DNA of 64,000 nucleotides from Candidatus Omnitrophota bacterium. GTDB lineage: Bacteria; Omnitrophota; Omnitrophia; JAHJGZ01; JAFGJY01. Where the stretch lies: positions 6,064 to 70,063 of the forward strand of contig JAFGJY010000116.1 of NCBI GenBank assembly GCA_016928875.1, given 5' to 3'. Numbering within the stretch: position 1 is the first letter of the stretch; the number at the start of each line of letters is the position of its first letter. Under the pieces are notes generated by a model. It was given only the letters and a program-made list of their open reading frames with translations. It was not told where the DNA came from and did no database searches. Shown here piece after piece: positions 1 through 64,000 of this stretch. The position numbers were made by a program, and so were the translations under genes.

Positions 1-876
1 TTCGGGAAAATCTTCAAGGATATCCTCGATCGATTCGACAAAACGGGCACCTTCTCGCAGTAATCTATTCGTCCCTTTCGCCCCTGCATAATTGACCTTA
101 CCGGGAATACTGTAAACCTCACGGCCTTCATCGAGCGCCATACGGGCCGTAATAAGTGAACCGCTTCGCGCCGATGCTTCAACTACCAGTACCCCGCGCG
201 CAAGCCCGGCGATGATCCTGTTCCGCTGTGGGAAATTATACCGAAAAGGCTCGATCCCCATGGGAAATTCGCTGAGACACGCGCCACATTCGAGGATCTT
301 ACCATATAATTTTTGGTTCATTCTAGGATATATCACATCAACACCGCATCCGAAAACCGCGATCGTACACCCATCTGCTTTAAGCGCTCCCTGATGAGCG
401 GCTGAATCGATCCCCTTGGCAAAACCCGATACGATCGTTATCCCGCGCTGAGCGCATTCCTTGGCAAAATATTCAGCCATCTCAAGGCCATAAAAAGATG
501 CATTGCGTGAGCCGACAATACTTAAACAAGGTTTTACCGGAAATGGCAGCGTACCTTTTTTATACAATACAAGCGGCGGATCAGCTATTTCTTTTAACAA
601 TGCCGGATACCGATCATCGTCATAGGGTATGATATCAACATTGTTCCGCTCTATCAAACGCAATTCACCCTCATGATCAAAAACGCTCTTCTCGTGTGCA
701 ATTCTATCTGCAAGCCGCCGACCCGCCGAATTTATATGTGCAATCTCACTGATCGCCCGGTCACTGATCATCGCGGCCCACGATCCATACATAGAAACGA
801 ATGTACGGATATTTTTGGCGTTCAGTGATGAAATGCGATTGAGTAATAACAGTGCTACAAGTTCTTTCGTGTTCAT
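1..876 (-). CDS. dprA: DNA-processing protein DprA/Smf (C-terminal end runs off the window)
   Basis: Absent from the ORF track because it has no stop in the window. My reverse translation from ATG 874-876 reads MNTKELVALLLLNRISSLNAKNIRTFVSMYGS...GFAKGIDSAAHQGALKADGCTI..., the DprA Rossmann-like core. Confidence 0.85.
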   Translation of the reverse strand, partial: MNTKELVALLLLNRISSLNAKNIRTFVSMYGSWAAMISDRAISEIAHINSAGRRLADRIAHEKSVFDHEGELRLIERNNVDIIPYDDDRYPALLKEIADPPLVLYKKGTLPFPVKPCLSIVGSRNASFYGLEMAEYFAKECAQRGITIVSGFAKGIDSAAHQGALKADGCTIAVFGCGVDVIYPRMNQKLYGKILECGACLSEFPMGIEPFRYNFPQRNRIIAGLARGVLVVEASARSGSLITARMALDEGREVYSIPGKVNYAGAKGTNRLLREGARFVESIEDILEDFPE

Positions 877-985
877 GTATTTTATTTAAATTATATTATT
901 TTATGCCATTTAATCAAATTATAAGCCAAAAAATGCCCCTTATCAACAATTTTAAGATAGAGGGAAGATGCAGTTAAAAGATAGG

Positions 986-1360
986 TTAGGCAGGAAAATG
1001 TTTCTGAAGAAGCTCAAGGATCTGTTCTTTGGAAAGCGGTTTCGAAAAGGCACCGTCCGCATTGACGGTCGCAGCGATACGATCTGTATCGGATTTATCA
1101 GAAAATGAGATCAGATACAGAGGAACATTCTTTGTCTCATCTTTGCTCTTGAGCAATGAACAAAGCTCGGAGGTTTCGGTCGAGGTCAAATACACATCAA
1201 GAAAGATCATATCCGGGCTCGCTTCCCGAATAGCCGCTAGAAGATCTTTCTCCCGTTTATCAAGGATAGTGATGATCTGAAACGAGTCTGATCTTAGCTC
1301 TTGCTCTACAAGATCGAGGAAATCGGGATTATCATCGATAAAGACTATGCGCCGGATCAA
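986..1360 (-). CDS. stand-alone CheY-like response regulator receiver
   Basis: 124 aa. IVFIDDNPD acidic pocket, MIFLDVYL phospho-acceptor Asp context, SKPL lysine. ATGA overlap with the aroB stop. Confidence 0.8.
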   Translation of the reverse strand: MIRRIVFIDDNPDFLDLVEQELRSDSFQIITILDKREKDLLAAIREASPDMIFLDVYLTSTETSELCSLLKSKDETKNVPLYLISFSDKSDTDRIAATVNADGAFSKPLSKEQILELLQKHFPA

Positions 1361-2460
1361 AATGTAAAGGCCTCCTTAATAAGCGCCGGTTTAATATCGT
1401 CACGAATGACCACGCTGCCGATCTCGACCGGCAGGATCAAACGTATCTTCTTATCTTTTACTTTTTTATCGCCATACATCGCACCAAGCAATGCTGCCTT
1501 ATCCAGATTGTACGGTACGATAGAAGTCGGTAAATGGGCCTTATCGATCACGCCTATCAAACGTTCAAGCGATTCGCCATCGAACATCTCAAGCTTGTTC
1601 GCGAGCCGGCCTGCGGCTTGCATACCGAGGGCAACAGCCATACCATGGGTGATCTTTTTGTATTGTCCTACGGTCTCGAGCGCATGCCCGAAGGTATGCC
1701 CCAAGTTCAAGACCGCCCGCAACCCGGATTCCTTTTCATCACGTTCAACCACTTTGGTCTTGTATTGCACGCATTTCGTAACGATCCGTTCGATGACCTC
1801 AAGGTCAAGATCAAAGATCGCATCAATGTTCTTCTCCACATATTCAAAGAACAGATGATCGAACAACATGCCATATTTTATAACTTCGGCCATACCATTG
1901 ATGAGCTCTTTTTCCGGCAAGGTCGAAAGTGTCGCACTATCGGCAATGACCACCTTCGGCTGATAGAACGATCCGACCAAGTTCTTCCCCTCCGGAAGAT
2001 TGATCCCCGTCTTGCCGCCGATCGCGCTGTCAACCTGGGCGAGTAAAGTTGTGGGAACATTCACAAAATCTATACCGCGCATAAAGATCGACGCTGCAAA
2101 TCCGGCAAGGTCCCCGATAACACCGCCGCCTAAGGCGATGATCATCGAACTGCGCTCAAAACGATTCTCTATCAGCACCTTCATGAGACGGAAAAGTTGC
2201 TTCTCTGATTTTGCCTTCTCTCCGTCGGGGACTAGATGACGGATCGCCTTGATGCCTTGTCGTTTCAATGAGCCGGAAATAAGCGGCAGATACACCGCCC
2301 CGATCTTCTGGTTCGTCATTATCAAAACGGTATCATTACGTGCGATCTTTGCAATGATCTGGCCTGCATTCTGGATTATGCTAGAACCGATAACAATGTC
2401 ATAGCTATTCTGCTCTAAATGGCACCGTACTTTTTTCTCCTTCTTGAACAAGCTCATCAT
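1357..2460 (-). CDS. aroB: 3-dehydroquinate synthase
   Basis: 367 aa. GGGVIGDLAGFAA nucleotide-binding motif and LNLGHTFGHALE metal-binding motif. Confidence 0.92.
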   Translation of the reverse strand: MMSLFKKEKKVRCHLEQNSYDIVIGSSIIQNAGQIIAKIARNDTVLIMTNQKIGAVYLPLISGSLKRQGIKAIRHLVPDGEKAKSEKQLFRLMKVLIENRFERSSMIIALGGGVIGDLAGFAASIFMRGIDFVNVPTTLLAQVDSAIGGKTGINLPEGKNLVGSFYQPKVVIADSATLSTLPEKELINGMAEVIKYGMLFDHLFFEYVEKNIDAIFDLDLEVIERIVTKCVQYKTKVVERDEKESGLRAVLNLGHTFGHALETVGQYKKITHGMAVALGMQAAGRLANKLEMFDGESLERLIGVIDKAHLPTSIVPYNLDKAALLGAMYGDKKVKDKKIRLILPVEIGSVVIRDDIKPALIKEAFTF

Positions 2461-2487
2461 TTACCTCTATTATCTATCTTATTCGTG

Positions 2488-2988
2488 TTATAACCGCGAT
2501 ATAATCTTTTTAACAATACCGTCCGGATCGAGATGGTTGGTCTCTATAATAACATCCGCTTTTTCGTACTGCGCTTTACGTTGTGCAAATATCTCCGCAA
2601 GCTTTGCCTTGGGGTCGGCGACCTTAAGCAGCGGCCGCGACGTGTCATGTTTTATATGCGAGAGAAGCGAATCTACGGAGGCCTGCAGATATATTATCAC
2701 ACCCGAATCCTTCATAACAGCGATATTCTCGTCATTGATGACGATACCACCGCCGGTAGCGACGATTGCCTTATCGGCAAACGAGACTTTTCGCAACTCA
2801 GCGTGCTCAACATCGCGAAAGTAGGGCTCCCCTTTAGATGCAAATATCTCATTGATGCTCATCCCCTGCGAAGCAACAATGCGCTCATCAAGGTCGATCA
2901 CCACTCTTTTCAGCCGCGTGCCAAGTAACTTTGCGACCGCAGTTTTGCCAGACCCCATCATGCCTACCACATAAATATTGTCTGCCAT
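2488..2988 (-). CDS. aroK: shikimate kinase
   Basis: 166 aa. Walker A GMMGSGKT, typical size, aro gene context. Confidence 0.9.
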   Translation of the reverse strand: MADNIYVVGMMGSGKTAVAKLLGTRLKRVVIDLDERIVASQGMSINEIFASKGEPYFRDVEHAELRKVSFADKAIVATGGGIVINDENIAVMKDSGVIIYLQASVDSLLSHIKHDTSRPLLKVADPKAKLAEIFAQRKAQYEKADVIIETNHLDPDGIVKKIISRL

Positions 2989-2992
2989 GGTT

Positions 2993-4114
2993 TTACCTTG
3001 TCTTCAAATATTCCTTGTATGCATGCAAGTTCCGCTTAATTTCCGCAAGCGAATCTCCGCCCGTTTTCTCGAGCAACGCCCGTGCCACTTCGAACGCAAC
3101 AGCGGCCTCAGCGATCACACTACACGCTGCTATGGCACACGTATCGCTACGCTCATAACTGGCCTCGGTGCTTTTCTTGGTCTTCATGTCAACCGAGGGC
3201 AATGGATTCTTGAGCGTTGAAATAGGCTTCTTGGCTATTCTCACCACGACTTCTTCGCCGTTGCTCATCCCGCCTTCAATACCACCGGCATTATTTGATA
3301 TGTGATGATAGCCGGCTTCTTTGTTGTACGCGATAGGGTCATGGACATACGACCCCGCGTGATAGCCGACATTCCACCCCAGGCCAAATCCAACCGCTTT
3401 AATGGCCTGCATGCTCATGAGAGCCTGCGCAAGCTGCCCATCCAATTTGCGGTCCGGTTGCACGTGAGAACCGATCCCGGCCGGCAATCCTTTGACCCTG
3501 ATCTCGATCACACCACCCAATGTATCGCCATTCTCTCGTGCTTCATCGATAAGCGCGATCATCTTTTCTTCAACGGCCGATGATACACAATTAAGCTTTG
3601 ATGTATCTTTCGCTTTTTCGATCTGTTCAAAGGTGATCATTTCACCGGATATCGATGCTGCTCCCACTTGAATAACATGAGATGCGACCCTCACCCTGCA
3701 TTCCACTAATAAAAGTTTACAGATCGCACCGATTGCGACATGCACCGCAGTACTGCGTGCACTGGCTCTTTCAAGAACAGCCCTGATCGAGGTATCGTAT
3801 TTTAGACTCCCTGCAAGGTCTGCATGTCCGGGCCGTGGGCAAACCAGATCAGGCATAGAATCGATCGTATTGTCTTTGTTCTTCACGATAAGCCCTATCG
3901 GTGCTCCGGTACTTACGCCTTTAAGGATGCCTGAATGTATCTCTACTTTATCATTCTCGATCTTTTGACGATCACCCCGACCATACCCCGCCTGTCTCCG
4001 TGCCAGATCAGCATTGATACGATCCTCTTTTATCTCGACACCGCTCGGCATCCCTTCCAGGATACCCATCAGACATGTACCGTGCGATTCACCGCTTGTT
4101 AAATAACGCAACAT
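2993..4114 (-). CDS. aroC: chorismate synthase
   Basis: 373 aa. N-terminus MLRYLTSGESHG and the GGISNG-like GGIEGGMSNG motif. Confidence 0.93.
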   Translation of the reverse strand: MLRYLTSGESHGTCLMGILEGMPSGVEIKEDRINADLARRQAGYGRGDRQKIENDKVEIHSGILKGVSTGAPIGLIVKNKDNTIDSMPDLVCPRPGHADLAGSLKYDTSIRAVLERASARSTAVHVAIGAICKLLLVECRVRVASHVIQVGAASISGEMITFEQIEKAKDTSKLNCVSSAVEEKMIALIDEARENGDTLGGVIEIRVKGLPAGIGSHVQPDRKLDGQLAQALMSMQAIKAVGFGLGWNVGYHAGSYVHDPIAYNKEAGYHHISNNAGGIEGGMSNGEEVVVRIAKKPISTLKNPLPSVDMKTKKSTEASYERSDTCAIAACSVIAEAAVAFEVARALLEKTGGDSLAEIKRNLHAYKEYLKTR

Positions 4115-4141
4115 ATATCCTCCTCATTCTATCTTTGCTTT

Positions 4142-4963
4142 TTACAATCCGAATATCGAAACAACGATCTGGTCGCCGTAAAAGATCGCCGCAACCGCCC
4201 CCATAGACAAGAATGGCCCATAGGGTATGGTCGCTTCTTTTTTAACGAATTTATAGTATAACGCAAATATTATCGCAAAGTATGGTGATAGCAAAAACGC
4301 TATTACGGTATATTTCACGCCAACGAACGCGCCGATCATCGCTAAGAGCTTAATGTCCCCGCCGCCCATAGCTTCTTTCTTGAAAATGTAGCTGCCCACG
4401 ACCGCCAGCACATAAATTATCGCACCACCGCACAACAATCCCAGAATAGAGTCCGCGATAGCAAGCCGTTGATCAACCTCGAACTGGACCTGCGGCGCAC
4501 AAAAGCTGAACAACAAACCAACCAACATGCCGTAGAATGTGATCTCATCAGGAATGATCTTGAACTTGAGATCGATCACACTCGCTACTACAAGCGAACA
4601 AAACAAATACAATAGGAAAACAGCACGGGCCGTGAGGCCAAAATATGAGAACGTGAGAACGAACATCCCCGCTGTCGCCAGCTCGACTAACACATAACGA
4701 ATCGATATCGGCGCGCTGCACTGTCTGCACTTCCCGCGCAAGATCAGATAACTTATGAGCGGAATGTTATCATACCACACGATCGGTTTAAGACACATTG
4801 GACAATACGACGCCGGTTTAATGACCGATTTTTGTTCATCCGGCAAGCGATAGATACAAACATTGAGAAAACTCCCGACTATCGCTCCGAAAATAAAGAT
4901 GATCGTCATCGCCATAGAGGGCGTATCGCGTAAAAACTGAATATATGCATCTACGTTCATCAT
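4142..4963 (-). CDS. pilD: prepilin peptidase / N-methyltransferase (A24 family)
   Basis: 273 aa, polytopic. CPMC...CRQC zinc-ribbon pair and GGGDIKL catalytic-Asp motif. Confidence 0.88.
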   Translation of the reverse strand: MMNVDAYIQFLRDTPSMAMTIIFIFGAIVGSFLNVCIYRLPDEQKSVIKPASYCPMCLKPIVWYDNIPLISYLILRGKCRQCSAPISIRYVLVELATAGMFVLTFSYFGLTARAVFLLYLFCSLVVASVIDLKFKIIPDEITFYGMLVGLLFSFCAPQVQFEVDQRLAIADSILGLLCGGAIIYVLAVVGSYIFKKEAMGGGDIKLLAMIGAFVGVKYTVIAFLLSPYFAIIFALYYKFVKKEATIPYGPFLSMGAVAAIFYGDQIVVSIFGL

Positions 4964-4985
4964 TGGTCCTTTTTATCTGTTGTTA

Positions 4986-5849
4986 TTAATGCGACAACTG
5001 TGCCAGTAACGCTTTTTTCATTACATCGACCGGAGCATCATGCCCCGTCCATAATTCGAACGCCCGAACGCCTTGATATAACAGCATCATGAGCCCGTTC
5101 GAGGCGTTAAGGCCATGAGCACGAGCAGCGTTAACCAGCTTCGTTTCAGCCGGATTATAGATCAGATCATAAACACACGCGCTCGTATGGGCCAGATCTC
5201 TTTCCGCGATAAGTTCAGGGTCATCGGCATGCATGCCGCATGTCGTGGCATTGACGATGAGATCAAATCTCTGAAGATCATGTGCAATATTCTCAGGTTC
5301 AATAACTTCAAGAGCACTACTACTGAAGTCCCCACTCGTTGCATAGTGCTGTCTGAGCGCAAACGCTTTCTGTAGATCCTTATCAGATATGACGACCTTG
5401 TGCGCTTTGCTTTTTAACAGCGCGTACAAACATGCTTTACCGGCACCGCCGGTACCAATAAGCAAGGCTGTTTTACCTGCCGGCGAGAACGAAAGATCGA
5501 TCGCAAGGGCCTTTAAAAAACCATACCAGTCCGTGTTATAGCCGCAGTAAAACCCGCTTTCAAGCGTCACTGTATTGACCGCCCCGATAGCACGCACACT
5601 TTCATCACTGCAACAATATACATCTTTCACTTCAGTGATAAATTTCGTTTTATATGGAACCGTGACATTGAATCCCGCATACCCCGAAGCATGAAGGCTT
5701 TGAATGAATGCATCAACTTCTCTTTCAGAGGGGATCTCGAGCGATCTGTATTCCGCATCGATACCGAGCGCCTTGAATCCGGCATTATGCATGCCCGGTG
5801 AGAAGGAGTGATGCAAAGGATATCCGATAAGCGCGTATTTCTTTGTCAT
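4986..5849 (-). CDS. aroE: shikimate dehydrogenase
   Basis: 287 aa. SFSPGMHN, NVTVPYK and GTGGAGKA NADP-binding motifs. Confidence 0.9.
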   Translation of the reverse strand: MTKKYALIGYPLHHSFSPGMHNAGFKALGIDAEYRSLEIPSEREVDAFIQSLHASGYAGFNVTVPYKTKFITEVKDVYCCSDESVRAIGAVNTVTLESGFYCGYNTDWYGFLKALAIDLSFSPAGKTALLIGTGGAGKACLYALLKSKAHKVVISDKDLQKAFALRQHYATSGDFSSSALEVIEPENIAHDLQRFDLIVNATTCGMHADDPELIAERDLAHTSACVYDLIYNPAETKLVNAARAHGLNASNGLMMLLYQGVRAFELWTGHDAPVDVMKKALLAQLSH

Positions 5850-5880
5850 GCCCGTGTGCGGTGGATCGTGTGATGAGGAA

Positions 5881-5904
5881 GGGGCATGCTGTGCCGCATA
5901 CCCC
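5881..5904. repeat. GC-rich intergenic stem-loop between leuA and aroE
   Basis: Minus strand GGGGTATGC-ggcaca-GCATGCCCC. 9-bp stem including one G-U wobble. No T-run follows. Confidence 0.5.
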
Positions 5905-5909
5905 GGAAC

Positions 5910-7445
5910 CTATTTTTTAACTAAGATCTTGTTTATAGCTACAAGGTATGCTTTAACGCTTGCTTCAATCACATCGGTACTGGCGCCGCGGCCGCTATAT
6001 TCATTAGCTCCGTGTGCTACCTTGACGCTTACCTCCCCGAGCGCGTCTTTGCCCGAGGTAACTGAATGGATCGAGTAATCAACAAGCTTTGCCTTTACCC
6101 CGGTCACTTTCTCGATGGCTTTATAGCACGCGTCGACCGGCCCGTCGCCCGAAGACTGTGAGGTCCTCTCTTCGCTGTCTTTCTTTATTCGAATTACAGC
6201 CATCGGCGGTTTGTCGGTCTCGACGTTCACCTTCAGATATTCAAGATGCCACGCGGATAACGATTGCGCGATCTGGTCTTGAACGATCGCTTCGATATCT
6301 TCGTCATAAATATTCTTTTTGCGGTCGGCCAAAACCTTAAAGGCCGCAAATGCCTTCTCTACCTGCTGGTCATTGAGATCGAACCCGAGACGTACAAGCT
6401 GGGTCTTGAATGCATGCCTGCCCGAATGCTTTCCCATGACCAAGCGCGTTTCGGTCAAACCGATATCCTTGGGATCCATGATCTCATAGGTTTGGCGTTT
6501 CTTCAGAATACCATCCTGATGGATCCCAGCTTCGTGACTGAATGCATTTCGTCCTACCACAGCTTTATTGGGCTGGACCGTAATACCCGTCATGTTCGAG
6601 ACGATCTTAGACGACTTCATGATCTCGCCGACATTGATCATAGTATCCGCATGGTAAACCTGTTGACGGGTCTTCAACGTCATTACAACTTCTTCAAGCG
6701 ACGCGTTGCCCGCTCGTTCACCGATACCGTTGACAGTACACTCAACCTGATTAGCTCCGTTCAAAATGGCGCTCAATGAGTTGGCGCTTGCAAGACCAAG
6801 ATCATTATGGCAATGCACGCTTAATACTACCTTTTTACCAAGGCTCGGATTTTTCTCGACCAAATAGGCGATCAGCGTACCGAATTCTTCCGGCAGCGTG
6901 TATCCTACCGTATCAGGGATATTGATCGCCGTCGCTCCGGCCGCGATAGCGGTCTTAACGACCTCAGCCAGAAAATCCCGTTCGGTCCTGGTCGCATCTT
7001 CAGGAGAATACTCGATATCGTCGAAATAGTTCGCGGCATACGTTATCATCTTAGTGACCGTATCCAGGATCTCTGCCTTTTCCATTTTAAGTTTATATTT
7101 GCGATGGATCGGCGACGTTGCCAGAAAAACGTGGATCTTTTTCTTCTTGGCGAATTTGAGCGCTTCACACGCTGCATCGATATCACCTTTACGCATACGC
7201 GCGAGCCCCGCGATCACAGGTTTCTTGACCTTTTTTGAGATCATCTGGATCGCTTCAATTTCGCCAGGTGAAGCTGCCGGAAATCCCGCTTCAATAATAT
7301 CGACATTGAGCCGTTCAAGCTGTTCAGCGACCTTGATCTTCTCTTCCGGCGTCATTGAAGCGCCGGGCGATTGCTCACCGTCACGCAGTGTAGTATCGAA
7401 AATATAAACCCTGCGAGGTTTTTTTGTCTTTTTCTTTGTTACCAT
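5910..7445 (-). CDS. leuA: 2-isopropylmalate synthase
   Basis: 511 aa. DTTLRDGEQ and HCHNDLGLA motifs, plus a C-terminal LeuA regulatory domain length. Confidence 0.93.
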   Translation of the reverse strand: MVTKKKTKKPRRVYIFDTTLRDGEQSPGASMTPEEKIKVAEQLERLNVDIIEAGFPAASPGEIEAIQMISKKVKKPVIAGLARMRKGDIDAACEALKFAKKKKIHVFLATSPIHRKYKLKMEKAEILDTVTKMITYAANYFDDIEYSPEDATRTERDFLAEVVKTAIAAGATAINIPDTVGYTLPEEFGTLIAYLVEKNPSLGKKVVLSVHCHNDLGLASANSLSAILNGANQVECTVNGIGERAGNASLEEVVMTLKTRQQVYHADTMINVGEIMKSSKIVSNMTGITVQPNKAVVGRNAFSHEAGIHQDGILKKRQTYEIMDPKDIGLTETRLVMGKHSGRHAFKTQLVRLGFDLNDQQVEKAFAAFKVLADRKKNIYDEDIEAIVQDQIAQSLSAWHLEYLKVNVETDKPPMAVIRIKKDSEERTSQSSGDGPVDACYKAIEKVTGVKAKLVDYSIHSVTSGKDALGEVSVKVAHGANEYSGRGASTDVIEASVKAYLVAINKILVKK

Positions 7446-7458
7446 TGTCTATCCTTTC

Positions 7459-7486
7459 GTAGGTACAGGTCGCGACCTGTCCCTAC
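7459..7486 (-). repeat. REP-like palindromic hairpin (AGGGACAGGT family)
   Basis: Minus strand GTAGGGACAGGTCGCGACCTGTACCTAC, in the 60-nt ilvC-leuA spacer. Confidence 0.7.
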
Positions 7487-7505
7487 TATCGCGACTACCC
7501 TATCA

Positions 7506-8495
7506 TTACCGGATCCAGCTCATCATCGCGCGTAATCTCTTGCCGATTTTTTCTATCTGATGAGCCTGGCCCGCTTTTTTATACTTGTTGTAATTCGGTC
7601 TACCTTTCTTATTTTCATTGATCCATTCTTTTGCGAATGAATCGTTCTTGATCTCCTGTAATATTTTCTTCATCTCAGCTCGTGTTTGCTTCGTAATGAT
7701 GCGTTTACCGCGCGAATAATCACCGTACTCAGCAGTATCAGAAACGACATGACGCATACCCATGATACCCTTCGAATAGATAATATCCGTGATCAGCTTG
7801 AGCTCATGTAAGCATTCAAAATATGCGATCTCAGGCTGATACCCGGCATTCACCAAGGTCTCAAATCCGGCAATAATAAGCTCGCTTACGCCGCCGCACA
7901 ACACAACCTGCTCTCCAAAAAGATCAGTCTCGGTTTCTTCTTTAAAGGTCGTTTTAATCACCCCGCCATGAGTACCGCCGATGCCTTTGGCATATGCCAA
8001 TGCGTATTGTAAGGCTTTACCTGATGCATTCTGATGTATCGCCACTAAACAAGGAACTCCTTTACCTTCTTCGTATTGAATGCGTACTAATGTACCCGGG
8101 CCTTTGGGTGCAACCATGAATACGTCAACATTCTTCGGCGGAACGATCTGCTTGAAACGAATATTGAAACCATGCGAGAATATAAGCGCTTTCCCTTTTT
8201 TGAGATGTTTCTTGATATACTTCTCATATACCATACCCTGCACATGGTCTTGGGTCAGGATCTGGATGAAATCGCCTTTTTTCGCTGCTTCTTCAGCGCC
8301 GATCGGTTTGAACTTGTCTTTGATCGCTTGCTTATAATTTGCGGTCCCTTTAAGTTCGCTTACGATAACCTTTACACCACTATCACGCAAATTCATCGCT
8401 TGACCTCTCCCCTGAGCACCGTATCCGATGATCGCAACAGTCTTGTTCTTCAAATAACTTAATTTTGCATCTTCGTCATAATAAACCTTTGCCAT
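7506..8495 (-). CDS. ilvC: ketol-acid reductoisomerase
   Basis: 329 aa. [15 protein letters not shown]-type NADP motif and class I length. Confidence 0.93.
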
Positions 8496-8527
8496 TCTGT
8501 TTCCCTCCTTTGAATTCCTTATGTATG

Positions 8528-9091
8528 TTATTTCTTCTTTGCTTTTGCTGTCTTTTTCTTCGTCGCCGTCTTGGCCTTACCTGCCGGGCCCTGCTTGGCC
8601 GTATTAAACCGCAATTCGGAAGCACGTGCGATCGCAATGATCCCGGTATTGACGACTTCCAGTATTCCGAACGGCTTCATGAGCTCGATCAAGGCATCGA
8701 TCTTACCTTCAGGACCCGTCATCTCGATCGTCAATGTCCTTGGATTCACATCCACTATCTTAGAACGAAATGTGTTAACGATCTGTATGATCTCGGCTCG
8801 TGTCGCAGGCGTAACCGCAACTTTAATAAGCGCCAGTTCGCGATCAATCGAATCCTCCTGAGTCAGGTCGGCGACCTTGATCACATCGATCAATTTGTTA
8901 AGCTGTTTCATGATCTGTTCTAATATCCTCTCATCCCCGTCGACCACGATGGTCATCCGGGAAATCGTCGGGTCCTCGGTCTCACCGACCGCAAGCGAGC
9001 TGATGTTGAACCCCCGCGCTGAGAACAAACCTGAGACGCGTGTTAGAACACCAAAATGGTTCTCAACCAAAATACCAATCGTATGCTTCAT
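8528..9091 (-). CDS. ilvN: acetolactate synthase small (regulatory) subunit with Lys-rich C-terminal tail
   Basis: 187 aa. ACT-domain N-terminus [24 protein letters not shown]. An extra tail reads [21 protein letters not shown]. Confidence 0.9.
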
Positions 9092-9135
9092 AATTAAACT
9101 CCTTTATAATCTTTAATGATTGTCTCATGTCTCAC

Positions 9136-9150
9136 GTTTCAAGTCACAGG
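9136..9150. repeat. inverted-repeat arm flanking the four-helix-bundle cassette (promoter-distal side)
   Basis: Plus strand gtttcaagtcacagg. Its reverse complement matches 9638-9652 (14/15) and 9659-9670 (12/12). It contains the last codons and the stop of the ORF. Confidence 0.75.
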
Positions 9151-9561
9151 CAAACAAAGCCCATACGATGCAACAGAATTATCGGAAACATAAGAATTAG
9201 TTATTGATTTTCTAAAACTATACAACTTCTTTCCAAGAGTCTTAAATCTTTCCAAAAGAGAACTATATTCAGCTTGCTCTAATGCGCCGGTCAAAAATAA
9301 CATCTCAAGGTGATATTTCGTTTCATCGCATGACGCAAGAGCATATGTTAAGAACCTAACATAATCAGTTTTGTATTTCTTCCGGCCAAAACCCTCAACG
9401 ATATTTGCGCCAATCGATTTTGCAGCACGTCTTATTTGGCTCCCTGTTTCATATTTTTCATATTGAGGTAAGTGAGTTAACGTAATTTGATGGATATCAA
9501 CTGCCAATTTTTTGCTTAATTGATACACTTCCAAGTCTTCATAACTTTGCGGCATGATCAA
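9139..9561 (-). CDS. four-helix-bundle protein (23S rRNA intervening-sequence protein / Avd family)
   Basis: 140 aa. YEDLEVYQLSKKLAVDIHQIT...QIRRAAKSIGANIVEGFGR...FLTYALASCDETKYHLEM is the family signature as I recognise it. Confidence 0.8.
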   Translation of the reverse strand: MIMPQSYEDLEVYQLSKKLAVDIHQITLTHLPQYEKYETGSQIRRAAKSIGANIVEGFGRKKYKTDYVRFLTYALASCDETKYHLEMLFLTGALEQAEYSSLLERFKTLGKKLYSFRKSITNSYVSDNSVASYGLCLPVT

Positions 9562-9637
9562 CCACCTTTGTGTCTTTCTACAGTGCTTCAGGCTGCAAGT
9601 CTCAGGTCTCAGACCAATAGCTCCATGTCCCGTCCAA

Positions 9638-9670
9638 CCTGTAACTTGAAACTTGTGGCCTGTGACTTGA
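9638..9670. repeat. inverted-repeat arm(s) flanking the four-helix-bundle cassette (ilvB side)
   Basis: cctgtaacttgaaac followed by a second partial copy, cctgtgacttga, that directly abuts the ilvB stop codon. Confidence 0.75.
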
Positions 9671-11347
9671 TTACGCCATGCCGCCGATCATGCGATTGAT
9701 GGCCGACCCTGCCGGCACCATCGGGTACACATTCTCTTCCCGTTCAACGATGAAATGCAGGATCACCGGACCATCATGCGCGATCGCTTCTTTGATCGCC
9801 GGCTCAACATCTTCTTTACGTGCAATGCGGATCCCTTTGGCACCATACGCCTCGGCAAGCTTTATAAAATCAGGATTACCGGCCTGCAGGTCTGTCTCGG
9901 AATACCGTTTGCCATAAAACAATTCTTGCCATTGCCGCACCATACCCAGAAAACCATTATCCAAGATCGCGACCTTGACCGGGACTTTATAAAACACCGC
10001 TGTAGCAAGTTCCTGAATATTCATCTGTATGGAACCATCACCGGCAATGTCAAAAACGATCGCATCTGGCGCAGCAACTTGTGCACCGATCGCAGCCGGA
10101 AGACCATAGCCCATTGTCCCCAGACCGCCACTTGTAACGAGCGTTCGCGGTTTAGTGAAACCACACCATTGGGCTGCCCACATCTGATGCTGCCCCACTT
10201 CGGTCGCAATGATCGCCTTATTCTTAGTAAGCTTGCCGATCATCTCAATAATATACTGCGGACGGACCTTGTTATCATTCTTATATTTTAGCGGATACTT
10301 TTCCTTCCACTCCGCGATCTGTTTGAGCCATGATGCTGTCTTTGGACCCTTCACATATTTCTTCAGTTCAACCAATGCATCTTTTGCATTCGCGACGACC
10401 GGAATATCCACCTTAACGTTCTTTGAGATCGACGAAGGATCGATATCAATGTGGATTATCTTCGCATGCGGTGCGAATTCGTCGATCTTGCCGGTCACGC
10501 GATCATCAAAACGCGCCCCGACCGAAATAAGAAGGTCTGAATCCTGGATCGCATGATTCGCATATGCGGTACCATGCATACCCAACATCCCCAAGGACAA
10601 TGGATCGTCCTCTGGGAATGCGCCAAGACCATTCAATGTTGTTGTCACCGGGATCTGGGCTTCTCGTGCCAATGTCGTCAATTCTTTTGCCGCATTTGAA
10701 ATGATCACACCGCCACCGACATACAAGATCGGTTTTTTGCTATTAGTAATTGCTTCCGCTGCAATTTTTATCTGTTTGATATTAGGTTGCGTATGCGGGT
10801 TATAGCTCCTGATATAACATTTCTCAGGATACTTGAATTCCGCCTCAGCGAGCGTAACATCGACCGGAATGTCGACCAACACCGGCCCCGGCCTGCCTGT
10901 CTGTGCAATATAAAACGCCTCTTTTATGATCCGCGCCAGGTCATTGACGTCTTTGACCAAAAAATTATGTTTGGTTATCGACCGTGTTATGCCGACCAGG
11001 TCTGCTTCCTGAAACGCATCATTACCAATAAGAAAGGTCTTCACCTGTCCGGTAAAAGCAACCATCGGAACAGAATCCATATACGCCGTCGCGATCCCGG
11101 TCACCAGGTTCGTTGCCCCCGGTCCCGATGTTGCTAAACACACCCCAGCTCTGCCGGTAACACGCGCATAGCCATCAGCCATATGCGCCGCTCCTTGTTC
11201 ATGACGAACAAGAATGAAATTCAATGTACTTTTGTATATTTCATCAAAAATAGGAAGCACTGAACCACCGGGATATCCAAAGACGGTATCAACCTTCTCC
11301 CGCTTCAGTGCCTCTATAAAGATCTTGCTGCCTTTCATTTTCATCAC
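9671..11347 (-). CDS. ilvB: acetolactate synthase large (catalytic) subunit
   Basis: 558 aa, ThDP enzyme. [24 protein letters not shown] and [15 protein letters not shown] motifs. The start is GTG 11347 or ATG 11344, after SD AAAGGAG. Confidence 0.93.
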
Positions 11348-11395
11348 TTAAACTCCTTTATTAACGCCCACCTCGATAACCTCTACTATGGTCAT
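11348..11395 (-). CDS. candidate 15-codon Ile/Val-rich upstream ORF (leader peptide?)
   Basis: ATG ACC ATA GTA GAG GTT ATC GAG GTG GGC GTT AAT AAA GGA GTT TAA = MTIVEVIEVGVNKGV. Its stop abuts the ilvB GTG, and its last codons contain the ilvB SD. Its own SD (AAGGA) is only 2-3 nt from the ATG. Confidence 0.3.
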   Translation of the reverse strand: MTIVEVIEVGVNKGV

Positions 11396-11455
11396 GATCC
11401 TTTGGGCTTCTTTCTAGTATATTCTTAATATTATTAGCTATAGTGAAGAGCTGTG

Positions 11456-11483
11456 ATTATATCATAAGCTCTTTAATTGTCAA
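11456..11483 (-). promoter_or_regulatory. sigma70-type promoter upstream of ilvB
   Basis: Minus strand TTGACA (11478-11483), 16-nt spacer, TATAAT (11456-11461). Both hexamers are consensus. Confidence 0.6.
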
Positions 11484-11552
11484 AAGGTTTAACATAAATG
11501 GGTTACAGCAACTCACCGACGATAAAACCTCCTCATGCGGGCCCCTCCGGAC

Positions 11553-11584
11553 AAAAAAAAAGGCAGCCCCGCGAAGGGGCTGCC
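11553..11584 (-). terminator. rho-independent terminator
   Basis: Minus strand GGCAGCCCC-ttcgc-GGGGCTGCC followed by TTTTTTTTT. Confidence 0.85.
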
Positions 11585-11610
11585 TCAAAGAGCAGCTCAC
11601 ACCCCTCGCC

Positions 11611-11721
11611 TTACATGGGGACTCCCAATAATACTACGAATAGCGGCGCACCTGATGTATTCATTGAATACGGTGCAGCCTGACCTCCGGTTGTTTTTGA
11701 TGTTCGTATGCAATTCTTCAT
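11611..11721 (-). CDS. small ORF, 36 aa, hydrophobic Val/Leu-rich C-terminus
   Basis: Below the ORF-track cutoff. SD AAGGAA lies 5 nt before the ATG. The product reads MKNCIRTSKTTGGQAAPYSMNTSGAPLFVVLLGVPM. It has its own promoter-like hexamers and a terminator. Confidence 0.45.
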   Translation of the reverse strand: MKNCIRTSKTTGGQAAPYSMNTSGAPLFVVLLGVPM

Positions 11722-11757
11722 GATCGTTCCTTATTTAAAAAATCCGTTACATTGAGA

Positions 11758-11785
11758 ATTATACCTTCTCTTCGCAAAAATACAA
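11758..11785 (-). promoter_or_regulatory. candidate promoter for the 36-aa ORF
   Basis: Minus strand TTGTAT (11780-11785), 16-nt spacer, TATAAT (11758-11763). Confidence 0.45.
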
Positions 11786-11857
11786 GAGCTAAGATGGGGA
11801 ATAGCAATAAAAGTCTTCACCCTTACCTGGTCTAAAATGGGATATTGTTCTCGTTTT

Positions 11858-12880
11858 CTACGCTGACTGAGAATATATCGCCTCATTAACAACTGCCGCA
11901 TTATCACTGTCAGACGCCTCTTCAATAAGTCGTTGCTTGAGAAGATCAAGCTCCGTAACTATTCGTATATTAAGATCGAGCCCCATCTCAGTTAACGTCG
12001 CGACGATCGCATCACGCAATTGCAGATTTTGTTTATACGAAAGCGCCTTGTGGAATTTCTGCATAAGGGTAATAAACTCACCGGCGACGTCTCCAAACTC
12101 TGCTTTCTGCGCCTCTGTAAATTGTTGATCAAGCCACCCATTGATAAGGAACTGATAATAATATGCATAAAATTCACGCGCTAAGGGAGTCATATCATTG
12201 GGGTTGTATGTCGCGCGGACAGAATAATCCATAGGCATGTTTTCCAAAATAAATTCCTCAAGTGCTATATAGCTGCTTTTTAAAGTTTTGGATCCGCTCT
12301 TGCCTATTGCTTTTCGTAATTTAGCGAAATCTTTGCTTGTTTTTCTCACATCCTCTTTCGCATGTACGATCTCATGGGTAAATGTTAAGTAATATGTTAT
12401 CGTATCAAAAAAATGCATATCGCCATTTTCGTCAACGATCCCGCCAATAATGTCGCTATTTTCCCCACACACACCAGCCCACGCTACTGTATCACCATCA
12501 TAAATAGAAACATTGCCGGCAAATTGACCGCGTAATTTTTCAAAATTATCCGCACGGAGCGCCTTTCCTGCAACGTATACATCCTGGCTATCGATTCGTA
12601 AAGAATCTTCTGCCTGCGCTTGCAGCCCTTGCAGAGTAAAGCTTCCTGCCACGATCGGAAGAAACATCTTCGCCAAAACCGAATTCCGATCTCTCCACGC
12701 TGTAATACGCTTGTAGATCTTACCGAATATACTTGTGGTCTTTGTACTCTCATAGGGAGCGGCTAGATCATACCGCTCGAATGCTGTAGCGGGCACAGCA
12801 TAGCCTACCGCAACAATGATAAGCTGCAGATATAATGCTAGACATAGTGATAGGATAAACACACCTCTGCCGTACCGCAT
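11858..12880 (-). CDS. membrane-anchored/secreted hypothetical protein with HExxH motif
   Basis: I place the start at ATG 12880, which has SD AAAGGAG 5 nt upstream. The 371-aa version in the track would read through the ilvD terminator. N-terminal hydrophobic segment GVFILSLCLALYLQLIIVAVGYA. THEIVH is the only metalloprotease-like motif. Confidence 0.6.
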   Translation of the reverse strand: MRYGRGVFILSLCLALYLQLIIVAVGYAVPATAFERYDLAAPYESTKTTSIFGKIYKRITAWRDRNSVLAKMFLPIVAGSFTLQGLQAQAEDSLRIDSQDVYVAGKALRADNFEKLRGQFAGNVSIYDGDTVAWAGVCGENSDIIGGIVDENGDMHFFDTITYYLTFTHEIVHAKEDVRKTSKDFAKLRKAIGKSGSKTLKSSYIALEEFILENMPMDYSVRATYNPNDMTPLAREFYAYYYQFLINGWLDQQFTEAQKAEFGDVAGEFITLMQKFHKALSYKQNLQLRDAIVATLTEMGLDLNIRIVTELDLLKQRLIEEASDSDNAAVVNEAIYSQSA

Positions 12881-12904
12881 CCCATCTCCTTTGTTCTTCC
12901 TGGC

Positions 12905-12951
12905 ATAAAAAAGGGTAAGATCTATGTACCTTACGTACATTAACCTTACCC
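12905..12951 (-). terminator. rho-independent terminator after ilvD
   Basis: Minus strand GGGTAAG...(inner ATGTAC-gtaag-GTACAT)...CTTACCC followed by TTTTTTAT. Confidence 0.6.
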
Positions 12952-13039
12952 GACTCTGCTTAAATAATAGCATGTATATACAAAATTACAACGTAAGCGC
13001 AGAAATTCCCATTACTTAACGAAAATAGGCACGCCTTGT

Positions 13040-14785
13040 TTAAGGAGTGGCGAGGATAGCCCCTGTATCTGCACTTGTGACAAATGCTGCATACCGCGCA
13101 AGCCAACCACCCTCCACTTTTGATCTGAATGGCTTAAGTTTTTTCATACGGCGGCTGATCTCAGCTTTTGAAAGACGAACATTCAGAGATTTTTTCTTAA
13201 CATCAATATCGATGATATCGCCATTTTGTAAGATCGCTATCTCGCCACGTGCCGCTGCTTCCGGCGCAACATGGCCGATACAAAGGCCACGCGTCCCCCC
13301 TGAAAAACGGCCATCGGTAATAAGTGCGGCTTTTATCCCCGCACCGCGGATAGCTGCGGTCGGTGATAACATTTCCTGCATGCCCGGACCACCGCGTGGC
13401 CCCTCGTAACGAATGACGACAACATCCCCATCCTTGACCTTACCCTTCAATATTCCTGCAAGCGCATCTTCTTGGGATTCAAATATCCGCGCCTTGCCTG
13501 AGAAGGCAAGCATGTCTTGATCAACACCACTGGTCTTAACGACCGAACCATTACGCGCTATATTACCGAAAAGAAGCGCCAGGCCGCCTTGCTGTGAGAA
13601 TGCGTTTTTTGCAGTGCGCAGTATCTTCCCGTCAGGTTTCGACGAAGAACGCACATAATCGCCAAGCGTTCCGTAAACAGTCTTCGCTCTAAGATTGATC
13701 GATGATTTCCCTCCGTCGTAAACAGCACGTAAGATCGCGCCCATACCGCCGACGTTATGAACATCTTCAATATGCACGTCCGGCCGTGACGGGGAGATCT
13801 TGATCACGTTCGGTGTCTCTTTTGAAAGTTGATTCAGACGCCGCAAGTTGTACGGAATGCCTGCTTCGTTGGCGAGCGCCAATACGTGCAGGACCGTATT
13901 GCTCGATCCTCCCATTGCCATGTCCAGGATAAACGCATTATCGATAGAATCTTTCGTTAAAATGTCGAGCGGTCGAATATCTTTCTTAAGTAAATATAAA
14001 AGACGACGTGCCGCGTTCTTGACCAACGCAATCCTTGCGGGATTGATCGTAAACTGACGCTTCTTGCCCTTAAGACGTCGCGTCGCGGTTATCGTTCCAT
14101 TGCCCGGCAAAGCGAACCCCAACACCTCACCGAGGCAATTCATGGAATTAGCAGTGAACATCCCGGCGCAGCTGCCATATCCCGGACAGGCACATTCCGT
14201 AAGCTGCTGTAAACTTTTTGTGCTCATTTTACCGACGCTATGTCTGCCGACACCTTCAAATACAGTAATAAGGTCAGATCCGCGCGAACCCGCAAGCATC
14301 GGACCGCCGCTTACATAGATCGCCGGAATATTAATGCGCACCATCGCATTGTACATCGCGGGTACGATCTTATCGCAATTGCCTATCCCGATCCATGCAT
14401 CACACGGATGCGCGCCGATGATGGTCTCGATCTGGTCAGCGATAAGTTCTCGGGACGCCAACGAATATTTCATTCCAAAATGTCCCATTGCTATTCCATC
14501 ACAGATCGCGCCGCCGATGTTCGTATACCACACATTAACACCCTGTTTCTCAAGTTCTGTTTTAACGACCGCACCTAATGTGTCGAGGTGAGCGTGACCG
14601 GGGATCTGGGTCGTATACGAATTGATAATCGTAACGAATGGCTTTTTCACGTCCTTGACCTTTTTGATCACGCCTTCGGCCATCATGAGTGAAATACTGG
14701 GCAACATATGTGCTCCTGAACGATACACACCGCTCCCCTTTTGCTGAATGCTCTTTATGCCTTCATTAACTGCTTTTGGCTTCAC
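13040..14785 (-). CDS. ilvD: dihydroxy-acid dehydratase
   Basis: [26 protein letters not shown] (Fe-S cysteines) and GRFSGGTRG motifs. I place the start at GTG 14785, with GGAG 6 nt upstream. The 606-aa track version would translate two intergenic hairpins. Confidence 0.88.
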
Positions 14786-14811
14786 GTCCAACTCCTTTGA
14801 CAAAAACGTTG

Positions 14812-14876
14812 GGGGACACACACGCGTGTGTCCCCTGTTAATAACGAACCTCGGGGACACACGCGTGTGTGTCCCC
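14812..14876. repeat. tandem pair of 24-nt GC-rich hairpins that are reverse complements of each other
   Basis: GGGGACACACACGCGTGTGTCCCC (14812-14835) and GGGGACACACGCGTGTGTGTCCCC (14853-14876), separated by 17 nt. Each has a 10-bp stem and a 4-nt loop. Confidence 0.8.
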
Positions 14877-14883
14877 GATTGTA

Positions 14884-15723
14884 TTAAATATTCATCACAA
14901 GCATCTTGATCTTGGTCTTTTCGGCATCATCGGCCGCGCGATCTTCGAGCGCTTTTCCAATGACAGTACCAACTTTGTATTCCCCGGCAGCCATTGCAGC
15001 ACCTTCTTGCGCATCAGAACTGACAAGCAGCTGTCCTTTGGTAACCGCACCGGTGACCTTAACGTGTACGATCCCTGCCATTGAGAGCGGAAAACGAGTA
15101 ACATAGTCAACAGGACCAGCTAATACAGCGTGTGAATCCGATATTACACCAACAACATTCGAATCGTACCCGATCTTTGACTTTTCAAACGTATAATTAT
15201 CGGAGATCATGACCACATCACCGTTCTCCAGGTCCTTGCCCTCTATCGCCTCGGCAAAGTCATATACATTCTTAGTGGCGCCGGCCTGGGCGTTGTTCGT
15301 TGTGATCGTCCCTTCAGTATAGCTATTTCCTGTTACTGATAAATTAGCGGTAATAGTAATACGGCCGTTGACCAGGTTATCGATCGTCTCGCCGTTACCG
15401 AATGTGATAATGCCGCCTTGTTCATTCCCGCCTACCTGCAATAGATTATTGACCGAAACATTGTCCCCCAAAGAAACGTTGCCGGCAATATCAACGGACG
15501 CCTGCGGAGTATCTGTCCCAAATCCGACGGTACCCTCAAAAAATGCAAGATTCTCAACTGAAAGATTATTACTGACCGAAAGGTTCCCAACAAGTATATG
15601 CCGCTCTCCGGCAAGTGCAGTTGTTGTGATAGTAACGATAACGCACGCACCCAATAAGATCAACATAAGGCGGGATTTTAAAGACATTTTATGGCATATA
15701 ACATTTTCGTACGAATGAGCCAT
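14884..15723 (-). CDS. secreted repeat protein, tail-fibre-like (GxVGxGT motif plus conserved C-terminal domain)
   Basis: 279 aa. SD GGAGGAG lies 7 nt before the ATG. Signal/anchor [12 protein letters not shown]. Repeats NLSVxNN and [24 protein letters not shown]-terminal GDVVMIS...[11 protein letters not shown]...GIVHVKVTG...GQLLVSS...GTVIGKALE. Confidence 0.6.
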
Positions 15724-15782
15724 ATGATAGCTCCTCCTATAAAAGGTGTTTACGATGTTAACGTATGTTATTCACAGTGGAT

Positions 15783-15823
15783 AAAAAAACGTGAGTATGC
15801 CCCTATGATAGAATATACTTACG
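15783..15823 (-). terminator. probable rho-independent terminator after ugd
   Basis: Minus strand CGTAAGTAT...ATACTCACG (8 of 9 pairs, 16-nt loop) followed by TTTTTTT. Confidence 0.45.
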
Positions 15824-15854
15824 GCAAATGCAATCAAAAATGAAAGTTTGCCCG

Positions 15855-17243
15855 TTAAATATCTCGTGCTCGGGAAGGTCTGCCTAATGGGATTATGTTG
15901 AAACCGAGTTCATACATCTTGTTTATATCAAGAAGATTACAACCGTCAAAAATGAACGCCGGATGTTCCATGGCGTCATAAATTCTTTTATAATCAAGCG
16001 TGGCATACTGCTCCCAGGCGGTCAAGATCGCGATAGCATGCGCACCCTCGGCTGCTTTATACGGATCGTCCTCAAACGTAACGAGATCCTTATAATCAGC
16101 GAGATCTTTCCGTGCATTCTCCAGTGCCTTTGGATCCGTGATCACGACCTCGGCTTTTTCTTCAATAAGTTTTTTCGATATCAAGATCGCCGGCGATTCG
16201 CGTGTATCACCCGTATTTGTTTTGAACGCAAACCCTAAAAGCGCGATCTTTTTGTCTGTCACAGTATTGAACATCAAGCGCACCATTCTATCCACAAAGC
16301 GCGTTTCCTGATATTCATTCATTGTAATGACCTGTTCCCAGTAATCAGCAACCTCTTTCAACCCATAACTCTGCGCAATATACACCAAATTCAAGATGTC
16401 TTTCTTGAAACACGAACCGCCGAACCCTACACTTGCTTTGAGGAATTTCGGCCCGATGCGAGAATCGCATCCGATAGCATACGATACTTCATTAATATCG
16501 GCACCGGTCCGTTCGCATAAAGCACTGATCGAATTGATCGACGAGACCCGCTGTGCTAAAAACGCATTGGCTACCAGTTTTGAAAGTTCGGATGACCAGA
16601 TATTGGCGGTGATTATCTTCTCGCGCGGGACCCAGTTAGCATAGATCTCAACGATCTCATCCCGAGCACGGATCCCTTCGGGCGTTTGTTCTGATCCGAT
16701 CAAAACACGATCAGGATCTTTCATATCCTCAATGGCGGTCCCTTCGGCCAAAAATTCCGGATTAGAAACCACCTGGAAATGAACCCCTTTTTCATGGTCG
16801 GAATATAAAATTCGCTTTAAGGCTTCGGCCGTCTTTACCGGTAACGTCGATTTTTCAACAACGATCTTGTTGCTGTCTGATTCTTTCAATATTTCGCGAG
16901 CTACCTTTTCGACGAATTGTAGATTAGCCGCTTTGCCCGCGCCTATGCCGAACGTCTTGGTCGGTGTATTGACCGAGACAAAGATTATGTCGGCTTCTTT
17001 TATGCATTTGGCGATATTAGTATCAAAGAAAAGGTTTCTGCCGCGCGTCTCCCGTACAACTTCATCAAGCCCAGGTTCATAGACCGGAAGTTTATCGGAA
17101 TTCCAAGCTTTGATACGGTCCTTATTAACATCAGCGACCGTGATCTTATACTGTGGGCATTTAAGAGCGAACACCGCCATAGAAGGGCCGCCAACGTATC
17201 CTGCGCCAATGCATAAAATATTTTTTTCGAACTTCATGATCAA
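15855..17243 (-). CDS. ugd: UDP-glucose 6-dehydrogenase
   Basis: 462 aa. GAGYVGG Rossmann motif and the GFGGSCFKKD catalytic-Cys motif. Confidence 0.92.
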   Translation of the reverse strand: MIMKFEKNILCIGAGYVGGPSMAVFALKCPQYKITVADVNKDRIKAWNSDKLPVYEPGLDEVVRETRGRNLFFDTNIAKCIKEADIIFVSVNTPTKTFGIGAGKAANLQFVEKVAREILKESDSNKIVVEKSTLPVKTAEALKRILYSDHEKGVHFQVVSNPEFLAEGTAIEDMKDPDRVLIGSEQTPEGIRARDEIVEIYANWVPREKIITANIWSSELSKLVANAFLAQRVSSINSISALCERTGADINEVSYAIGCDSRIGPKFLKASVGFGGSCFKKDILNLVYIAQSYGLKEVADYWEQVITMNEYQETRFVDRMVRLMFNTVTDKKIALLGFAFKTNTGDTRESPAILISKKLIEEKAEVVITDPKALENARKDLADYKDLVTFEDDPYKAAEGAHAIAILTAWEQYATLDYKRIYDAMEHPAFIFDGCNLLDINKMYELGFNIIPLGRPSRARDI

Positions 17244-17267
17244 ATCCCTTTCTTTTCAATGTTCCGC

Positions 17268-18104
17268 TTACGCCGTACAACCTATCTCGCCACATCGTTC
17301 GGTCAATTCAACAAAAACCGGAACGCTCAGTTCTTCTGCCCGCGCCGATAATGAGAGACCATTCTTGTGCAGAACATCTTCAATTACGTTAACAACGTTG
17401 ATATAGTCAAACCGCTCTTTGAGATTATTTATGACTTTTTTTCGCCTGGAGGAAAAAGCATGTCGGACAATGGCCTCAAATAACCGCTCTTTATTCTCTA
17501 AAGTAAAGCATATCTTGTCTTTAAATACAAGTCGAACCACTTTTGAGTTCACTTTAGGCCTCGGATAAAAAGCCCCGGGTTTTATGGTCAAGACCGGCTG
17601 CGTCATGGCGTAGAACTGCATCATGACCGACAACCTCCCATAGGTCCTTGATCCCGGAGGGGCAATGATCCGGTCTACGACTTCTCGCTGAACGGTAAGG
17701 ACTGCCGTATCTATCAAAGCACGTTCGCGCACCAGCAAAAAAAGTATATCTGAAGTGATATTATACGGGATATTCCCGATGACTTTTATCTTTTTTTTCT
17801 CCGGCACATTGAGGCTTGCAAAGTCAAATCGCATTATATCACTGCATATAACGTTAAACCACGGCGCGTCATTTTTGCCTTCCAAAGCATTAATCAGGGT
17901 GCGATCTTTCTCGATAACAATATAATTGATCTCACCATCAGCACATCGCTCGAGTATGATATCGGTCAAAACACCATGCCCGGGCCCGATCTCCAAGACA
18001 ATATCACCGGCTTGTATATCAAGTGCATCGACTATCTTTACAGCGGTCGTTTTACTTGTTAAAAAATTCTGCCCCAGGAATTTTTTGGGGCGAGGTTTTA
18101 CCAT
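17268..18104 (-). CDS. rsmA: 16S rRNA (adenine1518/1519-N6)-dimethyltransferase
   Basis: 278 aa. GQNFL, EIGPGHGVLT SAM motif and GNIPYNITS. Confidence 0.92.
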   Translation of the reverse strand: MVKPRPKKFLGQNFLTSKTTAVKIVDALDIQAGDIVLEIGPGHGVLTDIILERCADGEINYIVIEKDRTLINALEGKNDAPWFNVICSDIMRFDFASLNVPEKKKIKVIGNIPYNITSDILFLLVRERALIDTAVLTVQREVVDRIIAPPGSRTYGRLSVMMQFYAMTQPVLTIKPGAFYPRPKVNSKVVRLVFKDKICFTLENKERLFEAIVRHAFSSRRKKVINNLKERFDYINVVNVIEDVLHKNGLSLSARAEELSVPVFVELTERCGEIGCTA

Positions 18105-18113
18105 GATGAGCCC

Positions 18114-19139
18114 CTATTTAAGCAATGAAAGCGCATGGATGATCGCGTTACACATCGATGTTTCATGTGCTTTATTCTTATATGCGATATCAAATGCTGT
18201 GCCGTGATCAGGCGATGTCCTCACAAAGCTCAACCCTAACGTAACATTGATCCCTGATTCAAAGGCGATCATCTTGAGCGGTGCCAGGCCCACATCATGA
18301 TACATAGCGATAATGGCGTCCAGTTCGCCGCAATAAGCTTTATGAAAGATTACATCCGGCGGATAGACGCCCGCAACACTGATACCCTTCGACCGTGCCT
18401 GTGCCACCGCGGGTATGATCATCTCTTCCTCTTCCCGCCCGATCTTGCCACCTTCGCCGGCATGCGGATTGAGACCGGCAACACCAATACGCGGATCATT
18501 GATCTTTACGCGATCCTTTAAGTATTCATGCGCAAGGATGATCTTTTCAACAATAGCCTCCTGTGAGATCGCTCCGGCTACATCCTTAAGCGGTATATGC
18601 GTTGTCACTAAAACGACCCGCAACATCTCTCCGCATAACATCATCGCAAAACGGGGCGTTTGATCGATCTCGGCCAATAATTCCGTATGCCCGCAAAACT
18701 TAGGCCTGATCATTTGACATGCTTCTTTATTTATCGGTGCAGTTACCAGAGCATCGATGAGGCCTTCTTTGGCATAGCGCGCTGCTCTCTCGACCGCCTT
18801 AAGCGCAAGACGGGCATTCTGCTCTGCTATTTTCCCGACCGCATATTCCTCCGCAGTATCGGATATATCAAGAACGTTAAGCACAGACGGTTTTAATAAT
18901 GGATCTTTAATGTCCGATATTGCGTTTAACTGGACAGTAGACCGTGCTATTACCCGATTTCTCTCCAATACCGCCATACTTCCGAAACAAACAAAAAAGA
19001 CATTTGCTCCACGCTGCGCGGTCAAATGTCTTTGTAGATATTCAGACTGAAAACTTTTCAGGATCACCTCAGGCCCTATGCCGCCCGGATCCCCTATACT
19101 AATACCAATGATCTTGTTATTTGATCGAGATGTAGGCAT
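18114..19139 (-). CDS. pdxA: 4-hydroxythreonine-4-phosphate dehydrogenase
   Basis: 341 aa. GDPGGIGPE, GHTELLA and TSPDHGTAFDIA motifs. Confidence 0.92.
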   Translation of the reverse strand: MPTSRSNNKIIGISIGDPGGIGPEVILKSFQSEYLQRHLTAQRGANVFFVCFGSMAVLERNRVIARSTVQLNAISDIKDPLLKPSVLNVLDISDTAEEYAVGKIAEQNARLALKAVERAARYAKEGLIDALVTAPINKEACQMIRPKFCGHTELLAEIDQTPRFAMMLCGEMLRVVLVTTHIPLKDVAGAISQEAIVEKIILAHEYLKDRVKINDPRIGVAGLNPHAGEGGKIGREEEEMIIPAVAQARSKGISVAGVYPPDVIFHKAYCGELDAIIAMYHDVGLAPLKMIAFESGINVTLGLSFVRTSPDHGTAFDIAYKNKAHETSMCNAIIHALSLLK

Positions 19140-20082
19140 CCTGCTTCAACTCTTCGATCCATGCTCTGTAACGGGCTTCTGTCTTTTCGCGGAATAATTG
19201 TGTCCTGATGGTTTCCTTTACTTCTTCAAGCGGGGTGACTTTCTTCTCCTGTTTGGCTTCAACAAGGAACACATGGTACCCTATCTCGCTTTCCACAATA
19301 TCAGTAAGCGTCCCGATCGTAGCATTAAAAATGGCTTCATCGATCGCCGTTATCATTTGCCCGCGTTCGACGAACCCCAGGTCCCCGCCCTCTTGCGCAT
19401 GTGACTCTTCCGAATGTGTGCGCGCAAGAGTTTCAAAAGAAGCTCCTTGTTCGTATTGCTCGATTATGTCCTGAAGGCGCCCGCGCGTGGTCTCAAAAGG
19501 TTCTTTAGCAGTATCTTTACGCAGCATAATGCAACGGACCTTTGCCCGTTCAGGTTTGGTATATTCATCAGCTTCATCAGAAAAATATTGTTCGACGTCT
19601 TGAGGCGATACAACAACTTTACTTAATACTTCATATTGATACAGCTTTTGAACGGATATCTGTTCCCTCTGCCGCTGTTTAAGCTGCTTGATCGTAAAAC
19701 CTTGTTTCTGCAGTTCATCCTTGAATTCTTCCGTCGAACTAAAACGTTCCTCAAACTGTTTGATCCGCTCATCGATCTCTGCATCGATAACGGTGACCCC
19801 GCGACGGACAGCTTCTTGATATATGAGCTTATCTTCGATAAGCTGATTGAGGACCATGATCCTTGCTTCAAGCAGCTTTTCCTGCAATTCCTCGCCTTGA
19901 AAGGTTTCCACATATTGTTGGTAGACCGGCGCAAAACTCATCTCAAATTCGCTTTGCGTGATCGGTTCATCATTGACGACCGCAACTATGCGATCTATTA
20001 TTTCCGCATGGATCGTATTCCCAAAGAATGTGAACACGCTTACAAGGATCATTATTGCAATATACTTACTGATTCTATTCAT
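19117..20082 (-). CDS. surA: SurA-like periplasmic peptidyl-prolyl isomerase/chaperone
   Basis: 321 aa. Signal peptide, SurA N-terminal domain (DRIVAVVNDEPIT) and a parvulin domain (GGDLGF...GYHVFLV). The order surA-pdxA-rsmA matches E. coli. Confidence 0.85.
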   Translation of the reverse strand: MNRISKYIAIMILVSVFTFFGNTIHAEIIDRIVAVVNDEPITQSEFEMSFAPVYQQYVETFQGEELQEKLLEARIMVLNQLIEDKLIYQEAVRRGVTVIDAEIDERIKQFEERFSSTEEFKDELQKQGFTIKQLKQRQREQISVQKLYQYEVLSKVVVSPQDVEQYFSDEADEYTKPERAKVRCIMLRKDTAKEPFETTRGRLQDIIEQYEQGASFETLARTHSEESHAQEGGDLGFVERGQMITAIDEAIFNATIGTLTDIVESEIGYHVFLVEAKQEKKVTPLEEVKETIRTQLFREKTEARYRAWIEELKQDAYISIK

Positions 20083-20130
20083 AACACCTTCCGATAAAAT
20101 AAGTTATATAAATGTCACACGTGGATATTC

Positions 20131-20160
20131 ATAATACCATAGCTGCAATGCTATTGTAAA
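20131..20160 (-). promoter_or_regulatory. candidate promoter upstream of surA
   Basis: Minus strand TTTACA (20155-20160), 18-nt spacer, TATTAT (20131-20136). Confidence 0.4.
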
Positions 20161-20223
20161 CAGCAGATTCTCGATTTTTTACGGGATGAGACAAAAGTGC
20201 AAAATTACCCCCATTACCCTTCA

Positions 20224-21075
20224 TTATCTCTTGTATTTTTCAAGGAACCTTTGAAGGCCATCGGTATATTTCTTCCCCGATATAATGAATCCGTCATTAT
20301 GCCCGCCGGCGATCTCAAGGAATTCTTTTGGTCCGGCTGCCTGCTCAAAAATGCGTTTTCCATGATGAAACGGAATAAGGCGGTCATCCGGGCTATGGAC
20401 CACCAACACCGGACATCGGGCATGTGCGGCATAATGCGCGGTCTCATATTTAAACCTACACAGTCTTCGCACCGGCAGAAAAGGATACATCTCCGCTCCT
20501 AATTCAGCTGTCGAAGAAAATCCTGATTCTATGATCAAAGCGCGCGGGCTCACATTTTGAGCGAGCCACGCTGCGACAGACGCACCCAATGAACGGCCCC
20601 AAATGATGATCCGCTCCGGCGGTATCCCCTTGCCGTTGGTTAGATAATCCCAGGCCCCCTGCACATCGTAATAGGTCCCTTGTTCGGTAGGATGACCGCC
20701 TTCGCTCGCACCATATCCTCGGTAGTCATAGAGGAAAATATCGTATCCAAGTGAATTGATAATATGAATGGTGTCTAAACGGTGGGAAATATTAGCGGCA
20801 TTACCGTGGGAAAATAAAACCGTGCCTTTGGGATCACGCGCCGGCACATACCATCCTGCTAGTGTTACATCATCTTCTGTCTTGAACCTAACATCTTCAA
20901 ATTGCAAGCCGATATAGCGAGGCGTCTCGCGTATCTCTTTACGTGGATAATATACGAGATATTGTTGAAAAAAATAAAAGATCCCAACAAATACGATGTA
21001 GCCAAGCACCACGAGGCTGCATATCGAAACAAAGGTCTGTACTAGAGGCTGCATATATCCTTTCATAAGGATCAC
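20224..21075 (-). CDS. alpha/beta hydrolase (membrane-anchored)
   Basis: 283 aa. N-terminal TM, HGNA oxyanion region, nucleophile elbow GRSLG, C-terminal GGHND. Confidence 0.8.
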   Translation of the reverse strand: MILMKGYMQPLVQTFVSICSLVVLGYIVFVGIFYFFQQYLVYYPRKEIRETPRYIGLQFEDVRFKTEDDVTLAGWYVPARDPKGTVLFSHGNAANISHRLDTIHIINSLGYDIFLYDYRGYGASEGGHPTEQGTYYDVQGAWDYLTNGKGIPPERIIIWGRSLGASVAAWLAQNVSPRALIIESGFSSTAELGAEMYPFLPVRRLCRFKYETAHYAAHARCPVLVVHSPDDRLIPFHHGKRIFEQAAGPKEFLEIAGGHNDGFIISGKKYTDGLQRFLEKYKR

Positions 21076-21109
21076 TAGGAAGTTATACCTAACTTGTTAA
21101 TGATCGTTT

Positions 21110-21138
21110 ATAATATTAAAGCTTAGTCAAGACTGCAA
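21110..21138 (-). promoter_or_regulatory. candidate promoter upstream of the hydrolase gene
   Basis: Minus strand TTGCAG (21133-21138), 17-nt spacer, TATTAT (21110-21115). Confidence 0.35.
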
Positions 21139-21213
21139 GTGCTTAATGTAAGAGTTCCTGGCCGTTACAAGGCAAATTGTAAGATATGCCCGGACAAATA
21201 GGTCTGTCTTCTG

Positions 21214-21248
21214 ATAAAAAAAGCCACAGCTTCACTGAGCTGTGGCTT
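21214..21248 (-). terminator. rho-independent terminator after tRNA-Glu
   Basis: Minus strand AAGCCACAGCT-cagtga-AGCTGTGGCTT followed by TTTTTAT. Confidence 0.85.
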
Positions 21249-21256
21249 ATCTATAA

Positions 21257-21331
21257 TGACCCCAACGGGATTTGAACCCGTGTTGCAAGAATGAAAATCT
21301 TGTGTCCTAGACCAGGCTAGACGATGGGGCC
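21257..21331 (-). tRNA. tRNA-Glu (anticodon UUC)
   Basis: 75 nt. GGCCCCATCGTCTAGCCTGGTCTAGGACACAAGATTTTCATTCTTGCAACACGGGTTCAAATCCCGTTGGGGTCA. The cloverleaf folds, the anticodon loop is TT-TTC-AT, and CCA is not encoded. Confidence 0.92.
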
Positions 21332-21351
21332 AAATTTTCAAAAGAGGCGGT

Positions 21352-21380
21352 ATTGTAACGAAAGTTCCTCACAAATGCAA
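21352..21380 (-). promoter_or_regulatory. candidate promoter for tRNA-Glu
   Basis: Minus strand TTGCAT (21375-21380), 17-nt spacer, TACAAT (21352-21357), about 20 nt upstream of the tRNA 5' end. Confidence 0.5.
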
Positions 21381-21398
21381 ATAAAAAATACTTGTGAC

Positions 21399-22763
21399 CT
21401 AAATTTTTCTTAACTGCATCATATTGGTATGTTGCATGTTATGACCAACCCCTGCAGTAACGACCACAATATCGCCCGGCTTGAGCAGCCCTAATTGCAC
21501 TGCGACCCGTAGTGAGGCATCGGCAATATCGCCGCGATTAAGTTGTTTGGTCGTGAACGCTTCTACACCCCAAAAAAGGGACAATTGCCGTTTTAAGGTC
21601 TCGTTTGGGGTCAAAACGTAGAGATGCTTCTTGATCCGGTAACGCGCGATCATGGCTGCGGTCACCCCACTTAAAGTCGGGATCACGATCGCCTTGATCC
21701 TTTTACAATTTATTACATCACTCACTGCTTTACTTATGAGAGAGACAGGGTCTTCCATATTCTCGAGGATCGTTGCCGGCATAACTTTTTCCTCTGCTGC
21801 ATCAGCGATCGTCTGCATCACCTTCACCGCTTCGATCGGATAGTTGCCGATCGACGTTTCGCCTGATAACATCACACAATCAGACCCATCGACCACCGCA
21901 TTAAAGACATCGCTCGCTTCTGCCCGTGTTGGCCGATGGTTCGTGATCATTGACTCGAGCATTTGCGTAGCAGTGATGACCGGCTTGCCGGCCTGATTAC
22001 ATTTTTGAATGATCTCTTTTTGTAATTTCGGGATCTCTTCGATCGGCAGTTCAACACCAAGGTCCCCTCTGGCGATCATGATACCGTCCGCCTCGTTAAT
22101 GATCTCATCAATGTTCTTGACCCCTTCAAAGTTCTCGATCTTAGCAATGATCTTGCAGGGCGAGGTCCCCATGATCCTTCGCAGTGCACGCACATTTGCC
22201 CGATTGCGCACGAATGAATCCGCGATAAAATCAGCCTTGTGTTGTAATGCAAATGCGATGTTGATCTTATCTTTTGCCGTAGTATACGGGAACGGAAAGC
22301 GAACATACGGAATATTAACACCTTTGCGTTTATGCAAAAGATCGCCATACAGAACGCGGCAATAGATCCTGGGGCCGATCACCTTTTTGACCGCCAGGCC
22401 TATCAATCCATCCTCGATGAGAATGGTATTCCCTTTTTTAATGAAGCGGTGAAATTTATTGTACTGGATCGGTATTTCATCTGCTGACCGCGCATGTTTG
22501 GATGCCGTGGTGATAACAACTTCCTCGCCCCGTCTGATCCTGCGGTCTTCGAAGTCGCCCAAACGGATCTTGGGGCCCAGAGTGTCAACCACAATAAAGA
22601 CATCTTTTGATGCGGCACGCACCTCGCGTATGCGCGCTGCATTCTCTGCGTGGGTCCCGTGCGACATATTGATACGCGCACCGTTCATGCCCATGGCGAT
22701 CAATTTCTTCACCTTGCCGTCCGTTGCAGGGCCGAGCGTACATAAAACTTTCACATTCCGCAT
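21399..22763 (-). CDS. pyk: pyruvate kinase
   Basis: 454 aa. KVLCTLGPA, MIARGDLGVE and MLSGETS motifs. Confidence 0.93.
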   Translation of the reverse strand: MRNVKVLCTLGPATDGKVKKLIAMGMNGARINMSHGTHAENAARIREVRAASKDVFIVVDTLGPKIRLGDFEDRRIRRGEEVVITTASKHARSADEIPIQYNKFHRFIKKGNTILIEDGLIGLAVKKVIGPRIYCRVLYGDLLHKRKGVNIPYVRFPFPYTTAKDKINIAFALQHKADFIADSFVRNRANVRALRRIMGTSPCKIIAKIENFEGVKNIDEIINEADGIMIARGDLGVELPIEEIPKLQKEIIQKCNQAGKPVITATQMLESMITNHRPTRAEASDVFNAVVDGSDCVMLSGETSIGNYPIEAVKVMQTIADAAEEKVMPATILENMEDPVSLISKAVSDVINCKRIKAIVIPTLSGVTAAMIARYRIKKHLYVLTPNETLKRQLSLFWGVEAFTTKQLNRGDIADASLRVAVQLGLLKPGDIVVVTAGVGHNMQHTNMMQLRKI

Positions 22764-22773
22764 ACGAAACTCC

Positions 22774-22869
22774 TTAATGTAGGGACATGTCCCTGCTATT
22801 TTTTTTACTGAACATTTTTTGAAAACAAAACCACATAAGTCCTATAATAAACACCCACGAAAGTACCAT
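22774..22869 (-). CDS. 31-aa single-TM ORF, candidate small subunit of the upstream NSS transporter (MetS-like)
   Basis: Below the ORF-track cutoff. ATG 22869 lies 20 nt after the transporter stop. The product is MVLSWVFIIGLMWFCFQKMFSKKNSRDMSLH, a hydrophobic helix followed by a basic tail. Its TAA overlaps the pyk SD (TAAGGAG). Confidence 0.45.
   Translation of the reverse strand: MVLSWVFIIGLMWFCFQKMFSKKNSRDMSLH
22781..22794. repeat. 14-nt perfect palindrome AGGGACATGTCCCT (variant of the AGGGACAGGT family)
   Basis: Self-complementary. It lies 18 nt upstream of the pyk ATG, inside the 3' end of the 31-aa ORF. Confidence 0.6.
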
Positions 22870-22889
22870 GAATGCTATTCCATATCCGT

Positions 22890-24464
22890 TCATATCTCGA
22901 CCCCTCTCTTCCGCTTGCGCGACCATGCGATCTTAAGACATACCATCAATACTAAAAATAAACACACCAATCCCAAACGCGTCGTAAGGACATATACTTG
23001 ATTTTCAGTAGGCACCGATCTCATCAATATCGTCGGTAAACCTTGTTGTACGAACCAAAATCCGAGAATGATCAACAGAAAACTCGGCGTGATATATTTA
23101 ATTATAAAACGATATATACGCGGCACACGCAGTTCAGCCCCTAGGTGCATTTCGTCCCATGACCTGTCAATGCCATACACCCACGCAAAGAGGATCACCT
23201 CTACAGTCGCGAATAAGACCAAACAAAATGTCCCGGCCCAGAAATCAAGTTCATCAACAACACCGTGCTTGAGGAAGAAAACAGCAGGCTGGCATAATAT
23301 AAAAAGTGCCCCCCAAAGGATACCGATCGCCTTTTTGCGCGATATGTCGAATTCATCCTCAATGAACGCGATCGCCGGCTGCAACATCGACACCGAGGAA
23401 GTAACTCCTGCAACAAACAGCAGGAAAAACCAAATAAAAATAAAAATGCCCCCCAGCGGGATCTGTTTGAAGATAAGCGGCATCGTCACAAAACCCAGAT
23501 TGAACGCCCCCTCCTGAGCGACCGTCTGCACTCCTGCCGCACCGAAGAATATGAATGCGGCCGGAATGATAATGCTTCCGCCTAAAATAACTTCCGAAAA
23601 TTCATTGACGCTTACCGATGTCAGCCCCGAAAGGACAACATCATCTTCCTTGCTAAGGTAACTCGCATACGTTAGGATGCATCCAATACCGACGCTCAAG
23701 GTAAAAAATATCTGCCCTGCCGCGGCCAACCACACCTTAGCATTCTTAAGCGCTGCAAAATCCGGGTTCCACATAAACCCTAACCCGTTCATAACGTTCC
23801 ACTCCGGCTTTGCAGCGTCCGGAGCGCTTAACGTAAGCACGCGTATCAGTATCACAATTCCCAATCCTAATAAAAGCGGCATGGCGATCTTACACAATTT
23901 TTCTATCCCCCCGCGCACGCCGAATGAAACAACGATCATGTTTATGGCAAAGGTGATCAGAAAGAAAATATACGCAGGCAACAAACTTGAAAAGTGATTG
24001 TTCTTCACCAAACCTTGGTACGCTTGTAAGAACCCCTGCATCTCCTCCTTGCCGGTGACTTCCGCATATTTGCCGGTTATACTGAAAAAACTAAATCCCA
24101 AAAGCCATGATTCGATATAAGTATAGTACATAAAAATAACGACCGGTCCGAAGATGCCGATGATCCCGAAATATTTCACAAAACGCGCTTTGCGCGACAT
24201 AGTGTGAAATATCCCCGGCGCGGTCGAATGTTCGAATCCTCCCCCGTATCTACCAAGCGTCCACTCGACCCACATAAGCGGTATACCCAATAAGAGCAAT
24301 GAAATGAAATACGGGATCATGAATGCCCCGCCACCGTTACTGGCAGCTTGCACCGGAAAACGCAGAAAATTCCCGAGCCCCACTGCGCTGCCGGCTACAG
24401 CAAGTACGATCCCAAGTCGTGAGCCCCACGCTTCTCTTTTTCTCTTCTGGTTATCCTCTGCCAT
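22890..24464 (-). CDS. sodium-dependent transporter, NSS/SNF family
   Basis: 524 aa, about 12 TM. N-terminal WGSRLGIVLAVAGSAVGLGNFLRFP signature. Confidence 0.88.
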   Translation of the reverse strand: MAEDNQKRKREAWGSRLGIVLAVAGSAVGLGNFLRFPVQAASNGGGAFMIPYFISLLLLGIPLMWVEWTLGRYGGGFEHSTAPGIFHTMSRKARFVKYFGIIGIFGPVVIFMYYTYIESWLLGFSFFSITGKYAEVTGKEEMQGFLQAYQGLVKNNHFSSLLPAYIFFLITFAINMIVVSFGVRGGIEKLCKIAMPLLLGLGIVILIRVLTLSAPDAAKPEWNVMNGLGFMWNPDFAALKNAKVWLAAAGQIFFTLSVGIGCILTYASYLSKEDDVVLSGLTSVSVNEFSEVILGGSIIIPAAFIFFGAAGVQTVAQEGAFNLGFVTMPLIFKQIPLGGIFIFIWFFLLFVAGVTSSVSMLQPAIAFIEDEFDISRKKAIGILWGALFILCQPAVFFLKHGVVDELDFWAGTFCLVLFATVEVILFAWVYGIDRSWDEMHLGAELRVPRIYRFIIKYITPSFLLIILGFWFVQQGLPTILMRSVPTENQVYVLTTRLGLVCLFLVLMVCLKIAWSRKRKRGVEI

Positions 24465-24476
24465 AATAAAAACTCC

Positions 24477-25313
24477 TTATGCTAATGCAAGCAATAATAC
24501 TCCAGAACCGATCATGATGCGATACCATCCGAACGGCGCAAGTTTGAAACGTTGTACCAATCCAATAAATAATTTGATCGAAAAGACCGCGACGATAAAT
24601 GCGATCATCCCGCCGGCAATAAAATAACCGGCATCGTTTAACGTCAATTCAGAAAACGATCTCAAAAGATCATAACCAACGGCCATGATCATGACCGGCA
24701 CGGCTACAATGAATGAATATTCAGCCGCGATCTTATAATCAAGGCCACTGAGCACCCCGCCAATGATCGTCGCTCCCGAACGAGACACACCCGGCCACAG
24801 AGAAAAACATTGCGCGATCCCGACCCCTAATGCCTGACGATACGTCATGTTGTCCAGATCATGCGTCATCTCGTTGTTTGGCGTCTTGCCGTGAGCCCTT
24901 TTGACAAGCATATCGATAATGATCATAACGATACCGCCCGCAATAAGGCCGATAGCAACCACAGTATTGTTGAACAATTTATTCTTTATGACCGAATAAA
25001 GGAAAAATCCGGCGATCACAACAGGCGTGATCGTCAACGCGAGGTGCATGATGTTAAGCGTACCCGGCTTTATCGCACACCACTTTTTCGAAGGGGCACA
25101 GTCGCACGCTAAACGCCTGAATCGTTCTTTATATAGAACTACAACAGCCGCGATCGCTCCAAGCTGTATAAAGATCTCGAAACTCGCTGCCCTCGGCCCT
25201 TCAAAGTTAAGCCATGTTCCGCACAATATAAGATGTCCCGTAGAAGAAACAGGAATGAATTCCGTCAGTCCTTCGATAATACCTAGCACCGCTATCGTTA
25301 GCCACAACTCCAT
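24477..25313 (-). CDS. uppP: undecaprenyl-diphosphate phosphatase
   Basis: 278 aa. GLTEFIPVSSTGH and PGVSRSGATI motifs. Confidence 0.92.
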   Translation of the reverse strand: MELWLTIAVLGIIEGLTEFIPVSSTGHLILCGTWLNFEGPRAASFEIFIQLGAIAAVVVLYKERFRRLACDCAPSKKWCAIKPGTLNIMHLALTITPVVIAGFFLYSVIKNKLFNNTVVAIGLIAGGIVMIIIDMLVKRAHGKTPNNEMTHDLDNMTYRQALGVGIAQCFSLWPGVSRSGATIIGGVLSGLDYKIAAEYSFIVAVPVMIMAVGYDLLRSFSELTLNDAGYFIAGGMIAFIVAVFSIKLFIGLVQRFKLAPFGWYRIMIGSGVLLLALA

Positions 25314-25314
25314 A

Positions 25315-26496
25315 TTAACGTCCCTTCTTCCCTTTTTTCGTCATAGCGCATTTTTTCATGATACTGCATTCAACCACATCAGTACCAAACGATATCCCCA
25401 GGCCCAATGCTACGTTAACGATCGGATGAGCGGGCGTAACTAGTTTAAGTTTGTTGGTTGCTTCCTTAAGGGTCACCGAGGCAATATTCTTACCGCGCAA
25501 ACACACCATCCTGCCAAAACGCCGCTGCATTACCAAATTTAACGCCTCAATGCCAAACCGCGTTGATAAAACCCTGTCAAGCGCTGTCGGACTTCCACCA
25601 CGCTGTACGTGACCAAGAACGGTCACACGCGTTTCGATCCCCATCCGTTCCTCGATATCATCGGCGACCTTTTTCCCGATGCCTCCAAGACGGATCGGAT
25701 CGTGGCTTTCGGCAACCGTTCGCTCAACGATCATTTCTCCCCCCAAGGGACGCGCACCTTCCGAAACAGCGACAATACTAAAACTCTTGCCCTCCCTTTT
25801 ACGTGCCATTATATTGTCACACACCTTATCCAATTCATAGGGAAACTCCGGAAGTAAAATAATATCGGCACCCCCCGCTAACCCAGCATACAGGGTGAGC
25901 CACCCGGCATAACGTCCCATGAGCTCCACCACCATTACACGATGATGGCTAGCCGCTGTTGTATGGATCTTATCAATTGCTTCTGTCGCAGTCGTCACGG
26001 CAGTATCAAAACCGAACGTAAAATCGGTCGCTGCAAGATCGTTATCGATAGTTTTAGGGATCCCGACTATATTTATGCCGATCTTACTGAGCTTATACGA
26101 GATCGCCATTGTTCCGTCGCCCCCAATACAAACCAACGCATCCAATTTGAGCTTTTTATAATTGCCTAACGCACGCGTTGACATATCCACTTTGGCCAAT
26201 GTACCATCCTTCCTGAACGGCATAGCAAACGGATTATCTTTATTTGATGTCCCCAGTATAGTGCCTCCCATCGTTAATATCCCGGAGATGTTTTTTGAAG
26301 TGAGCCGTATATATTTGTTATAAACCAATCCTTTAAAGGCATCGAGAAACCCGTATACTTCGACCTTTTCAGGGCTCACACAACTGCTCGTCATTGCCGG
26401 TCTTGCTACTGCCCGAATGACCGCATTCAGTCCAGGGCAATCCCCACCGCCCGTTAAAATACCTATTCTCTTGACCTGTTTTTTTCTTGTTGCCAT
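25315..26496 (-). CDS. pfkA: 6-phosphofructokinase (long-form PFK-A family)
   Basis: 393 aa. GILTGGGDCPGLNAVIR, IGGDGT, PKTIDNDL and the MGR motif. Confidence 0.88.
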   Translation of the reverse strand: MATRKKQVKRIGILTGGGDCPGLNAVIRAVARPAMTSSCVSPEKVEVYGFLDAFKGLVYNKYIRLTSKNISGILTMGGTILGTSNKDNPFAMPFRKDGTLAKVDMSTRALGNYKKLKLDALVCIGGDGTMAISYKLSKIGINIVGIPKTIDNDLAATDFTFGFDTAVTTATEAIDKIHTTAASHHRVMVVELMGRYAGWLTLYAGLAGGADIILLPEFPYELDKVCDNIMARKREGKSFSIVAVSEGARPLGGEMIVERTVAESHDPIRLGGIGKKVADDIEERMGIETRVTVLGHVQRGGSPTALDRVLSTRFGIEALNLVMQRRFGRMVCLRGKNIASVTLKEATNKLKLVTPAHPIVNVALGLGISFGTDVVECSIMKKCAMTKKGKKGR

Positions 26497-26526
26497 ACAT
26501 CTACTCCTTCCAAAAGTTTATACGGA

Positions 26527-28584
26527 TCAATTATTGATATCTGATAATTCGAGACTATTCTCCCGATTAAACAGCATTTTACTACGAAGATCGCTATCAG
26601 GAAAGTGCTCTAATAAATAAAATGCATCTCGCCGGGCCGCCTCAAGAATTTTCTGGTCGGTCATAATATTGGCCAAGAAAAAGAGCGGCACCCCGCTTTG
26701 GCGTGTTCCTAAGAAATCACCCGGGCCCCGCAATTTAAGGTCCTCTTCAGCAATGACGAATCCGTCAGTGGTCTTTGTCATAACGGTCAGCCTCTGCCGG
26801 CCATCGTCCGTCTTGGGGTCACCGACCAAAAAACAGTATGATTCTTGCGCTCCTCGGCCTACTCTCCCTCGTAATTGATGGAGTTGTGAGAGACCGAACC
26901 GCTCGGCGTGTTCGATGACCATACACGTTGCGTTGGGGTTGTCGATCCCGACCTCTATGACCGTCGTTGCTACCAGGATCTTTATCTCACCATGCTTAAA
27001 ACGGCGCATAATATCTTCTTTCTCGTCCCTCTTCAAACGTCCGTGGATCAAGCCCACGCTCATCCCCTTGAAAACGGTTTGACGCAAGCGATCATACTCT
27101 TTCGTCGCTGCCTTAAGATCAAGTTTTTCAGTTTCTTCAACGAGCGGAAAAAGAAAGTATATCTGTTCACCCTGCACGATCCTTTTCTTAAGAAAGTCGA
27201 ACATGTCCTTTTCCTTAAGCCTCCCGACCCAATAGGTACGGATCGGTTTTCTGCCTTTGGGCATTTCACGAATAACGGAGATCTTAAGGTCGCCGTACAC
27301 AGTCAATCCGAGCGTGCGCGGTATAGGCGTAGCGGTCATGACCAAAAGATGAGGGCGATGTTCATTATTAAGCAAGTTTGCCCGTTGCTTAACGCCGAAT
27401 TTATGCTGCTCATCGATCACCACAAGACCTAAATTCTTAAACGTAACATCTTCTTCAAGCAGCGCGTGTGTCCCGATCACAATATCCAACTCTCCCTGCT
27501 GCATCCGCTCGATGATACTTTTGCGGTCCTTCTTCCCTGTGCTCCCGGTAAGCGCCCCTATCCGGATGTTGAACGGTTCCAAAAATTGCTGCAATGTCGC
27601 ACAGTGTTGATCAACTAAGATCTCGGTCGGGATCAGGAATGCTACTTGGTATCCCGCTGCAATGACACAGCGCATCGCAGTACACGCAACAAGGGTCTTG
27701 CCCGAACCTACGTCGCCCTGCAGCAACCTGTTCATCGGAGACTCGGCATTGAGATCTTCAACGATCTCACCAATGACTTTTTCCTGGTCCCCTGTAAGCT
27801 CAAACGGCAAGGAGGCGCACAATGATCGGACACCTTCTGCGACGTTTGCAACCTTAAAGACGTTTGTCGCTTTTTGATTGTCTTTGAACCGCTTGGCGAT
27901 CCCAAGCTGAAAACACAGAAATTCCTCATATACGATGCGTCGCTTTGCATGCTCTAAAAGTCCCAATGACTCCGGAAAATGGATATTTTGCAAGGCAGTA
28001 TCCACATCGATAAAATCATATTTCTCCATGATCACATCCGGCATATATTCCTGCAAACAGCCACGCACTTCGGCCACAAGCGCAAACATTATCGAACGAA
28101 TGTTCTTTTGCCGCAATCCTTCCTTTAGCGGATAAATAGGCACTATCCGCCCGGTATGGATGGTCTCATCTTCATCATCCTCGATAAATTCATACTCGGG
28201 CGTTTTGATCTGCAGGCCGCGATAATATTCAACGACACCGCTCAATACAACATGTTGTCCCTCTTTAAATATCTTTTTTAAGAATGGCTGGTTGAACCAC
28301 ACCGCTGCTATTGACGAAGTCCCATCGCTTATTATGACCTCAAAAAGCGACATACTGCGTAACGGCCTTATCCGCGCTTTGACAACTTGTCCTTGCAATG
28401 TAACAAATTCGCCGGGGCTTACGCTCTCGATCGTTTTGAAATTCGCTCGGTCTTCATGTCGGTGCGGGAAAAAAGCAAGCAGATCGCCAACATGAGTGAT
28501 ACCCATCTTCTGGAAAAGCATTGCCTTTTTGGGGCCGACCCCCTTCAAGTACCGCACTTCTTGTTCCAATAAGTTACTCTTCAT
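26527..28584 (-). CDS. recG: ATP-dependent DNA helicase RecG
   Basis: 685 aa. Wedge domain, Walker A GDVGSGKT, DEQH box and QLRGRVGRG motif VI. Confidence 0.93.
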   Translation of the reverse strand: MKSNLLEQEVRYLKGVGPKKAMLFQKMGITHVGDLLAFFPHRHEDRANFKTIESVSPGEFVTLQGQVVKARIRPLRSMSLFEVIISDGTSSIAAVWFNQPFLKKIFKEGQHVVLSGVVEYYRGLQIKTPEYEFIEDDEDETIHTGRIVPIYPLKEGLRQKNIRSIMFALVAEVRGCLQEYMPDVIMEKYDFIDVDTALQNIHFPESLGLLEHAKRRIVYEEFLCFQLGIAKRFKDNQKATNVFKVANVAEGVRSLCASLPFELTGDQEKVIGEIVEDLNAESPMNRLLQGDVGSGKTLVACTAMRCVIAAGYQVAFLIPTEILVDQHCATLQQFLEPFNIRIGALTGSTGKKDRKSIIERMQQGELDIVIGTHALLEEDVTFKNLGLVVIDEQHKFGVKQRANLLNNEHRPHLLVMTATPIPRTLGLTVYGDLKISVIREMPKGRKPIRTYWVGRLKEKDMFDFLKKRIVQGEQIYFLFPLVEETEKLDLKAATKEYDRLRQTVFKGMSVGLIHGRLKRDEKEDIMRRFKHGEIKILVATTVIEVGIDNPNATCMVIEHAERFGLSQLHQLRGRVGRGAQESYCFLVGDPKTDDGRQRLTVMTKTTDGFVIAEEDLKLRGPGDFLGTRQSGVPLFFLANIMTDQKILEAARRDAFYLLEHFPDSDLRSKMLFNRENSLELSDINN

Positions 28585-30307
28585 GTCTTCCTTTTGCTGT
28601 TACCTCCGGCCGGCATTCGATAAAACTCCACGGTAACGCAGTACGATCATTAATAGGATCATATAAATATTTAGCACAGTTAAAGTTGAGCTCTCTGGTC
28701 ACTGCCCACCACAGATCAGGATCAAAATGTTCTGCCCATCCGTCTAACCGGGCACCTTTCTGCCACGCATGCATAATAAGAGCACCAACAGCTCGATCCC
28801 CGCGCGAGAGCAGCGCTTCAAAAAAAGTGATCGGATAATTCGTCAGGCTGAGCTTTACCTGATGCAGTGGCATGAGCGCATCTCTTAATAACGACTGTTT
28901 GGCCTTAATGTTCTCTTCGCTCGCCAAGCCTTCACATTCAAGGTCAGTATGTGGTTTCGGCACAAATGTCGAGACACCGACATTAACACGAAACCGTTTT
29001 TTACGCGCTACGCGTGCCATAGCGAGGATCTTACGTATCAATTCTACGATCGCCTCGATATCACGCATGGTCTCGCCCGGCAAGCCCATCATGAAATAGA
29101 GCTTAATGGTATCATTGTTCGAGGCTAAAACGCTCTCAAGGGTCTTGAAGAAAATAGACACATCAATGTCCTTCTTTATACTATCCCTTAATTCTTCGGA
29201 GCCGGCCTCGAGCGCGAAGGTAAGGCCGGTTTTTCTTACTAACGATGAATAATCGGTCAATATCTTAAGCACCTTTTCAACCCTGAGTGAGGGAAATGAC
29301 ACCGAAACCTTCTCGACCGACAGTTCATTCGTCAACTCCATCAGCATTTCTTCGATCCCCGGATAATCACCAATACTGAGCGATTGTAAGGATACTTCCG
29401 CATATCCGGTATTGTCGATCACCTGCCGTACAAGCGATCTTATCTTTTCGCTGGTTCTCTTGCGCAAAGGCCAATATACGCTGCGCGCCTGACAGAATTT
29501 ACATTGACGCGGACACCCGCGCATCACTTCTACATTAGCACGTTCATGCACGATCCTGATATAGGGTATGATCGGCGCAGTCGGAAAATCAACACTATCA
29601 ATATCCCGCACTATCCTTTTATTTATCCGGCGTGTGATCTTTGGTTTTTTGAACTGCCCGGCCTCATCAAGCTCATACAACGAAGGTACATACACACCGT
29701 CACGGTCTTTTATCTGTTCAAAAAAGCGCTTTTTGCGGTCCTCCGGCGAACATTCTTTCTTTATATCTCTATATTCCTCTAAAAGTTCGGGAACGATCTC
29801 TTCACCATCTCCGATAACAAACACATCTATAAAGTCAGCTAAAGGTTCTGGGTTAACCGCACAAGGACCACCAGCAATAACAATCGGATGTTCATGCGTT
29901 CTCTCCTGCGAATAGAGCGGTATGCGGCCGAGGTTTAATATCGCGAGGACTTGCGTATAATGCAACTCGTATTGAAGTGAGAATCCGACCATATCGAATG
30001 CGAACAGAGGGACTTTTGTTTCGATCGAAAAAAGTGGTGTGTCTGTGGCGTGCAGACGCGCTTCCATGTCCGGTGCAGGTGCAAATACCCGTTCACAGAC
30101 AAAGTGCTCGTTCTTGTTGATGATCGAATACAAGATCTGAAGACCAACATGTGACATGCCGATCTCATAAAGATCAGGGAACGCAAAGACAAACGCCACC
30201 ATGGCAGGTGTCCATTCCTTGATAACCGAATTAACTTCGTTACCGATATAGCGTCCGGGTTTCTGCACACCTTCTAGCACTGTGTCCAGGTCTATGATCG
30301 TCTTCAT
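28574..30307 (-). CDS. radical SAM protein, TIGR03960-like (B12-binding-like N-domain)
   Basis: 577 aa. MRGCPRQCKFCQA (CX3CX2C). The overall layout matches the family that is usually paired with DUF2344/TIGR03936. Confidence 0.75.
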   Translation of the reverse strand: MKTIIDLDTVLEGVQKPGRYIGNEVNSVIKEWTPAMVAFVFAFPDLYEIGMSHVGLQILYSIINKNEHFVCERVFAPAPDMEARLHATDTPLFSIETKVPLFAFDMVGFSLQYELHYTQVLAILNLGRIPLYSQERTHEHPIVIAGGPCAVNPEPLADFIDVFVIGDGEEIVPELLEEYRDIKKECSPEDRKKRFFEQIKDRDGVYVPSLYELDEAGQFKKPKITRRINKRIVRDIDSVDFPTAPIIPYIRIVHERANVEVMRGCPRQCKFCQARSVYWPLRKRTSEKIRSLVRQVIDNTGYAEVSLQSLSIGDYPGIEEMLMELTNELSVEKVSVSFPSLRVEKVLKILTDYSSLVRKTGLTFALEAGSEELRDSIKKDIDVSIFFKTLESVLASNNDTIKLYFMMGLPGETMRDIEAIVELIRKILAMARVARKKRFRVNVGVSTFVPKPHTDLECEGLASEENIKAKQSLLRDALMPLHQVKLSLTNYPITFFEALLSRGDRAVGALIMHAWQKGARLDGWAEHFDPDLWWAVTRELNFNCAKYLYDPINDRTALPWSFIECRPEVTAKGRHEE

Positions 30308-30318
30308 AAAGCACTACC

Positions 30319-31410
30319 TCAAAATATCGAACGTTCTTTGAATATACTGACAAGCAGTCCGAAGGAAATGAAAAAAGTGAGCAAGGAAGACCCCCCATAA
30401 CTTATGAGGGGCAATGGTAATCCGGTTACCGGCATAAGGCCGATGGTCATACCGATATTGATGAAAATATGGAAAAATACCATGGCTATGATACCGGTAG
30501 CTAACAACTTTCCGGAAACATCGGTGGTACGACGGATGGCCATAAAAGAAAGCCGAAAGAGAAGAACGAATAAAAGGAAAAAGACCACTATCGAGATAAA
30601 GCCTCCCTCCTCTCCCACGACCGAAAAAATAAAATCTGTGTGATGTTCCGGGACAAAATAGAGTTTATTTTGTGTACCCTGCAACCACCCTTTACCTAAA
30701 AACCCGCCGGAACCGATAGCGATCTTGGATTGTATGACGGTATAACTTGCCCCCAATGGATCGCGATTGGGATCAATAAACGCGAATAAACGGTCCTTTT
30801 GGTATGGCTTCAGCAACATCCATAAAAAAGGCAGTGAAGACAATCCAAGAACGATCGTCATCAAGAAATATTTAAGTTTCGCGCCCCACACATATAACAT
30901 ACACAGCAGGATCGGTATAAATATAAGCGATGTCCCAAGATCAGGCTCCTTTAACACCAGAACAAGCGGAACAATGGTCATGATAAACGCAATAATAAAA
31001 CGACGTATTTGATATAAATTCTTTTTACGCCTGCCAAGATAGTGTGATAATGCCAATATAACCGCGATCTTGCTAAATTCCGAAGGTTGAAAACTAAACG
31101 GCCCCACATAAAGCCACCGTTGTGCTCCGTATCGCCGCGTACCGAAGACAAGGACCATGATCAAAAGTATCAACGTAACCACATATAAGACATATGAAAT
31201 ATTCAAAAATGATTTATATCCTATAGAAACAACTCCCAAAAAAACCATTAAACCGACCGCAATACGAACCATTTGCCGTAATGCCAGCATACCCTGTTCT
31301 GATCCAATGTTATACGATGCACTATAAAGAAAAAAGATGCCCCATAATGCGATGCCCAGGATCACAAGGAAAAAAGACCAATAAAATCGAGTAAATGATG
31401 TTTGAGACAT
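30319..31410 (-). CDS. rodA: rod shape-determining protein RodA (SEDS family)
   Basis: 363 aa, polytopic. PSEFSKI and TDFIFSVVGEE motifs. Adjacent to mrdA. Confidence 0.9.
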   Translation of the reverse strand: MSQTSFTRFYWSFFLVILGIALWGIFFLYSASYNIGSEQGMLALRQMVRIAVGLMVFLGVVSIGYKSFLNISYVLYVVTLILLIMVLVFGTRRYGAQRWLYVGPFSFQPSEFSKIAVILALSHYLGRRKKNLYQIRRFIIAFIMTIVPLVLVLKEPDLGTSLIFIPILLCMLYVWGAKLKYFLMTIVLGLSSLPFLWMLLKPYQKDRLFAFIDPNRDPLGASYTVIQSKIAIGSGGFLGKGWLQGTQNKLYFVPEHHTDFIFSVVGEEGGFISIVVFFLLFVLLFRLSFMAIRRTTDVSGKLLATGIIAMVFFHIFINIGMTIGLMPVTGLPLPLISYGGSSLLTFFISFGLLVSIFKERSIF

Positions 31411-31411
31411 T

Positions 31412-33136
31412 TTATACGCCCGTCTGTTCTCTTTCTTCTTTTAATGCAAGCCATTCATCAGCGATCTGCCCAGCATAGCTGGCCGCGACAACACCGCCTG
31501 ATCCAGCATGCTCACCCATTACCACGATCGCGATCTGCGGATCATTATAAGGAAAAAAACCGGTATACCATGAGTGCGGTTCTCCGGTCGTTTGCGCAGT
31601 GCCGGTCTTGCCAGCCATCTTAAAAAAGGTCGGCCGTGCCAAATGGCCGGTTCCCCATTCTGATTCGATCGCCATCAACATACATCTGCGGACGATCGCC
31701 AGGTTTTGGTGGGTTATCGGAACACGATTTTCCACATAGGGCATCCCTTTGACAATATGCGGTTCCACGACCTTCCCATCGGCCGCAATGGCAGCTACCA
31801 TCTTCACAACTTGCAATGGGGTTACCAGCAAGTATCCCTGTCCGATCGCGTAATTAACGGTTTCACCTGCATACCAACGTTCATTAAGAATAGCTTTCTT
31901 CCATAAGGCATCCGGTACCAAGCCGGATTTACCATACGGCAATCCGATATTGATCGGCTCACCAAAGCCAAACATGCGAGCATACCGTGCTATCCGTGCA
32001 TTCCCCAGTTTTAAACCCACTTGATAAAAAAAGACATTACACGATTCAGAAATGGCATCAACCAAGGTCATATCACCATGGCCGCTTTCTCTCCAGCACT
32101 TGAACTCACGCGAACGGTCATTCAACCTGAATGCACCGGAACAGTGTAATACTGTGTTAGAATGAATAACGCCTTCCTGCAATGCTGCAACGGCAATAAG
32201 GACCTTGAATATCGATCCAGGTGCATACGAAAAACTTATTGGTCGATTGATGAACGGATGCCGTTCATCCTTAAGCGCCTCTACTCGATCGTCGCTTTTA
32301 TTTGGATCGACAAAAATATTTGGATCAAAAAGCGGTGTGCTGACCAAAGCCAAGATCTCACCACTATGTATGTTCAAGATACATGTGGAAATACTGTGTT
32401 CTGGTGCGATCAAGTTAATGATACGTATTTGCAACTCTGCATCGATCGTAAGGTGCACATCTGAACCGATCTCGGCGTCCTTTTCACTGAGGATCCTCAG
32501 TTGCTGCCCCTTAGCGTTTACCTCGATCTGCCGCCCGCCGGGGTTACCCATAAGTTCTTCGTTATATGTTTTCTCGATACCGAGCCTGCCAATGGAATCA
32601 TTGAACAACCACCCTTGATGTTTATGAGCAGCATATTCTTCCGGATCTATCTTGCCAATATAACCAATAATATGGCACAATGCTTCCCCCTCGGGATAAT
32701 AACGCAAACTATCTTGCGTTATAACGAGCCCTCCCACAAGCGTACTCAGTTCTTCAAGCCTGAACATCGCAGTGCGGCTTATATCTTTCTTGATCAAGGC
32801 GGGAGACGTCGGGTCGAATGAATGCTTTGACTTTTCAATGACTTCATTCAATTTTGATTCATCTTCGCCCAATATCGCGGCAAGTTGCGGCACAGATTCA
32901 ATATTAAAGTCATCCGGGATTATGTAAAGATTGAAGATGGATTTATTATCGGCAAGAACACGGTCAAAACGATCGAAGATCCTGCCACGCGGAGCTGATA
33001 TAGGAATAGTACGGATGCGGTTATCCTCACTCATGCGCCGATACTCCGGCCCATGAATGATCTGTACGTTAAAAAAACCACATAACAAGAAGATCAACAA
33101 AATATAAATAACGCTCTCTAAGATCTTATCTCTCAT
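31412..33136 (-). CDS. mrdA: penicillin-binding protein 2 (elongasome transpeptidase)
   Basis: 574 aa. SxxK (PGSIFK), SxN-type and KTGTA motifs. mre/rodA context. Confidence 0.9.
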   Translation of the reverse strand: MRDKILESVIYILLIFLLCGFFNVQIIHGPEYRRMSEDNRIRTIPISAPRGRIFDRFDRVLADNKSIFNLYIIPDDFNIESVPQLAAILGEDESKLNEVIEKSKHSFDPTSPALIKKDISRTAMFRLEELSTLVGGLVITQDSLRYYPEGEALCHIIGYIGKIDPEEYAAHKHQGWLFNDSIGRLGIEKTYNEELMGNPGGRQIEVNAKGQQLRILSEKDAEIGSDVHLTIDAELQIRIINLIAPEHSISTCILNIHSGEILALVSTPLFDPNIFVDPNKSDDRVEALKDERHPFINRPISFSYAPGSIFKVLIAVAALQEGVIHSNTVLHCSGAFRLNDRSREFKCWRESGHGDMTLVDAISESCNVFFYQVGLKLGNARIARYARMFGFGEPINIGLPYGKSGLVPDALWKKAILNERWYAGETVNYAIGQGYLLVTPLQVVKMVAAIAADGKVVEPHIVKGMPYVENRVPITHQNLAIVRRCMLMAIESEWGTGHLARPTFFKMAGKTGTAQTTGEPHSWYTGFFPYNDPQIAIVVMGEHAGSGGVVAASYAGQIADEWLALKEEREQTGV

Positions 33137-33154
33137 CGATGCAACCTAATACGG

Positions 33155-33661
33155 TCAAAATAGATTATATTGGCGTAAGCTATCCTTCATTATCGCTTTC
33201 AAGGCAGGCACCACAAAAAAAGCGCATATCATCGTATAAAAAACGCTTGGCACCGTTTCGGGGACAAAACACTGCCATGCACTGAATGTCATATCAAACA
33301 AAAACATAATGATCAAAATAATGCTCTGAACTAGAAGTACATATATACCTACTAATCCAACTTGGATCACGAGTAGATCTTGAGGAAATTTACGGCTCAA
33401 GAAAAACAAAGCGTGTGCTGCAACCCACAACGAAATTATGTTGACACCAAAATAATTCGAAGAGAAGATATCTTTACACAACCCTATGCACAGAGCGAAC
33501 AACAATAAACGGTGTTTTTTGACATAAAGCGCATAAAAGACCACAAGGATGGAAAGCAGGTCCGGCACTGTATTGCGGAAAGAAAAATACGGAAAAAAAT
33601 CAAACTGCAGGATAAAAAGTATAATAAAAACAATTATCAGCTTCACTCTTTTCTTAAGCAT
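33155..33661 (-). CDS. mreD: rod shape-determining protein MreD
   Basis: 168 aa, polytopic. Position directly after mreC. Confidence 0.75.
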   Translation of the reverse strand: MLKKRVKLIIVFIILFILQFDFFPYFSFRNTVPDLLSILVVFYALYVKKHRLLLFALCIGLCKDIFSSNYFGVNIISLWVAAHALFFLSRKFPQDLLVIQVGLVGIYVLLVQSIILIIMFLFDMTFSAWQCFVPETVPSVFYTMICAFFVVPALKAIMKDSLRQYNLF

Positions 33662-34437
33662 AAAACTTCCTCAAGCTTGGCGAATTCCACAAAAGGCCTC
33701 ACAAGCGCATATAACGAGAGATTGTTGCTTTCATTCCCGATCTGTTCTACACGCCCGATCGGAATACCTTTCGGATAGATATCACCAAACCCGGACGTAA
33801 TGACAACATCACCTACTTTTACCGACGATGTAATATCAAGACGTTTCAGCTTTAAAAGGCTCATAGGCGTCCCTTCAAGAATGCCGGCTTCACGCGTATC
33901 TTGAATGATCGCCGACACTCGTGCTTTGTTGTCAGAAAGCAAGATCGCACGCGCATGGTTCTCGCCGGCGGAGACGACATGGCCCACCAATCCTTCATGG
34001 CTCATGAGGACAGTTCCTATATCAATGTTGTCTTTTTTGCCGCGGTTAATAATGATGAAATCAGAGAACGGCGACATGTCCCGCCCTATCACCTGCGCGC
34101 TTATACCACCAAAGTCGATCTGTCCCTCGAAATTAAGCAATGAACGCAATCGCTCATTTTCGCGTGACATTTCCTCAAACTTGATAAGTTGCGTCTTAAG
34201 ACGTGAATTCTCAAGCCGTAAATGCTCCCTTTCTTTATATACATCGACTGACTCTTTTAATTTGGTGATCCCGCTCGAAAAATTAAAGAAAAGAAAATTT
34301 GCCGTGGAAAGGAACCCTTCTGATATATCAAGTGCGGTCGTACGGATCGCGTCTTTTGCGTTTGTAGTATTAATTACTAGTAAAATAGCGATCAAAGCGA
34401 TAAAAAAAAGCGCATTAACGTATTTGTTCCGCATCAT
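33643..34437 (-). CDS. mreC: rod shape-determining protein MreC
   Basis: 264 aa. TM, coiled coil (ENSRLKTQL...ENERLRSLL) and C-terminal VITSGFGDIYPKGIPIGRV. Confidence 0.9.
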   Translation of the reverse strand: MMRNKYVNALFFIALIAILLVINTTNAKDAIRTTALDISEGFLSTANFLFFNFSSGITKLKESVDVYKEREHLRLENSRLKTQLIKFEEMSRENERLRSLLNFEGQIDFGGISAQVIGRDMSPFSDFIIINRGKKDNIDIGTVLMSHEGLVGHVVSAGENHARAILLSDNKARVSAIIQDTREAGILEGTPMSLLKLKRLDITSSVKVGDVVITSGFGDIYPKGIPIGRVEQIGNESNNLSLYALVRPFVEFAKLEEVLCLRKE

Positions 34438-34478
34438 AAAACATACAGGGTGTTTGGAGGGTTTGATAAAGGTAATAA

Positions 34479-34500
34479 GGACAGGTCATACAACCTGTCC
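34479..34500 (-). repeat. REP-like hairpin (AGGGACAGGT family) between mreB and mreC
   Basis: Minus strand (TA)GGGACAGGT-tgtatg-ACCTGTCC(TT). 8-bp stem, followed by TTATTACCTTTAT. Confidence 0.7.
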
Positions 34501-34542
34501 CTATCTGTTTTTTGGTCACGCTTTATAGACTATCCGCTACGG

Positions 34543-35580
34543 CTATTTGCCCCGCACAGCGACTTTTTTGAGGAACGAAATTTCACTTAATGCCCGTCCC
34601 GTCCCAAGCGCTATCGCAGTAAGCGGATCATCGGCAATATGAACAGCTAATCCTGTTTCTTCTGATATGATCTTATCAAGGCCTTTCAACAATGCCCCGC
34701 CGCCGGCAAGAATGAGCCCGCGATCAACAAGGTCAGCGGACAATTCCGGAGGGGTCTTCTCTAGCGTGATCCTGATCGCATCAAGAATGGATGAGATCGG
34801 TTCAGAAAGGGCTTCGCGGATCTCTTCGCTCGTGATCATCACGGTCTTCGGCAGGCCAGCCAGAATATCCCTTCCCTTCACTTCCAATTTAAGTTCTTCT
34901 GCTAACGGATACGCCGAACCAATCGTCACTTTAACATGTTCGGCGGTCCTCTCCCCGATCAAAAGATTATAGGTCTTACGCATGTGTTGGATGATCGCAT
35001 CGTCACATTCGTCACCGCCGATCCGGATCGATTTCGAATAAACGATCCCCGCTAGTGATATCACGGCCATTTCTGTTGTGCCGCCACCGATATCAATGAT
35101 CATATTACCGCCCGGTTCATGGATCGGCAACCCAACACCGATCGCCGCTGCGATCGGCTCCTCGATCAAATAGACCGGGGACCGTGCTCCAGCACGTTCG
35201 GCTGAATCACGCACGGCTCTCTTTTCAACTTCCGTAATACCACTCGGGACTGCGATCACGACCCGCGGACTGATAAGGCTGTTCTTAGAATTCACTTTCC
35301 GGATAAAGTAACGCAACATCGCTTCCGTTATGTCAAAGTCTGCGATCACCCCATCCTTTAAAGGACGGATCGCAACAATATTCCCCGGAGTGCGCCCGAG
35401 CATCCGTTTTGCTTCTTCACCGACTGCCAAAACGCTATTGGTATCTTTTTCGACCGCAACTACTGACGGCTCACATAACACAACACCTTGTCCTTTGACA
35501 TATACAAGCGTATTTGCTGTCCCTAGGTCAATTCCCATATCGCTCGAAAAAAAGCCTAACAGATTATTCAAAAATAACAT
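34543..35580 (-). CDS. mreB: rod shape-determining protein MreB
   Basis: 345 aa, actin fold. DLGTANTLV and IDIGGGTTE motifs. Confidence 0.95.
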
Positions 35581-35690
35581 CGAATGATCCTTTCAACTTG
35601 AAGGTGGTTAGTGATGTATTTTAGTATATTCTAGTATGTAGTCCTATTGCAGTAATAGAGGTTTATAATAATACTTTTGAAGGTTTGTAA

Positions 35691-35719
35691 ACTATACATG
35701 AACCATAACTTATTGTCAA
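35691..35719 (-). promoter_or_regulatory. sigma70-type promoter upstream of mreB
   Basis: Minus strand TTGACA (35714-35719), 17-nt spacer, TATAGT (35691-35696). It would give a 5' UTR of about 105 nt. Confidence 0.55.
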
Positions 35720-35781
35720 GTATGAATATAAGTAACAATCCCGAATCATACTACAATAAAATACCTTACGTATAACTAACC

Positions 35782-36948
35782 CTAAGAAAGACAACGTTTA
35801 TACACATTATCTATGTCATGCACCATCTTTTCTTTGGAAAATAAGGCCACGGCCTTTTGTTTTCCATTTTTGGAAAATTGCCTCCGCAAAGAAGGTAAAT
35901 TTACAAGTAAAAGCAGTTGTTTTGCGAGAGCTTCGATCTGTTGCGGAGCAACCAAAAAACCGTTGACACCATCATCAATAACATCACGTGCCCCGTCAAT
36001 ATCATACGCAACCACAGGACGATCTGATAAGAAGGCCTGCGGCACTACGCGTGGCAATCCTTCACGGAGTGAAACATGTACCACAATATCAAATGCCTGT
36101 AAATAAAGCGGTATCTCTTCGGGTTGTATCAGTGCGGTGAAAATAATATGGTTCGCGATCCCTAATCTTTGTGCTTTTGCTTTCAGAGAACGTTCCAATA
36201 TCCCTCCGCCTACAAATACAAAATATGTTTTGGGCGACTTGTCAATAATGATCTTTGCCGCATCAAGTAAATACGTATGACCTTTAAGGTGAAAAAGCCT
36301 TGCGACCTTGCCGATCACGATCCCATCATCGGGGATCCCCCATTTTTTCCGAAGCGCGCATGCTTCTTCATCATGCGATAGAATAAAACTTTCTATATCA
36401 AGCCCGCTATACACCGTTTTGAATTTCCCCTCAGGCGCTATATGGGCGTCAACCGCTTGTTTAATCATAGCATTGCATACCGTAATAATAACATCGGTAA
36501 ACCGTGCTACCCAACGTTCACAATGCTTATATATTGTATTTCTTGCCCACGATTCATAAGGATGAAACGGTAATCCGTGGATCGTATGTATGATAGTTTT
36601 TATTTTCGCACAACGCGCGGCAAGCCGGCCTAATATACCGGCTTTAGAGCTATGGGTATGGACTATATCGAAGCCTTCTCGTCTGAGAATGGCAAGAAGA
36701 TGAAAAAAAGCGATACTATCATAGAGGGGATTTATATTTCTACGCAATGTAGGAACTACTATCATCTTAATGTTCTTAGCGATAATTTGATCGACGAGGC
36801 TTCCCTCGGGCCCGTACGTCGGCCCACTGATCAACGTCACTTCATAGTCGGGCATGGACATCAACCCTTCTACAGTGTAAAGCGTATTCTCTTGCGCGCC
36901 GCCGATGATCATGCGTGTAATGATATGAGCGACCTTGATCTTTTTCAC
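35782..36948 (-). CDS. glycosyltransferase family 4 (GT-B)
   Basis: 388 aa. N-terminal ITRMIIGGAQ, HTHSSKAG and a C-terminal EGLPRV-type E-x7-E region. Confidence 0.8.
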   Translation of the reverse strand: MKKIKVAHIITRMIIGGAQENTLYTVEGLMSMPDYEVTLISGPTYGPEGSLVDQIIAKNIKMIVVPTLRRNINPLYDSIAFFHLLAILRREGFDIVHTHSSKAGILGRLAARCAKIKTIIHTIHGLPFHPYESWARNTIYKHCERWVARFTDVIITVCNAMIKQAVDAHIAPEGKFKTVYSGLDIESFILSHDEEACALRKKWGIPDDGIVIGKVARLFHLKGHTYLLDAAKIIIDKSPKTYFVFVGGGILERSLKAKAQRLGIANHIIFTALIQPEEIPLYLQAFDIVVHVSLREGLPRVVPQAFLSDRPVVAYDIDGARDVIDDGVNGFLVAPQQIEALAKQLLLLVNLPSLRRQFSKNGKQKAVALFSKEKMVHDIDNVYKRCLS

Positions 36949-36983
36949 GGATCGATCCTTCAGTGCGGATTATCTAAAGATAT

Positions 36984-39287
36984 TCATTCAGGCTGAACGC
37001 TATTCTGTTGTTGTACCTGACGGGCGTTATGCTCTTGAACTACTTGGCGAATGCGATCTTCAAGCTCTTTTACTTTCGGGTTGCCCGGCTCTAATTCATT
37101 AGCTTTCTGCAAATAAGGTATCGCATCGGAAACGCGTCCGATACTGCACAAAGCATAGGCAAGATTGTAATATGCTGAAAAGAATTCAGGATTGGCCTTT
37201 AGCGACATCTCATAGAATTCGATACATTTATCAAATTCTCTGCGCTGAAAATACATCGCCCCGAGATTTAAATAGGCTTGATACAGCATATCGTCATATT
37301 CAACCGCAAGTTGATAATGATGCAACGCTTCATCGAATTCTCCTAATTTATTAAGCGTGTTGGCCAAGTTATAATGCCCCTTGGCATGATACGGATTAAG
37401 CTCCAATGATTTTGTGTGTTCACGCTTTGCATCCACGTGTTGGTTCATCGCAGAGTATTCATTGGCAAGTAAAAAAAGCGTTTCCCATGCAAGCGGCTCG
37501 TCTTTAACCGATTTTTCGAACAATATCCTTGCCTTATCATGCCGCCCCATTCGTTGTAATGCTTGCCCGAATTGCCTATTATAAAAAGCGTGCGCAGGCT
37601 TCCAGATCCAATAATGTGACACAATGCCAAAAATAAAAGAAGCGATAAAAAATGGGATCAAGACCATGTGAACGAGCGGCGAAAAGACCCACAACCCCGC
37701 ATCGGGATCTATATCCTGCAGGTCACGCATCTTTTTCTTCTTTGACCTGCTCACTTTTTTCGTGTTGGCTGAAACTCTATCATCCCCCTTGCCATTACCG
37801 TTTAACTTCCCCGGTATAAGTGCGTGTAGCCGCGACCTGAGCGGTGTCACTGACCTTAGATCCTCCTTATACCAGCGGATCCAATGAAACGCCGCGAACA
37901 GACCAACCAACGTCCATACGGTAAAACAAGGATTAGGGCTCTGGAGCGGGAATCCATAGATCGCAGTGAAAAAGACCGCGCCAAAGCTCATCATAAACCC
38001 GATCGTTAATGATTGCCCTTGAAAATTATTACTGCGCACCAATAACTGATGCCCCATCCAATAAAGCCCACCTTGTATCATCAGGAAGAATAGAAAACCG
38101 AAGATCCCTAGTTCGGCAAGCGTCTGCAACCAATCGTTATGCGTCCTACGCACGAACACATCGGGCCCTGTCGAAAGTTGCTCTTTACGTGTCCGATAAG
38201 GTTGATAGTTTATCTTGAAGTTCCCTAACCCTACTCCTAACCATAGGTGTTCTTTTACCATCTTCAATGTATTCTGCCAAATGAGAATACGCTGCATTGT
38301 CGTATCGCCCACATTGATAATGCTCTCATCGATCTCGTCCGCCGGCGTAAACACTTTCACCCCCGGTGCGAACTGTCTGAATTCTCCGAAGAACCCTTTG
38401 ACTTGAACGTTATACAGATCAACAAATTTATTTGCCTTCTGCAATGCCGGTATAAACGTTAAGGCGGAAATCAGCATGATAAAGATACATATCGAAGCAA
38501 ATATTATAACGACTGTTTTGAAAAGCTGCTTCTGTCTATCCGTAACAGCAAAACGCAATATACCGGTCATATGCGCAATAATGATGTAGCCGGCGATCAT
38601 GATCGTGCTCATAGTCAAGCCGATCCAGACCGCCTTGGTCTTATTGATAAGGATGAAAAAACCCGTAATGACTGATAAAATTATGTACAGGATAGACCGT
38701 TTGGAGCCCGCATAAGAAACAGCCAGCCAAAATACCATCGGGAATATCATTGACATATATTCTCCGGTAAAGTTCGGGTTCCCGTCCGTTGCGTTCCCTT
38801 TGAAATTTTGGACCAGAAAAGGAAAATCGATGTTAAATATCTGTAAGGTGCCATAAATTGCCAACACCGTTCCAAGCCCAACGATCCAGTTCATATAATA
38901 AATGACATGTTCTTTGCTCGTGCAGTAATTCGCTAACACAAAAATTATCAAATAATAACTTATCCATCGTTTAAGAAAAACGAACCCCTCATAAGGATTG
39001 AGCATTTGGCTAAAGGAGAGGAGCATCATGGCCATGAACAAGGCAAGCGGAAGAAATATTATTATCTTCCTCGTAGTAAGCCGTTCTGCGATGCTTAAAC
39101 GAAGCGAATAAAGACCAAAAAGGATCACACCGATCGACTGGACCAGAACTTCTTTATAAATGTCGTAAATACTAAAAAAGTAACCTTCCCCCTTGCCAAT
39201 AACGTAGTAAAGCGGCACCGATATGATCGCGCACACTATGACAAGGTGGATAAACGTGTCAATTATTTTGATAAAGACGTTTCTCAT
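36984..39287 (-). CDS. O-antigen ligase-family membrane protein fused to C-terminal TPR repeats
   Basis: 767 aa. About 12 TM with the Wzy_C-like loop (RRTHNDWLQTLAELG). The C-terminal 230 aa carry TPR-like repeats (AKGHYNLANTL, YQAYLNLGAMY, FSAYYNLAYAL). Confidence 0.75.
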   Translation of the reverse strand: MRNVFIKIIDTFIHLVIVCAIISVPLYYVIGKGEGYFFSIYDIYKEVLVQSIGVILFGLYSLRLSIAERLTTRKIIIFLPLALFMAMMLLSFSQMLNPYEGFVFLKRWISYYLIIFVLANYCTSKEHVIYYMNWIVGLGTVLAIYGTLQIFNIDFPFLVQNFKGNATDGNPNFTGEYMSMIFPMVFWLAVSYAGSKRSILYIILSVITGFFILINKTKAVWIGLTMSTIMIAGYIIIAHMTGILRFAVTDRQKQLFKTVVIIFASICIFIMLISALTFIPALQKANKFVDLYNVQVKGFFGEFRQFAPGVKVFTPADEIDESIINVGDTTMQRILIWQNTLKMVKEHLWLGVGLGNFKINYQPYRTRKEQLSTGPDVFVRRTHNDWLQTLAELGIFGFLFFLMIQGGLYWMGHQLLVRSNNFQGQSLTIGFMMSFGAVFFTAIYGFPLQSPNPCFTVWTLVGLFAAFHWIRWYKEDLRSVTPLRSRLHALIPGKLNGNGKGDDRVSANTKKVSRSKKKKMRDLQDIDPDAGLWVFSPLVHMVLIPFFIASFIFGIVSHYWIWKPAHAFYNRQFGQALQRMGRHDKARILFEKSVKDEPLAWETLFLLANEYSAMNQHVDAKREHTKSLELNPYHAKGHYNLANTLNKLGEFDEALHHYQLAVEYDDMLYQAYLNLGAMYFQRREFDKCIEFYEMSLKANPEFFSAYYNLAYALCSIGRVSDAIPYLQKANELEPGNPKVKELEDRIRQVVQEHNARQVQQQNSVQPE

Positions 39288-39865
39288 TTCCCTATGATCT
39301 TTTTACTGCCGGGCTTTGAAAGTGGAATTCCCTGTTTGCACAACGGGCATGCATCAGGTTCGAACAATTGTGGGGTCATTTTTACGAGGCTGGTCAGTTG
39401 ATACGAGGAAAGCATGTCAGAATTACTGCGATTTACTACGCAACAGATCCCTGCAATGGCAACCTTCATCTGTTTCACGAGTTCGGCCACCTCAAGCACT
39501 GAACCGCCGGTCGTGATCACATCTTCAACTAATAGAACTTTGTCTTCCGGTGAGAGAGAAAAACCCCGCCGTAACTGCATGACCCCTTCTTTTCTCTCGG
39601 CAAATAACGCACGGCATTTAAGCTGCCGTCCGAGCTCATACGCGATAGTGACACCACCCAAGGCAGGCCCGATAACACACGTTATATCATCATTTTTTAG
39701 TTTTTTTGCCAGCTCCGCGGCCAATTTTTCAGTAATGTCCGGATATTGCAACACCAATGCACACTGAAAATACGTATCACTATGTCTGCCGGAAGATAAC
39801 TCAAAGTGTCCCTTAAGCAGCGCCTTTGTTTCCGTGAATGTATCTAGTATCTTTTGCGAATTCAT
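39284..39865 (-). CDS. pyrE: orotate phosphoribosyltransferase
   Basis: 193 aa. PRPP-binding VLLVEDVITTGGS. Confidence 0.9.
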   Translation of the reverse strand: MNSQKILDTFTETKALLKGHFELSSGRHSDTYFQCALVLQYPDITEKLAAELAKKLKNDDITCVIGPALGGVTIAYELGRQLKCRALFAERKEGVMQLRRGFSLSPEDKVLLVEDVITTGGSVLEVAELVKQMKVAIAGICCVVNRSNSDMLSSYQLTSLVKMTPQLFEPDACPLCKQGIPLSKPGSKKIIGK

Positions 39866-39884
39866 GTGCTATCTCCGCTGTTAT

Positions 39885-40610
39885 TTATTGCTCGACTTCC
39901 TCAACAATACGTTGGGCTGCTTCAAGCGGGTCTGCCGCCGATGTGATCGGACGGCCGATAACAAGATAATCTGAACCATTATCAAACGCCTCTTTAGGCG
40001 TAACTACTCGTATCTGGTCTTGCTGTGCGACCCACGACGGTCTCACCCCGGGTGTTACAACGATAAAATCCTTCCCAAGCTTTTTTTTGATCATTGCTAC
40101 CTCGTGCGCTGAAGCAACGATACCGTCAAGACCGCTTTCTTTCGCACTTTCGGCTAATCGTAATACTTGCTCATCTAATGACCGTTCCGTACCCAAGATC
40201 TGTTGCATATTCTCTTGGCTGAGGCTGGTCAGTATTGTGACCGCAAGAATGAGTGGCTGCGTAAGCCCCCGCTTCTGGGTCTCGCCTTCGACCGCAGCTT
40301 TGGTCGCCCGCATCATCTTCTCGCCTCCCAACGCGTGGACATTGAACATTTTGACACCAAAACGCGATACTATTTGGCTTACATTTGCAACGGTATTCGG
40401 AATGTCATAAAACTTAAGGTCCAAAAAGACCTGTGCGCCCGCGTCCAGAACAATACTAATTGCCTCGTACCCACACGCAGTAAAAAGCTCGCTCCCGATC
40501 TTAAATATCGAAACTGTACCGCTCAATGTATGCACTAAACGTTCACACATGATCTTATCCGGCGTATCTAAAGCGACAATGATCCTGTCTTTCCTCGTTT
40601 TTTTCTCCAT
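39885..40610 (-). CDS. pyrF: orotidine 5'-phosphate decarboxylase
   Basis: 241 aa. IVALD, DLKFYDIPNT and the C-terminal VIGRPI motif. Confidence 0.9.
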   Translation of the reverse strand: MEKKTRKDRIIVALDTPDKIMCERLVHTLSGTVSIFKIGSELFTACGYEAISIVLDAGAQVFLDLKFYDIPNTVANVSQIVSRFGVKMFNVHALGGEKMMRATKAAVEGETQKRGLTQPLILAVTILTSLSQENMQQILGTERSLDEQVLRLAESAKESGLDGIVASAHEVAMIKKKLGKDFIVVTPGVRPSWVAQQDQIRVVTPKEAFDNGSDYLVIGRPITSAADPLEAAQRIVEEVEQ

Positions 40611-40611
40611 G

Positions 40612-41520
40612 TTATAACTCCAGCGTACCGATTATCTCCTCTATGCACGCAATCTTATTCGCCACGCAATATTGTTCCAGCTCTTTTATCACTCGGCCTG
40701 CAAATGAAGGATGTGCAAAATTGATCGTTCCTAACGATACTGCATTCGCCCCCACGATCAGGAACTCGATCACATCTTCGACCGAAGCGATCCCCCCCAT
40801 GGCAATGATCGGCACATCAACACATTTACGTACTTCATACAAACAACGAATTGCGATCGGCCTGATCGCCGGTCCGCTCAATCCGCCGGTCACGTTCGCA
40901 AGCATAGGTTTGCGTGTTTTTATATCCACCATCATGCCGCGTACGGTGTTAATGAGACTCAACATATCCGCTCCGGCATCAACCGCCGTTTGCGCGCTTT
41001 TTGCGATATCTCCTTCGGGAGATAGTTTTATTATAAGCGGCTTCTTGGTCACTTTCTTAACCGCTCTGACCAAAGCCTGTGTCGCTCTAAAATCAAGTGC
41101 GAACGACAAACCACCCTCATGGACGTTCGGGCAGGAAATATTCACTTCGATCGCATCAACTCGCTCTATCTCTGAGAGCCGTTCTGTGAGCGCTACATAT
41201 TCATCGATCGTACGGCCAGCTATGCTTACGATCAAAACAACATCGATCGTAGTGAAGTACGGTATCTTATTTGCTATGAAATCATCCACACCGGCGTTTT
41301 GGAGACCGATAGCATTAAGCATCCCGGAAGGCGTCTCACATGTCCGCGGCATAGAATTCCCTTTATAAAGCTCCAGGCTCACAGACTTTGTTATTACAGC
41401 TCCAAGTGTATTATAATCAATAAGTTGTGAGAACTCATCCTTGGATCCAAAAGTTCCGGATGCAACAGTAATAGGATTTTTAAAGGTTAGTGAACCCAAA
41501 CGGGTTTTAAGATCTGTCAT
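40612..41520 (-). CDS. pyrD: dihydroorotate dehydrogenase, class 1
   Basis: NPITVASGTFG, NISCPN and the GGI...GA motif. I prefer ATG 41520 (MTDLKTRLGSLTFKNP) to the TTG at 41562 listed in the track. No pyrK partner is adjacent. Confidence 0.88.
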   Translation of the reverse strand: MTDLKTRLGSLTFKNPITVASGTFGSKDEFSQLIDYNTLGAVITKSVSLELYKGNSMPRTCETPSGMLNAIGLQNAGVDDFIANKIPYFTTIDVVLIVSIAGRTIDEYVALTERLSEIERVDAIEVNISCPNVHEGGLSFALDFRATQALVRAVKKVTKKPLIIKLSPEGDIAKSAQTAVDAGADMLSLINTVRGMMVDIKTRKPMLANVTGGLSGPAIRPIAIRCLYEVRKCVDVPIIAMGGIASVEDVIEFLIVGANAVSLGTINFAHPSFAGRVIKELEQYCVANKIACIEEIIGTLEL

Positions 41521-41575
41521 AGTGGGTGTACTTAAGAATAATAATATTTTACAAAAGTTCAATATATTATATTAG

Positions 41576-41587
41576 ACAACGCGTTGT
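41576..41587. promoter_or_regulatory. 12-bp perfect palindrome ACAACGCGTTGT upstream of pyrD (candidate operator)
   Basis: Self-complementary. It lies in the spacer between a weak -35-like TTATAT and a TATAAT hexamer on the minus strand. Confidence 0.3.
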
Positions 41588-41693
41588 TATATAAGAACTT
41601 TATTATAATTAGTTTATACGCATTATAGGGCATTTAAGTAAAATACCATGCCTTTACGCCTGCAGGCAGGGACGTGATATTTTGTGAGGAAGC

Positions 41694-41723
41694 AATAAAA
41701 AAACCGATCTTTACGGATCGGTT
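41694..41723 (-). terminator. rho-independent terminator ending the tRNA operon
   Basis: Minus strand AACCGATC-cgtaaa-GATCGGTT followed by TTTTTTTAT. Confidence 0.85.
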
Positions 41724-41726
41724 AAA

Positions 41727-41892
41727 TGGAGCGGGAGAAGGCCTGTCTACCGACAGGTAGAGAATTGTCTACTACGTCTGCTGCATCGTGCAGCTTCCTG
41801 CGTAGACTCCCCTCGGTTGCCTGGCGTTCCCATCCTGGTCACTCTTCCTTTCGGCAGCAACCTCCTTTCAATTCCTATCTAAAAAAGAAAAA
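41727..41892 (-). ncRNA. unassigned GC-rich structured element with tRNA-like 3' end (acceptor-strand copy plus CCA)
   Basis: It lies between tRNA-Gly and the terminator. It has nested helices and ends ...CCTGTC-GGTA-GACAGG-CCTTCTCCCGCT-CCA, where the 12 nt CCTTCTCCCGCT are identical to the 3' end of tRNA-Gly. I cannot assign a known RNA family. Confidence 0.45.
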
Positions 41893-41963
41893 AGCGGGAG
41901 AAGGGAATTGAACCCTCGTAAGTAGCTTGGAAGGCTACGGCTCTACCACTGAGCTACTCCCGC
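41893..41963 (-). tRNA. tRNA-Gly (anticodon UCC)
   Basis: 71 nt. GCGGGAGTAGCTCAGTGGTAGAGCCGTAGCCTTCCAAGCTACTTACGAGGGTTCAATTCCCTTCTCCCGCT. Anticodon loop CT-TCC-AA. CCA is not encoded. Confidence 0.92.
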
Positions 41964-42151
41964 AGAAAGACAATTAACAATGAATAATTAAAAATGAGTA
42001 ATCACTATCGTATAAATGCCCGATAAAAAGTTCCACTAGCATTGGAACAATTATTTACACATTATCTTCTTGCATTTCACCTAGTGATACACAGCATTCA
42101 CTAATTCAAAAATAATTCATTATTAATTATGCATTACTCATTGCAGTTATG

Positions 42152-42237
42152 GTGGGGAGAGCAGGATTTGAACCTACGAAGGCTGACGCCAACAGATTTA
42201 CAGTCTGTCCCCTTTGGCCACTTGGGTATCTCCCCTT
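42152..42237 (-). tRNA. tRNA-Tyr (anticodon GUA)
   Basis: 86 nt with a long variable arm. GGGGAGATACCCAAGTGGCCAAAGGGGACAGACTGTAAATCTGT...CTCTCCCCACCA. CCA is encoded. Confidence 0.92.
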
Positions 42238-42245
42238 ATATCAGT

Positions 42246-42412
42246 AAGGATGAAGGGCAAAGGATAAAGGTTAAAGTGAACGAAAAAGATAGCTCTTTCA
42301 TCAAAAACGTTCACGGTAAACCTTCGATCTTGTCTATCAGCAAAACCGGATAACGCAACCAGAATTCATACATTCCGACCACTTCATCCTTTATCCTTTG
42401 CCCTTTATCCTT
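42246..42412. repeat. 25-bp inverted repeat bracketing the Thr-Tyr tRNA spacer
   Basis: aaggatgaagggcaaaggataaagg (42246-42270) against cctttatcctttgccctttatcctt (42388-42412), 24/25 complementary. An inner inverted repeat is GTGAACG (42276-42282) / CGTTCAC (42308-42314). Confidence 0.75.
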
Positions 42413-42420
42413 GTCTTCTC

Positions 42421-42496
42421 TGGAGCTGGTGATGGGACTCGAACCCGCAACCTGCTGATTACAAATCAGCTGCTCTACCAATTGAGCTACACCAGC
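42421..42496 (-). tRNA. tRNA-Thr (anticodon UGU)
   Basis: 76 nt. GCTGGTGTAGCTCAATTGGTAGAGCAGCTGATTTGTAATCAGCAGGTTGCGGGTTCGAGTCCCATCACCAGCTCCA. CCA is encoded. The T-stem has one C-A mismatch. Confidence 0.88.
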
Positions 42497-42538
42497 TTAT
42501 GTCAAATTCGCTTGTTTGCGGATTAGAACGAAGCAGAG

Positions 42539-42567
42539 ACTATAACAAATTTTCACTTTTGTGTAAA
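42539..42567 (-). promoter_or_regulatory. sigma70-type promoter of the Thr-Tyr-Gly tRNA operon
   Basis: Minus strand TTTACA (42562-42567), 17-nt spacer, TATAGT (42539-42544), about 40 nt upstream of tRNA-Thr. Confidence 0.55.
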
Positions 42568-42610
42568 GCGGGAATTTGTCCTTTACGCTACCGTAGCGGT
42601 CTCCTCTACA

Positions 42611-43480
42611 TTATAAACCCCGGAACATATCGGGCCTTAACGATATTTTGCCGCTGATGGCACCTTTTAAGCTATCCAAAAAGCGCTGTTTGTCTTGAGG
42701 GAAACGGCCCTCAAGCGGCAAGTAATTAGACGCATGATCTGTCCGAAATATCGTTCCTGAAAGCTCGAGGCCTTCAATGATATCATGCATCTCCTGCAGC
42801 AGTTCCTGAGCATTCAGCTCATTAAACTCCCCGCTCATAACATCACGATGCAATTGTGTACCCGGTATCACCATCAAACTGAGAAATGAAAGATAACGCG
42901 GTTGCATCTGATTGAGCGCGGTTATGGTCTCGCGCACATGCACATCGGAATACGCTCGACCTCCCAAACCAAGCAATACAATGACCGAGCTTTTTATGTG
43001 TGCCGCTGCAGCATATTGCACTGCAGCGACCATCTCCTGTACCGTCGATCTTTTTAGGCAACGGTCCAAGACGGACTGCGCACCGCTTTCAAGCCCGATG
43101 TAAATAAGCCTTAATCGATTATCATACAACTCACTGAGTTCTGATAACGAACGGCCAATGATATTATACCCATTTGCATAACTTGAAACCCTGTTTAACT
43201 GCGGTAACGCCTTATTCAAGATCTGTAACACAGGTATCAACCGTTCGTTCTGTAATACCAACGCGTCACCATCCATCAAGAAAACGCGACGTGTTCCAGG
43301 GTGACGCCGCGCATGATGCTCGATATCACGTGTGATCTCATCAAATGATTTAACCTTAAAAGGTTTATTTAAATATGCTCCGCAAAACGTACAAGAATTT
43401 GCCGAACATCCTGTAGTGACCTGCAGGAGAAAGCTATCCGCTTCTGAAGGAGGCCGAATGACTGGTTGTATGATAGGCAT
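42611..43480 (-). CDS. radical SAM domain protein with CX4CX2C cluster motif
   Basis: 289 aa. QVTTGCSANSCTFCGAY reads C-x4-C-x2-C rather than the canonical C-x3-C-x2-C. A GGE-like FLMDGDAL and a TIM-barrel-length core follow. Confidence 0.7.
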   Translation of the reverse strand: MPIIQPVIRPPSEADSFLLQVTTGCSANSCTFCGAYLNKPFKVKSFDEITRDIEHHARRHPGTRRVFLMDGDALVLQNERLIPVLQILNKALPQLNRVSSYANGYNIIGRSLSELSELYDNRLRLIYIGLESGAQSVLDRCLKRSTVQEMVAAVQYAAAAHIKSSVIVLLGLGGRAYSDVHVRETITALNQMQPRYLSFLSLMVIPGTQLHRDVMSGEFNELNAQELLQEMHDIIEGLELSGTIFRTDHASNYLPLEGRFPQDKQRFLDSLKGAISGKISLRPDMFRGL

Positions 43481-43481
43481 G

Positions 43482-43784
43482 TTATTCTTTTTTTAACTTA
43501 TCCACGTAATCAACATCAATCACGAGATTCTCATGTAATGCAGCGCTGATCGTTCCACGTGCTGTGGCATAGATAAATATTTGTACCAACCCTTTTTCAT
43601 CACTCCATGCAACTTGAATATCGGTCGGAGAACCTAATTCTTTACGCAATTCATACCCCGTTAACCCAACATAATCAGTTCTGTTCTTTATGGCTTTGCT
43701 AACGTTAGCATAATTGGGAAATATATACCCCGCACATCCGCTCATCAATAAAACAACTATCAGCACCCAAGCATACCGTTTCAT
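43482..43784 (-). CDS. small lipoprotein, BamE/SmpA-OmlA-like
   Basis: 100 aa. Lipobox LLMSGC. GLTGYELRKELGSPTD resembles the BamE core. Confidence 0.55.
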   Translation of the reverse strand: MKRYAWVLIVVLLMSGCAGYIFPNYANVSKAIKNRTDYVGLTGYELRKELGSPTDIQVAWSDEKGLVQIFIYATARGTISAALHENLVIDVDYVDKLKKE

Positions 43785-43814
43785 ATATTGCCTCCTTTAT
43801 ATTTTCACTTATGT

Positions 43815-44207
43815 TTAATTTTTGATTATCGTTATAGTACTACCACGGTCGATCATGGCCCGTATCTTCTTCTTAAGCCATTCCTTAAAAAGTCTTCGTG
43901 TCCCTGGGATCAATCCCAAAAAACCACATATGTCGGTTAGAAGACCCGGTGTGAGCAAAAGGATCCCGCTACAAAAAACGATCATACCGTCCAATATCTT
44001 CTCAGCCGGCATCCTTCCCTGATTGATCTCATATTGCAATTCCCGCAATATCATAAGTCCTTGTATACGAGCAAGATACGCTCCAAACACTCCTGTTCCT
44101 ATGACCAGCAGAACGGTATTTAACACACCCCATACAACTCCGATTTTGATCAAGAGCGAAAGTTCGATAAGCGGTACTCCAATAAATAAAATCATCAAAT
44201 AGATCAT
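43815..44207 (-). CDS. fxsA: FxsA family membrane protein
   Basis: 130 aa. IGVPLIELSLLIKIG...GTGVFGAYLARIQG...LLLTPGLLTD pattern. Confidence 0.8.
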   Translation of the reverse strand: MIYLMILFIGVPLIELSLLIKIGVVWGVLNTVLLVIGTGVFGAYLARIQGLMILRELQYEINQGRMPAEKILDGMIVFCSGILLLTPGLLTDICGFLGLIPGTRRLFKEWLKKKIRAMIDRGSTITIIKN

Positions 44208-44214
44208 ATATGCA

Positions 44215-44805
44215 TCACTTGATCACATGTTTTTCTGCAACAAAGAAGCAACCGTTCTTTTTGTTGATAATAATCCCCTCCAAAGCGAGCAACGCGATCT
44301 TTAGCCGGACGCCGCCTTGGAATCCGCCGATCTCTCCTGTATTTTTAATTACTCGATGGCATGGAACGATAAGCGGGAAAGGATTCGCTGCCTGAGCATT
44401 CCCAACGGCACGTGCCGCATTTTTCACACCGATCCTTCGTGCTAGGACGCTATAACTAATAACCTTGCCATACGGGATCTTTCTTTGGTACTCGTATATC
44501 TTCTGGCTCAAAGCTGTCAGTTGGTCGTGTGCTGTTTCAACATACCTAAAATCAACGCGTTTACCACGCATGGCCTTCTTTATATCGGATATCAGTGTGC
44601 CCCATGATCTCACCGTGCATCCGGGATAAGTGCGCCGGATCAATCTTAAAAGTTTATTTTTTGATCTCGGCAAAAATAACCGCACAAGTTCTTTTTTTGC
44701 CCGCAGGGTTTCCCTCCACACCATCCCTATCGGCCCAAGCGACGTATCAAAAAGATCAAAATAATCCATAGCAACTCGCCTACGTAAAAAACCGTCGATA
44801 AACAC
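44215..44805 (-). CDS. ogt: methylated-DNA--protein-cysteine methyltransferase
   Basis: 196 aa. Active site IVPCHRVI. The true start may be ATG 44769 (MDYFDLF). Confidence 0.88.
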   Translation of the reverse strand: MFIDGFLRRRVAMDYFDLFDTSLGPIGMVWRETLRAKKELVRLFLPRSKNKLLRLIRRTYPGCTVRSWGTLISDIKKAMRGKRVDFRYVETAHDQLTALSQKIYEYQRKIPYGKVISYSVLARRIGVKNAARAVGNAQAANPFPLIVPCHRVIKNTGEIGGFQGGVRLKIALLALEGIIINKKNGCFFVAEKHVIK

Positions 44806-44812
44806 AATAATG

Positions 44813-45262
44813 CTAGAGAAGTTTCCTTAGCTTTTCATTTTCATCCTTTAAACGATTGATCTGCTCTTGCAAGCCCTTTATCTCTCTCTGGTCCAAGATG
44901 TGCCTTACCAACTTGTTTATATCATCAATGATATGATCATCACCGATCGGCTTGCGTATATAATCAATAGAACGATGAAGCCATATACGTTTGGCAATTT
45001 CAAGGTTTTCGTTCGTCACGCAAATAACGAACTTTGTGTGCGGATGCAAAAATTCTATACCTTCGTGCAATTCGATCGGATTGATGTTCGTTAAACTATA
45101 ATCTAACACGGCCAAGTCGGGCTGGAATTGATGGATGATCGAATAAACCTCTTCTGCATCACGAGCAACCTGCACTACATAGAATTCATCCAAGACCTGC
45201 TGTATGGCTTTGTTCTTCTGTTCGCTTTCAAGCGCCAACAGGACGCGGAATTGTTTGATCAT
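44813..45262 (-). CDS. receiver-domain protein with C-terminal coiled coil (atypical acidic pocket)
   Basis: 149 aa. The REC fold keeps DLAVLDYSL, but the N-terminal DD pair is replaced by ESE. The tail is LQEQINRLKDENEKLRKLL. ATGA-type overlap with the HD-GYP gene. Confidence 0.65.
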   Translation of the reverse strand: MIKQFRVLLALESEQKNKAIQQVLDEFYVVQVARDAEEVYSIIHQFQPDLAVLDYSLTNINPIELHEGIEFLHPHTKFVICVTNENLEIAKRIWLHRSIDYIRKPIGDDHIIDDINKLVRHILDQREIKGLQEQINRLKDENEKLRKLL

Positions 45263-46632
45263 CGGCCTGCTTCTCTCTTTATAATGAGTTCAAGTGCCGC
45301 CACTATTTTTTCATTATATTGTGTGTTAACGCACATCCACAATTCCTTCAAAGCCTTTTCGGGCGAAAGCGCTTTTCTGTACGGCCTGTTCGTTATCATG
45401 GCATCGTAGGCATCTGCAACCGTAAGTATCGAAACCAAAAGAGGGATCTCATCTCCCCTCAGGCCGTCAGGATATCCTGTACCATCCGGCCGCTCATGGT
45501 GGGAACGAATAAGTGAAAGCAGATCGGGATCTAAAAATGTTATCGGCTTAAGGATGTCTTCTCCGATCATAGGATGTTGTTCGATGATATCACGTTCGGC
45601 TTCGGTCAGTTCTTCAGGTTTATTAAGTATGGCTTCCTGGATCCCGATCTTACCGATATCGTGCATGACCGCTAAATTCTCCAATGTCTCGATCTCGTCA
45701 CCGGAAAGCCCAAGCTCCTCGGCGATCTTACGACAATACTTCGCTACTCGCTCCGAATGCCCCTTAGTATAAGCATCTTTTGCTTCTAATGCTAACGTCA
45801 AGGAACGCAGCGCATTTATAAAACTCATTTTCAGGTTCTTATAACTTTTGCTGAGTGAACGTGCCATTTCATTGAATGAATCCGCAAGTTCCCCGATCTC
45901 GTCACTGCGTTTTATATCAACTTGGTGTTCAAGATTGCCCGCAGCGATTATGCGCGTTCCCGCAAGCAATCGTTTGATCGGTTTAGTCAACTTAAGAGAC
46001 AACAAACATCCTAAGAGCAACGAGAGAAAAATATTGAGCAAGAATATATAGAAGAAGGTCTTGCCTGTGACTTCTTTTGCCTGCGCAACAACATCCGAAA
46101 GAATATCCACCCCTACAAGCGCGACCCGCTTGCCTTCTGAATCAAAAATAGGTGCATATCCGGAAATAAATGTTTGCCATCCCTCGGTAATGAGCTCCTT
46201 TTTTACGTGCGTATCAACGAACTCTTCGAATTCCCCGCCTAACTGTGAGGTATCATACCGTTCCCCAGGGACAGAAAAAAACTCGTTTTCATCTGCTGCG
46301 TCTACAGCAAATACGAGCTCATTATTGTCATTTTGGGCTATAGTGTAAATGTAACGAATAAGAGAGTTTTCTAATCGAACGCGGCGCAGCTTTTCACGAA
46401 TAAGTTCGTATTCGTGCGTACGCATGCCTTCGCGCGTAAGAGGAATGGCCTTGTGCTGGTCTCCATCAATCAGAACTGCGGTAAGACGCGCGATCATTAA
46501 TAATGACGATCGTACATCTTTCACACTGCGGTCAATAGTGTTTTGATAGACAAAAAACAAAGCTATACTGGTGATCGCAAAGATCAATGTAAATAATAAT
46601 AAAGCGATCTTTATACTTAAACTAAACTTCAT
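45259..46632 (-). CDS. membrane sensor HD-GYP phosphodiesterase (Cache-like, HAMP, HD-GYP)
   Basis: 457 aa. Two TM flank a periplasmic domain, followed by HAMP (PIKRLLAGTRIIAAGNL), HDIGK and HHERPDGTGYPDGL. Confidence 0.88.
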   Translation of the reverse strand: MKFSLSIKIALLLFTLIFAITSIALFFVYQNTIDRSVKDVRSSLLMIARLTAVLIDGDQHKAIPLTREGMRTHEYELIREKLRRVRLENSLIRYIYTIAQNDNNELVFAVDAADENEFFSVPGERYDTSQLGGEFEEFVDTHVKKELITEGWQTFISGYAPIFDSEGKRVALVGVDILSDVVAQAKEVTGKTFFYIFLLNIFLSLLLGCLLSLKLTKPIKRLLAGTRIIAAGNLEHQVDIKRSDEIGELADSFNEMARSLSKSYKNLKMSFINALRSLTLALEAKDAYTKGHSERVAKYCRKIAEELGLSGDEIETLENLAVMHDIGKIGIQEAILNKPEELTEAERDIIEQHPMIGEDILKPITFLDPDLLSLIRSHHERPDGTGYPDGLRGDEIPLLVSILTVADAYDAMITNRPYRKALSPEKALKELWMCVNTQYNEKIVAALELIIKREAGR

Positions 46633-46640
46633 ACGAAAGG

Positions 46641-47150
46641 TTATTTCTTCTTATCGATCTTATCGATCTCTTTTTTGATCGCTTCTATATCCACCTTGCG
46701 ATCCTCATAGACATCTTTGATCAGATTGTACAAGCCTGTCTCCCGTAATGCGCTTTCGGCTTTTCTTCTCTTTTTCTCTTCGATCAAGAACCTGACAAGC
46801 TTGCATACATCACTTCTGAAACGTTCCGGGTCTTCGGTCTTATAGATATAATCCATCGCCCGGCGCTTCATCGATTCGATAACGCATTTCGACCGATCGA
46901 TAGAGGTCATCATGACAGTGTGCGTGTCCGGATAATCCTTATTGATCTCTTGCTGCAGTTGGAGCGAATTGATATCAGGAATATTAAAATCGATTATAAC
47001 AAGCTCGAGGGTCTGGTGCGCAATGCTTTCAAGCGCAACCTTCCCGCTTTCAAAGGTATATACTTTGAAGATATCCGCAAGAACTTGCCGCATGCTCTCT
47101 AGTCGTTCTTTATCATTTTCGACTATCCCTATGCTAAAATCGATCATCAC
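46641..47150 (-). CDS. receiver-domain protein with Lys/Glu-rich C-terminal extension
   Basis: 169 aa. IGIVENDKE...LVIIDFNIP...MMTS...YIYK receiver landmarks. Confidence 0.65.
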   Translation of the reverse strand: MMIDFSIGIVENDKERLESMRQVLADIFKVYTFESGKVALESIAHQTLELVIIDFNIPDINSLQLQQEINKDYPDTHTVMMTSIDRSKCVIESMKRRAMDYIYKTEDPERFRSDVCKLVRFLIEEKKRRKAESALRETGLYNLIKDVYEDRKVDIEAIKKEIDKIDKKK

Positions 47151-47175
47151 TGCCTCCTTCTATTATGTACTACTG

Positions 47176-47718
47176 TTATACATTATAATTTCGTTCTGCT
47201 CCGTCATCATGCACGAGCACGCGTTCGTCATATGCAAATTGAACATTATTCTTTTTCATTGAACGATATATTTCGGATGATATAGCAGGCAAATCGACTG
47301 AACTGTATTCTTGCAAGAAGACCATACGCCCTCCCTTTGCGGCTGCTTCATGAGCAAGCGCTGCCGCATTCTCTTTATCGCTGAGGTCAACAAGGTAGCA
47401 AGAAACTTGTGGGTCAGCGAGCACTACCGTCGCATCGTGCGGTAAATACGCGTAACATTCTGTAGCATTTTCACCTGAGTTTTCAATAAACAGCAATGCC
47501 AAAGGAGCAAATTTAATCGCATACGGCAACAGCCTAAAGGCTATTTCGAGTATCTTAAAGGGAAGCTGTATTATAAGTATAGGTATCATCATCAACATTT
47601 GACATGATGACGTTGTAAACAAAACACATAGCAACAAACATACCGCGCATATTCTACTGCGTATTTTCTTCAGAAATACTCTCACTATTACCGCCTGTTT
47701 CCGTACCCAACCTATCAT
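47176..47718 (-). CDS. hypothetical membrane/lipoprotein-like protein
   Basis: 180 aa. Basic N-region, then CLLLCVLFTTSSC and a second hydrophobic stretch. No motif recognised. It overlaps the upstream ORF by 65 nt, so the start is uncertain. Confidence 0.45.
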   Translation of the reverse strand: MIGWVRKQAVIVRVFLKKIRSRICAVCLLLCVLFTTSSCQMLMMIPILIIQLPFKILEIAFRLLPYAIKFAPLALLFIENSGENATECYAYLPHDATVVLADPQVSCYLVDLSDKENAAALAHEAAAKGGRMVFLQEYSSVDLPAISSEIYRSMKKNNVQFAYDERVLVHDDGAERNYNV

Positions 47719-48031
47719 TAATGCTGAATTCCTTTTTACGCCACTGCCTGTCGGTCCCTTTGTTCACATATTCTAGATACGTTGAATAAATATCCGTTTC
47801 CTCATCGAAGGGAAATGTAAACATGACCACGAGCGGCGCTGATGCGATCCGCCAGAAATACGTAAAGAACGAGTGAGAATGCTTGAGCGGGGGTTCTTCA
47901 TCACCAAGGATATCTGCCAGCTTTACAAAATCATATATCTCATCTTGTTCCCTATCTAACGCACAGATACCATAGCCCATCACGTTCACTGATATACCAA
48001 TGATTACTAATACTATAATGCTCTTTTTCAT
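47654..48031 (-). CDS. hypothetical exported protein
   Basis: 125 aa. Signal-like MKKSIIVLVIIGISVNVMGYG. No motif recognised. Confidence 0.5.
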   Translation of the reverse strand: MKKSIIVLVIIGISVNVMGYGICALDREQDEIYDFVKLADILGDEEPPLKHSHSFFTYFWRIASAPLVVMFTFPFDEETDIYSTYLEYVNKGTDRQWRKKEFSINDRLGTETGGNSESISEENTQ

Positions 48032-48055
48032 ACTATGGTACCTACTGCCGCTAAA

Positions 48056-48823
48056 CTACGAAACAGCCTTTCGTTGGCCTTCAAGCTTGGCAAGCTCTTC
48101 TTTCAGTCTATTGTTCTCATCAATGATCTCATGTGAAAATTCATTGAGTTGAATATTATCTTTGATCAAGGCTGTCTTTTTTGCTTCTAAATTCTTGATC
48201 TCTTCCATTAAATATTGAATATCAATATTACCCGATGGTTCAGGCACGCGGCCGGCATGCGCTGCATTATCCGTTGTAGAAGATGCCGCCCGTTCTATGA
48301 TCTTCTTTTCATATTGAAGGCGCATCAATTTCATGTTCATCTGCTTAAGTTTTACGTTCTCGAATTCGTAATACTTAAGGAGTTCCACGCGCTTGACTAA
48401 AAGCCTTTGCTTCTCTCCATCAATATTCGACACGTTTTGTGCGGGCTCACGCTGCGCAAGTTGCTCAACCTTGGCGATATAGGTCATGACCTTTTCATCT
48501 AACGCATTGTAAAGCTCATCAAATCGTTTCTGCATTAGGCTAACATCAATATTTTCAATATGTTCTGTCGATTGCGCAGCAACTATCTTTTTCTCTAATG
48601 ATAAGACCGAGTGCTCCAGTCGCTCTAGGTCACGCTTGATCTTCCCATATATCTGGCTGTCCGCAGAATTAACCTGCGTGTCCTTTTGCTCGTGTGCATA
48701 TTGACTCAACAGATAATCAATAAAAGACTCTTTCTTTTTCTGGTCAGCGTGACACCGTTCATGAGATGATGTGGTTTCTCTTGGGAAGGGCATTATATCG
48801 AGTGGATCATGGTAACTTGTCAT
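48056..48823 (-). CDS. hypothetical coiled-coil protein
   Basis: 255 aa. Long heptad-like stretches (LERLEHSVLSLEKKI, LKQMNMKLMRLQYEKK, NRLKEELAKLEGQ). Confidence 0.55.
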   Translation of the reverse strand: MTSYHDPLDIMPFPRETTSSHERCHADQKKKESFIDYLLSQYAHEQKDTQVNSADSQIYGKIKRDLERLEHSVLSLEKKIVAAQSTEHIENIDVSLMQKRFDELYNALDEKVMTYIAKVEQLAQREPAQNVSNIDGEKQRLLVKRVELLKYYEFENVKLKQMNMKLMRLQYEKKIIERAASSTTDNAAHAGRVPEPSGNIDIQYLMEEIKNLEAKKTALIKDNIQLNEFSHEIIDENNRLKEELAKLEGQRKAVS

Positions 48824-48839
48824 GGCACTTTGTTCTGCT

Positions 48840-49205
48840 TTATTTATTGATCAAATGTACAGCTACATAAAAAAGGTCATCTTTTTTCTTCTCGACGCGC
48901 ACGACCTTCCCGCAAAGACGTACAAAAGACTTATTTGAAACATCTATTTCAATATAGCTTTGTAATTTTTTTACTTCGACCGTCTTGTCCAGTTTCTCTT
49001 TTTCAACTTCTATAGCGATAGTAGATCCCAACGGAATCGGAATTTGGGCTTCAAGTAAAAGCCCCGCTTGCGAGATATTATGCGATTTGACTCGATAAAT
49101 ATCACTTATGTTGGCATCCGATACAAACTGACATTCCATCGCTTTTTTTAGTTTTCGCCGTTCAAAACGCCGTCTTTCATCGTTCTTCTGTTTTTGTGTA
49201 CTCAT
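48840..49205 (-). CDS. PilZ domain protein
   Basis: RRFER (RxxxR) and NISQAG (D/NxSxxG) c-di-GMP-binding motifs. I place the start at ATG 49205 (TGAtATG junction with the upstream PilZ gene), not the 143-aa version. Confidence 0.75.
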   Translation of the reverse strand: MSTQKQKNDERRRFERRKLKKAMECQFVSDANISDIYRVKSHNISQAGLLLEAQIPIPLGSTIAIEVEKEKLDKTVEVKKLQSYIEIDVSNKSFVRLCGKVVRVEKKKDDLFYVAVHLINK

Positions 49206-49206
49206 A

Positions 49207-49605
49207 TCAAAAGCCTTTCTTAAATAGATTGACTGCAATATCAAAACTTGTATCGTCAATGGTATCAACACGAACTACCTTGCCTAAAATATCACCTGTT
49301 TTCTCACGTACAACATCACTCAGGTCTATAAGATCGGGTAATTCCACATCATCAAACTTTAAGGCAAGTATATCTCCCACGTTAGGGGCACGCCGGGCAC
49401 GGAACAAAACACCGAATTGACTTACATTTTCCAGATCGGCACAATCGTGCAATAATCTAATGTCACAGGTAAGAAAATCAACGTGCCCGTTGACACAGAC
49501 TCGTGTAAATTTTCTTTTCTCGGACTTAAGCTCCTCAAAAGACCGTTGTCCTTCGCGTACGCGTTCACGGCGTTCTTTTCTGCTTGGTGTATTCTCCATT
49601 ACCAC
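49207..49605 (-). CDS. PilZ domain protein
   Basis: 132 aa. RKFTR and NVSQFG motifs. It is a paralog of the downstream gene; both end ...GKVVRV.... Confidence 0.75.
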   Translation of the reverse strand: MVMENTPSRKERRERVREGQRSFEELKSEKRKFTRVCVNGHVDFLTCDIRLLHDCADLENVSQFGVLFRARRAPNVGDILALKFDDVELPDLIDLSDVVREKTGDILGKVVRVDTIDDTSFDIAVNLFKKGF

Positions 49606-49615
49606 TCCTTACAGA

Positions 49616-51145
49616 TCAGTAGTCAATGGCTATTTCTTCTCGATGCATGCTCGGATCAGCCAATACTACTATTTTATTGTTTGTCGTTTGTTCTATATTC
49701 TGTATCTGTAGATCGCTTGACTGCATTACGTCTTCCGCGATCGCCGGATGTAATGCCACAAATATCTGTTTATTCTTGACTATGCCGGCTTTTTGGCGCA
49801 ATTCCTTTAATACTTGTATTCGCATGGTCGGCAGGGATTTGATAACGCCACGACCGGTACAATAAGGACAACTTTGGTATATGGAACTTTCTTTCGAATC
49901 GCGGATCCTCTGACGGGTCATTTCTACAACACCGATCTCGGACATCTTTAAGATATTTATCTTGGCTTTATCGCGGACAACAGAGTCCTTGAGGACTTTC
50001 ATCAACTCTCGTTTGTGTTTCTCCATGTTCATATCGATAAAATCGATGATGATGATCCCGCCAATATCGCGTAACCGCAATTGACGCACCACTTCTTTAG
50101 CAGCATCAATATTGGTCCTGAATGCCGTGGCTTCAATATCTTTCTTGTCTTTGAAGCGCCCGGAATTAACATCGATCGCGGTCATCCCTTCGGTCTGCTC
50201 GATCACGATGTAGCCGCCACTCTTCAAAGGTACTTTACGCAAATACGCGGTCTCAATATCACGATCGATCTTGTATTTTACAAACAACGGGACTTTTTCT
50301 TTATAGAGATCGGTATTGGCCCTGTACTCCGGTATGTATCGCTTTAAGAAATGCGCGATCTTGCGGTGTAACACTTCCGAATCCGTAATGATCTTTGATG
50401 TGTCTTCGGTAAACGTATCACGGATGATACGTTCAACAAGATTGAGCTCTTCATGAACAAGGCTCGGGGCTTTGGCTTTTTTAAGTTTTACTTGAACTTC
50501 ACGCCAGACATTAAGAAGATATTTAATATCACGGTTAAATTCTCTTTTCGTCTTTCCTTCAGCTACGGTACGGACGATAAAACCGACATTATCGGTCAGT
50601 TTGCTCTCGGCAAGTATTGCGCGAATACGCTCTCGCTCGGCTTTATCATTGATACGACGAGATATCCCTAATTGCGTGCGATCGGTAGTCAAAACAAGGT
50701 AGCGTGCAGGTATAGAGATCTTTGTCGTAAGCCGCGGGCCCTTATTACGGATTGCTTCTTTAACAACTTGAACGGTTATTTCGTCGCCGACCTTGACGGT
50801 TTTTGCCAGGTCACTGCCTTTATTCGGCTTTGTCGGTACAATATCATTAAAAAATTCAGCATCTGATTCGAGATCGCTTTCATCGACATCATGCAGATAG
50901 AGAAAACCGTCCTTCCCCATCCCGATGTCGACAAATACAGCGTTTATCCCCGGCACAACAGCTTTTACTTTCCCCCTGTATATGTTGCCGTAGATCTTGC
51001 GCGCGCTTTCCCGCTCAATATAGAACTCTTCGAGAACGTTATTTTCAACGATCGCGATGCTGGTCTCGCCAATTTCCTGAGAGACTAAGACCAACTTATG
51101 CTCTTTTGGTGTTTTTTTCGCGTGTTTTTTCCTGCGCAATATCAC
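49616..51145 (-). CDS. rng: ribonuclease G/E family endoribonuclease
   Basis: 509 aa. S1 domain (NIYRGKVKAVVPGINAVFVDIG), the DNase-I-like IDVNSG motif and a CPxCxGxG zinc link. An alternative TTG start at 51094 would remove the 50-nt overlap with the upstream gene. Confidence 0.88.
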   Translation of the reverse strand: MILRRKKHAKKTPKEHKLVLVSQEIGETSIAIVENNVLEEFYIERESARKIYGNIYRGKVKAVVPGINAVFVDIGMGKDGFLYLHDVDESDLESDAEFFNDIVPTKPNKGSDLAKTVKVGDEITVQVVKEAIRNKGPRLTTKISIPARYLVLTTDRTQLGISRRINDKAERERIRAILAESKLTDNVGFIVRTVAEGKTKREFNRDIKYLLNVWREVQVKLKKAKAPSLVHEELNLVERIIRDTFTEDTSKIITDSEVLHRKIAHFLKRYIPEYRANTDLYKEKVPLFVKYKIDRDIETAYLRKVPLKSGGYIVIEQTEGMTAIDVNSGRFKDKKDIEATAFRTNIDAAKEVVRQLRLRDIGGIIIIDFIDMNMEKHKRELMKVLKDSVVRDKAKINILKMSEIGVVEMTRQRIRDSKESSIYQSCPYCTGRGVIKSLPTMRIQVLKELRQKAGIVKNKQIFVALHPAIAEDVMQSSDLQIQNIEQTTNNKIVVLADPSMHREEIAIDY

Positions 51146-51434
51146 TGATTCGGATCTCTTTTGGTAGCGCCTCGTTGAGGCGTTCTATTAATGCGTCAAT
51201 CCGCATTTCTTGAATAAGATAGATGCGAACAACATCTCCACTTATTTCCTCGCCCAATTTACGGGCTCGGTCAAAACTGATCTTTATCTTGGGATTATAA
51301 CCTTTGGAATAATACACGGGCACTTTAGCACGACGCAGTGCCCGGTCAAACACATTGACAAGATCTAAATGTGAAATATACCTCAGAATACCTTTCTTCG
51401 AGAACGTTAAGGTATACTCTATGCGTTCATCCAT
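51096..51434 (-). CDS. DUF2344 / TIGR03936-like radical-SAM-linked protein, half-length
   Basis: 112 aa. FSKKGILRYISHLDLVNVFDRALRRAKVPVYYSKGYNPKIKISF matches the family N-terminal signature as I recall it. Confidence 0.65.
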   Translation of the reverse strand: MDERIEYTLTFSKKGILRYISHLDLVNVFDRALRRAKVPVYYSKGYNPKIKISFDRARKLGEEISGDVVRIYLIQEMRIDALIERLNEALPKEIRISDIAQEKTREKNTKRA

Positions 51435-51458
51435 ATAATCCTATAAAAGCAAGCCTGA

Positions 51459-52964
51459 TCAACCTTGTTCATATGAAACGGCTTGCGAAGTAGTAAATTC
51501 CTCAGGATCACCCTGAGTATCAACGATCGTACATGTCACAAAGAACAATGTTTCCAATTTAGCGTTCGAACCCGCTGACTGTCTTTTTGACTGAAAGATG
51601 CGGCCTACGAGCGGAATATCACCCAATACCGGAACTTTATTGTAGGTCCCTGATTCTGCATCGGTAAGAAGACCGCCGATAGCGATCGTTTCAGTGTTCT
51701 TGATCAGAACTTGTGTTTGAGCACGTGTCGTCGTAAATGACGGATATGAAAGGTTCGTACCACCAATAGCACTGAACCCGTCAAACGAACTGATCTCGGG
51801 CTGCAAGTCAACCAATATCTCGTTCGCATCATTAACGTGCGGTGTAACGGAAAGCACCACACCGACATTGCGTGACTCATAGCCGGCAACCTCGAAACTT
51901 CCCGAATTCTCATTGCGTTCAAATGTCGGAATGCCGATCTCACTACCAACCTGCACCAACGCTTCTTTGTGGTTCAAGGTAACGATACGCGGATTAGAAA
52001 CGATCTTGGTTGAAGACCGTGATTTCAACATATTAAGCACCGCTGAAAAAGAAGTAAAATCCAAAGAACCAAATGTATAATCAGATGAAGTTGCATTCGG
52101 GAACGTCGGATCAAACCCTGCCGGGAAGTCCGAAGACGTTGCTACAGCATTACCATCCTGAGCCGTAACTTCTGCTGACGAGTCATTGTAAGGGTAATAC
52201 TTCTTGAGGATCTGTTCAACTGAACTCCATTGTGATGAAAAACTACGCCCATCAGTGAACGGAAATTGTGTCGGACGTTGGGCTCCAGTCAATGTCCCGG
52301 CGACATTCCAGTCAATACCCAAGTTTTCGGTGATCCCAAGTTCGGTTCTTACGATCTTGGAATCAATGTACACCTGCGGAGTCCTTCTATCCAATTTACC
52401 GATGACTTCTCTGATCTTATACACGTTTGTTGGAACATCAGTCACAATAACCGTATTTGTACGCGGAACTGATTTGATCCGGCCGCGTTCAGATATGATC
52501 TCTGATATTGCATCTTCGATCTCTTCTGCCGTTGAATAATTTAAAACGAATGCCTCGGTGATCAATTCTTCTGTCTGAAGATTTTCTTTTGTCGTAACAC
52601 GAATAATGTTCTCTTCACGTTCATACACATAGCCGTACGTTCTTAAGACAACTTCAAGGGCCTGTTCCCAAGGGACATCGGTCAAACGTATGGTAACACT
52701 ACCGCTCACTTCGGGACCGGTCACAATGTTTACCCCGCTCTTGAGACTCAATATACGCAAAACATTAATAATATCTGCATCTTTAAAATCGAGAGTAACG
52801 TTACCCTGAGAACTTCCTTCCACTGCCTCAGGGGTTGATTCTTCGTCTGCCTCAGCATACCGTTCATACACAGGTGCCTGTAGGGACACTTGTGCCATAA
52901 CGTGGCTTACGCAGATAAAAAGTACGAAAACGACCGTCCAGATGGAAACTTTCCCTTTTTTCAT
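51459..52964 (-). CDS. pilQ: type IV pilus secretin PilQ
   Basis: 501 aa. Signal peptide, N0/N1-like repeats and a C-terminal secretin domain (VPVLGDIPLVGRIF). Confidence 0.88.
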   Translation of the reverse strand: MKKGKVSIWTVVFVLFICVSHVMAQVSLQAPVYERYAEADEESTPEAVEGSSQGNVTLDFKDADIINVLRILSLKSGVNIVTGPEVSGSVTIRLTDVPWEQALEVVLRTYGYVYEREENIIRVTTKENLQTEELITEAFVLNYSTAEEIEDAISEIISERGRIKSVPRTNTVIVTDVPTNVYKIREVIGKLDRRTPQVYIDSKIVRTELGITENLGIDWNVAGTLTGAQRPTQFPFTDGRSFSSQWSSVEQILKKYYPYNDSSAEVTAQDGNAVATSSDFPAGFDPTFPNATSSDYTFGSLDFTSFSAVLNMLKSRSSTKIVSNPRIVTLNHKEALVQVGSEIGIPTFERNENSGSFEVAGYESRNVGVVLSVTPHVNDANEILVDLQPEISSFDGFSAIGGTNLSYPSFTTTRAQTQVLIKNTETIAIGGLLTDAESGTYNKVPVLGDIPLVGRIFQSKRQSAGSNAKLETLFFVTCTIVDTQGDPEEFTTSQAVSYEQG

Positions 52965-53258
52965 GCTATCCTCCCTAATATTATTTGGGTTACTCTTTTG
53001 TTCCCCTTATTTGCCTGTTCCATGGCTAATTTTTTACAAGTATTATACCAAGTCGACAATTATTATATATATATCTGAAATATGTAACGGCAAAATTTTA
53101 TCACCTAATAACACTTAACGGTACGATCATTTGTCATATTTATGGCACTAGGCTAAAATTGCCGCTTCATACGTCTGTTCCCGGCATAAAAATAACTATA
53201 GTCACCCTCAGACATTTTAAAATCCTATTACAAAGAGCGGAAAGAAGAAGACGTAACA

Positions 53259-53684
53259 TTAAAACTCAGTTTCAGCAACATCAGAAAACATGCTCTTATA
53301 CGCCTTTGGATCGTTAGCTTTCCCAACGTCGCCATAATTGATGGTGTAGGTTTTATCATCTCGTGAAAAAATGACCTTATTATTTTCGATCGTATCGATC
53401 CGAAATCCGCCGATGAAATTTCCTTCACGCAAGACCTGACCGTTTATGATCGCGACCGACCCTTTATCCGGATCGACAAGGATCCCTTCTATCATCAGAT
53501 CATCGACCGATTTCAGGTAGGTCACTTGGGTCAATTCTATATCCTTGCCGATCAAAGGCCTGAATGGGTCACGATGTCCTCCCTCATCATAACTGATGCT
53601 AGCCCGCTCATCAATGATCGAAGCGTACACTATTGTAACACTCACCATTATTACTATACAAAGCCAAATGCCGTGCTTCACCAT
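53259..53684 (-). CDS. pilP: pilus assembly protein PilP-like
   Basis: 141 aa. N-terminal anchor, RDPFRP motif and a C-terminal beta-domain (AIINGQVLREG). Position between pilO and pilQ. Confidence 0.7.
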   Translation of the reverse strand: MVKHGIWLCIVIMVSVTIVYASIIDERASISYDEGGHRDPFRPLIGKDIELTQVTYLKSVDDLMIEGILVDPDKGSVAIINGQVLREGNFIGGFRIDTIENNKVIFSRDDKTYTINYGDVGKANDPKAYKSMFSDVAETEF

Positions 53685-53697
53685 GTATGCTCTCCTG

Positions 53698-54279
53698 CTA
53701 CAGTAAATCCCTCTTTTTTGATATAGCTGCTAGTTCCAATCTCGCCAATTGTTTTTTATCAGCCGACTCACCGGGGATCATCCGTAATGAAATGATCTGA
53801 AAAATATAGTTATGCGTTTCCAATTTTTGGATAAATTTTGCCAGTTGATGATAGCCGCTTTCAAGATCTATCTGCAATCCTTGGCGGTCGCAATATTTGT
53901 CCAACAATGCATCTTGCCCAAGGCTTCGGTCCTCCGGCGTGATCTCGAGTATCTTCACGTTGCATTCTGTAGCTAATTCGGATATTTCACTTAGTGCATT
54001 TTTGACCTGTTTATCGGTCGCTATAAGTTTGGAAACATCTTCCAAAAGGATCTCTGCATTCATAAGTTTTTGCGACATCGCCGCATAATCCTGAGCGCTC
54101 TTTAACGCCTTTTGGGTCAGATCCTTATTTTCTTTTTTCTTTTGGGTCAAAACGCCGTAATCTTTGAATGCCGGAACCAAAAAGAAAAAAATAAAAACAA
54201 TGTAAACAAGACAAATAACGCCAAGTTTGTATAAAAGCGATCTATCAATACTGGATATATACTCTTTTATGTTTATCAT
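53698..54279 (-). CDS. pilO: pilus assembly protein PilO
   Basis: 193 aa. TM, coiled coil and ferredoxin-like layout. Position after pilN. Confidence 0.7.
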   Translation of the reverse strand: MINIKEYISSIDRSLLYKLGVICLVYIVFIFFFLVPAFKDYGVLTQKKKENKDLTQKALKSAQDYAAMSQKLMNAEILLEDVSKLIATDKQVKNALSEISELATECNVKILEITPEDRSLGQDALLDKYCDRQGLQIDLESGYHQLAKFIQKLETHNYIFQIISLRMIPGESADKKQLARLELAAISKKRDLL

Positions 54280-55010
54280 AATGAAAATATAGTTAAGAAT
54301 TCCGTGATCTCGATCTTGTCCGCCTGACGTCGTTTTGTTGTTAACGTAAAATCTATCTCTTTGGAAGCCGGCTTTTCCTTTACGGCCGGCTTTTCTGCTG
54401 CCGTTGCCTTTCTCCTCGGCGTTGGCTTTTGCCGCGACGATGCCTTCTGCCGCGAAGATGCTTTTTGCTTCGGCGCTATCTTTTCCTCCGCAGGCTCTTT
54501 TTCCATAACGATAATCGGGGCAGTTTCCCGTACTAAACTTTCAAAATACTCCTTTAAAACATTATTCAGTTTTCCAATAACTGATATCATCGTTTCGTTA
54601 TAGACCGGCTTTATAAAACCCCGCAATTTCAGCTTCAAGCCCTCTTCATCCGTATAATAATTCAGCTCTGTCAACCAAACACCGTCCGGTATATTAGCAT
54701 TGATCACATTCATTATGCCGGTCAGTGAATAATGCGGTATGAGCGACTTATGCACCACATTATCGATTATGTTCTGTAGTTCCCGCAATTCTTTCAACGC
54801 TTCTTGTGATTTTGTGCTTTTTTCACGAACTGCCGTAAGGGCCTTGTCCATTTCAGACACAGTCTCTCTGGTCGAATGGATCTTGATGACAACGATCAGA
54901 TAAACGATAAAAAGCAAGATAAATAAAAGTATAAGGATCGGGAATATAGGGAAATTGAAATCCTTTTTTTTGACACGCAAATGTTCAGGCAGTATATTGA
55001 CCCGTATCAT
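54276..55010 (-). CDS. pilN: pilus assembly protein PilN with Lys/Ser/Pro-rich repeat insertion
   Basis: 244 aa. N-terminal MIRVNILPE (PilM-binding INLLP-type motif) and a TM. A repeat QKASSRQKASSRQKPTPRRKA lies near the C-terminus. Confidence 0.8.
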   Translation of the reverse strand: MIRVNILPEHLRVKKKDFNFPIFPILILLFILLFIVYLIVVIKIHSTRETVSEMDKALTAVREKSTKSQEALKELRELQNIIDNVVHKSLIPHYSLTGIMNVINANIPDGVWLTELNYYTDEEGLKLKLRGFIKPVYNETMISVIGKLNNVLKEYFESLVRETAPIIVMEKEPAEEKIAPKQKASSRQKASSRQKPTPRRKATAAEKPAVKEKPASKEIDFTLTTKRRQADKIEITEFLTIFSL

Positions 55011-56113
55011 TCCTCTCTCCTTATCGCCAATCCAAGAGGCACCGATAAGCTCCCGCGCAGCTGGTCCAATAACTGGATGTCAACATTCTCCCCGACCGAG
55101 AATTTCTTCATAGGATCGAACAAAAAGGTCTCGACCTTCAATTCTTCATTAACGATCTGGCAAAGGCCGTTCAGCCACGATGTCCCGCCGAACAAATACA
55201 CCGATTTTACCTCTTTATCTTTGCATACCTGATTCTTGAAAAAATCAAGCGACAGCTTTAACTCTTGCAAAAAGTACTTCAGGCTGTCCTTCAAGATGAT
55301 CTTGTTCTCCTGGACGTTTACATCAAGATTATACTTAAAATTGAGTGCTTCCTCGGGAGATAGATTAAGCAACTTAGCTATTTTATTAGTAATATCGGTC
55401 CCGCCGAATATCACATCACGCGTGAAAGCAGAATGGCCGTTGTCGATAATGCTTATATTGGTAAGTTCTGCCCCGATATTGACGAGCGCGACCGGCTCCT
55501 CTGTCTTCTCCGGATAGGTAACTTGAAAAAGGTTGGTATACGCAAAACAATCAAGGTCTAATGCATTGAGCTGTATCCCCGCTGCTTTGATGATGTCATA
55601 AAAAGACAGTACGGCGTCTTTTTTCACTGCGACCAATGCAAGCTTATAGAATTTCTTCGTGTCCTCTTTTTCTTCGCAAATAATGTCGAAGTCAATGAAC
55701 ACATCCGAAAGATTGAAGGGGATGTACTTTTCTGCCTCGAACTCCAACGCATTACGAAGGTCCTTTTTGCTCATATGCGGGAATCTAATATAACGGGTAA
55801 TGACCGCATTGCCGGATATCGAAGAGTTGATCACAGAACTTGTAAATTTATTGTTCCGGAAAAGGGCCTTCAAGAGTTCGATCTTATCATTCGCCTGTGG
55901 TGTGATCTTTTGCGCGGCGACTCCAACGATCTTATACTCGTTGTTCTTTCTCTCAACTTCAACTGCAATGATGTTCGAATGGCCTACGCTAAGCCCAATA
56001 GCTATATCACGCTTGTTTTGTCCACAAAGCAAACTCCACAACTGAACAGCTTTAACCATACACACATCGCGCACATTTAATAAACGTGCTTTAATATCTT
56101 CTGTCGCCACCAT
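55007..56113 (-). CDS. pilM: type IV pilus assembly ATPase-like protein PilM
   Basis: 368 aa, actin-like fold (IGLSVGHSNIIAVEV, NIGAELTNISI, LFGGTS). The start could be the internal ATG at 56059. Confidence 0.85.
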   Translation of the reverse strand: MVATEDIKARLLNVRDVCMVKAVQLWSLLCGQNKRDIAIGLSVGHSNIIAVEVERKNNEYKIVGVAAQKITPQANDKIELLKALFRNNKFTSSVINSSISGNAVITRYIRFPHMSKKDLRNALEFEAEKYIPFNLSDVFIDFDIICEEKEDTKKFYKLALVAVKKDAVLSFYDIIKAAGIQLNALDLDCFAYTNLFQVTYPEKTEEPVALVNIGAELTNISIIDNGHSAFTRDVIFGGTDITNKIAKLLNLSPEEALNFKYNLDVNVQENKIILKDSLKYFLQELKLSLDFFKNQVCKDKEVKSVYLFGGTSWLNGLCQIVNEELKVETFLFDPMKKFSVGENVDIQLLDQLRGSLSVPLGLAIRREE

Positions 56114-56263
56114 GTGATAAACGCGTTAAACAGAAAGGATTATTTGAAGTTTATTAGCTCTTATTATAATAAATAATATTAGAACCTATACAACATTTTT
56201 CTCGTAAGAAACAACATATTGAAAACAAATAGGTTAATTCTACCCATTCACTTCTAATTATAC

Positions 56264-56302
56264 AAAAAAGCCCCCTAAAACGGATTTATCCGTCAAGGGG
56301 GC
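56264..56302 (-). terminator. rho-independent terminator after tRNA-Thr(CGU)
   Basis: Minus strand GCCCCCTT-gacggataaatccgtttt-AGGGGGC followed by TTTTTT. Confidence 0.8.
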
Positions 56303-56311
56303 CTCTATTAA

Positions 56312-56384
56312 AGCTGGCGAGAGGAATTGAACCTCCGACCTGATCATTACGAATGACCTGCTCTACCTGCTGAGCTACGCCAGC
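56312..56384 (-). tRNA. tRNA-Thr (anticodon CGU)
   Basis: 73 nt. GCTGGCGTAGCTCAGCAGGTAGAGCAGGTCATTCGTAATGATCAGGTCGGAGGTTCAATTCCTCTCGCCAGCT. Anticodon loop TT-CGT-AA. CCA is not encoded. Confidence 0.92.
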
Positions 56385-56396
56385 GTATCTGCACTC

Positions 56397-56792
56397 TTAA
56401 GATGGTTTTTTCTTGAATTTTTTGACGATAGAATCGAGAAAATCTTTACCGCATGCCTCATTGACCGCGAGCAAGAGCCGGTCGATGCTAACCGGTTTGC
56501 TTAAGACAGTACACGCACCGATCTTAAAAAGCTCCTCTTCAGAATCTATATGCCCGGAAAGTACTATGATCGGGAGCTGCGGTTTTTTTGCCTTGATGAT
56601 CTCGATCAAGTAATTCCCGTTGATCTCAGGCATTCTAAGGTCAGTAATAACAAGATCGTAGTGTTTTTGCTCAAGCTTTACTAGACTATCTTCGCTTGTA
56701 AGGCTGACCGTAACGCCATGGCCTTCGGAGATCAGTATCTCACTGATGCAATCTAATATTTCTTCTTCATCGTCAATAATTAAGATCTCCAT
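56397..56792 (-). CDS. stand-alone CheY-like response regulator
   Basis: I place the start at ATG 56792 (SD AAGGCGG 6 nt upstream). MEILIIDDEEE, LVITDLRMP, IIVLSGH and LSKP landmarks. Confidence 0.82.
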   Translation of the reverse strand: MEILIIDDEEEILDCISEILISEGHGVTVSLTSEDSLVKLEQKHYDLVITDLRMPEINGNYLIEIIKAKKPQLPIIVLSGHIDSEEELFKIGACTVLSKPVSIDRLLLAVNEACGKDFLDSIVKKFKKKPS

Positions 56793-56884
56793 CCACATCC
56801 GCCTTTTTTGAGCACGACACCACATTCAAAGCGCTATGATCCGTAATTTATACAAAATAATCCTTCAAAATGCAACCCAAAAGA

Positions 56885-57484
56885 TCAGCGCATATATTCT
56901 TGTAAAAGCACCTTTGCTTTTTCCAGCGCTTGAGCACGATGTGAAACAGCATGTTTCTTCGCTGGATCGATCTCTCCAAACGTCGCACCGAAAGGTCTGT
57001 AATAAAAGATCGGATCGTAACCAAAGCCATTGTTGCCGCACGCTTCTGGGGCGATCTCCCCTTCACACTCACCACGGACGACCCCGATCACTTTATTCGG
57101 CTCAGCGAGTGCCACAACTGCCACAAAACGAGCAGTGCGTTTGTGCCGTGGACAATCCTTCATTTCGGTCAATACCTTATTGCAATTGGACTTGTCGTCC
57201 TTATCGACCCCGGCGTATCTGGCAGAAAACACACCAGGCTTGCCCCCCAAATGATCAACGCACAATCCCGAATCATCCGCCAATGTAAGACAGCGCGTTT
57301 GCCGGGCATACCCCTGGGCCTTCTTAAGCGCGTTTTCTTCAAAGGTCTCGCCGTCCTCCTGGACCTCGACAATATCATCAAAATCGTTAAGCGACACTAT
57401 CTCGATCGTAGGCATATCAAACAACTCCCTTAATTCTTTCAATTTCTTTTTGTTGCATGAAGCCAAAAGAAGTTTTTGTTTCAC
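56885..57484 (-). CDS. rdgB: non-canonical purine NTP pyrophosphatase (dITP/XTP)
   Basis: 199 aa. [20 protein letters not shown] and GFGYDPIF motifs. Confidence 0.9.
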
Positions 57485-58221
57485 GATCTTCTCCTCATGC
57501 TGAACCCCGGCAAAGCCTGCTTCTGCAACTTATTCAATTCTTTGATGCCCTTTTTGGCCAGCACGATCATCTCATTCATTTCTTTTTCACTGAACGCTTT
57601 TTTCTCAGCTGTTCCTTGGACCTCAATGATCCCGCCCGAACCGGTCATAACGACATTCATGTCGACATCCGCAGCTGAATCCTGTTCATACGAAAGGTCT
57701 AACTGCACTGTTCCATTGACGATCCCAACGCTTATCGCAGCAACGGCATCAACAATCGGGTTCTCCGTCAAACGACCATCCTTAAGCATTGTGTGCACTC
57801 CTTGGCACAAAGCTACAAACGCCCCCGTAATGCTCGCCGTCCGAGTACCGCCGTCACCCTGAATGACATCGCAATCGATCCAGATCGTTTTCTCGCCGAG
57901 TTTAGTAAGATCGACCGCTGCCCTCAGTGAACGCCCGATCAATCGCTGGATCTCCTGCGACCGGCCGTTGATCTTGCCGCGCGAACTATCACGCGGAATA
58001 CGCTTATTGCAGGAAGCCGGGATCATACCATATTCAGCCGTAAGCCATCCGCTCCCAGTTCCCTTTAAAAACGGGGGCACTTTGTCTTCAACCGACATCG
58101 TGCAAAGCACACTCGTATCACCAAAATGGATAAGACATGACCCAAGAGCGTTCTTTAGATATCCTGTCTCTATTTTTATCTTTCGTAATTGATTCTTACG
58201 CCGCATCGGATTTTTGCTCAT
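57481..58221 (-). CDS. rph: ribonuclease PH
   Basis: Motifs [15 protein letters not shown] and [20 protein letters not shown] place the start at ATG 58221 (SD AAGGTGG 5 nt upstream, TAATG junction with the upstream gene). Confidence 0.92.
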
Positions 58222-59195
58222 TACAACCACCTTTCTAAAAAAGCCTCTATTTTTGTCCTGTTCTTGCCATCAAGATGTCCCGGCATATCACATTCGACCG
58301 TCAGCATCGGAATGCCGAACCGCTCTCTTAAGACCATATCATCGACCGTATGTGAACAAAATGCTTGGACATAATGTATCAATCCATCAAGCTTTCTCTC
58401 TTTGACCGCACGCGTAATATCTGCGATCCGGTTCTCAATGCCATATGGATACGTATAATTTAAATATCGCTGCACCAAGTCATCGGCCGGATCGAGCATA
58501 GCAAACTGCCGTTGCACTTCATTAAAGACCACCAGGCCCCCTTTTAATTCGATGAATTGATATATGTCATCAACAATGGGCGGAACTCCGATGTATCCGA
58601 GCCGCACTTTGCTCTTATCGGCGCTCTTGCGTTTCCGGATGTTTGCAATAAAATCATCGAGCGCCGCATCATACTTGACATGATCACCATTAAAATCAGT
58701 CGCGCTCACCAACCATAGATGGTTTTCAAATCCCGTTACTTTCAGATCTTTATAGCTTATAACATCCAGATAAGCAAGTTTCGAACGAACGCGATCGAGT
58801 GCTGCTTGCGTTGACCTCAATGCCGTCTCATCGACCACAAGCCATGTTTTTAAACGCTCGATCTCGGCTTGTAAAGCATCGTATGAATGCGCATGCGGGT
58901 ATCCAAAACAAAACACCTCGATACCCTCATTATGGAATATTTCCGCAAGTTTTTGATTATTTGAACAATCCCCCTCGACCACAACGATGAGACGCTTCAG
59001 CCCTGCATGTTTGACAACACCATATATCCCCTTGACCCATGAGCAGAAGGCACCCGGAAACCCTTCGGCTTCCGCACGAGTAATAAATGATCGTGACGCA
59101 CTATCGGTAATAAAGACATTATTCAGATCAACAGGCTCATGACCTGCAGCAAAAATTAGTTCTACCGGTATCGTAGATGTAAACCCTATTTCCAT
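58221..59195 (-). CDS. 2-hydroxyacyl-CoA dehydratase / benzoyl-CoA reductase subunit family protein (BcrC/BadD/HgdB-like), stand-alone
   Basis: 324 aa. N-terminal [15 protein letters not shown], cysteines in FCSW, GDCS and FCSH contexts, and a C-terminal [14 protein letters not shown]...ECDM pattern typical of the family. Confidence 0.65.
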
Positions 59196-59202
59196 TTTCC
59201 TC

Positions 59203-59883
59203 TCATGGTATATTAAGCATTTTATGCAAACGTGGTATTACGCGAACATGGTCTAATCGCTGTGCGGCGACCCGTGAAAAATCCGTGAGTGTCCTCACCT
59301 CAACGGTATGATCACTGGTCAATGGTTGTATAACAAGCGGGACCGACGCATCAACTGCGGCAACGAGATCGACAGCTTCACGGAATTCCTGCGTATCTGT
59401 GTGCTGACCAACTATGATCTTGATAAAAATATCCTTATGGGCTTCAAGTGCACAACGCAAGAATGCTTGGTTATGTGCGAACTGGTTCTTCTCGCCGCTT
59501 ACGCTCTGCAGTTTAATGTCCATCGCGATCATATCAAGAAAACCAATAAGCGAAGCGAGGTGCTCGAACAACACCCCATTTGTCTCCAGATAGAACCTGA
59601 AGTCTTTTTTTAAAAAAGCACATATCGCGACAAGGTCTTCCGCATACAACAACGGTTCCCCGCCGGTCAAACTCACATACGCATGCGGCCCGTTTTTCTC
59701 TTCAAGCGCATATACCCGCTCGATTATCTGCTCACCGCTCAAACGCTCGGGTTCTTTCCCCCCCTCATCGCAATACGCACATGCCAAATTACATCCGCTG
59801 AAGCGTATGAAGATATGCCGTTGTCCAACGCACAACCCTTCACCCTGCAAAGAACTGAATATCTCAGACACCGGATACTTCAC
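59203..59883 (-). CDS. queE: 7-carboxy-7-deazaguanine synthase (radical SAM)
   Basis: 226 aa. EIFSSLQGEG, FIRFSGCNLACAYCDE (CX3CX2C) and LTGGEPL. GTG start. Confidence 0.88.
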   Translation of the reverse strand: MKYPVSEIFSSLQGEGLCVGQRHIFIRFSGCNLACAYCDEGGKEPERLSGEQIIERVYALEEKNGPHAYVSLTGGEPLLYAEDLVAICAFLKKDFRFYLETNGVLFEHLASLIGFLDMIAMDIKLQSVSGEKNQFAHNQAFLRCALEAHKDIFIKIIVGQHTDTQEFREAVDLVAAVDASVPLVIQPLTSDHTVEVRTLTDFSRVAAQRLDHVRVIPRLHKMLNIP

Positions 59884-59906
59884 GAATATATTCTCCCCTA
59901 GAAATT

Positions 59907-59934
59907 GCAGGGACAGGTCGGAACCTGTCCCTGC
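59907..59934 (-). repeat. REP-like hairpin, most perfect copy of the AGGGACAGGT family
   Basis: Minus strand GCAGGGACAGGT-tccg-ACCTGTCCCTGC. 12-bp stem and 4-nt loop, in the aroQ-queE spacer. Confidence 0.8.
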
Positions 59935-59962
59935 GCGTTATTACGTCATAAATGCGATCTCT

Positions 59963-60397
59963 TTATACCAAGATCTCTTTTAATGCCTGTAATGCCAAAA
60001 GATAACTTGATTTTCCAAACCCTGAGATCTGCCCAACGACCGCTTCGGCCGTGACCGAGTGTTTGCGATATTCTTCACGTGAAGCGATATTCGATAAATG
60101 CACTTCAATGACCGGAATGCCGCATCCTCGTATCGCATCCAAGATAGCTATGCTGGTGTGCGTATAGGCAGCGGGATTTATGATTATCCCCTTGATCCCC
60201 TTACTTGCCGCATTGCCGATCGCGTCGACTATATCACCCTCGCTGTTATATTGGTCTATGTTTGCATCCAGCCCTAATGACCGAGCCACCTTCGATATCT
60301 CAGAATTGATCTCGTCCAACGACAACTCGCCGTATATATCTTTCTCGCGACGTCCTAACAGTTGTAGATTCGGCCCATGTATGACTTTGATCTTCAT
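59963..60397 (-). CDS. aroQ: type II 3-dehydroquinate dehydratase
   Basis: 144 aa. HGPNLQLLGRRE, INPAAYTHTS and HLSN motifs. Confidence 0.92.
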   Translation of the reverse strand: MKIKVIHGPNLQLLGRREKDIYGELSLDEINSEISKVARSLGLDANIDQYNSEGDIVDAIGNAASKGIKGIIINPAAYTHTSIAILDAIRGCGIPVIEVHLSNIASREEYRKHSVTAEAVVGQISGFGKSSYLLALQALKEILV

Positions 60398-60437
60398 TAT
60401 ACCGTCCTTTCAGATTAAATATGTTCGGTACAGAGTC

Positions 60438-61535
60438 CTATTGTGGTCTATTATTATTGGTCTTGACCATTTTAAGAATATGTAAAAGCATTACTAATAG
60501 AATGGTTTGTACGAGCAAAACGATCTGTGACGAAATATCACTGCTCGTTAAACTCAGCGCACCCATACCGGTGCAAAGTCCTACGAGACAAATAAATGAA
60601 ACCGCTTCTCTATGGGTCATGCCGACCTTGAGCAAACGATGCGAGAAATGGTTCTTATCTCCCACGAACGGTGACTGTTTGTTCTTGATCCGTATTATGA
60701 TCACCGATACCGTATCATAGATCGGCACACTCAATATCATGAGCGGCGCCACGAGCGGTACCAGGCTCACTTGACTCTCATAATAGAACGTACACATTAT
60801 GATCAAGGTGCTCATCATAAAACCGATGAACAAACTCCCGCAATCTCCCATAAATATCCGTGCTGGCGGATAATTATATTTAAGAAACCCTAATAATGAT
60901 CCCATGAAGATCAACAGTAGCATTGATATCAATATTTGACCGCCACGGAGACAAAAGAGCAATAACATAAAGGCTGCGATGAACGCAACCCCTGCTGCCA
61001 GACCATCAATATTATCAAGCAAATTAAATGCATTAGTGATCGCGATGACCCAAAGGACCGTGACCACCATATTCAGGCCGAAATGTGCCCCGAACAGTGT
61101 TATCGCGATACCATTCATAAAAAGAATAATACCCATTACGGTCTCAAAGAACAACTTTCGTTTTGGTCCAAGCACCTTGAGATCATCGATCAAACCCATA
61201 AAAAAGATCATAGAGCCACAAAACATGATCACTAAGAACTTGTTCAGGTTCTTCAGTGCCCCTTCGATATAAGGCGCCAATTCCTGGATCCAGCTACTAA
61301 CAAAGGGAAATCCGATCTTTATCACAATAAGATGGATAATTATCGTCAAATAGAATGCGGCAAAGATGCCCACTCCCCCAAGTAACGGAATCGGCGTTGT
61401 ATGCAAACGTTCCTTCTTCGGATGAGCAACAAGACCTCGCCTGCTCGCCCAAGAAAGGACCAACGGCATGAGCAACACGGAAAATCCAAACGCGAAAAGA
61501 AAAATATAAATGAATACAAATATGATCAAACTCAT
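60438..61535 (-). CDS. MraY/WecA-family polyprenyl-phosphate N-acetylhexosamine-1-phosphate transferase
   Basis: Polytopic. NAFNLLDNIDGLAAG motif. I place the start at ATG 61535 (TGAtATG junction with aroA), not the 377-aa version. Confidence 0.85.
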   Translation of the reverse strand: MSLIIFVFIYIFLFAFGFSVLLMPLVLSWASRRGLVAHPKKERLHTTPIPLLGGVGIFAAFYLTIIIHLIVIKIGFPFVSSWIQELAPYIEGALKNLNKFLVIMFCGSMIFFMGLIDDLKVLGPKRKLFFETVMGIILFMNGIAITLFGAHFGLNMVVTVLWVIAITNAFNLLDNIDGLAAGVAFIAAFMLLLFCLRGGQILISMLLLIFMGSLLGFLKYNYPPARIFMGDCGSLFIGFMMSTLIIMCTFYYESQVSLVPLVAPLMILSVPIYDTVSVIIIRIKNKQSPFVGDKNHFSHRLLKVGMTHREAVSFICLVGLCTGMGALSLTSSDISSQIVLLVQTILLVMLLHILKMVKTNNNRPQ

Positions 61536-61536
61536 A

Positions 61537-62829
61537 TCAAGCCCCCAAAGAAAGACGAAGATCATCGACAAAATCAGGGTACGAAATAGCGATGCATCCT
61601 GTGTTTTTCACGGTAACTGCTTTCTCTGATGCCAATCCGGCAACAATGAGCGACATCGCCGTACGATGGTCATCATAACTTTCAACTTCAGCATCACCTT
61701 GTAATTGGGTCTTTCCCATGATCGTGATGGTGTCATTCTCAATGGCGATCTCGGCGCCCAAAGCCCGCAAACCGGTTGCCATTGATTCGATGCGATCTGT
61801 CTCTTTAACCCGTAATTCCGATGCATTCATAATGCAAGACTGTCCCTGAGCGAACGCGCATGCGACCATCAATATCGGTATTTCGTCGATCAAGAACGGT
61901 AATCGATCCTCCGAGACGGTCACTGCCCTCAGTTTAGAATGTCGCACCGAAATATCCCCACAAGGCTCTCCTGCAGATCGTTTTACCTTTATCTCGATAT
62001 GCGCCCCCATCTGCTTCAAAACATCAAGGATGCCGATCCGCGTTGGATTAAGGCAGACATCTCTGATAACTAATCCCGAACCGGGAATAATAAGCCCTGC
62101 GACAATAAAAAACGCGGCAGATGAAATATCGCCCGGAATAAGGAGATCGTCGACTGCGTCCAATGATGACGTGCCGTCGACCTTAAGAATGTTACCTTCT
62201 TTCGTAAACCGCGCACCAAAAAGATCGAACATGCGTTCAGTATGGTCCCGCGATCGTTTCTTTTCAATGACCGTTGTCGTTCCTTCGGCATAAAGCCCGG
62301 CCAATAACAACGACGATTTAACTTGAGCGCTGCCCAATTTTTCAACATGCGTGGCTCCGTGCAAGCGAGAGGACTTTATCTGAAGAGGAGGATTGATCCT
62401 TTCCCCTATTCCATAAATATGTGCTTCCATTGCGCGCAATGGTAAAACAACCCGGTCCATCGGACGCTTGGCAAGGGATTCGTCACCTTCCAATGTCACG
62501 TCAAACCCTTGCCCCGCAAGAAGACCACTTAAGAGCCGCATTGTCGTTCCGGAATTTCCCAAGAAAAGCGGTTCTTTCGGTGCCTTTAAGCCATTCTTCC
62601 CAACGCCGTCGACGACGCAACAAGTACCCGAAAGCTTGATGTTAACGCCCATAGAACGAAACGCATTGACGGTCGAAATACAATCCTCCCCGGTCAAAAG
62701 ATTTGAAGCAGTGCTTCTACCGTGGGCGATCGAGGCAAGCATGACGAAACGGTGCGAGATCGATTTATCCCCTGGAACAGAAATGTGCCCGCGCAGGACC
62801 TGCCCGGGCACACACAAAAAATCTGTCAT
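61537..62829 (-). CDS. aroA: 3-phosphoshikimate 1-carboxyvinyltransferase (EPSP synthase)
   Basis: 430 aa. PGDKSISHR, LGNSGTTMRLL and VKETDR motifs. Confidence 0.93.
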   Translation of the reverse strand: MTDFLCVPGQVLRGHISVPGDKSISHRFVMLASIAHGRSTASNLLTGEDCISTVNAFRSMGVNIKLSGTCCVVDGVGKNGLKAPKEPLFLGNSGTTMRLLSGLLAGQGFDVTLEGDESLAKRPMDRVVLPLRAMEAHIYGIGERINPPLQIKSSRLHGATHVEKLGSAQVKSSLLLAGLYAEGTTTVIEKKRSRDHTERMFDLFGARFTKEGNILKVDGTSSLDAVDDLLIPGDISSAAFFIVAGLIIPGSGLVIRDVCLNPTRIGILDVLKQMGAHIEIKVKRSAGEPCGDISVRHSKLRAVTVSEDRLPFLIDEIPILMVACAFAQGQSCIMNASELRVKETDRIESMATGLRALGAEIAIENDTITIMGKTQLQGDAEVESYDDHRTAMSLIVAGLASEKAVTVKNTGCIAISYPDFVDDLRLSLGA

Positions 62830-62834
62830 AATTA

Positions 62835-63065
62835 TTACATCCTGCGGATAAGAACCTTGACGGTTTTCAGTTCTTCTGAAAATTTCTCTTGGTTCGTTAA
62901 CAACTGATCAAGCTTAGCGTTGATCGCCGCAATATCCTTGCTAAGAGAATCTATTTTTGCGGATACGGCTGCTTCGTTCTTATTGGCAGTCTGTGCATAG
63001 ACCGCCATTGACGAAAACGCGATCAAAACTACAATGCATATCGATACGAGCAAATATCTTTTCAT
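62835..63065 (-). CDS. small exported coiled-coil protein
   Basis: 76 aa. Signal peptide ending AVYAQ, then a heptad-rich AKIDSLSKDIAAINAKLDQLL. SD AAAGGAGG upstream. Confidence 0.6.
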   Translation of the reverse strand: MKRYLLVSICIVVLIAFSSMAVYAQTANKNEAAVSAKIDSLSKDIAAINAKLDQLLTNQEKFSEELKTVKVLIRRM

Positions 63066-63116
63066 ACGTCCTCCTTTTTAATCCGATATAATAAACCCGC
63101 TACATTTTCTTAAAAC

Positions 63117-63140
63117 AAAAAAAGAGGGTCATTCCCTCTC
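63117..63140 (-). terminator. rho-independent terminator
   Basis: Minus strand AGAGGG-aatga-CCCTCT followed by TTTTTTG. Confidence 0.65.
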
Positions 63141-63163
63141 TTAACTCAAAGAACGACGCATAA

Positions 63164-63277
63164 TTAACCGACGTATTTCAGTAATTCTATAACCTGCACA
63201 ACTGTAATTACACTAACTATGCCAATTGCAAAGATTAATAGCCCTAAATAAACGCTTTTTGTGCGATCAAATTCCAA
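63164..63277 (-). CDS. 37-aa single-TM small ORF
   Basis: Below the ORF-track cutoff. TTG 63277 has SD AGGAAGG 8 nt upstream. The product (M)EFDRTKSVYLGLLIFAIGIVSVITVVQVIELLKYVG overlaps the stop of the upstream gene and is followed by a terminator. Confidence 0.4.
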   Translation of the reverse strand: MEFDRTKSVYLGLLIFAIGIVSVITVVQVIELLKYVG

Positions 63278-64000
63278 TGATATCACCTTCCTGTATCTTC
63301 AAATTTTCCCGTTCTTCCACAATAGCACTGGCAGAGAGAACATCATATAATTTTTCGACACGTACAAGCCCGATCGGTTGCTCGTCACGGTAAACGTTCA
63401 GAACATCACCGATCTTAAGGCCATCGTCCGCACCGATGTTCGATATAACGAAATTAAATTTACGATTTACCACTTCTACCCGGCCTGATACCGATATTTG
63501 CGGCTTTACAACGACCGGCTCCAGCTCAACGCTAACATTGACATTATTTTGTCCTTCCGCTGCAGGTGGGGGTATAACGCCTTGTGCTAAGGGAGGGTTC
63601 GTAAAGCTTTCGCCTGGTGATGAACGTAATCGTTGTATTTGTGCCAGTAGGCCCTGGTTCTGATCCTTATAGTCTTCAATAATGCCTGAACTGCTTTTCT
63701 TGAATTCAGCATATTCATCACGCAATTTCGTAAGATCAGCATCTATTTGAGCCAAGCGCTTCTCTTGTTCTTCGATCGTCGCTTTCTGGTCCCTTACCTT
63801 GGTCTTATAACTATCAACCAACCCTTTCTGTTTTTCGACGTCTCGACGAAGCTCCTCATTCTCCCCGTTCAGATCCTGCACCTTCATCTGAAGGCCGGCC
63901 TTGTCCTTTTCCAGCTGACTCACTTGAGCCTCCAGCGCGATTCGTTTTACCTTCTCGTTCTCCCGTACAAAACACAGAACAACGGTAAGCGAAAATGATA
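63267..64000 (-). CDS. coiled-coil envelope protein with C-terminal beta-rich domain (N-terminus off window)
   Basis: The frame stays open to position 64000 (...SFSLTVVLCFVRENEKVKRIALEAQVSQLEKDK...), so the GTG in the track is probably internal. Long coiled coil, Pro-rich linker, then GRVEVVNRKFNFVISNIGADDGLKIGDVLNVYR. Confidence 0.6.
   Translation of the reverse strand, partial: SFSLTVVLCFVRENEKVKRIALEAQVSQLEKDKAGLQMKVQDLNGENEELRRDVEKQKGLVDSYKTKVRDQKATIEEQEKRLAQIDADLTKLRDEYAEFKKSSSGIIEDYKDQNQGLLAQIQRLRSSPGESFTNPPLAQGVIPPPAAEGQNNVNVSVELEPVVVKPQISVSGRVEVVNRKFNFVISNIGADDGLKIGDVLNVYRDEQPIGLVRVEKLYDVLSASAIVEERENLKIQEGDIIGI

Follow-up and report, generated by a model that had tools for sequence, protein, structure and literature searches.

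A four-helix-bundle gene enclosed by inverted heptanucleotide arrays in an ilvB–ilvN spacer: a probable copy of a cassette resembling 23S rRNA intervening sequences

What is a four-helix-bundle gene doing between the genes for the two subunits of acetolactate synthase? In the window analysed here, a stretch of 64,000 nucleotides (64 kb) from a Candidatus Omnitrophota bacterium, the ilvB–ilvN spacer measures 579 nt and contains an intact gene of the PF05635/TIGR02436 family; all genes of the locus lie on the minus strand, and ilvC, leuA and a 371-aa ORF are the next genes beyond the pair. An earlier, sequence-only reading had described the insert as a self-contained unit bracketed by repeats in the manner of 23S rRNA intervening sequences (IVSs), and our own reading confirmed the coordinates and sequences of the separated genes and the insert. 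With moderate confidence, we regard the spacer as one copy of a widespread IVS-type cassette, selfish or commensal, that lives in transcribed spacers and does not serve ilv regulation. The locus comprises the following features:

8528–9091, minus strand: ilvN, acetolactate synthase small subunit (TIGR00119, 215 bits)
9122–9150, minus strand: 3′ heptamer array, c CTGTGAC TTGAAAC GTGAGAC ATGAGAC (lag-7 array 9120–9150)
9139–9151, minus strand: 3′ side of the terminal stem's core, 13 bp of perfect pairing with 9658–9670 (inverted repeat I4, 13 nt at 100%)
9139–9555, minus strand: four-helix-bundle protein gene, 138 aa plus stop, PF05635/TIGR02436, identical to NCBI protein P0001
9556–9569, minus strand: Shine-Dalgarno AAGGTGG and 6-nt spacer before ATG 9555 (direct reading)
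9585–9612, minus strand: inner array in opposite orientation, CTGAGAC CTGAGAC TTGCAGC CTGAAGC (lag-7 array)
9638–9670, minus strand: 5′ outer heptamer array, tcaa GTCACAG GCCACAA GTTTCAA GTTACAG G (direct reading; lag-7 array 9636–9664)
9671–11347, minus strand: ilvB, acetolactate synthase large subunit (TIGR00118, 863 bits; three TPP-enzyme Pfam domains)

The stop codon of ilvB (TAA, 9673–9671) immediately adjoins the cassette, and at the other end ilvN retains an intact Shine-Dalgarno sequence of its own (AAAGGAG, 9099–9105, by sequence reading), 17 nt below the end of the 3′ array at 9122. The ilvB–ilvN junctions of relatives, which the earlier reading had singled out for comparison, proved informative: where ilvN is 82–90% identical and the downstream gene order is the same, the spacers are 30, ~44, 104 and 126 nt long and the four-helix-bundle gene is absent, a comparison that marks the insertion as specific to this lineage. 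These spacers are too diverged to be aligned with ours, so the exact boundaries of the insertion cannot be defined, and no target-site duplication is visible at the junctions TAA/TCAAG ... GAGAC/AATCA.

The start of the gene is most likely ATG 9555, giving 138 aa; the product is identical to P0001, and the AAGGTGG Shine-Dalgarno lies 6 nt upstream. The 140-aa four-helix-bundle protein proposed earlier keeps its family and loses two residues: a TTG start at 9561 is unlikely, the annotated protein begins at the ATG, and an exact database look-up of the 140-aa version returned no record. Profile searches placed the ORF above the cut-offs of both families, with nearly complete matches to PF05635 (E=9.8e-31, 106.6 bits against a cut-off of 33.8, model positions 1–105 of 106) and TIGR02436 (E=2.5e-30, 104.9 bits against 24, model positions 1–108 of 109). 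PF05635/TIGR02436 is a large family with solved structures, and the solved homologues of the window protein form a pentameric ring. An AlphaFold2 monomer model (pLDDT 90.9) predicts four long helices (residues 9–27, 37–57, 62–88 and 94–121), followed by 17 disordered C-terminal residues that extend into the 3′ array. Xcc0516 (2GSC) and BT_0352 (2RLD) are the best matches in both sequence and fold, the former with a target-normalised TM-score of 0.93–0.95 (rmsd 1.1–1.7 Å) and the latter with one of 0.81–0.90. The conserved family motif GxxRxxxSxxxNxxE (Lin 2006; Zhang 2014, PMC3936711) is represented by RxxxSxxxNxxE (QIRRAAKSIGANIVE), residues that are invariant or nearly so in alignment A1, with Q replacing the first G. 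The window protein is mildly basic.

Avd, the accessory protein of diversity-generating retroelements (DGRs), assembles into a basic pentamer with affinity for both RNA and the reverse transcriptase, and the link to it drawn in the sequence-only reading stands at the superfamily level. To the suggestion that the window protein is itself an Avd of a DGR we give next to no credence. A remote similarity exists, with a match to the PHROG ‘Avd protein of DGR’ (E=5e-6) and with 4DWL and 8UB7 among the fold matches, but 4DWL (target-normalised TM-score 0.85) comes with a Foldseek E-value of only 0.02 and 12% identity, Xcc0516 and BT_0352 match far better, and the gene's neighbours are ilvB and ilvN, with no adjacent reverse transcriptase, template or variable repeat. 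By sequence and predicted fold, the protein is of the Xcc0516/BT_0352 type and only distantly related to Avd.

The repeats reported around the ORF were all found again. The inverted repeat gtttcaagtcacagg (9136–9150) agrees with cctgtaacttgaaac (9638–9652) at 14 of 15 positions, the mismatch becoming a G-U pair in the minus-strand RNA; a partial copy, cctgtgacttga at 9659–9670, adjoins the ilvB stop (TAA, 9671–9673); the ORF's final three codons and its stop (CCT GTG ACT TGA, 9150–9139) fall within the repeat; and the direct repeat GTCTCAnGTCTCA occurs at 9122–9134 and 9599–9611. However, what had been taken for a simple repeat pair is better seen as arrays of about four degenerate 7-nt units, and the direct and inverted repeats, formerly listed as separate, are parts of the same arrays. 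The 5′ outer array, directly after the ilvB stop codon, consists of four GTCACAG-type units and includes both inverted-repeat copies (9659–9670 and 9638–9652). Its reverse complement is the 3′ array of four CTGTGAC-type units, which overlaps the end of the ORF; together the two form inverted repeat I1 (29 nt at 79%). The inner array includes the GTCTCAnGTCTCA copy at 9599–9611 and could pair locally with the outer upstream array (inverted repeat I5, 16 nt at 81%), although the resulting 5′ hairpin is unexceptional (z=−0.8) and was set aside.

Counting the pairs that flank its perfect core, the terminal stem is an imperfect helix of ~30 bp, recovered in the MFE as well as the centroid structure of a 611-nt fold. 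Could such repeats be chance products or decaying remnants beside a gene that is an ordinary resident? The arrays in the window are indeed short (four units against a family median of ~six), and the insert taken as a whole does not fold exceptionally well (z=+0.57), only the terminal stem standing out. Yet the duplex of the insert ends reaches −34.2 kcal/mol against −19.3 ± 3.8 for shuffles, none of 500 being as good, and TCAAGTCACAGG with at most one mismatch occurs four times in the window where 0.10 occurrences are expected, a count that none of 100 shuffles attained; the fourth occurrence (38395–38406) lies inside a 767-aa ORF and was rejected as an array copy, being a chance match. Moreover, all but one of the eight lag-7 arrays of the 64 kb fall at three spacer sites, other lags giving one or two arrays, and the architecture recurs in 64 of 73 relatives. 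Chance or decay is therefore very improbable.

How far the architecture extends was examined in 80 loci of the gene family from Omnitrophota, Nitrospirota, Desulfobacterota, Chloroflexota, Planctomycetota, Verrucomicrobiota, Thaumarchaeota and others. Self-identity of the flanks is 0.67 at lag 7, compared with 0.39–0.46 at other lags and 0.42 at lag 7 in control segments, and a heptamer array lies within 300 nt of the gene in 64 of the 80 loci. Arrays are found in 55 of 95 spacers adjoining the gene, compared with 18 of 109 spacers elsewhere in these loci (odds ratio 7, p=9e-10), with the nearest upstream and downstream arrays inverted to each other in 37 loci and direct in three (p=2e-8). In 64 of 73 loci the best upstream–downstream helix, typically 28–50 nt long, outdid every one of 10 shuffles, and the family's duplex energy was −86 kcal/mol with the true partner versus −69 with a permuted one (p=2.5e-8), while the window's own arms pair no better than arms swapped between loci (−54.9 vs −57.0 kcal/mol). 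Enclosure of the ORF by inverted repeats, as in 23S rRNA IVSs, is thus true of the family and reaches beyond this locus.

The arrays also appear to share the history of the gene. Heptamer similarity increases with protein identity (Spearman 0.37), and three paralogues in one locus (L090) each have a heptamer type of their own, inverted across the gene. Two copies in a single MAG (L046 and L067) are 92.6% identical over 474 nt, corresponding to array–ORF–array, with unrelated flanks. L002 and L003 agree at 98.3% of positions across the gene and the 20–30 nt next to it, and diverge beyond. At the sequence level, the comparison demonstrates that inverted heptamer arrays are a family-wide feature, inherited and duplicated with the gene. 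The idea of a self-contained unit held up, in the sense that the repeats travel with the gene: the association with other copies of the family, whose absence the earlier reading would have counted against itself, is seen in the comparison across genomes. The same loci also show a sense orientation in most relatives, the gene pointing the same way as its upstream neighbour in 64 of 75 loci and as the gene downstream in 57 of 69. Nearly all long ORFs of the window lie on one strand, so the sense orientation of this particular cassette is uninformative.

In the reading that we favour, the cassette is a PF05635 gene between two degenerate heptamer arrays, the upstream one being the reverse complement of the downstream one. 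It would have entered the ilvB–ilvN spacer in sense orientation in this Omnitrophota lineage, and it would span the region from the ilvB stop codon to just before the ilvN ribosome-binding site. A promoter and terminator scan gave no terminator-like site and no promoter-like site upstream of the ORF, the one weak promoter-like site inside the ORF being no more than shuffles give. Since such sites of its own are missing while a Shine-Dalgarno sequence is present, the gene is most likely co-transcribed with ilvB, ilvN, ilvC and leuA and translated from the joint message. Within such an RNA the arrays on either side could pair into a stem closing around the ORF, which is the design of ORF-carrying 23S IVSs that RNase III excises. 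By analogy, RNase III might also process the ilvB–ilvN transcript, a proposal that we consider somewhat less likely than not; binding of the mildly basic protein to the arms of its own cassette is a more doubtful suggestion. Operon spacers, tRNA spacers and rRNA helices would then all be habitats of the element.

Further searches around the cassette were negative: PADLOC gave no match to a defence system, no Rfam family matched within 8400–10400 at E≤1, tblastn detected no second four-helix-bundle paralogue within the 64-kb window, and no relatives were found on viral contigs, hence no sign of a phage vector. Likewise, a blastn search of all fetched loci with two approximate E. coli 23S rRNA segments found no relatives embedded in 23S rRNA.

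The pairing arms could, on the other hand, act on DNA, as the ends of a mobile or recombining unit in which the RNA stem is incidental. The arrays might then be terminal repeats or single-stranded DNA hairpins recognised by an enzyme encoded elsewhere, or their complementarity might result from template switching and slippage. Stem mismatches across the family amount to 132 G·U and 152 A·C, and this lack of a strand-specific G·U excess means that pairing in the sense RNA is not specifically favoured over a constraint at the DNA level. Sense and antisense duplexes differ only marginally in stability across the family (p=0.05), and in the window the antisense duplex of the arms comes close in stability to its sense counterpart (−31.1 vs −34.2 kcal/mol). 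The unit duplicated in one genome is exactly array–ORF–array, and ORF-less array pairs are common, much as MITEs stand beside autonomous transposons. Thus, a DNA-acting constraint explains the symmetry of the arms equally well, and it is compatible with the favoured cassette reading, the two not being mutually exclusive. As an account of the locus it nevertheless seems unlikely: the cassette's sole ORF is the four-helix-bundle gene, with no transposase or recombinase and no visible target-site duplication, and the eight samples with the same cassette varied neither in length nor in array copy number. Moreover, orientation is sense in ~85% of loci and the sites are transcribed spacers, both of which suit an element that depends on transcription.

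Arrays without the gene bear on the remaining alternative, and two such elements lie in tRNA spacers of the window:

41968–42144, minus strand: ORF-less element in the tRNA-Tyr/tRNA-Gly spacer, with inverted AATGAGT-type heptamer arrays (41968–41998, 42112–42144)
42246–42414, minus strand: ORF-less element in the tRNA-Thr/tRNA-Tyr spacer, with inverted AAGGATA-type heptamer arrays (42246–42280, 42379–42414)

The second folds into a stem of ~31 bp (−69.9 kcal/mol, z=−6.7, none of 200 shuffles as good), the first with z=−3.1. Starting from the repeat side, a metagenome scan with RACYTGTGACYTGYRACYTG returned mostly ORF-less arrays: 63 of its 80 matches belonged to arrays 35 nt or longer, without a single gene of this clade within 400 nt, as scored with a clade-specific HMM that may miss distant paralogues. 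Several of the matches were perfect (CTGTGAC)n microsatellites in low-GC, eukaryotic-looking contigs. It follows that the probability of finding the gene given an array is low, though that of finding an array given the gene is high, and that arrays need no neighbouring four-helix-bundle gene.

Such free arrays lend some colour to the proposal that the insert is a host regulatory module, whose array hairpins are post-transcriptional or regulator sites bound by the four-helix-bundle protein and tune ilvB against ilvN. In Geobacter metallireducens, paired heptamer arrays between proB/proA, cbiG/cobQ, moaA/mosC and others were annotated as putative global-regulator sites (PMC2700814), and TAACTGA arrays have been proposed as translational regulators (PMC4679880). 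The window protein is intact and keeps its conserved motif, and the heptamers of ORF-less arrays in the vicinity of a cassette agree with those of that cassette slightly more often than in permuted loci (4.57 vs 4.17 ± 0.13 of 7). However, the closest relatives operate the same operon without the insert, cassettes within one locus differ in heptamer type, and both ORF-less tRNA-spacer elements of the window are of other types than the ilvB–ilvN cassette. The host contexts of the family are also mutually unrelated, including the ilv operon, polysaccharide/exosortase clusters, cas loci and accB. We therefore consider a regulatory role quite improbable.

Returning to the cassette as an IVS-type passenger of transcribed spacers, the consequence for the ilv operon alone is probably small. 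The locus and its relatives nevertheless connect three puzzles that have been treated separately, namely the role of PF05635/TIGR02436, the origin and spread of 23S IVSs, and the excess of intergenic heptanucleotide repeats: the gene is habitually enclosed by inverted arrays, the two are inherited and duplicated together, and ORF-less versions occur in other transcribed spacers of the same genomes. The open-access papers that we searched contained no link between PF05635 or TIGR02436 and heptamer repeats. A bolder extension, in which we place little confidence, is that PF05635 proteins are the partner of an unrecognised class of elements built of inverted heptanucleotide arrays, with ORF-carrying copies as the autonomous form, ORF-less hairpins as the dependent form, and a protein that binds the 7-nt units and promotes their spread, expansion or processing. 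The dependent form may then include STRR, GGGNATC and TAACTGA arrays, the Geobacter ‘regulator sites’ and possibly ORF-less 23S IVSs. If true, this would account at once for the long-noted abundance of heptamer repeats in bacteria and for where rRNA intervening sequences come from. The “association” of the family with cas operons, polysaccharide clusters and biosynthetic operons may be that of mere spacer passengers, which is a caution for annotation by guilt of association.

Among known systems, Avd (4DWL) belongs to the same four-helix-bundle superfamily, but the window gene differs from it in sequence (12% identity) and in having no adjoining reverse transcriptase or template/variable repeats. 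Xcc0516 (2GSC) and BT_0352 (2RLD) are stand-alone PF05635 proteins, and Xcc0516 is, like the cassette's product, encoded beside a housekeeping gene and a four-unit heptamer array. Its gene adjoins bccP, with four GGGAATC units lying over its start codon (PMC4692102, supplement), an array that its authors listed without connecting it to the protein family (PMC4692102); this heptamer type is not that of the cassette. REP/BIME sequences with their RAYT transposases, and pairs of MITEs and autonomous elements, resemble the present elements in that short palindromic repeats are scattered in spacers, a minority of them beside a protein gene, and in that ORF-less and ORF-containing versions coexist. 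They differ in that the four-helix-bundle protein has no known catalytic fold or motif, the cassette shows no target-site duplication, and its repeats are tandem heptamers and not a fixed palindrome.

The intergenic heptanucleotide arrays described previously (cyanobacterial STRR, GGGNATC in Xanthomonas and Nostoc, TAACTGA in Beggiatoaceae, and the ‘class 3 global regulator sites’ of Geobacter) likewise consist of tandem 7-nt units, often four or five, and occupy spacers between co-transcribed genes; in Geobacter they form inverted pairs between genes such as proB and proA (PMC2700814). The cassette's arrays (9120–9150, 9585–9612 and 9636–9664) are of the same kind, with at least four tandem 7-nt units, inverted pairs and a co-directional spacer. 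The function and origin of the known arrays were left unexplained (PMC4679880, PMC4692102), and those papers treated them as free-standing and did not mention the protein family, whereas those of the cassette surround a PF05635 gene and have diverged together with that gene.

The ORF-carrying 23S IVSs of Leptospira and Coxiella burnetii, with their S23p ORF, differ from the cassette in their site, helix 25 or 45 of 23S rRNA as against the spacer of an mRNA operon. The 28-bp terminal stem of the Coxiella IVS is cut by RNase III (PMC4990558), whereas the predicted perfect stem core of the cassette is shorter at 13 bp. In Coxiella, three to four tandem GACAGAT heptamers precede the S23p ORF, with the 5′ RNase III site at the first of them, and the S23p protein was reported as probably not expressed (PMC4990558). 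IVS and cassette nevertheless carry the same protein family, in both, inverted repeats at the two ends enclose the ORF in a stem, and both lie within a host transcript, as we infer for the cassette, without a promoter of their own.

Around the 579-nt insert (9092-9670), the minus-strand gene order is ilvB, a small ORF, ilvN, ilvC and leuA, with ilvB, ilvN and the small ORF identified by matches to curated models:

9671-11347, minus strand: ilvB (TIGR00118, 863 bits)
9139-9561 as listed, minus strand: small four-helix-bundle ORF (PF05635, E=9.8e-31; TIGR02436, E=2.5e-30; whole model length)
8528-9091, minus strand: ilvN (TIGR00119, 215 bits)
7506-8495, minus strand: ilvC
5910-7445, minus strand: leuA

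The product of the small ORF is in the databases as an identical protein, P0001 (138 aa, "four helix bundle protein", from a 75-kb contig of a Candidatus Omnitrophica MAG), with its start at the ATG at 9555 and a Shine-Dalgarno sequence (AAGGTGG) 6 nt ahead. IlvN carries a lysine-rich tail of ~25 residues (8528-8605) past the small-subunit models, which stop near residue 157-160 of 187.

The sequence-only reading had described a 15-nt inverted repeat and additional direct repeats around the ORF. Read directly, all of these are present at the coordinates given, and a perfect 13-nt inverted repeat (9139-9151 vs 9658-9670) has its outer arm abutting the ilvB stop codon. However, they are not separate repeats: both kinds belong to arrays of heptanucleotide units, and the "15-nt inverted repeat" should be redescribed as inverted heptamer arrays. 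On the coding strand, GTCACAG GCCACAA GTTTCAA GTTACAG directly follow the ilvB stop codon; past a spacer come CTGAGAC CTGAGAC TTGCAGC CTGAAGC, then the Shine-Dalgarno sequence and ORF; and a third array (CTGTGAC TTGAAAC GTGAGAC ATGAGAC) spans the ORF end, with the ilvN Shine-Dalgarno sequence 17 nt on. A 12-mer noted earlier as a partial repeat copy occurs four times in the window with at most one mismatch (0.1 expected); the fourth, within a large ORF, was dismissed as chance. Scanning the whole window for self-similarity at an offset of 7 nt (lag 7) gave eight arrays, three at the cassette and four in two tRNA spacers, compared with one or two at each of lags 5, 6, 8, 9 and 10. Modules of four units (28 nt) are seen repeatedly: in the window, in a locus with three PF05635 genes (L090), in the GGGAATC x4 array of Xanthomonas and in the 28-bp stem of Coxiella. 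Upstream of the related protein P0081 (L094, 2245-2400) there are four modules of ~4 GTCGCAG-type units each, with short spacers between.

The closest ilvN proteins (82-90% identity) are encoded on contigs with the same downstream gene order, and none of these six loci (L004-L008, L089) has a PF05635 gene between ilvB and ilvN. Their gaps measure 30 nt (L006), 104 nt (L007, L008) and 126 nt (L004, L005), and probably 44 nt in L089, judged only from "CGTAA" at a contig end. The insert is lineage-specific, and the core of the earlier proposal, a self-contained cassette resembling a 23S rRNA intervening sequence (IVS) put into the ilvB-ilvN spacer, holds. The gene-less spacers of relatives are too diverged to place the insertion ends or seek a target duplication. 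The gene-less 126-nt spacer of L005 (1015-1140) contains an imperfect hairpin and tandem CAGTCATCAGTCAT, which could be an element remnant or chance.

An alignment of 24 relatives, used as query against one genome per species, recovered 258 relatives, and the best 80 of these loci (47-61% identity) were analysed. They span Omnitrophota, Nitrospirota, Desulfobacterota, Chloroflexota, Planctomycetota, Verrucomicrobiota, Acidobacteriota, Bacteroidales, Clostridia and Thaumarchaeota. Self-identity at lag 7, taken as the best 35-nt stretch in the 220-nt flanks of the gene, averaged 0.67 across the 80 loci, against 0.39-0.46 at other lags and 0.42 at lag 7 in control segments. An array of at least 28 nt lay within 300 nt of the PF05635 gene in 64 of the 80 loci, and spacers touching the gene bore arrays far more often than others in the same loci (55/95 vs 18/109; odds ratio 7, p=9e-10). 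Arrays nearest the gene on opposite sides formed reverse-complementary pairs in 37 loci and direct pairs in 3 (p=2e-8), the median array being ~6 units long. In 64 of 73 loci none of ten shuffles matched the best ungapped helix that the flanks can form, usually 28-50 nt, and true partners paired better than flanks exchanged between loci (-86 vs -69 kcal/mol, p=2.5e-8). The IVS-like bracket first seen in the window is therefore a property of the PF05635 family. In several relatives (P0091, P0050, P0075, P0038, P0013) the annotated protein is extended at its N- or C-terminus by a sequence that repeats every 7 residues (MQDAGCR x3, SHKPQVTSHKLQVT). Such extensions correspond to heptamer arrays read through all three frames (three heptamers in MQDAGCR x3), so that gene starts or ends were probably mis-called, or arrays are sometimes translated.

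Several comparisons show that the arrays belong to the cassette rather than to the site, and are inherited and duplicated with the gene. In L090, three divergent PF05635 genes occupy successive spacers of one polysaccharide gene cluster; the heptamer type differs from gene to gene (GTTGAGT, GTCACAG, AGATGGA) and is inverted across each, and the two tandem genes of L002 are likewise each bracketed by their own type. The GTCACAG/CTGTGAC type is kept in closer relatives of the window protein (P0023, P0048, P0081; 57-61% identical), and heptamer similarity grows with protein identity (Spearman 0.37). One Chloroflexota MAG holds two copies (L046, L067) that are 92.6% identical over 474 nt in unrelated surroundings; the common segment begins at the upstream array and, in L067, finishes at the end of the downstream array. 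As in the window, the L067 array directly follows the upstream gene's stop codon, and it ends a short way ahead of the next Shine-Dalgarno sequence. For L002 and L003, whose encoded protein is the same, identity is 98.3% across the gene plus the 20-30 nt next to it, and the sequences differ beyond. One cassette found at the same site in eight samples had constant length, so over short times these elements are not hypervariable. Polysaccharide/exosortase clusters encoding Wzz, Bac_transf, EpsH and glycosyltransferases contain PF05635 cassettes strikingly often (L090, 964-4964; L002, 3413-4366; L001, 4001-4369; L094, 2501-2881), with up to three in one cluster. Two genes of L002 seem split into adjacent ORFs (4399-5866, CoA_binding_3 of 338 aa and Bac_transf of 138 aa; 6137-7235, Epimerase_2 of 271 and 83 aa), which could be assembly frameshifts or pseudogenes.

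The AlphaFold2 model of the window protein is a four-helix bundle (pLDDT 90.9) with a predicted disordered C-terminal tail encoded by the array. The best solved matches are Xcc0516 (2GSC) and BT_0352 (2RLD), with sequence E-values of about 1e-7 and target-normalised TM-scores up to 0.95. Avd, the accessory protein of diversity-generating retroelements (4DWL, 8UB7), is in contrast a distant match (12% identity; PHROG E=5e-6), and since the neighbours are ilvB and ilvN and not a reverse transcriptase, an Avd identity was rejected. The earlier "Avd family" label should give way to PF05635 of the Xcc0516/BT_0352 type. Mildly basic (pI 8.8), the protein retains the RxxxSxxxNxxE motif of the family; that it acts on the arrays seems rather unlikely.

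PF05635 genes are mostly co-directional with the upstream neighbour (64/75 loci), the downstream one (57/69) or both (48/64). In the window itself sense orientation is little guide, since the minus strand carries nearly every long ORF of the 64 kb: all non-overlapped ORFs of at least 200 aa are on it (42 of 44 listed), and the two on the plus strand overlap longer minus-strand ORFs, an extremely one-sided layout. Since the window has no promoter-like site ahead of the ORF and the insert nothing terminator-like, the simplest reading would be that the ORF is co-transcribed with the ilv genes. The two insert ends and flanking pairs form an imperfect helix of ~30 bp (-34.2 kcal/mol vs -19.3 +/- 3.8 for shuffles; 0/500 as low), whose 13-bp core appears in the MFE as well as the centroid structure of a 611-nt region. 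This stem is weaker than those of most relatives, and the window arms have no pairing advantage over arms swapped between loci (-54.9 vs -57.0 kcal/mol). The sense strand is slightly more stable than the antisense for the arms only (-34.2 vs -31.1 kcal/mol) and more so with 150-nt flanks (-54.9 vs -41.6 kcal/mol). Family stems show no excess of G.U over A.C (132 vs 152) and only a marginal sense/antisense difference (p=0.05). Array complementarity is real and conserved, and selection in RNA or in DNA would be compatible with it. By analogy, cleavage of the ilv mRNA at the stem, as proposed earlier, would be plausible, with a comparatively weak stem in this copy.

Both spacers of a minus-strand tRNA-Thr/Tyr/Gly cluster, unusually long at ~185 nt each (42236-42420; 41964-42149), contain a pair of inverted heptamer arrays without an ORF:

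42246-42280 vs 42379-42414, minus-strand tRNA cluster: ORF-less element, AAGGATA type, stem ~31 bp, fold z=-6.7
41968-41998 vs 42112-42144, minus-strand tRNA cluster: ORF-less element, AATGAGT type, fold z=-3.1

These stem-loops look like gene-less versions of the ilvB-ilvN cassette. In the relatives' loci, no recognised PF05635 gene lay within 300 nt of 61 of the 183 arrays, many of these being inverted pairs in spacers, and such arrays matched the heptamer type of the local cassette somewhat more often than in permuted loci. A metagenome scan from the repeat side returned mostly ORF-less arrays: in 63 of 80 loci the array holding the match measured at least 35 nt, and none had a PF05635 gene of the window protein's clade within 400 nt. 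The association is therefore one-sided, the gene being nearly always accompanied by arrays and arrays usually lacking the gene. Several bacterial matches read [GTCACAG array]-loop-[CTGTGAC array]-Shine-Dalgarno-ATG. Others are perfect (CTGTGAC)n or (CCTGTGA)n microsatellites in low-GC contigs (L141, L169, L115, L121, L157; L121 and L157 from one JGI metagenome project), which look eukaryotic, are unrelated to the bacterial elements and contaminate any repeat-side search. In a Clostridia MAG (L022, 113-561), an uninterrupted 449-nt array of ~64 GATACAG/GATTCAG-type units lies 1.9 kb from a PF05635 gene, and neighbouring spacers are filled with further arrays of two types.

Perhaps more interesting than the single insert is the wider result that PF05635 genes in many phyla lie within inverted heptamer arrays, which are inherited and duplicated with them, and whose ORF-less versions fill other transcribed spacers. 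In the open-access literature we found no paper tying the family to heptamer arrays, and heptameric repeats themselves were said to lack detailed literature by the authors on GGGNATC (PMC4692102), while no transmission mechanism was evident to those on TAACTGA (PMC4679880). In Geobacter metallireducens, inverted pairs of five-unit arrays between proB/proA, cbiG/cobQ, moaA/mosC and others were named putative global-regulator sites (PMC2700814). The Xanthomonas campestris GGGAATC table includes a four-unit array between bccP (XCC0517) and XCC0516 that overlaps the start codon of the latter (PMC4692102, supplement); that gene's product is the crystallised PF05635 protein, a family left without comment there. 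23S_rRNA_IVP genes have been reported within cas loci (PMC3936711; PMC10910872), which passenger cassettes in operon spacers would account for. In the 428-nt 23S IVS of Coxiella burnetii, RNase III cuts a 28-bp terminal stem, and tandem GACAGAT heptamers, three or four depending on the strain, precede the S23p ORF, the 5' cleavage site being at the first repeat (PMC4990558).

Follow-up and report, generated by a model that had tools for sequence, protein, structure and literature searches.

The part of a tRNA gene that runs from the T-loop to the 3' end is a classical integrase 'sublocation', and phage Ms6 uses the T-loop of a tRNA-Ala (PMC1762012; PMC9897764). A complete tRNA accompanied by a partial copy of its 3' part is the attL/attR signature (PMC9897764; Williams 2002 as cited there). 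tRNA genes are classical landing sites for mobile DNA and their known invaders are large and integrase-bearing, whereas the family described here measures ~125-190 nt and has an arm matched to the T-loop. The attC sites of integrons and the attP(+) site of the CTX phage (XerCD) are short (57-150 nt) and non-coding, with a conserved structure; their inverted arms rebuild a duplex site and they are strand-specific.

Here we report that a segment behind the tRNA-Gly(UCC) gene in a 64,000-nt stretch of DNA from a Candidatus Omnitrophota bacterium (the window) belongs, as a diverged copy, to an undescribed family of structured elements of ~125-190 nt that contain no protein gene. The family is so far unannotated and is present in at least two bacterial phyla. 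An earlier note on the window had singled out a GC-rich segment after this tRNA that ends in an exact copy of the tRNA 3' strand. Both observations hold: G+C content between the two 12-nt copies is 54% compared to 45% for the window, and the copy at 41730-41741 is identical to 41893-41904 with 151 nt between them. The signals of the locus are, in the direction of transcription:

42539-42567, minus strand: sigma-70-like promoter of the tRNA operon, TTTACA-17-TATAGT with a TG extension
41893-41963, minus strand: intact tRNA-Gly(UCC) (ARAGORN; Rfam tRNA, 70.9 bits)
41893-41904, minus strand: proximal repeat copy, the last 12 nt of tRNA-Gly
41730-41741, minus strand: distal repeat copy, the exact 12-mer CCTTCTCCCGCT
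41727-41729, minus strand: CCA right after the distal copy
41727-41741, minus strand: displaced, apparently native 3' end of tRNA-Gly, made up of the distal CCTTCTCCCGCT and CCA
41695-41723, minus strand: intrinsic terminator of the operon, AACCGATCCGTAAAGATCGGTT and then a T run (hairpin 41723-41702)

No CCA is encoded by the proximal tRNA-Gly, which ends in ...CCTTCTCCCGCT followed by TTTTTCTTTTTT; CCA and terminator are found only at the distal copy, as the earlier note had also observed. The promoter motif 'ctttacac...ttgttatagtct' occurs upstream of tRNA-Thr in the relatives L083 and L084 too, and the terminator is orthologous to those of L083, L084 and L088, where it directly follows tRNA-Gly-CCA just as it is contiguous with the distal copy and CCA in the window. 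The element lies inside the tRNA transcription unit, on the tRNA strand, and would also be made as RNA together with the tRNA. The duplication really amounts to ~18 nt, since CAATTC (41767-41762) is the T-loop portion of the copy and has been parted from CCTTCTCCCGCT by a hairpin. An exact 12-mer repeated within 200 nt is by our estimate expected ~0.8 times per 64 kb, and a third copy of CCTTCTCCCGCT at 11293-11304, within a 558-aa ORF, was rejected as a family member and is a chance match. The repeat is nevertheless significant because it lies at a tRNA 3' end and because at least 14 related loci are built in the same way, each around its own tRNA.

Comparison with relatives provides orthologous sites that lack the element. 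In the close relatives L083, L084 and L086, in which pyrD is 76-77% identical to that of the window and gene order is the same, tRNA-Gly runs directly into CCA and the orthologous terminator, so that the window differs from all three by a 163-nt insertion. The tRNA operon of the relatives simply ends after tRNA-Gly, which disposes of the earlier suggestion that the element takes the slot occupied by thrT-tufB after glyT in E. coli. A second pair of filled and empty sites is found at a tRNA-Ser(TGA): SerRS is 88% identical between L092 (taxonomy taken from SerRS homologues) and L110, and the site is filled in L092 and empty, with a 29-nt spacer, in L110. In Pelobacter seleniigenes and two 5-Mb genomes no tRNAs were found beside serS in the orthologous loci. 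A pyrD synteny scan of species-representative contigs gave a best match of 50% identity, suggesting that the lineage of the window is missing from the species representatives.

Of the two tRNA-Gly 3' ends, the distal one has the look of the native end and the proximal one that of an import. The other two tRNAs of the window operon encode CCA, as does the distal tRNA-Gly copy, and the proximal tRNA-Gly alone does not. The more distant locus L089 shows the reverse: tRNA-Thr, tRNA-Tyr and the distal tRNA-Gly copy are without CCA, and the proximal tRNA-Gly has CCA and its own terminator. A native-type terminator follows the distal copy in both.

The anatomy of the window element, which matches the family covariance model R1, is as follows:

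41744-41881, minus strand: whole element by model R1 (109.1 bits, E = 4.6e-31)
41876-41892, minus strand: linker 'B' TTTTTCTTTTTTAGATA from the tRNA to the element, missing from the empty sites of relatives
41867-41875, minus strand: 5' arm (a') GGAATTGAA, exact reverse complement of T54-C62 TTCAATTCC of tRNA-Gly
41815-41862, minus strand: domain P2, GGTTGCT...GGCAACC with an internal hairpin (helices 2 and 4 in the covariation test)
41807-41814, minus strand: conserved unpaired purine stretch GAGGGGAG, AGGGGAG in canonical copies (from alignments)
41767-41807, minus strand: domain P3 with outer stem GTCTAC/GTAGAC (helices 5 and 6; 6 pairs with compensatory changes)
41772-41802, minus strand: 31-nt family signature, in P3
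41755-41767, minus strand: 3' strand of helix P1, CAATTCTCTACCT, in which CAATTC equals tRNA C56-C61 and starts the distal tRNA copy
41742-41757, minus strand: extra hairpin CCTGTC-GGTA-GACAGG, which splits the distal tRNA copy

The helices that the earlier note had proposed from the window sequence are all present. The closing helix P1 pairs AGATAGGAATTG, that is the arm GGAATTGAA and AGATA (41876-41880), with CAATTCTCTACCT; GGTTGC...GCAACC pairs 41862-41857 with 41820-41815; and GTCTAC...GTAGAC spans 41807-41767. Within P3 the internal loop is conserved (CGCAGGA on the 5' side, GACGTAG on the 3' side) and closed by the hairpin GCTGCA-CGA-TGCAGC, and a P2a hairpin of canonical copies is deleted in the window copy. 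The T-arm-like hairpin CCTGTC-GGTA-GACAGG also exists; however, it is a lineage-specific insert confined to the tRNA-Gly sub-type of the window and L089, where the equivalent reads CCTGCC...GGCAGG. The 10-nt motif GAAAGGAGG, previously read as Shine-Dalgarno-like, corresponds in the alignment to GAAGCGGAGC, which opens the core and is conserved in the family, and is not a ribosome-binding site. A small ORF was rejected along with it, the motif being the GAAGCGGAG region of the family and indels breaking any reading frame. Single-sequence fold z-scores of the segment are modest (-2.2 to -3.6). In the minimum free energy fold predicted for the co-transcript, which ignores tRNA tertiary structure, the arm pairs with the T-loop of the tRNA itself.

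Searching metagenomes with the 31-nt core signature we recovered at least 14 distinct related copies, among whose carriers are a Desulfuromonadales contig and a second Omnitrophota contig. A core pattern with 20 specified bases hit 19 metagenome loci; 18 of the 23 pattern instances, the window and L089 included, are real, and ~14 of these are distinct sequences. R1 scores across the copies are 72-166 bits, with the window copy at 109 bits. Every copy with upstream sequence on its contig has a same-strand tRNA 20-65 nt upstream, the carriers being tRNA-Pro-TGG, Ser-GGA, Ser-TGA, Ser-GCT, Gln-TTG, Thr-TGT and Gly-TCC, and each copy is followed downstream by the 3' part of its own carrier tRNA, starting from C56 or G57. 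The general layout is tRNA, variable linker B, arm a', a conserved core of ~105 nt with three domains and a direct tRNA copy from C56. The window copy has all of these marks: an R1 match, a same-strand tRNA upstream, an arm complementary to the T-loop and a 3' copy downstream. It is the only match to the model in the 64-kb window, whose other four tRNAs are without the element; a tRNA-Arg in L090 likewise has none, so not every tRNA carries one.

Linker B varies in length (17-63 nt) and in sequence in every copy and is trailer-like, with a terminator inside it in several. The 6-14 nt of the arm are perfectly antisense to the cognate tRNA, starting at T54 and extending into the 3' strand of the T-stem. 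This match holds in all 14 copies, tRNA-specific stem bases included, and covers four variant T-loops (TTCAATTCC, TTCGATTCC, TTCAAGTC and TTCGATCC); in 14/14 copies pairing of the arm with the real tRNA is no weaker than its pairing with the distal copy. The core comprises helices P2, P2a, P2b and P3 and the invariant unpaired stretches AGGGGAG, CGCAGGA and GACGNAG, and its distance to the tRNA copy is the same across loci. The direct copy ends at position 73, at position 76 or in the trailer. Cores of L094 and L099 differ at ~3% of positions and those of different Desulfuromonadales contigs, compared by eye, at ~6 of 105, and in Omnitrophota the core can still be made out. A conserved ORF in the family is excluded by indels of 1, 4 and 7 nt. 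The neighbours of the copies are housekeeping genes (pyrD, radical SAM, SerRS and similar): ten flanking proteins were checked and all were of this kind, with no integrase, reverse transcriptase or transposase. Most of the metagenome loci have the element no more than ~1 kb from the end of a contig; the family may contribute to assembly breaks, which tRNA genes alone could cause too.

The secondary structure of the family is strongly supported by covariation. In the family alignment 96.6% of paired cells can pair, compared to 25-49% in slid controls, and compensatory (double) changes are found in 16 of 32 pairs; the observed pairing and covariation values were reached by none of 500 shuffles. 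Since G-U pairs (n=15) outnumber A-C mismatches (~4), the folded strand is the tRNA-sense strand.

Copies differ in their state of preservation. L092, L098 and L106 contain tandem and partial units, L110 has a relic, and the copy in L100 is a fusion or deletion product. L094 and L099 have near-identical flanks but unrelated linkers and differently mutated distal copies. In some loci the duplicated tRNA end has decayed, and changes are more numerous in distal copies than in the DNA around them.

No described family accounts for the element. A scan of the window with the 4227 covariance models of Rfam 15 at gathering thresholds returned only tRNAs. At E<=10 the interval 41600-42050 gave noise matches of 10-15 bits over the element, and at E<=1 none of six loci with canonical copies had the element covered by any family. 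BLAST of the window element against plasmids and phages matched in the tRNA part alone, a canonical copy gave no match in the same collections, and pattern scans of IMG/VR returned zero matches. No description of the element was found in the searchable literature, which was examined for small structured or mobile elements associated with tRNAs, for multicopy sequences of Geobacter and for Breaker-lab motif surveys. Several identities were considered and rejected. No tRNA, tRNA pseudogene or tmRNA was called in 41727-41892 by ARAGORN or Rfam, only the tRNA 3' strand being duplicated. A group I or group II intron or known self-cleaving ribozyme has no Rfam match and the core is only ~105 nt; group II intron domain 5 has no model match and the wrong internal loop. 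A MITE is contradicted by arms that differ between copies and match the local tRNA, by the absence of a parent element from plasmids, phages and IMG/VR, and by a direct copy of 12, 18-21 or at least 32 nt, and of >70 nt in tandem units, where a target-site duplication of fixed length would be expected. IS200/IS605, IS91 and IS110-type elements make no target duplication. A poly(A)-tailed retro-insertion on the plus strand was dismissed as the T-run is unique to the window copy, and DGR-like adenine mutagenesis of the distal copy as its changes are not at adenines.

On balance we lean towards a small non-coding insertion element that is specific for tRNA 3' ends and mobilised in trans. In the window, a unit of 3' end copy, linker, arm and core separates T-loop position 55/56 of tRNA-Gly from the original 3' end, which with its CCA and the operon terminator has been shifted 163 nt downstream. 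The element would be non-autonomous, and its mover enzyme may be encoded elsewhere and act in trans. Movement could proceed by a Campbell-type or site-specific exchange with its left boundary in the T-loop, which would regenerate a complete tRNA and displace the native end in the geometry of tRNA-targeting integrases. The form recognised by the enzyme may be a folded single strand of tRNA-sense polarity, in which the arm would pair with T-loop/T-stem sequence (helix P1) and so rebuild the target duplex beside the conserved core.

Several observations sit uneasily with such an insertion element. No mobilising enzyme was found beside the copies, the carrier genome being covered over 64 kb, and no vehicle for horizontal spread was seen in phage, plasmid or IMG/VR collections. 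Recombination between the direct repeats would exactly restore an 'empty' site, so that loss could account for the empty sites as well as gain; as the tRNA-Gly sub-type is also present in the more distant L089, an ancestral element may have been lost from L083, L084 and L086. We know of no precedent among tyrosine integrases for one recombinase serving at least seven tRNA cores, which also counts against it, and the matching of both arm and copied 3' end to each new tRNA lacks an explanation. Duplications that extend past the tRNA into the trailer (L096, L091, L090) fit duplication in situ better than import, and the RNA-like features of a 105-nt core conserved across phyla (G-U pairs, tandem G-A) would suit a cellular RNA function too.

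Alternatively, the element could move through RNA. An arm that acts as an internal guide could pair with T54-N67 of the tRNA or pre-tRNA, and the core, as a ribozyme or a handle for a reverse transcriptase, could join its own 3' end to C56 to give an arm-core-tRNA(56 to 3' end) chimera, which once copied to DNA would recombine at the tRNA gene through the shared 3' segment and duplicate that segment on both sides. We regard this as unlikely overall while giving it real weight, and place the same limited trust in the notion of a selfish element without an adjacent protein gene, a structured RNA or folded strand whose programmable 5' guide arm recognises T-loops and which is joined at C56; that joining might, as a conjecture, use its own catalysis or a recruited reverse transcriptase or recombinase of the host or encoded at a distance. 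The start of the arm exactly at T54, spanning the 55/56 junction, its pairing with the real tRNA in all 14 copies, the constant left boundary of the copy (C56 or G57), and a right boundary that is variable in the manner of RNA 3' ends (at position 73 or 76, 12-24 nt into the trailer or where a terminator ends) are all as such a guide RNA would have them. So are the G-U pairs among the covarying positions on the tRNA-sense strand, the excess of changes in distal copies over flanks, as error-prone copying would give, the location within the tRNA transcription unit and the predicted pairing of the arm with the T-loop of its own tRNA, although this last is a free energy prediction blind to tRNA tertiary structure. 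However, no reverse transcriptase is seen near any copy, no known ribozyme family matches and any catalysis is purely conjectural; several loci have a terminator between tRNA and element and no room for a separate promoter, and the linker and the imported look of the proximal tRNA end are left unexplained. A vertically inherited cellular RNA from the tRNA 3' trailer, similar to the sRNAs that derive from 3' external transcribed spacers (3'ETS) and with a function tied to the cognate tRNA, is in our judgement quite improbable. In this case the arm, antisense to the T-arm, might affect tRNA folding, processing or quality control, and spread would be only occasional, by recombination. The highly conserved core, the strong covariation, the strand (and in the window the transcription unit) shared with the tRNA, the complementarity of the arm to the neighbouring tRNA and the housekeeping neighbours would all suit it. 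Against it, the element is dispensable, being absent from close relatives and known as relics and deletion derivatives; it stands behind terminators in several loci and is not carried by every tRNA, the sequence of the duplicated tRNA end is not maintained, and tandem partial units are hard to square with a gene. The earlier proposal of a structured sRNA of the operon stands as to a covariation-supported fold on the tRNA-sense strand without an Rfam match, but not as to a conserved part of the operon, which the three nearest relatives lack, and its tRNA-like end is a duplicated piece of tRNA that elsewhere decays.

The same note had alternatively seen the duplication as an att-type scar. An insertion did duplicate the tRNA 3' end, and the distal copy with CCA and terminator is the original gene end, which together with a complete tRNA and a partial 3' copy around foreign DNA is the classical attL/attR picture (PMC9897764). 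That this is what remains of a larger prophage or genomic island in tRNA-Gly, shrunk to ~150 nt, is nonetheless very unlikely: the same covarying core of ~105 nt stands at the same distance from the copy in at least 14 independent loci and behind at least seven tRNAs, a pattern that independent deletions could not give. The window segment shows no residual coding sequence, similarity to phages or plasmids or remnant of a larger island, and ~125-190 nt is the native size of a conserved element found behind many tRNAs. An integrase-borne island or prophage as such was rejected, since the direct repeats are in place but enclose 151 nt with neither integrase nor cargo genes. Finally, the feature might not be real, the 12-nt repeat being due to chance or local slippage and the hairpins incidental. 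The expected number of such repeats, the chance third copy and the modest fold z-scores would be compatible with this, yet its probability is practically nil and it is already refuted by a covariance-model match of E = 4.6e-31, by recurrence of the architecture with other tRNAs, by strong covariation and by orthologous empty sites.

The family accounts for orphan tRNA 3' fragments beside tRNA genes, and model R1 can be used to annotate it. Mobility in trans, which we favour, would make the element a new type of non-autonomous element and point to an enzyme that acts on the DNA or RNA of T-loops; movement through RNA would make it a novel mobile RNA equipped with a guide, and possibly a ribozyme; and a cellular role would make it a widespread regulator linked to tRNAs.

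Among described systems, tRNA-targeting integrative elements share with the family one complete tRNA and a displaced partial 3' copy as direct repeat, a repeat that runs from the T-loop to the 3' end of the gene, and a proximal end that is apparently supplied by the element, at times with its own terminator. They are, however, 5-100 kb long and carry an integrase, whereas the family element has 125-190 nt and no gene. It also differs from them in having one core for at least seven tRNAs, a T-loop-antisense arm and a conserved structure with G-U pairs, and in that the mimic of the site lies 110 nt from the copy and no left core site adjoins the crossover. With attC and attP(+) the family shares a short non-coding unit of conserved structure, and putatively also inverted arms that pair to rebuild a duplex recombination site in a strand-specific process. 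In contrast to them it has no integron integrase or attI, targets the tRNA T-loop, and has a core that is conserved in sequence and branched rather than a simple bulged hairpin.

MITEs, CIMEs and SINEs are likewise small and non-coding, with inverted terminal arms, flanking direct target repeats, empty and filled sites and presumably an enzyme in trans. Unlike the arms of MITEs, those of the family derive from the target or are fitted to it and vary from copy to copy; the 'target duplication' is variable (12 to >45 nt), specificity for tRNA 3' ends is absolute, and the interior is conserved, which is the opposite of MITEs. The internal guide of group I introns and the EBS/IBS pairing of group II introns also place a 5' segment complementary across the insertion point beside a structured core, and the 3' end of the element also abuts the downstream target sequence. 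The core of the family is far smaller, though, and has no Rfam intron match; the upstream tRNA is complete so that no splicing is needed, and catalysis would be conjectural. E. coli 3'ETS-leuZ resembles the window element in lying in the 3' trailer of a tRNA operon and being co-transcribed with the tRNAs, but 3'ETS sRNAs are short, species-specific and unstructured sponges, whereas the family crosses phyla, is structured, comes with a duplicated tRNA end and differs in presence and absence between genomes.

The tRNA operon of the window comprises the following features, all on the minus strand, the tRNA genes being called by both ARAGORN and Rfam:

42567-42539, minus strand: sigma-70-like promoter of the tRNA operon
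42421-42496, minus strand: tRNA-Thr(UGU)
42150-42235, minus strand: tRNA-Tyr
41893-41963, minus strand: tRNA-Gly(UCC)
41730-41741, minus strand: distal exact copy of CCTTCTCCCGCT, then CCA and a terminator-like hairpin
41723-41702, minus strand: the intrinsic-terminator-like hairpin after the distal copy and CCA

The tRNA-Gly gene ends in ...GGTTCAATTCCCTTCTCCCGCT without an encoded CCA, and TTTTTCTTTTTT follows directly 3′; the stretch beyond has a G+C content of 54%, compared to a window mean of 45%. The exact 12-mer repeat of the tRNA-Gly 3′ strand with its CCA and terminator is present as the earlier note described it, and every one of the helices listed there was found in the element. In 64 kb, chance alone could well place two copies of some 12-mer within 200 nt of each other, and the significance of this repeat lies in its position at a tRNA 3′ end and in the comparative data rather than in the 12-mer itself. 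A third exact CCTTCTCCCGCT at 11293-11304 (plus strand), inside a 558-aa ORF (9671-11347, minus strand) with no element nearby, was dismissed as a chance match. A 61-aa ATG ORF runs antisense through the element (41726-41911, plus strand); family indels of 1, 4 and 7 nt argue against its being coding.

The neighbouring pyrD gene encodes a product with 100% identity to a protein from an Omnitrophota MAG; among GTDB species representatives its closest match is 50% identical. Three compared loci (L083, L084 and L086), whose pyrD homologues are 76-77% identical, have retained the order radical-SAM / tRNA operon / pyrD-pyrF. The earlier note had proposed looking for empty sites downstream of tRNA-Gly in relatives, and these three loci supply them: tRNA-Gly reads ...CCTTCTCCCGCTCCA with a terminator directly 3′. 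By alignment, the terminators of L083, L084 and a further locus, L088, are plainly orthologous to that of the window, which carries 163 extra nt between ...CCCGCT and CCA. Since tRNA-Gly of the relatives runs straight into the orthologous terminator, the distal copy, CCA and terminator represent the original gene end, and the element, being absent from these relatives, is not a conserved part of the tRNA operon. A scan with the covariance model of the family, R1, found no second copy in the 64-kb window and none in the empty-site relatives. The comparison with the slot after glyT in the E. coli operon thrU-tyrU-glyT-thrT-tufB proved beside the point, the operon ending at tRNA-Gly in the lineage of the window.

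Both spacers of the window operon are expanded as well. The Thr-Tyr spacer (42236-42420) is 185 nt long versus 14-56 nt in relatives and contains a 40-nt inverted repeat (42246-42285 / 42373-42412), 85% complementary and made of CCTTTATCCTTTGCCCTT-like repeats; from its sequence it looks like a MITE-like insertion. The Tyr-Gly spacer (41964-42149) has 186 nt versus 14-16 nt in L083 and L084, with a 32-nt inverted repeat at its edges (41971-42002 / 42112-42143) and a terminator-like hairpin inside it (42048-42030). The corresponding spacer of L086 is filled by a related ~240-nt insert (107-346); this is a second small insertion family within the operon. L084 carries, upstream of the operon promoter (3419-3520), a ~27-nt almost perfect inverted repeat (aaataaggggacaccctacttaattcc ... 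ggaattaagtagggtgtccccttatttc) that does not occur in the window.

A locus of the same synteny with pyrD 67% identical, L089, holds two segments related to the window element. The first sits between tRNA-Thr and an 18-19-nt copy of that tRNA's 3′ end; the second comes after tRNA-Gly, CCA and a terminator, and precedes the 12-mer CCTTCTCCCGCT and another terminator. All three segments have in common a 33-nt stretch in register, within which a hairpin stem varies while its pairing is kept. Using 20 specified bases from this stretch as a search pattern, we matched 19 metagenome loci, only the known copies locally, and none in IMG/VR. Five matches (L093, L102, L097, L103 and L104) fall within unrelated coding sequence and were discarded as chance. 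The remaining 18 instances, window and L089 counted, represent ~14 distinct sequences with ~125 nt of common similarity. Wherever the contig includes the upstream sequence, a same-strand tRNA (Pro-TGG, Ser-GGA, Ser-TGA, Ser-GCT, Gln-TTG, Thr-TGT or Gly-TCC) precedes the copy, and in each the cognate tRNA's own 3′ part is copied within 4-5 nt after the core. One contig, L092, encodes a SerRS with 86-88% identity to the Pelobacter, Malonomonas and Desulfuromusa enzymes, indicating a Desulfuromonadales genome; the family therefore occurs in at least Omnitrophota and Desulfuromonadales.

The Rfam scan suggested in the earlier note returned no known RNA family for the element: at gathering thresholds Rfam 15 matched five tRNAs and nothing else in the window, and at E<=10 on 41600-42050 the element gave only noise. 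ARAGORN called no tRNA-like or tmRNA gene within it. BLAST matches of the window element to plasmids and phages were confined to the tRNA part, canonical copies gave zero matches to plasmids, phages or IMG/VR, and we found no description of the family in Rfam 15 or the searchable literature.

The canonical unit is ordered tRNA, linker B, arm a′, core and copy X. Linker B (17-63 nt) is A/T-rich, trailer-like and different in every lineage, and contains a terminator in L089-Gly, L090, L095, L106 and L107. In arm a′, 6-14 nt of the cognate tRNA, counted from T54 towards the 3′ T-stem strand and the acceptor, recur as an exact reverse complement; in the window the arm is GGAATTGAA, against a tRNA-Gly loop TTCAATTCC. 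Four variant T-loops are each matched by their own arm, and in L090, L092 and L098 the arm additionally matches three to five tRNA-specific stem bases. Its final two As lie opposite T54 and T55, bases present in the tRNA and absent from X, and in 14 of 14 copies the arm's match to the genuine tRNA is equal to or better than its match to X. The core (~105 nt) is followed by X, whose first base is C56 or G57 and whose last is position 73, position 76 or a base further into the trailer (32 nt in L096); the X of tandem units extends across B and into the unit behind it (73 and 118 nt in L092). By eye, the linkers of L094 and L099 contain, 15-25 nt upstream of the arm, CGATC / GATCTC, which could pair with it (GGATCG / GGGATC; GAAA loop in L099); L092 at Ser-GCT similarly has CGAATC...GATTCG. 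Such sequences may represent remnants of a T-loop or form an alternative hairpin.

From 13 distinct copies, RNAalifold gave helix P1 (arm paired to the start of X), helix P2 with tandem G-A, the hairpins P2a and P2b, and helix P3 with a conserved internal loop. Of all cells, 96.6% are paired, with compensatory double changes in 16 of 32 pairs; slid controls reach 25-49% pairing and none of 500 shuffles attains any observed measure. G-U pairs (15 cells) outnumber A-C (~4), which identifies the tRNA-sense strand as the one that folds. Within the family the window copy is diverged, with P2a deleted, and scores 109 bits with R1 (E = 4.6e-31) versus 148-166 bits for canonical copies. In the tRNA-Gly copies of the window and L089, X is interrupted by an additional hairpin, CCTGYC...GRCAGG, with CAATTC on one side and CCTTCTCCCGCT on the other. 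The motif taken as Shine-Dalgarno-like aligns with the family's GAAGCGGAGC.

A second empty/filled pair is found at tRNA-Ser(TGA): L092 carries a full plus a partial unit behind it, and in L110, whose SerRS shares 88% identity with that of L092, the spacer is 29 nt long. Behind the next tRNA of L110, tRNA-Ser(GCT), lies an internally deleted relic missed by R1 (4073-4200; GGTTCGAcGCGGAGC...CCGCGTCAG-TGGGCGG), then T-loop-like fragments. Tandem arrays in L092, L098 and L106/L108 finish with a 5′ partial unit, and the native tRNA end tail (ggctccgtcca) is still present after the L092 array. In L100 (1574-1760, minus strand) a tRNA-Pro 3′ half is fused at the T-loop (ggttcga|ctgaatgtcgg) to element interior and the 5′ half is missing, which by its sequence is a rearranged or dead copy. 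L094 and L099 have ~98-100% identical flanks, 96.6% identical cores, nearly unrelated linkers and different mutations in X; between L091 and L096 the variable patch is the trailer copy after X. Point mutation does not account for such a pattern, which requires turnover or independent events.

CCA is encoded in the other two window tRNAs and the distal Gly copy, and is missing from the proximal Gly copy alone; in L089 it is absent from Thr, Tyr and the distal Gly copy, and only the proximal copy has it, together with its own terminator. A native-type terminator follows the distal copy in both. It therefore looks as if the element brought the proximal 3′ end with it and displaced the distal one, the same geometry as in Campbell-type integration at tRNA genes (PMC9897764; PMC1762012). 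Genes flanking the copies are housekeeping (pyrD, pyrF, radical SAM, FxsA, Ogt, SerRS, arginine-kinase-like protein, aminotransferase, CysNC and RNase H).

The data show a family of conserved, structured, protein-less elements that occur strictly on the 3′ side of tRNA genes; their arms match the target, the tRNA end is duplicated, and presence/absence differences, arrays and relics occur among them. We infer a non-autonomous insertion element mobilised in trans. Exchange would occur in the T-loop, and recognition would be of a folded single strand, its P1 helix restoring the target as a duplex. Loss by repeat recombination could mimic ‘empty’ sites, and an ancestral insertion with subsequent losses is compatible with the tRNA-Gly sub-type common to the window and L089. 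As the main rival we regard an RNA-mediated route with the arm as an internal guide spanning the 55/56 junction, which fits the fixed C56 boundary, right boundaries resembling RNA 3′ ends, the G-U pairs, and a predicted alternative co-transcript fold in which the arm would pair with the T-loop of its tRNA and the acceptor's 5′ strand with the distal copy. Catalysis in this route would be conjectural, and none of the flanking genes supplies a supporting enzyme. A purely cellular RNA role is possible, but weakened by dispensability, relics and placement behind terminators. The family data exclude a chance origin of repeat and hairpins as well as the scar of a decayed island, the second reading of the earlier note.

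We consider it improbable that the family is categorically new, that is, a guide-bearing mobile RNA. Its displaced tRNA 3′ copy is the hallmark of an already known type of event. Its small size, absence of genes, conserved covarying core, T-loop-antisense arm and multi-tRNA range set it apart from integrase islands, MITEs, introns, attC sites and 3′ETS sRNAs.
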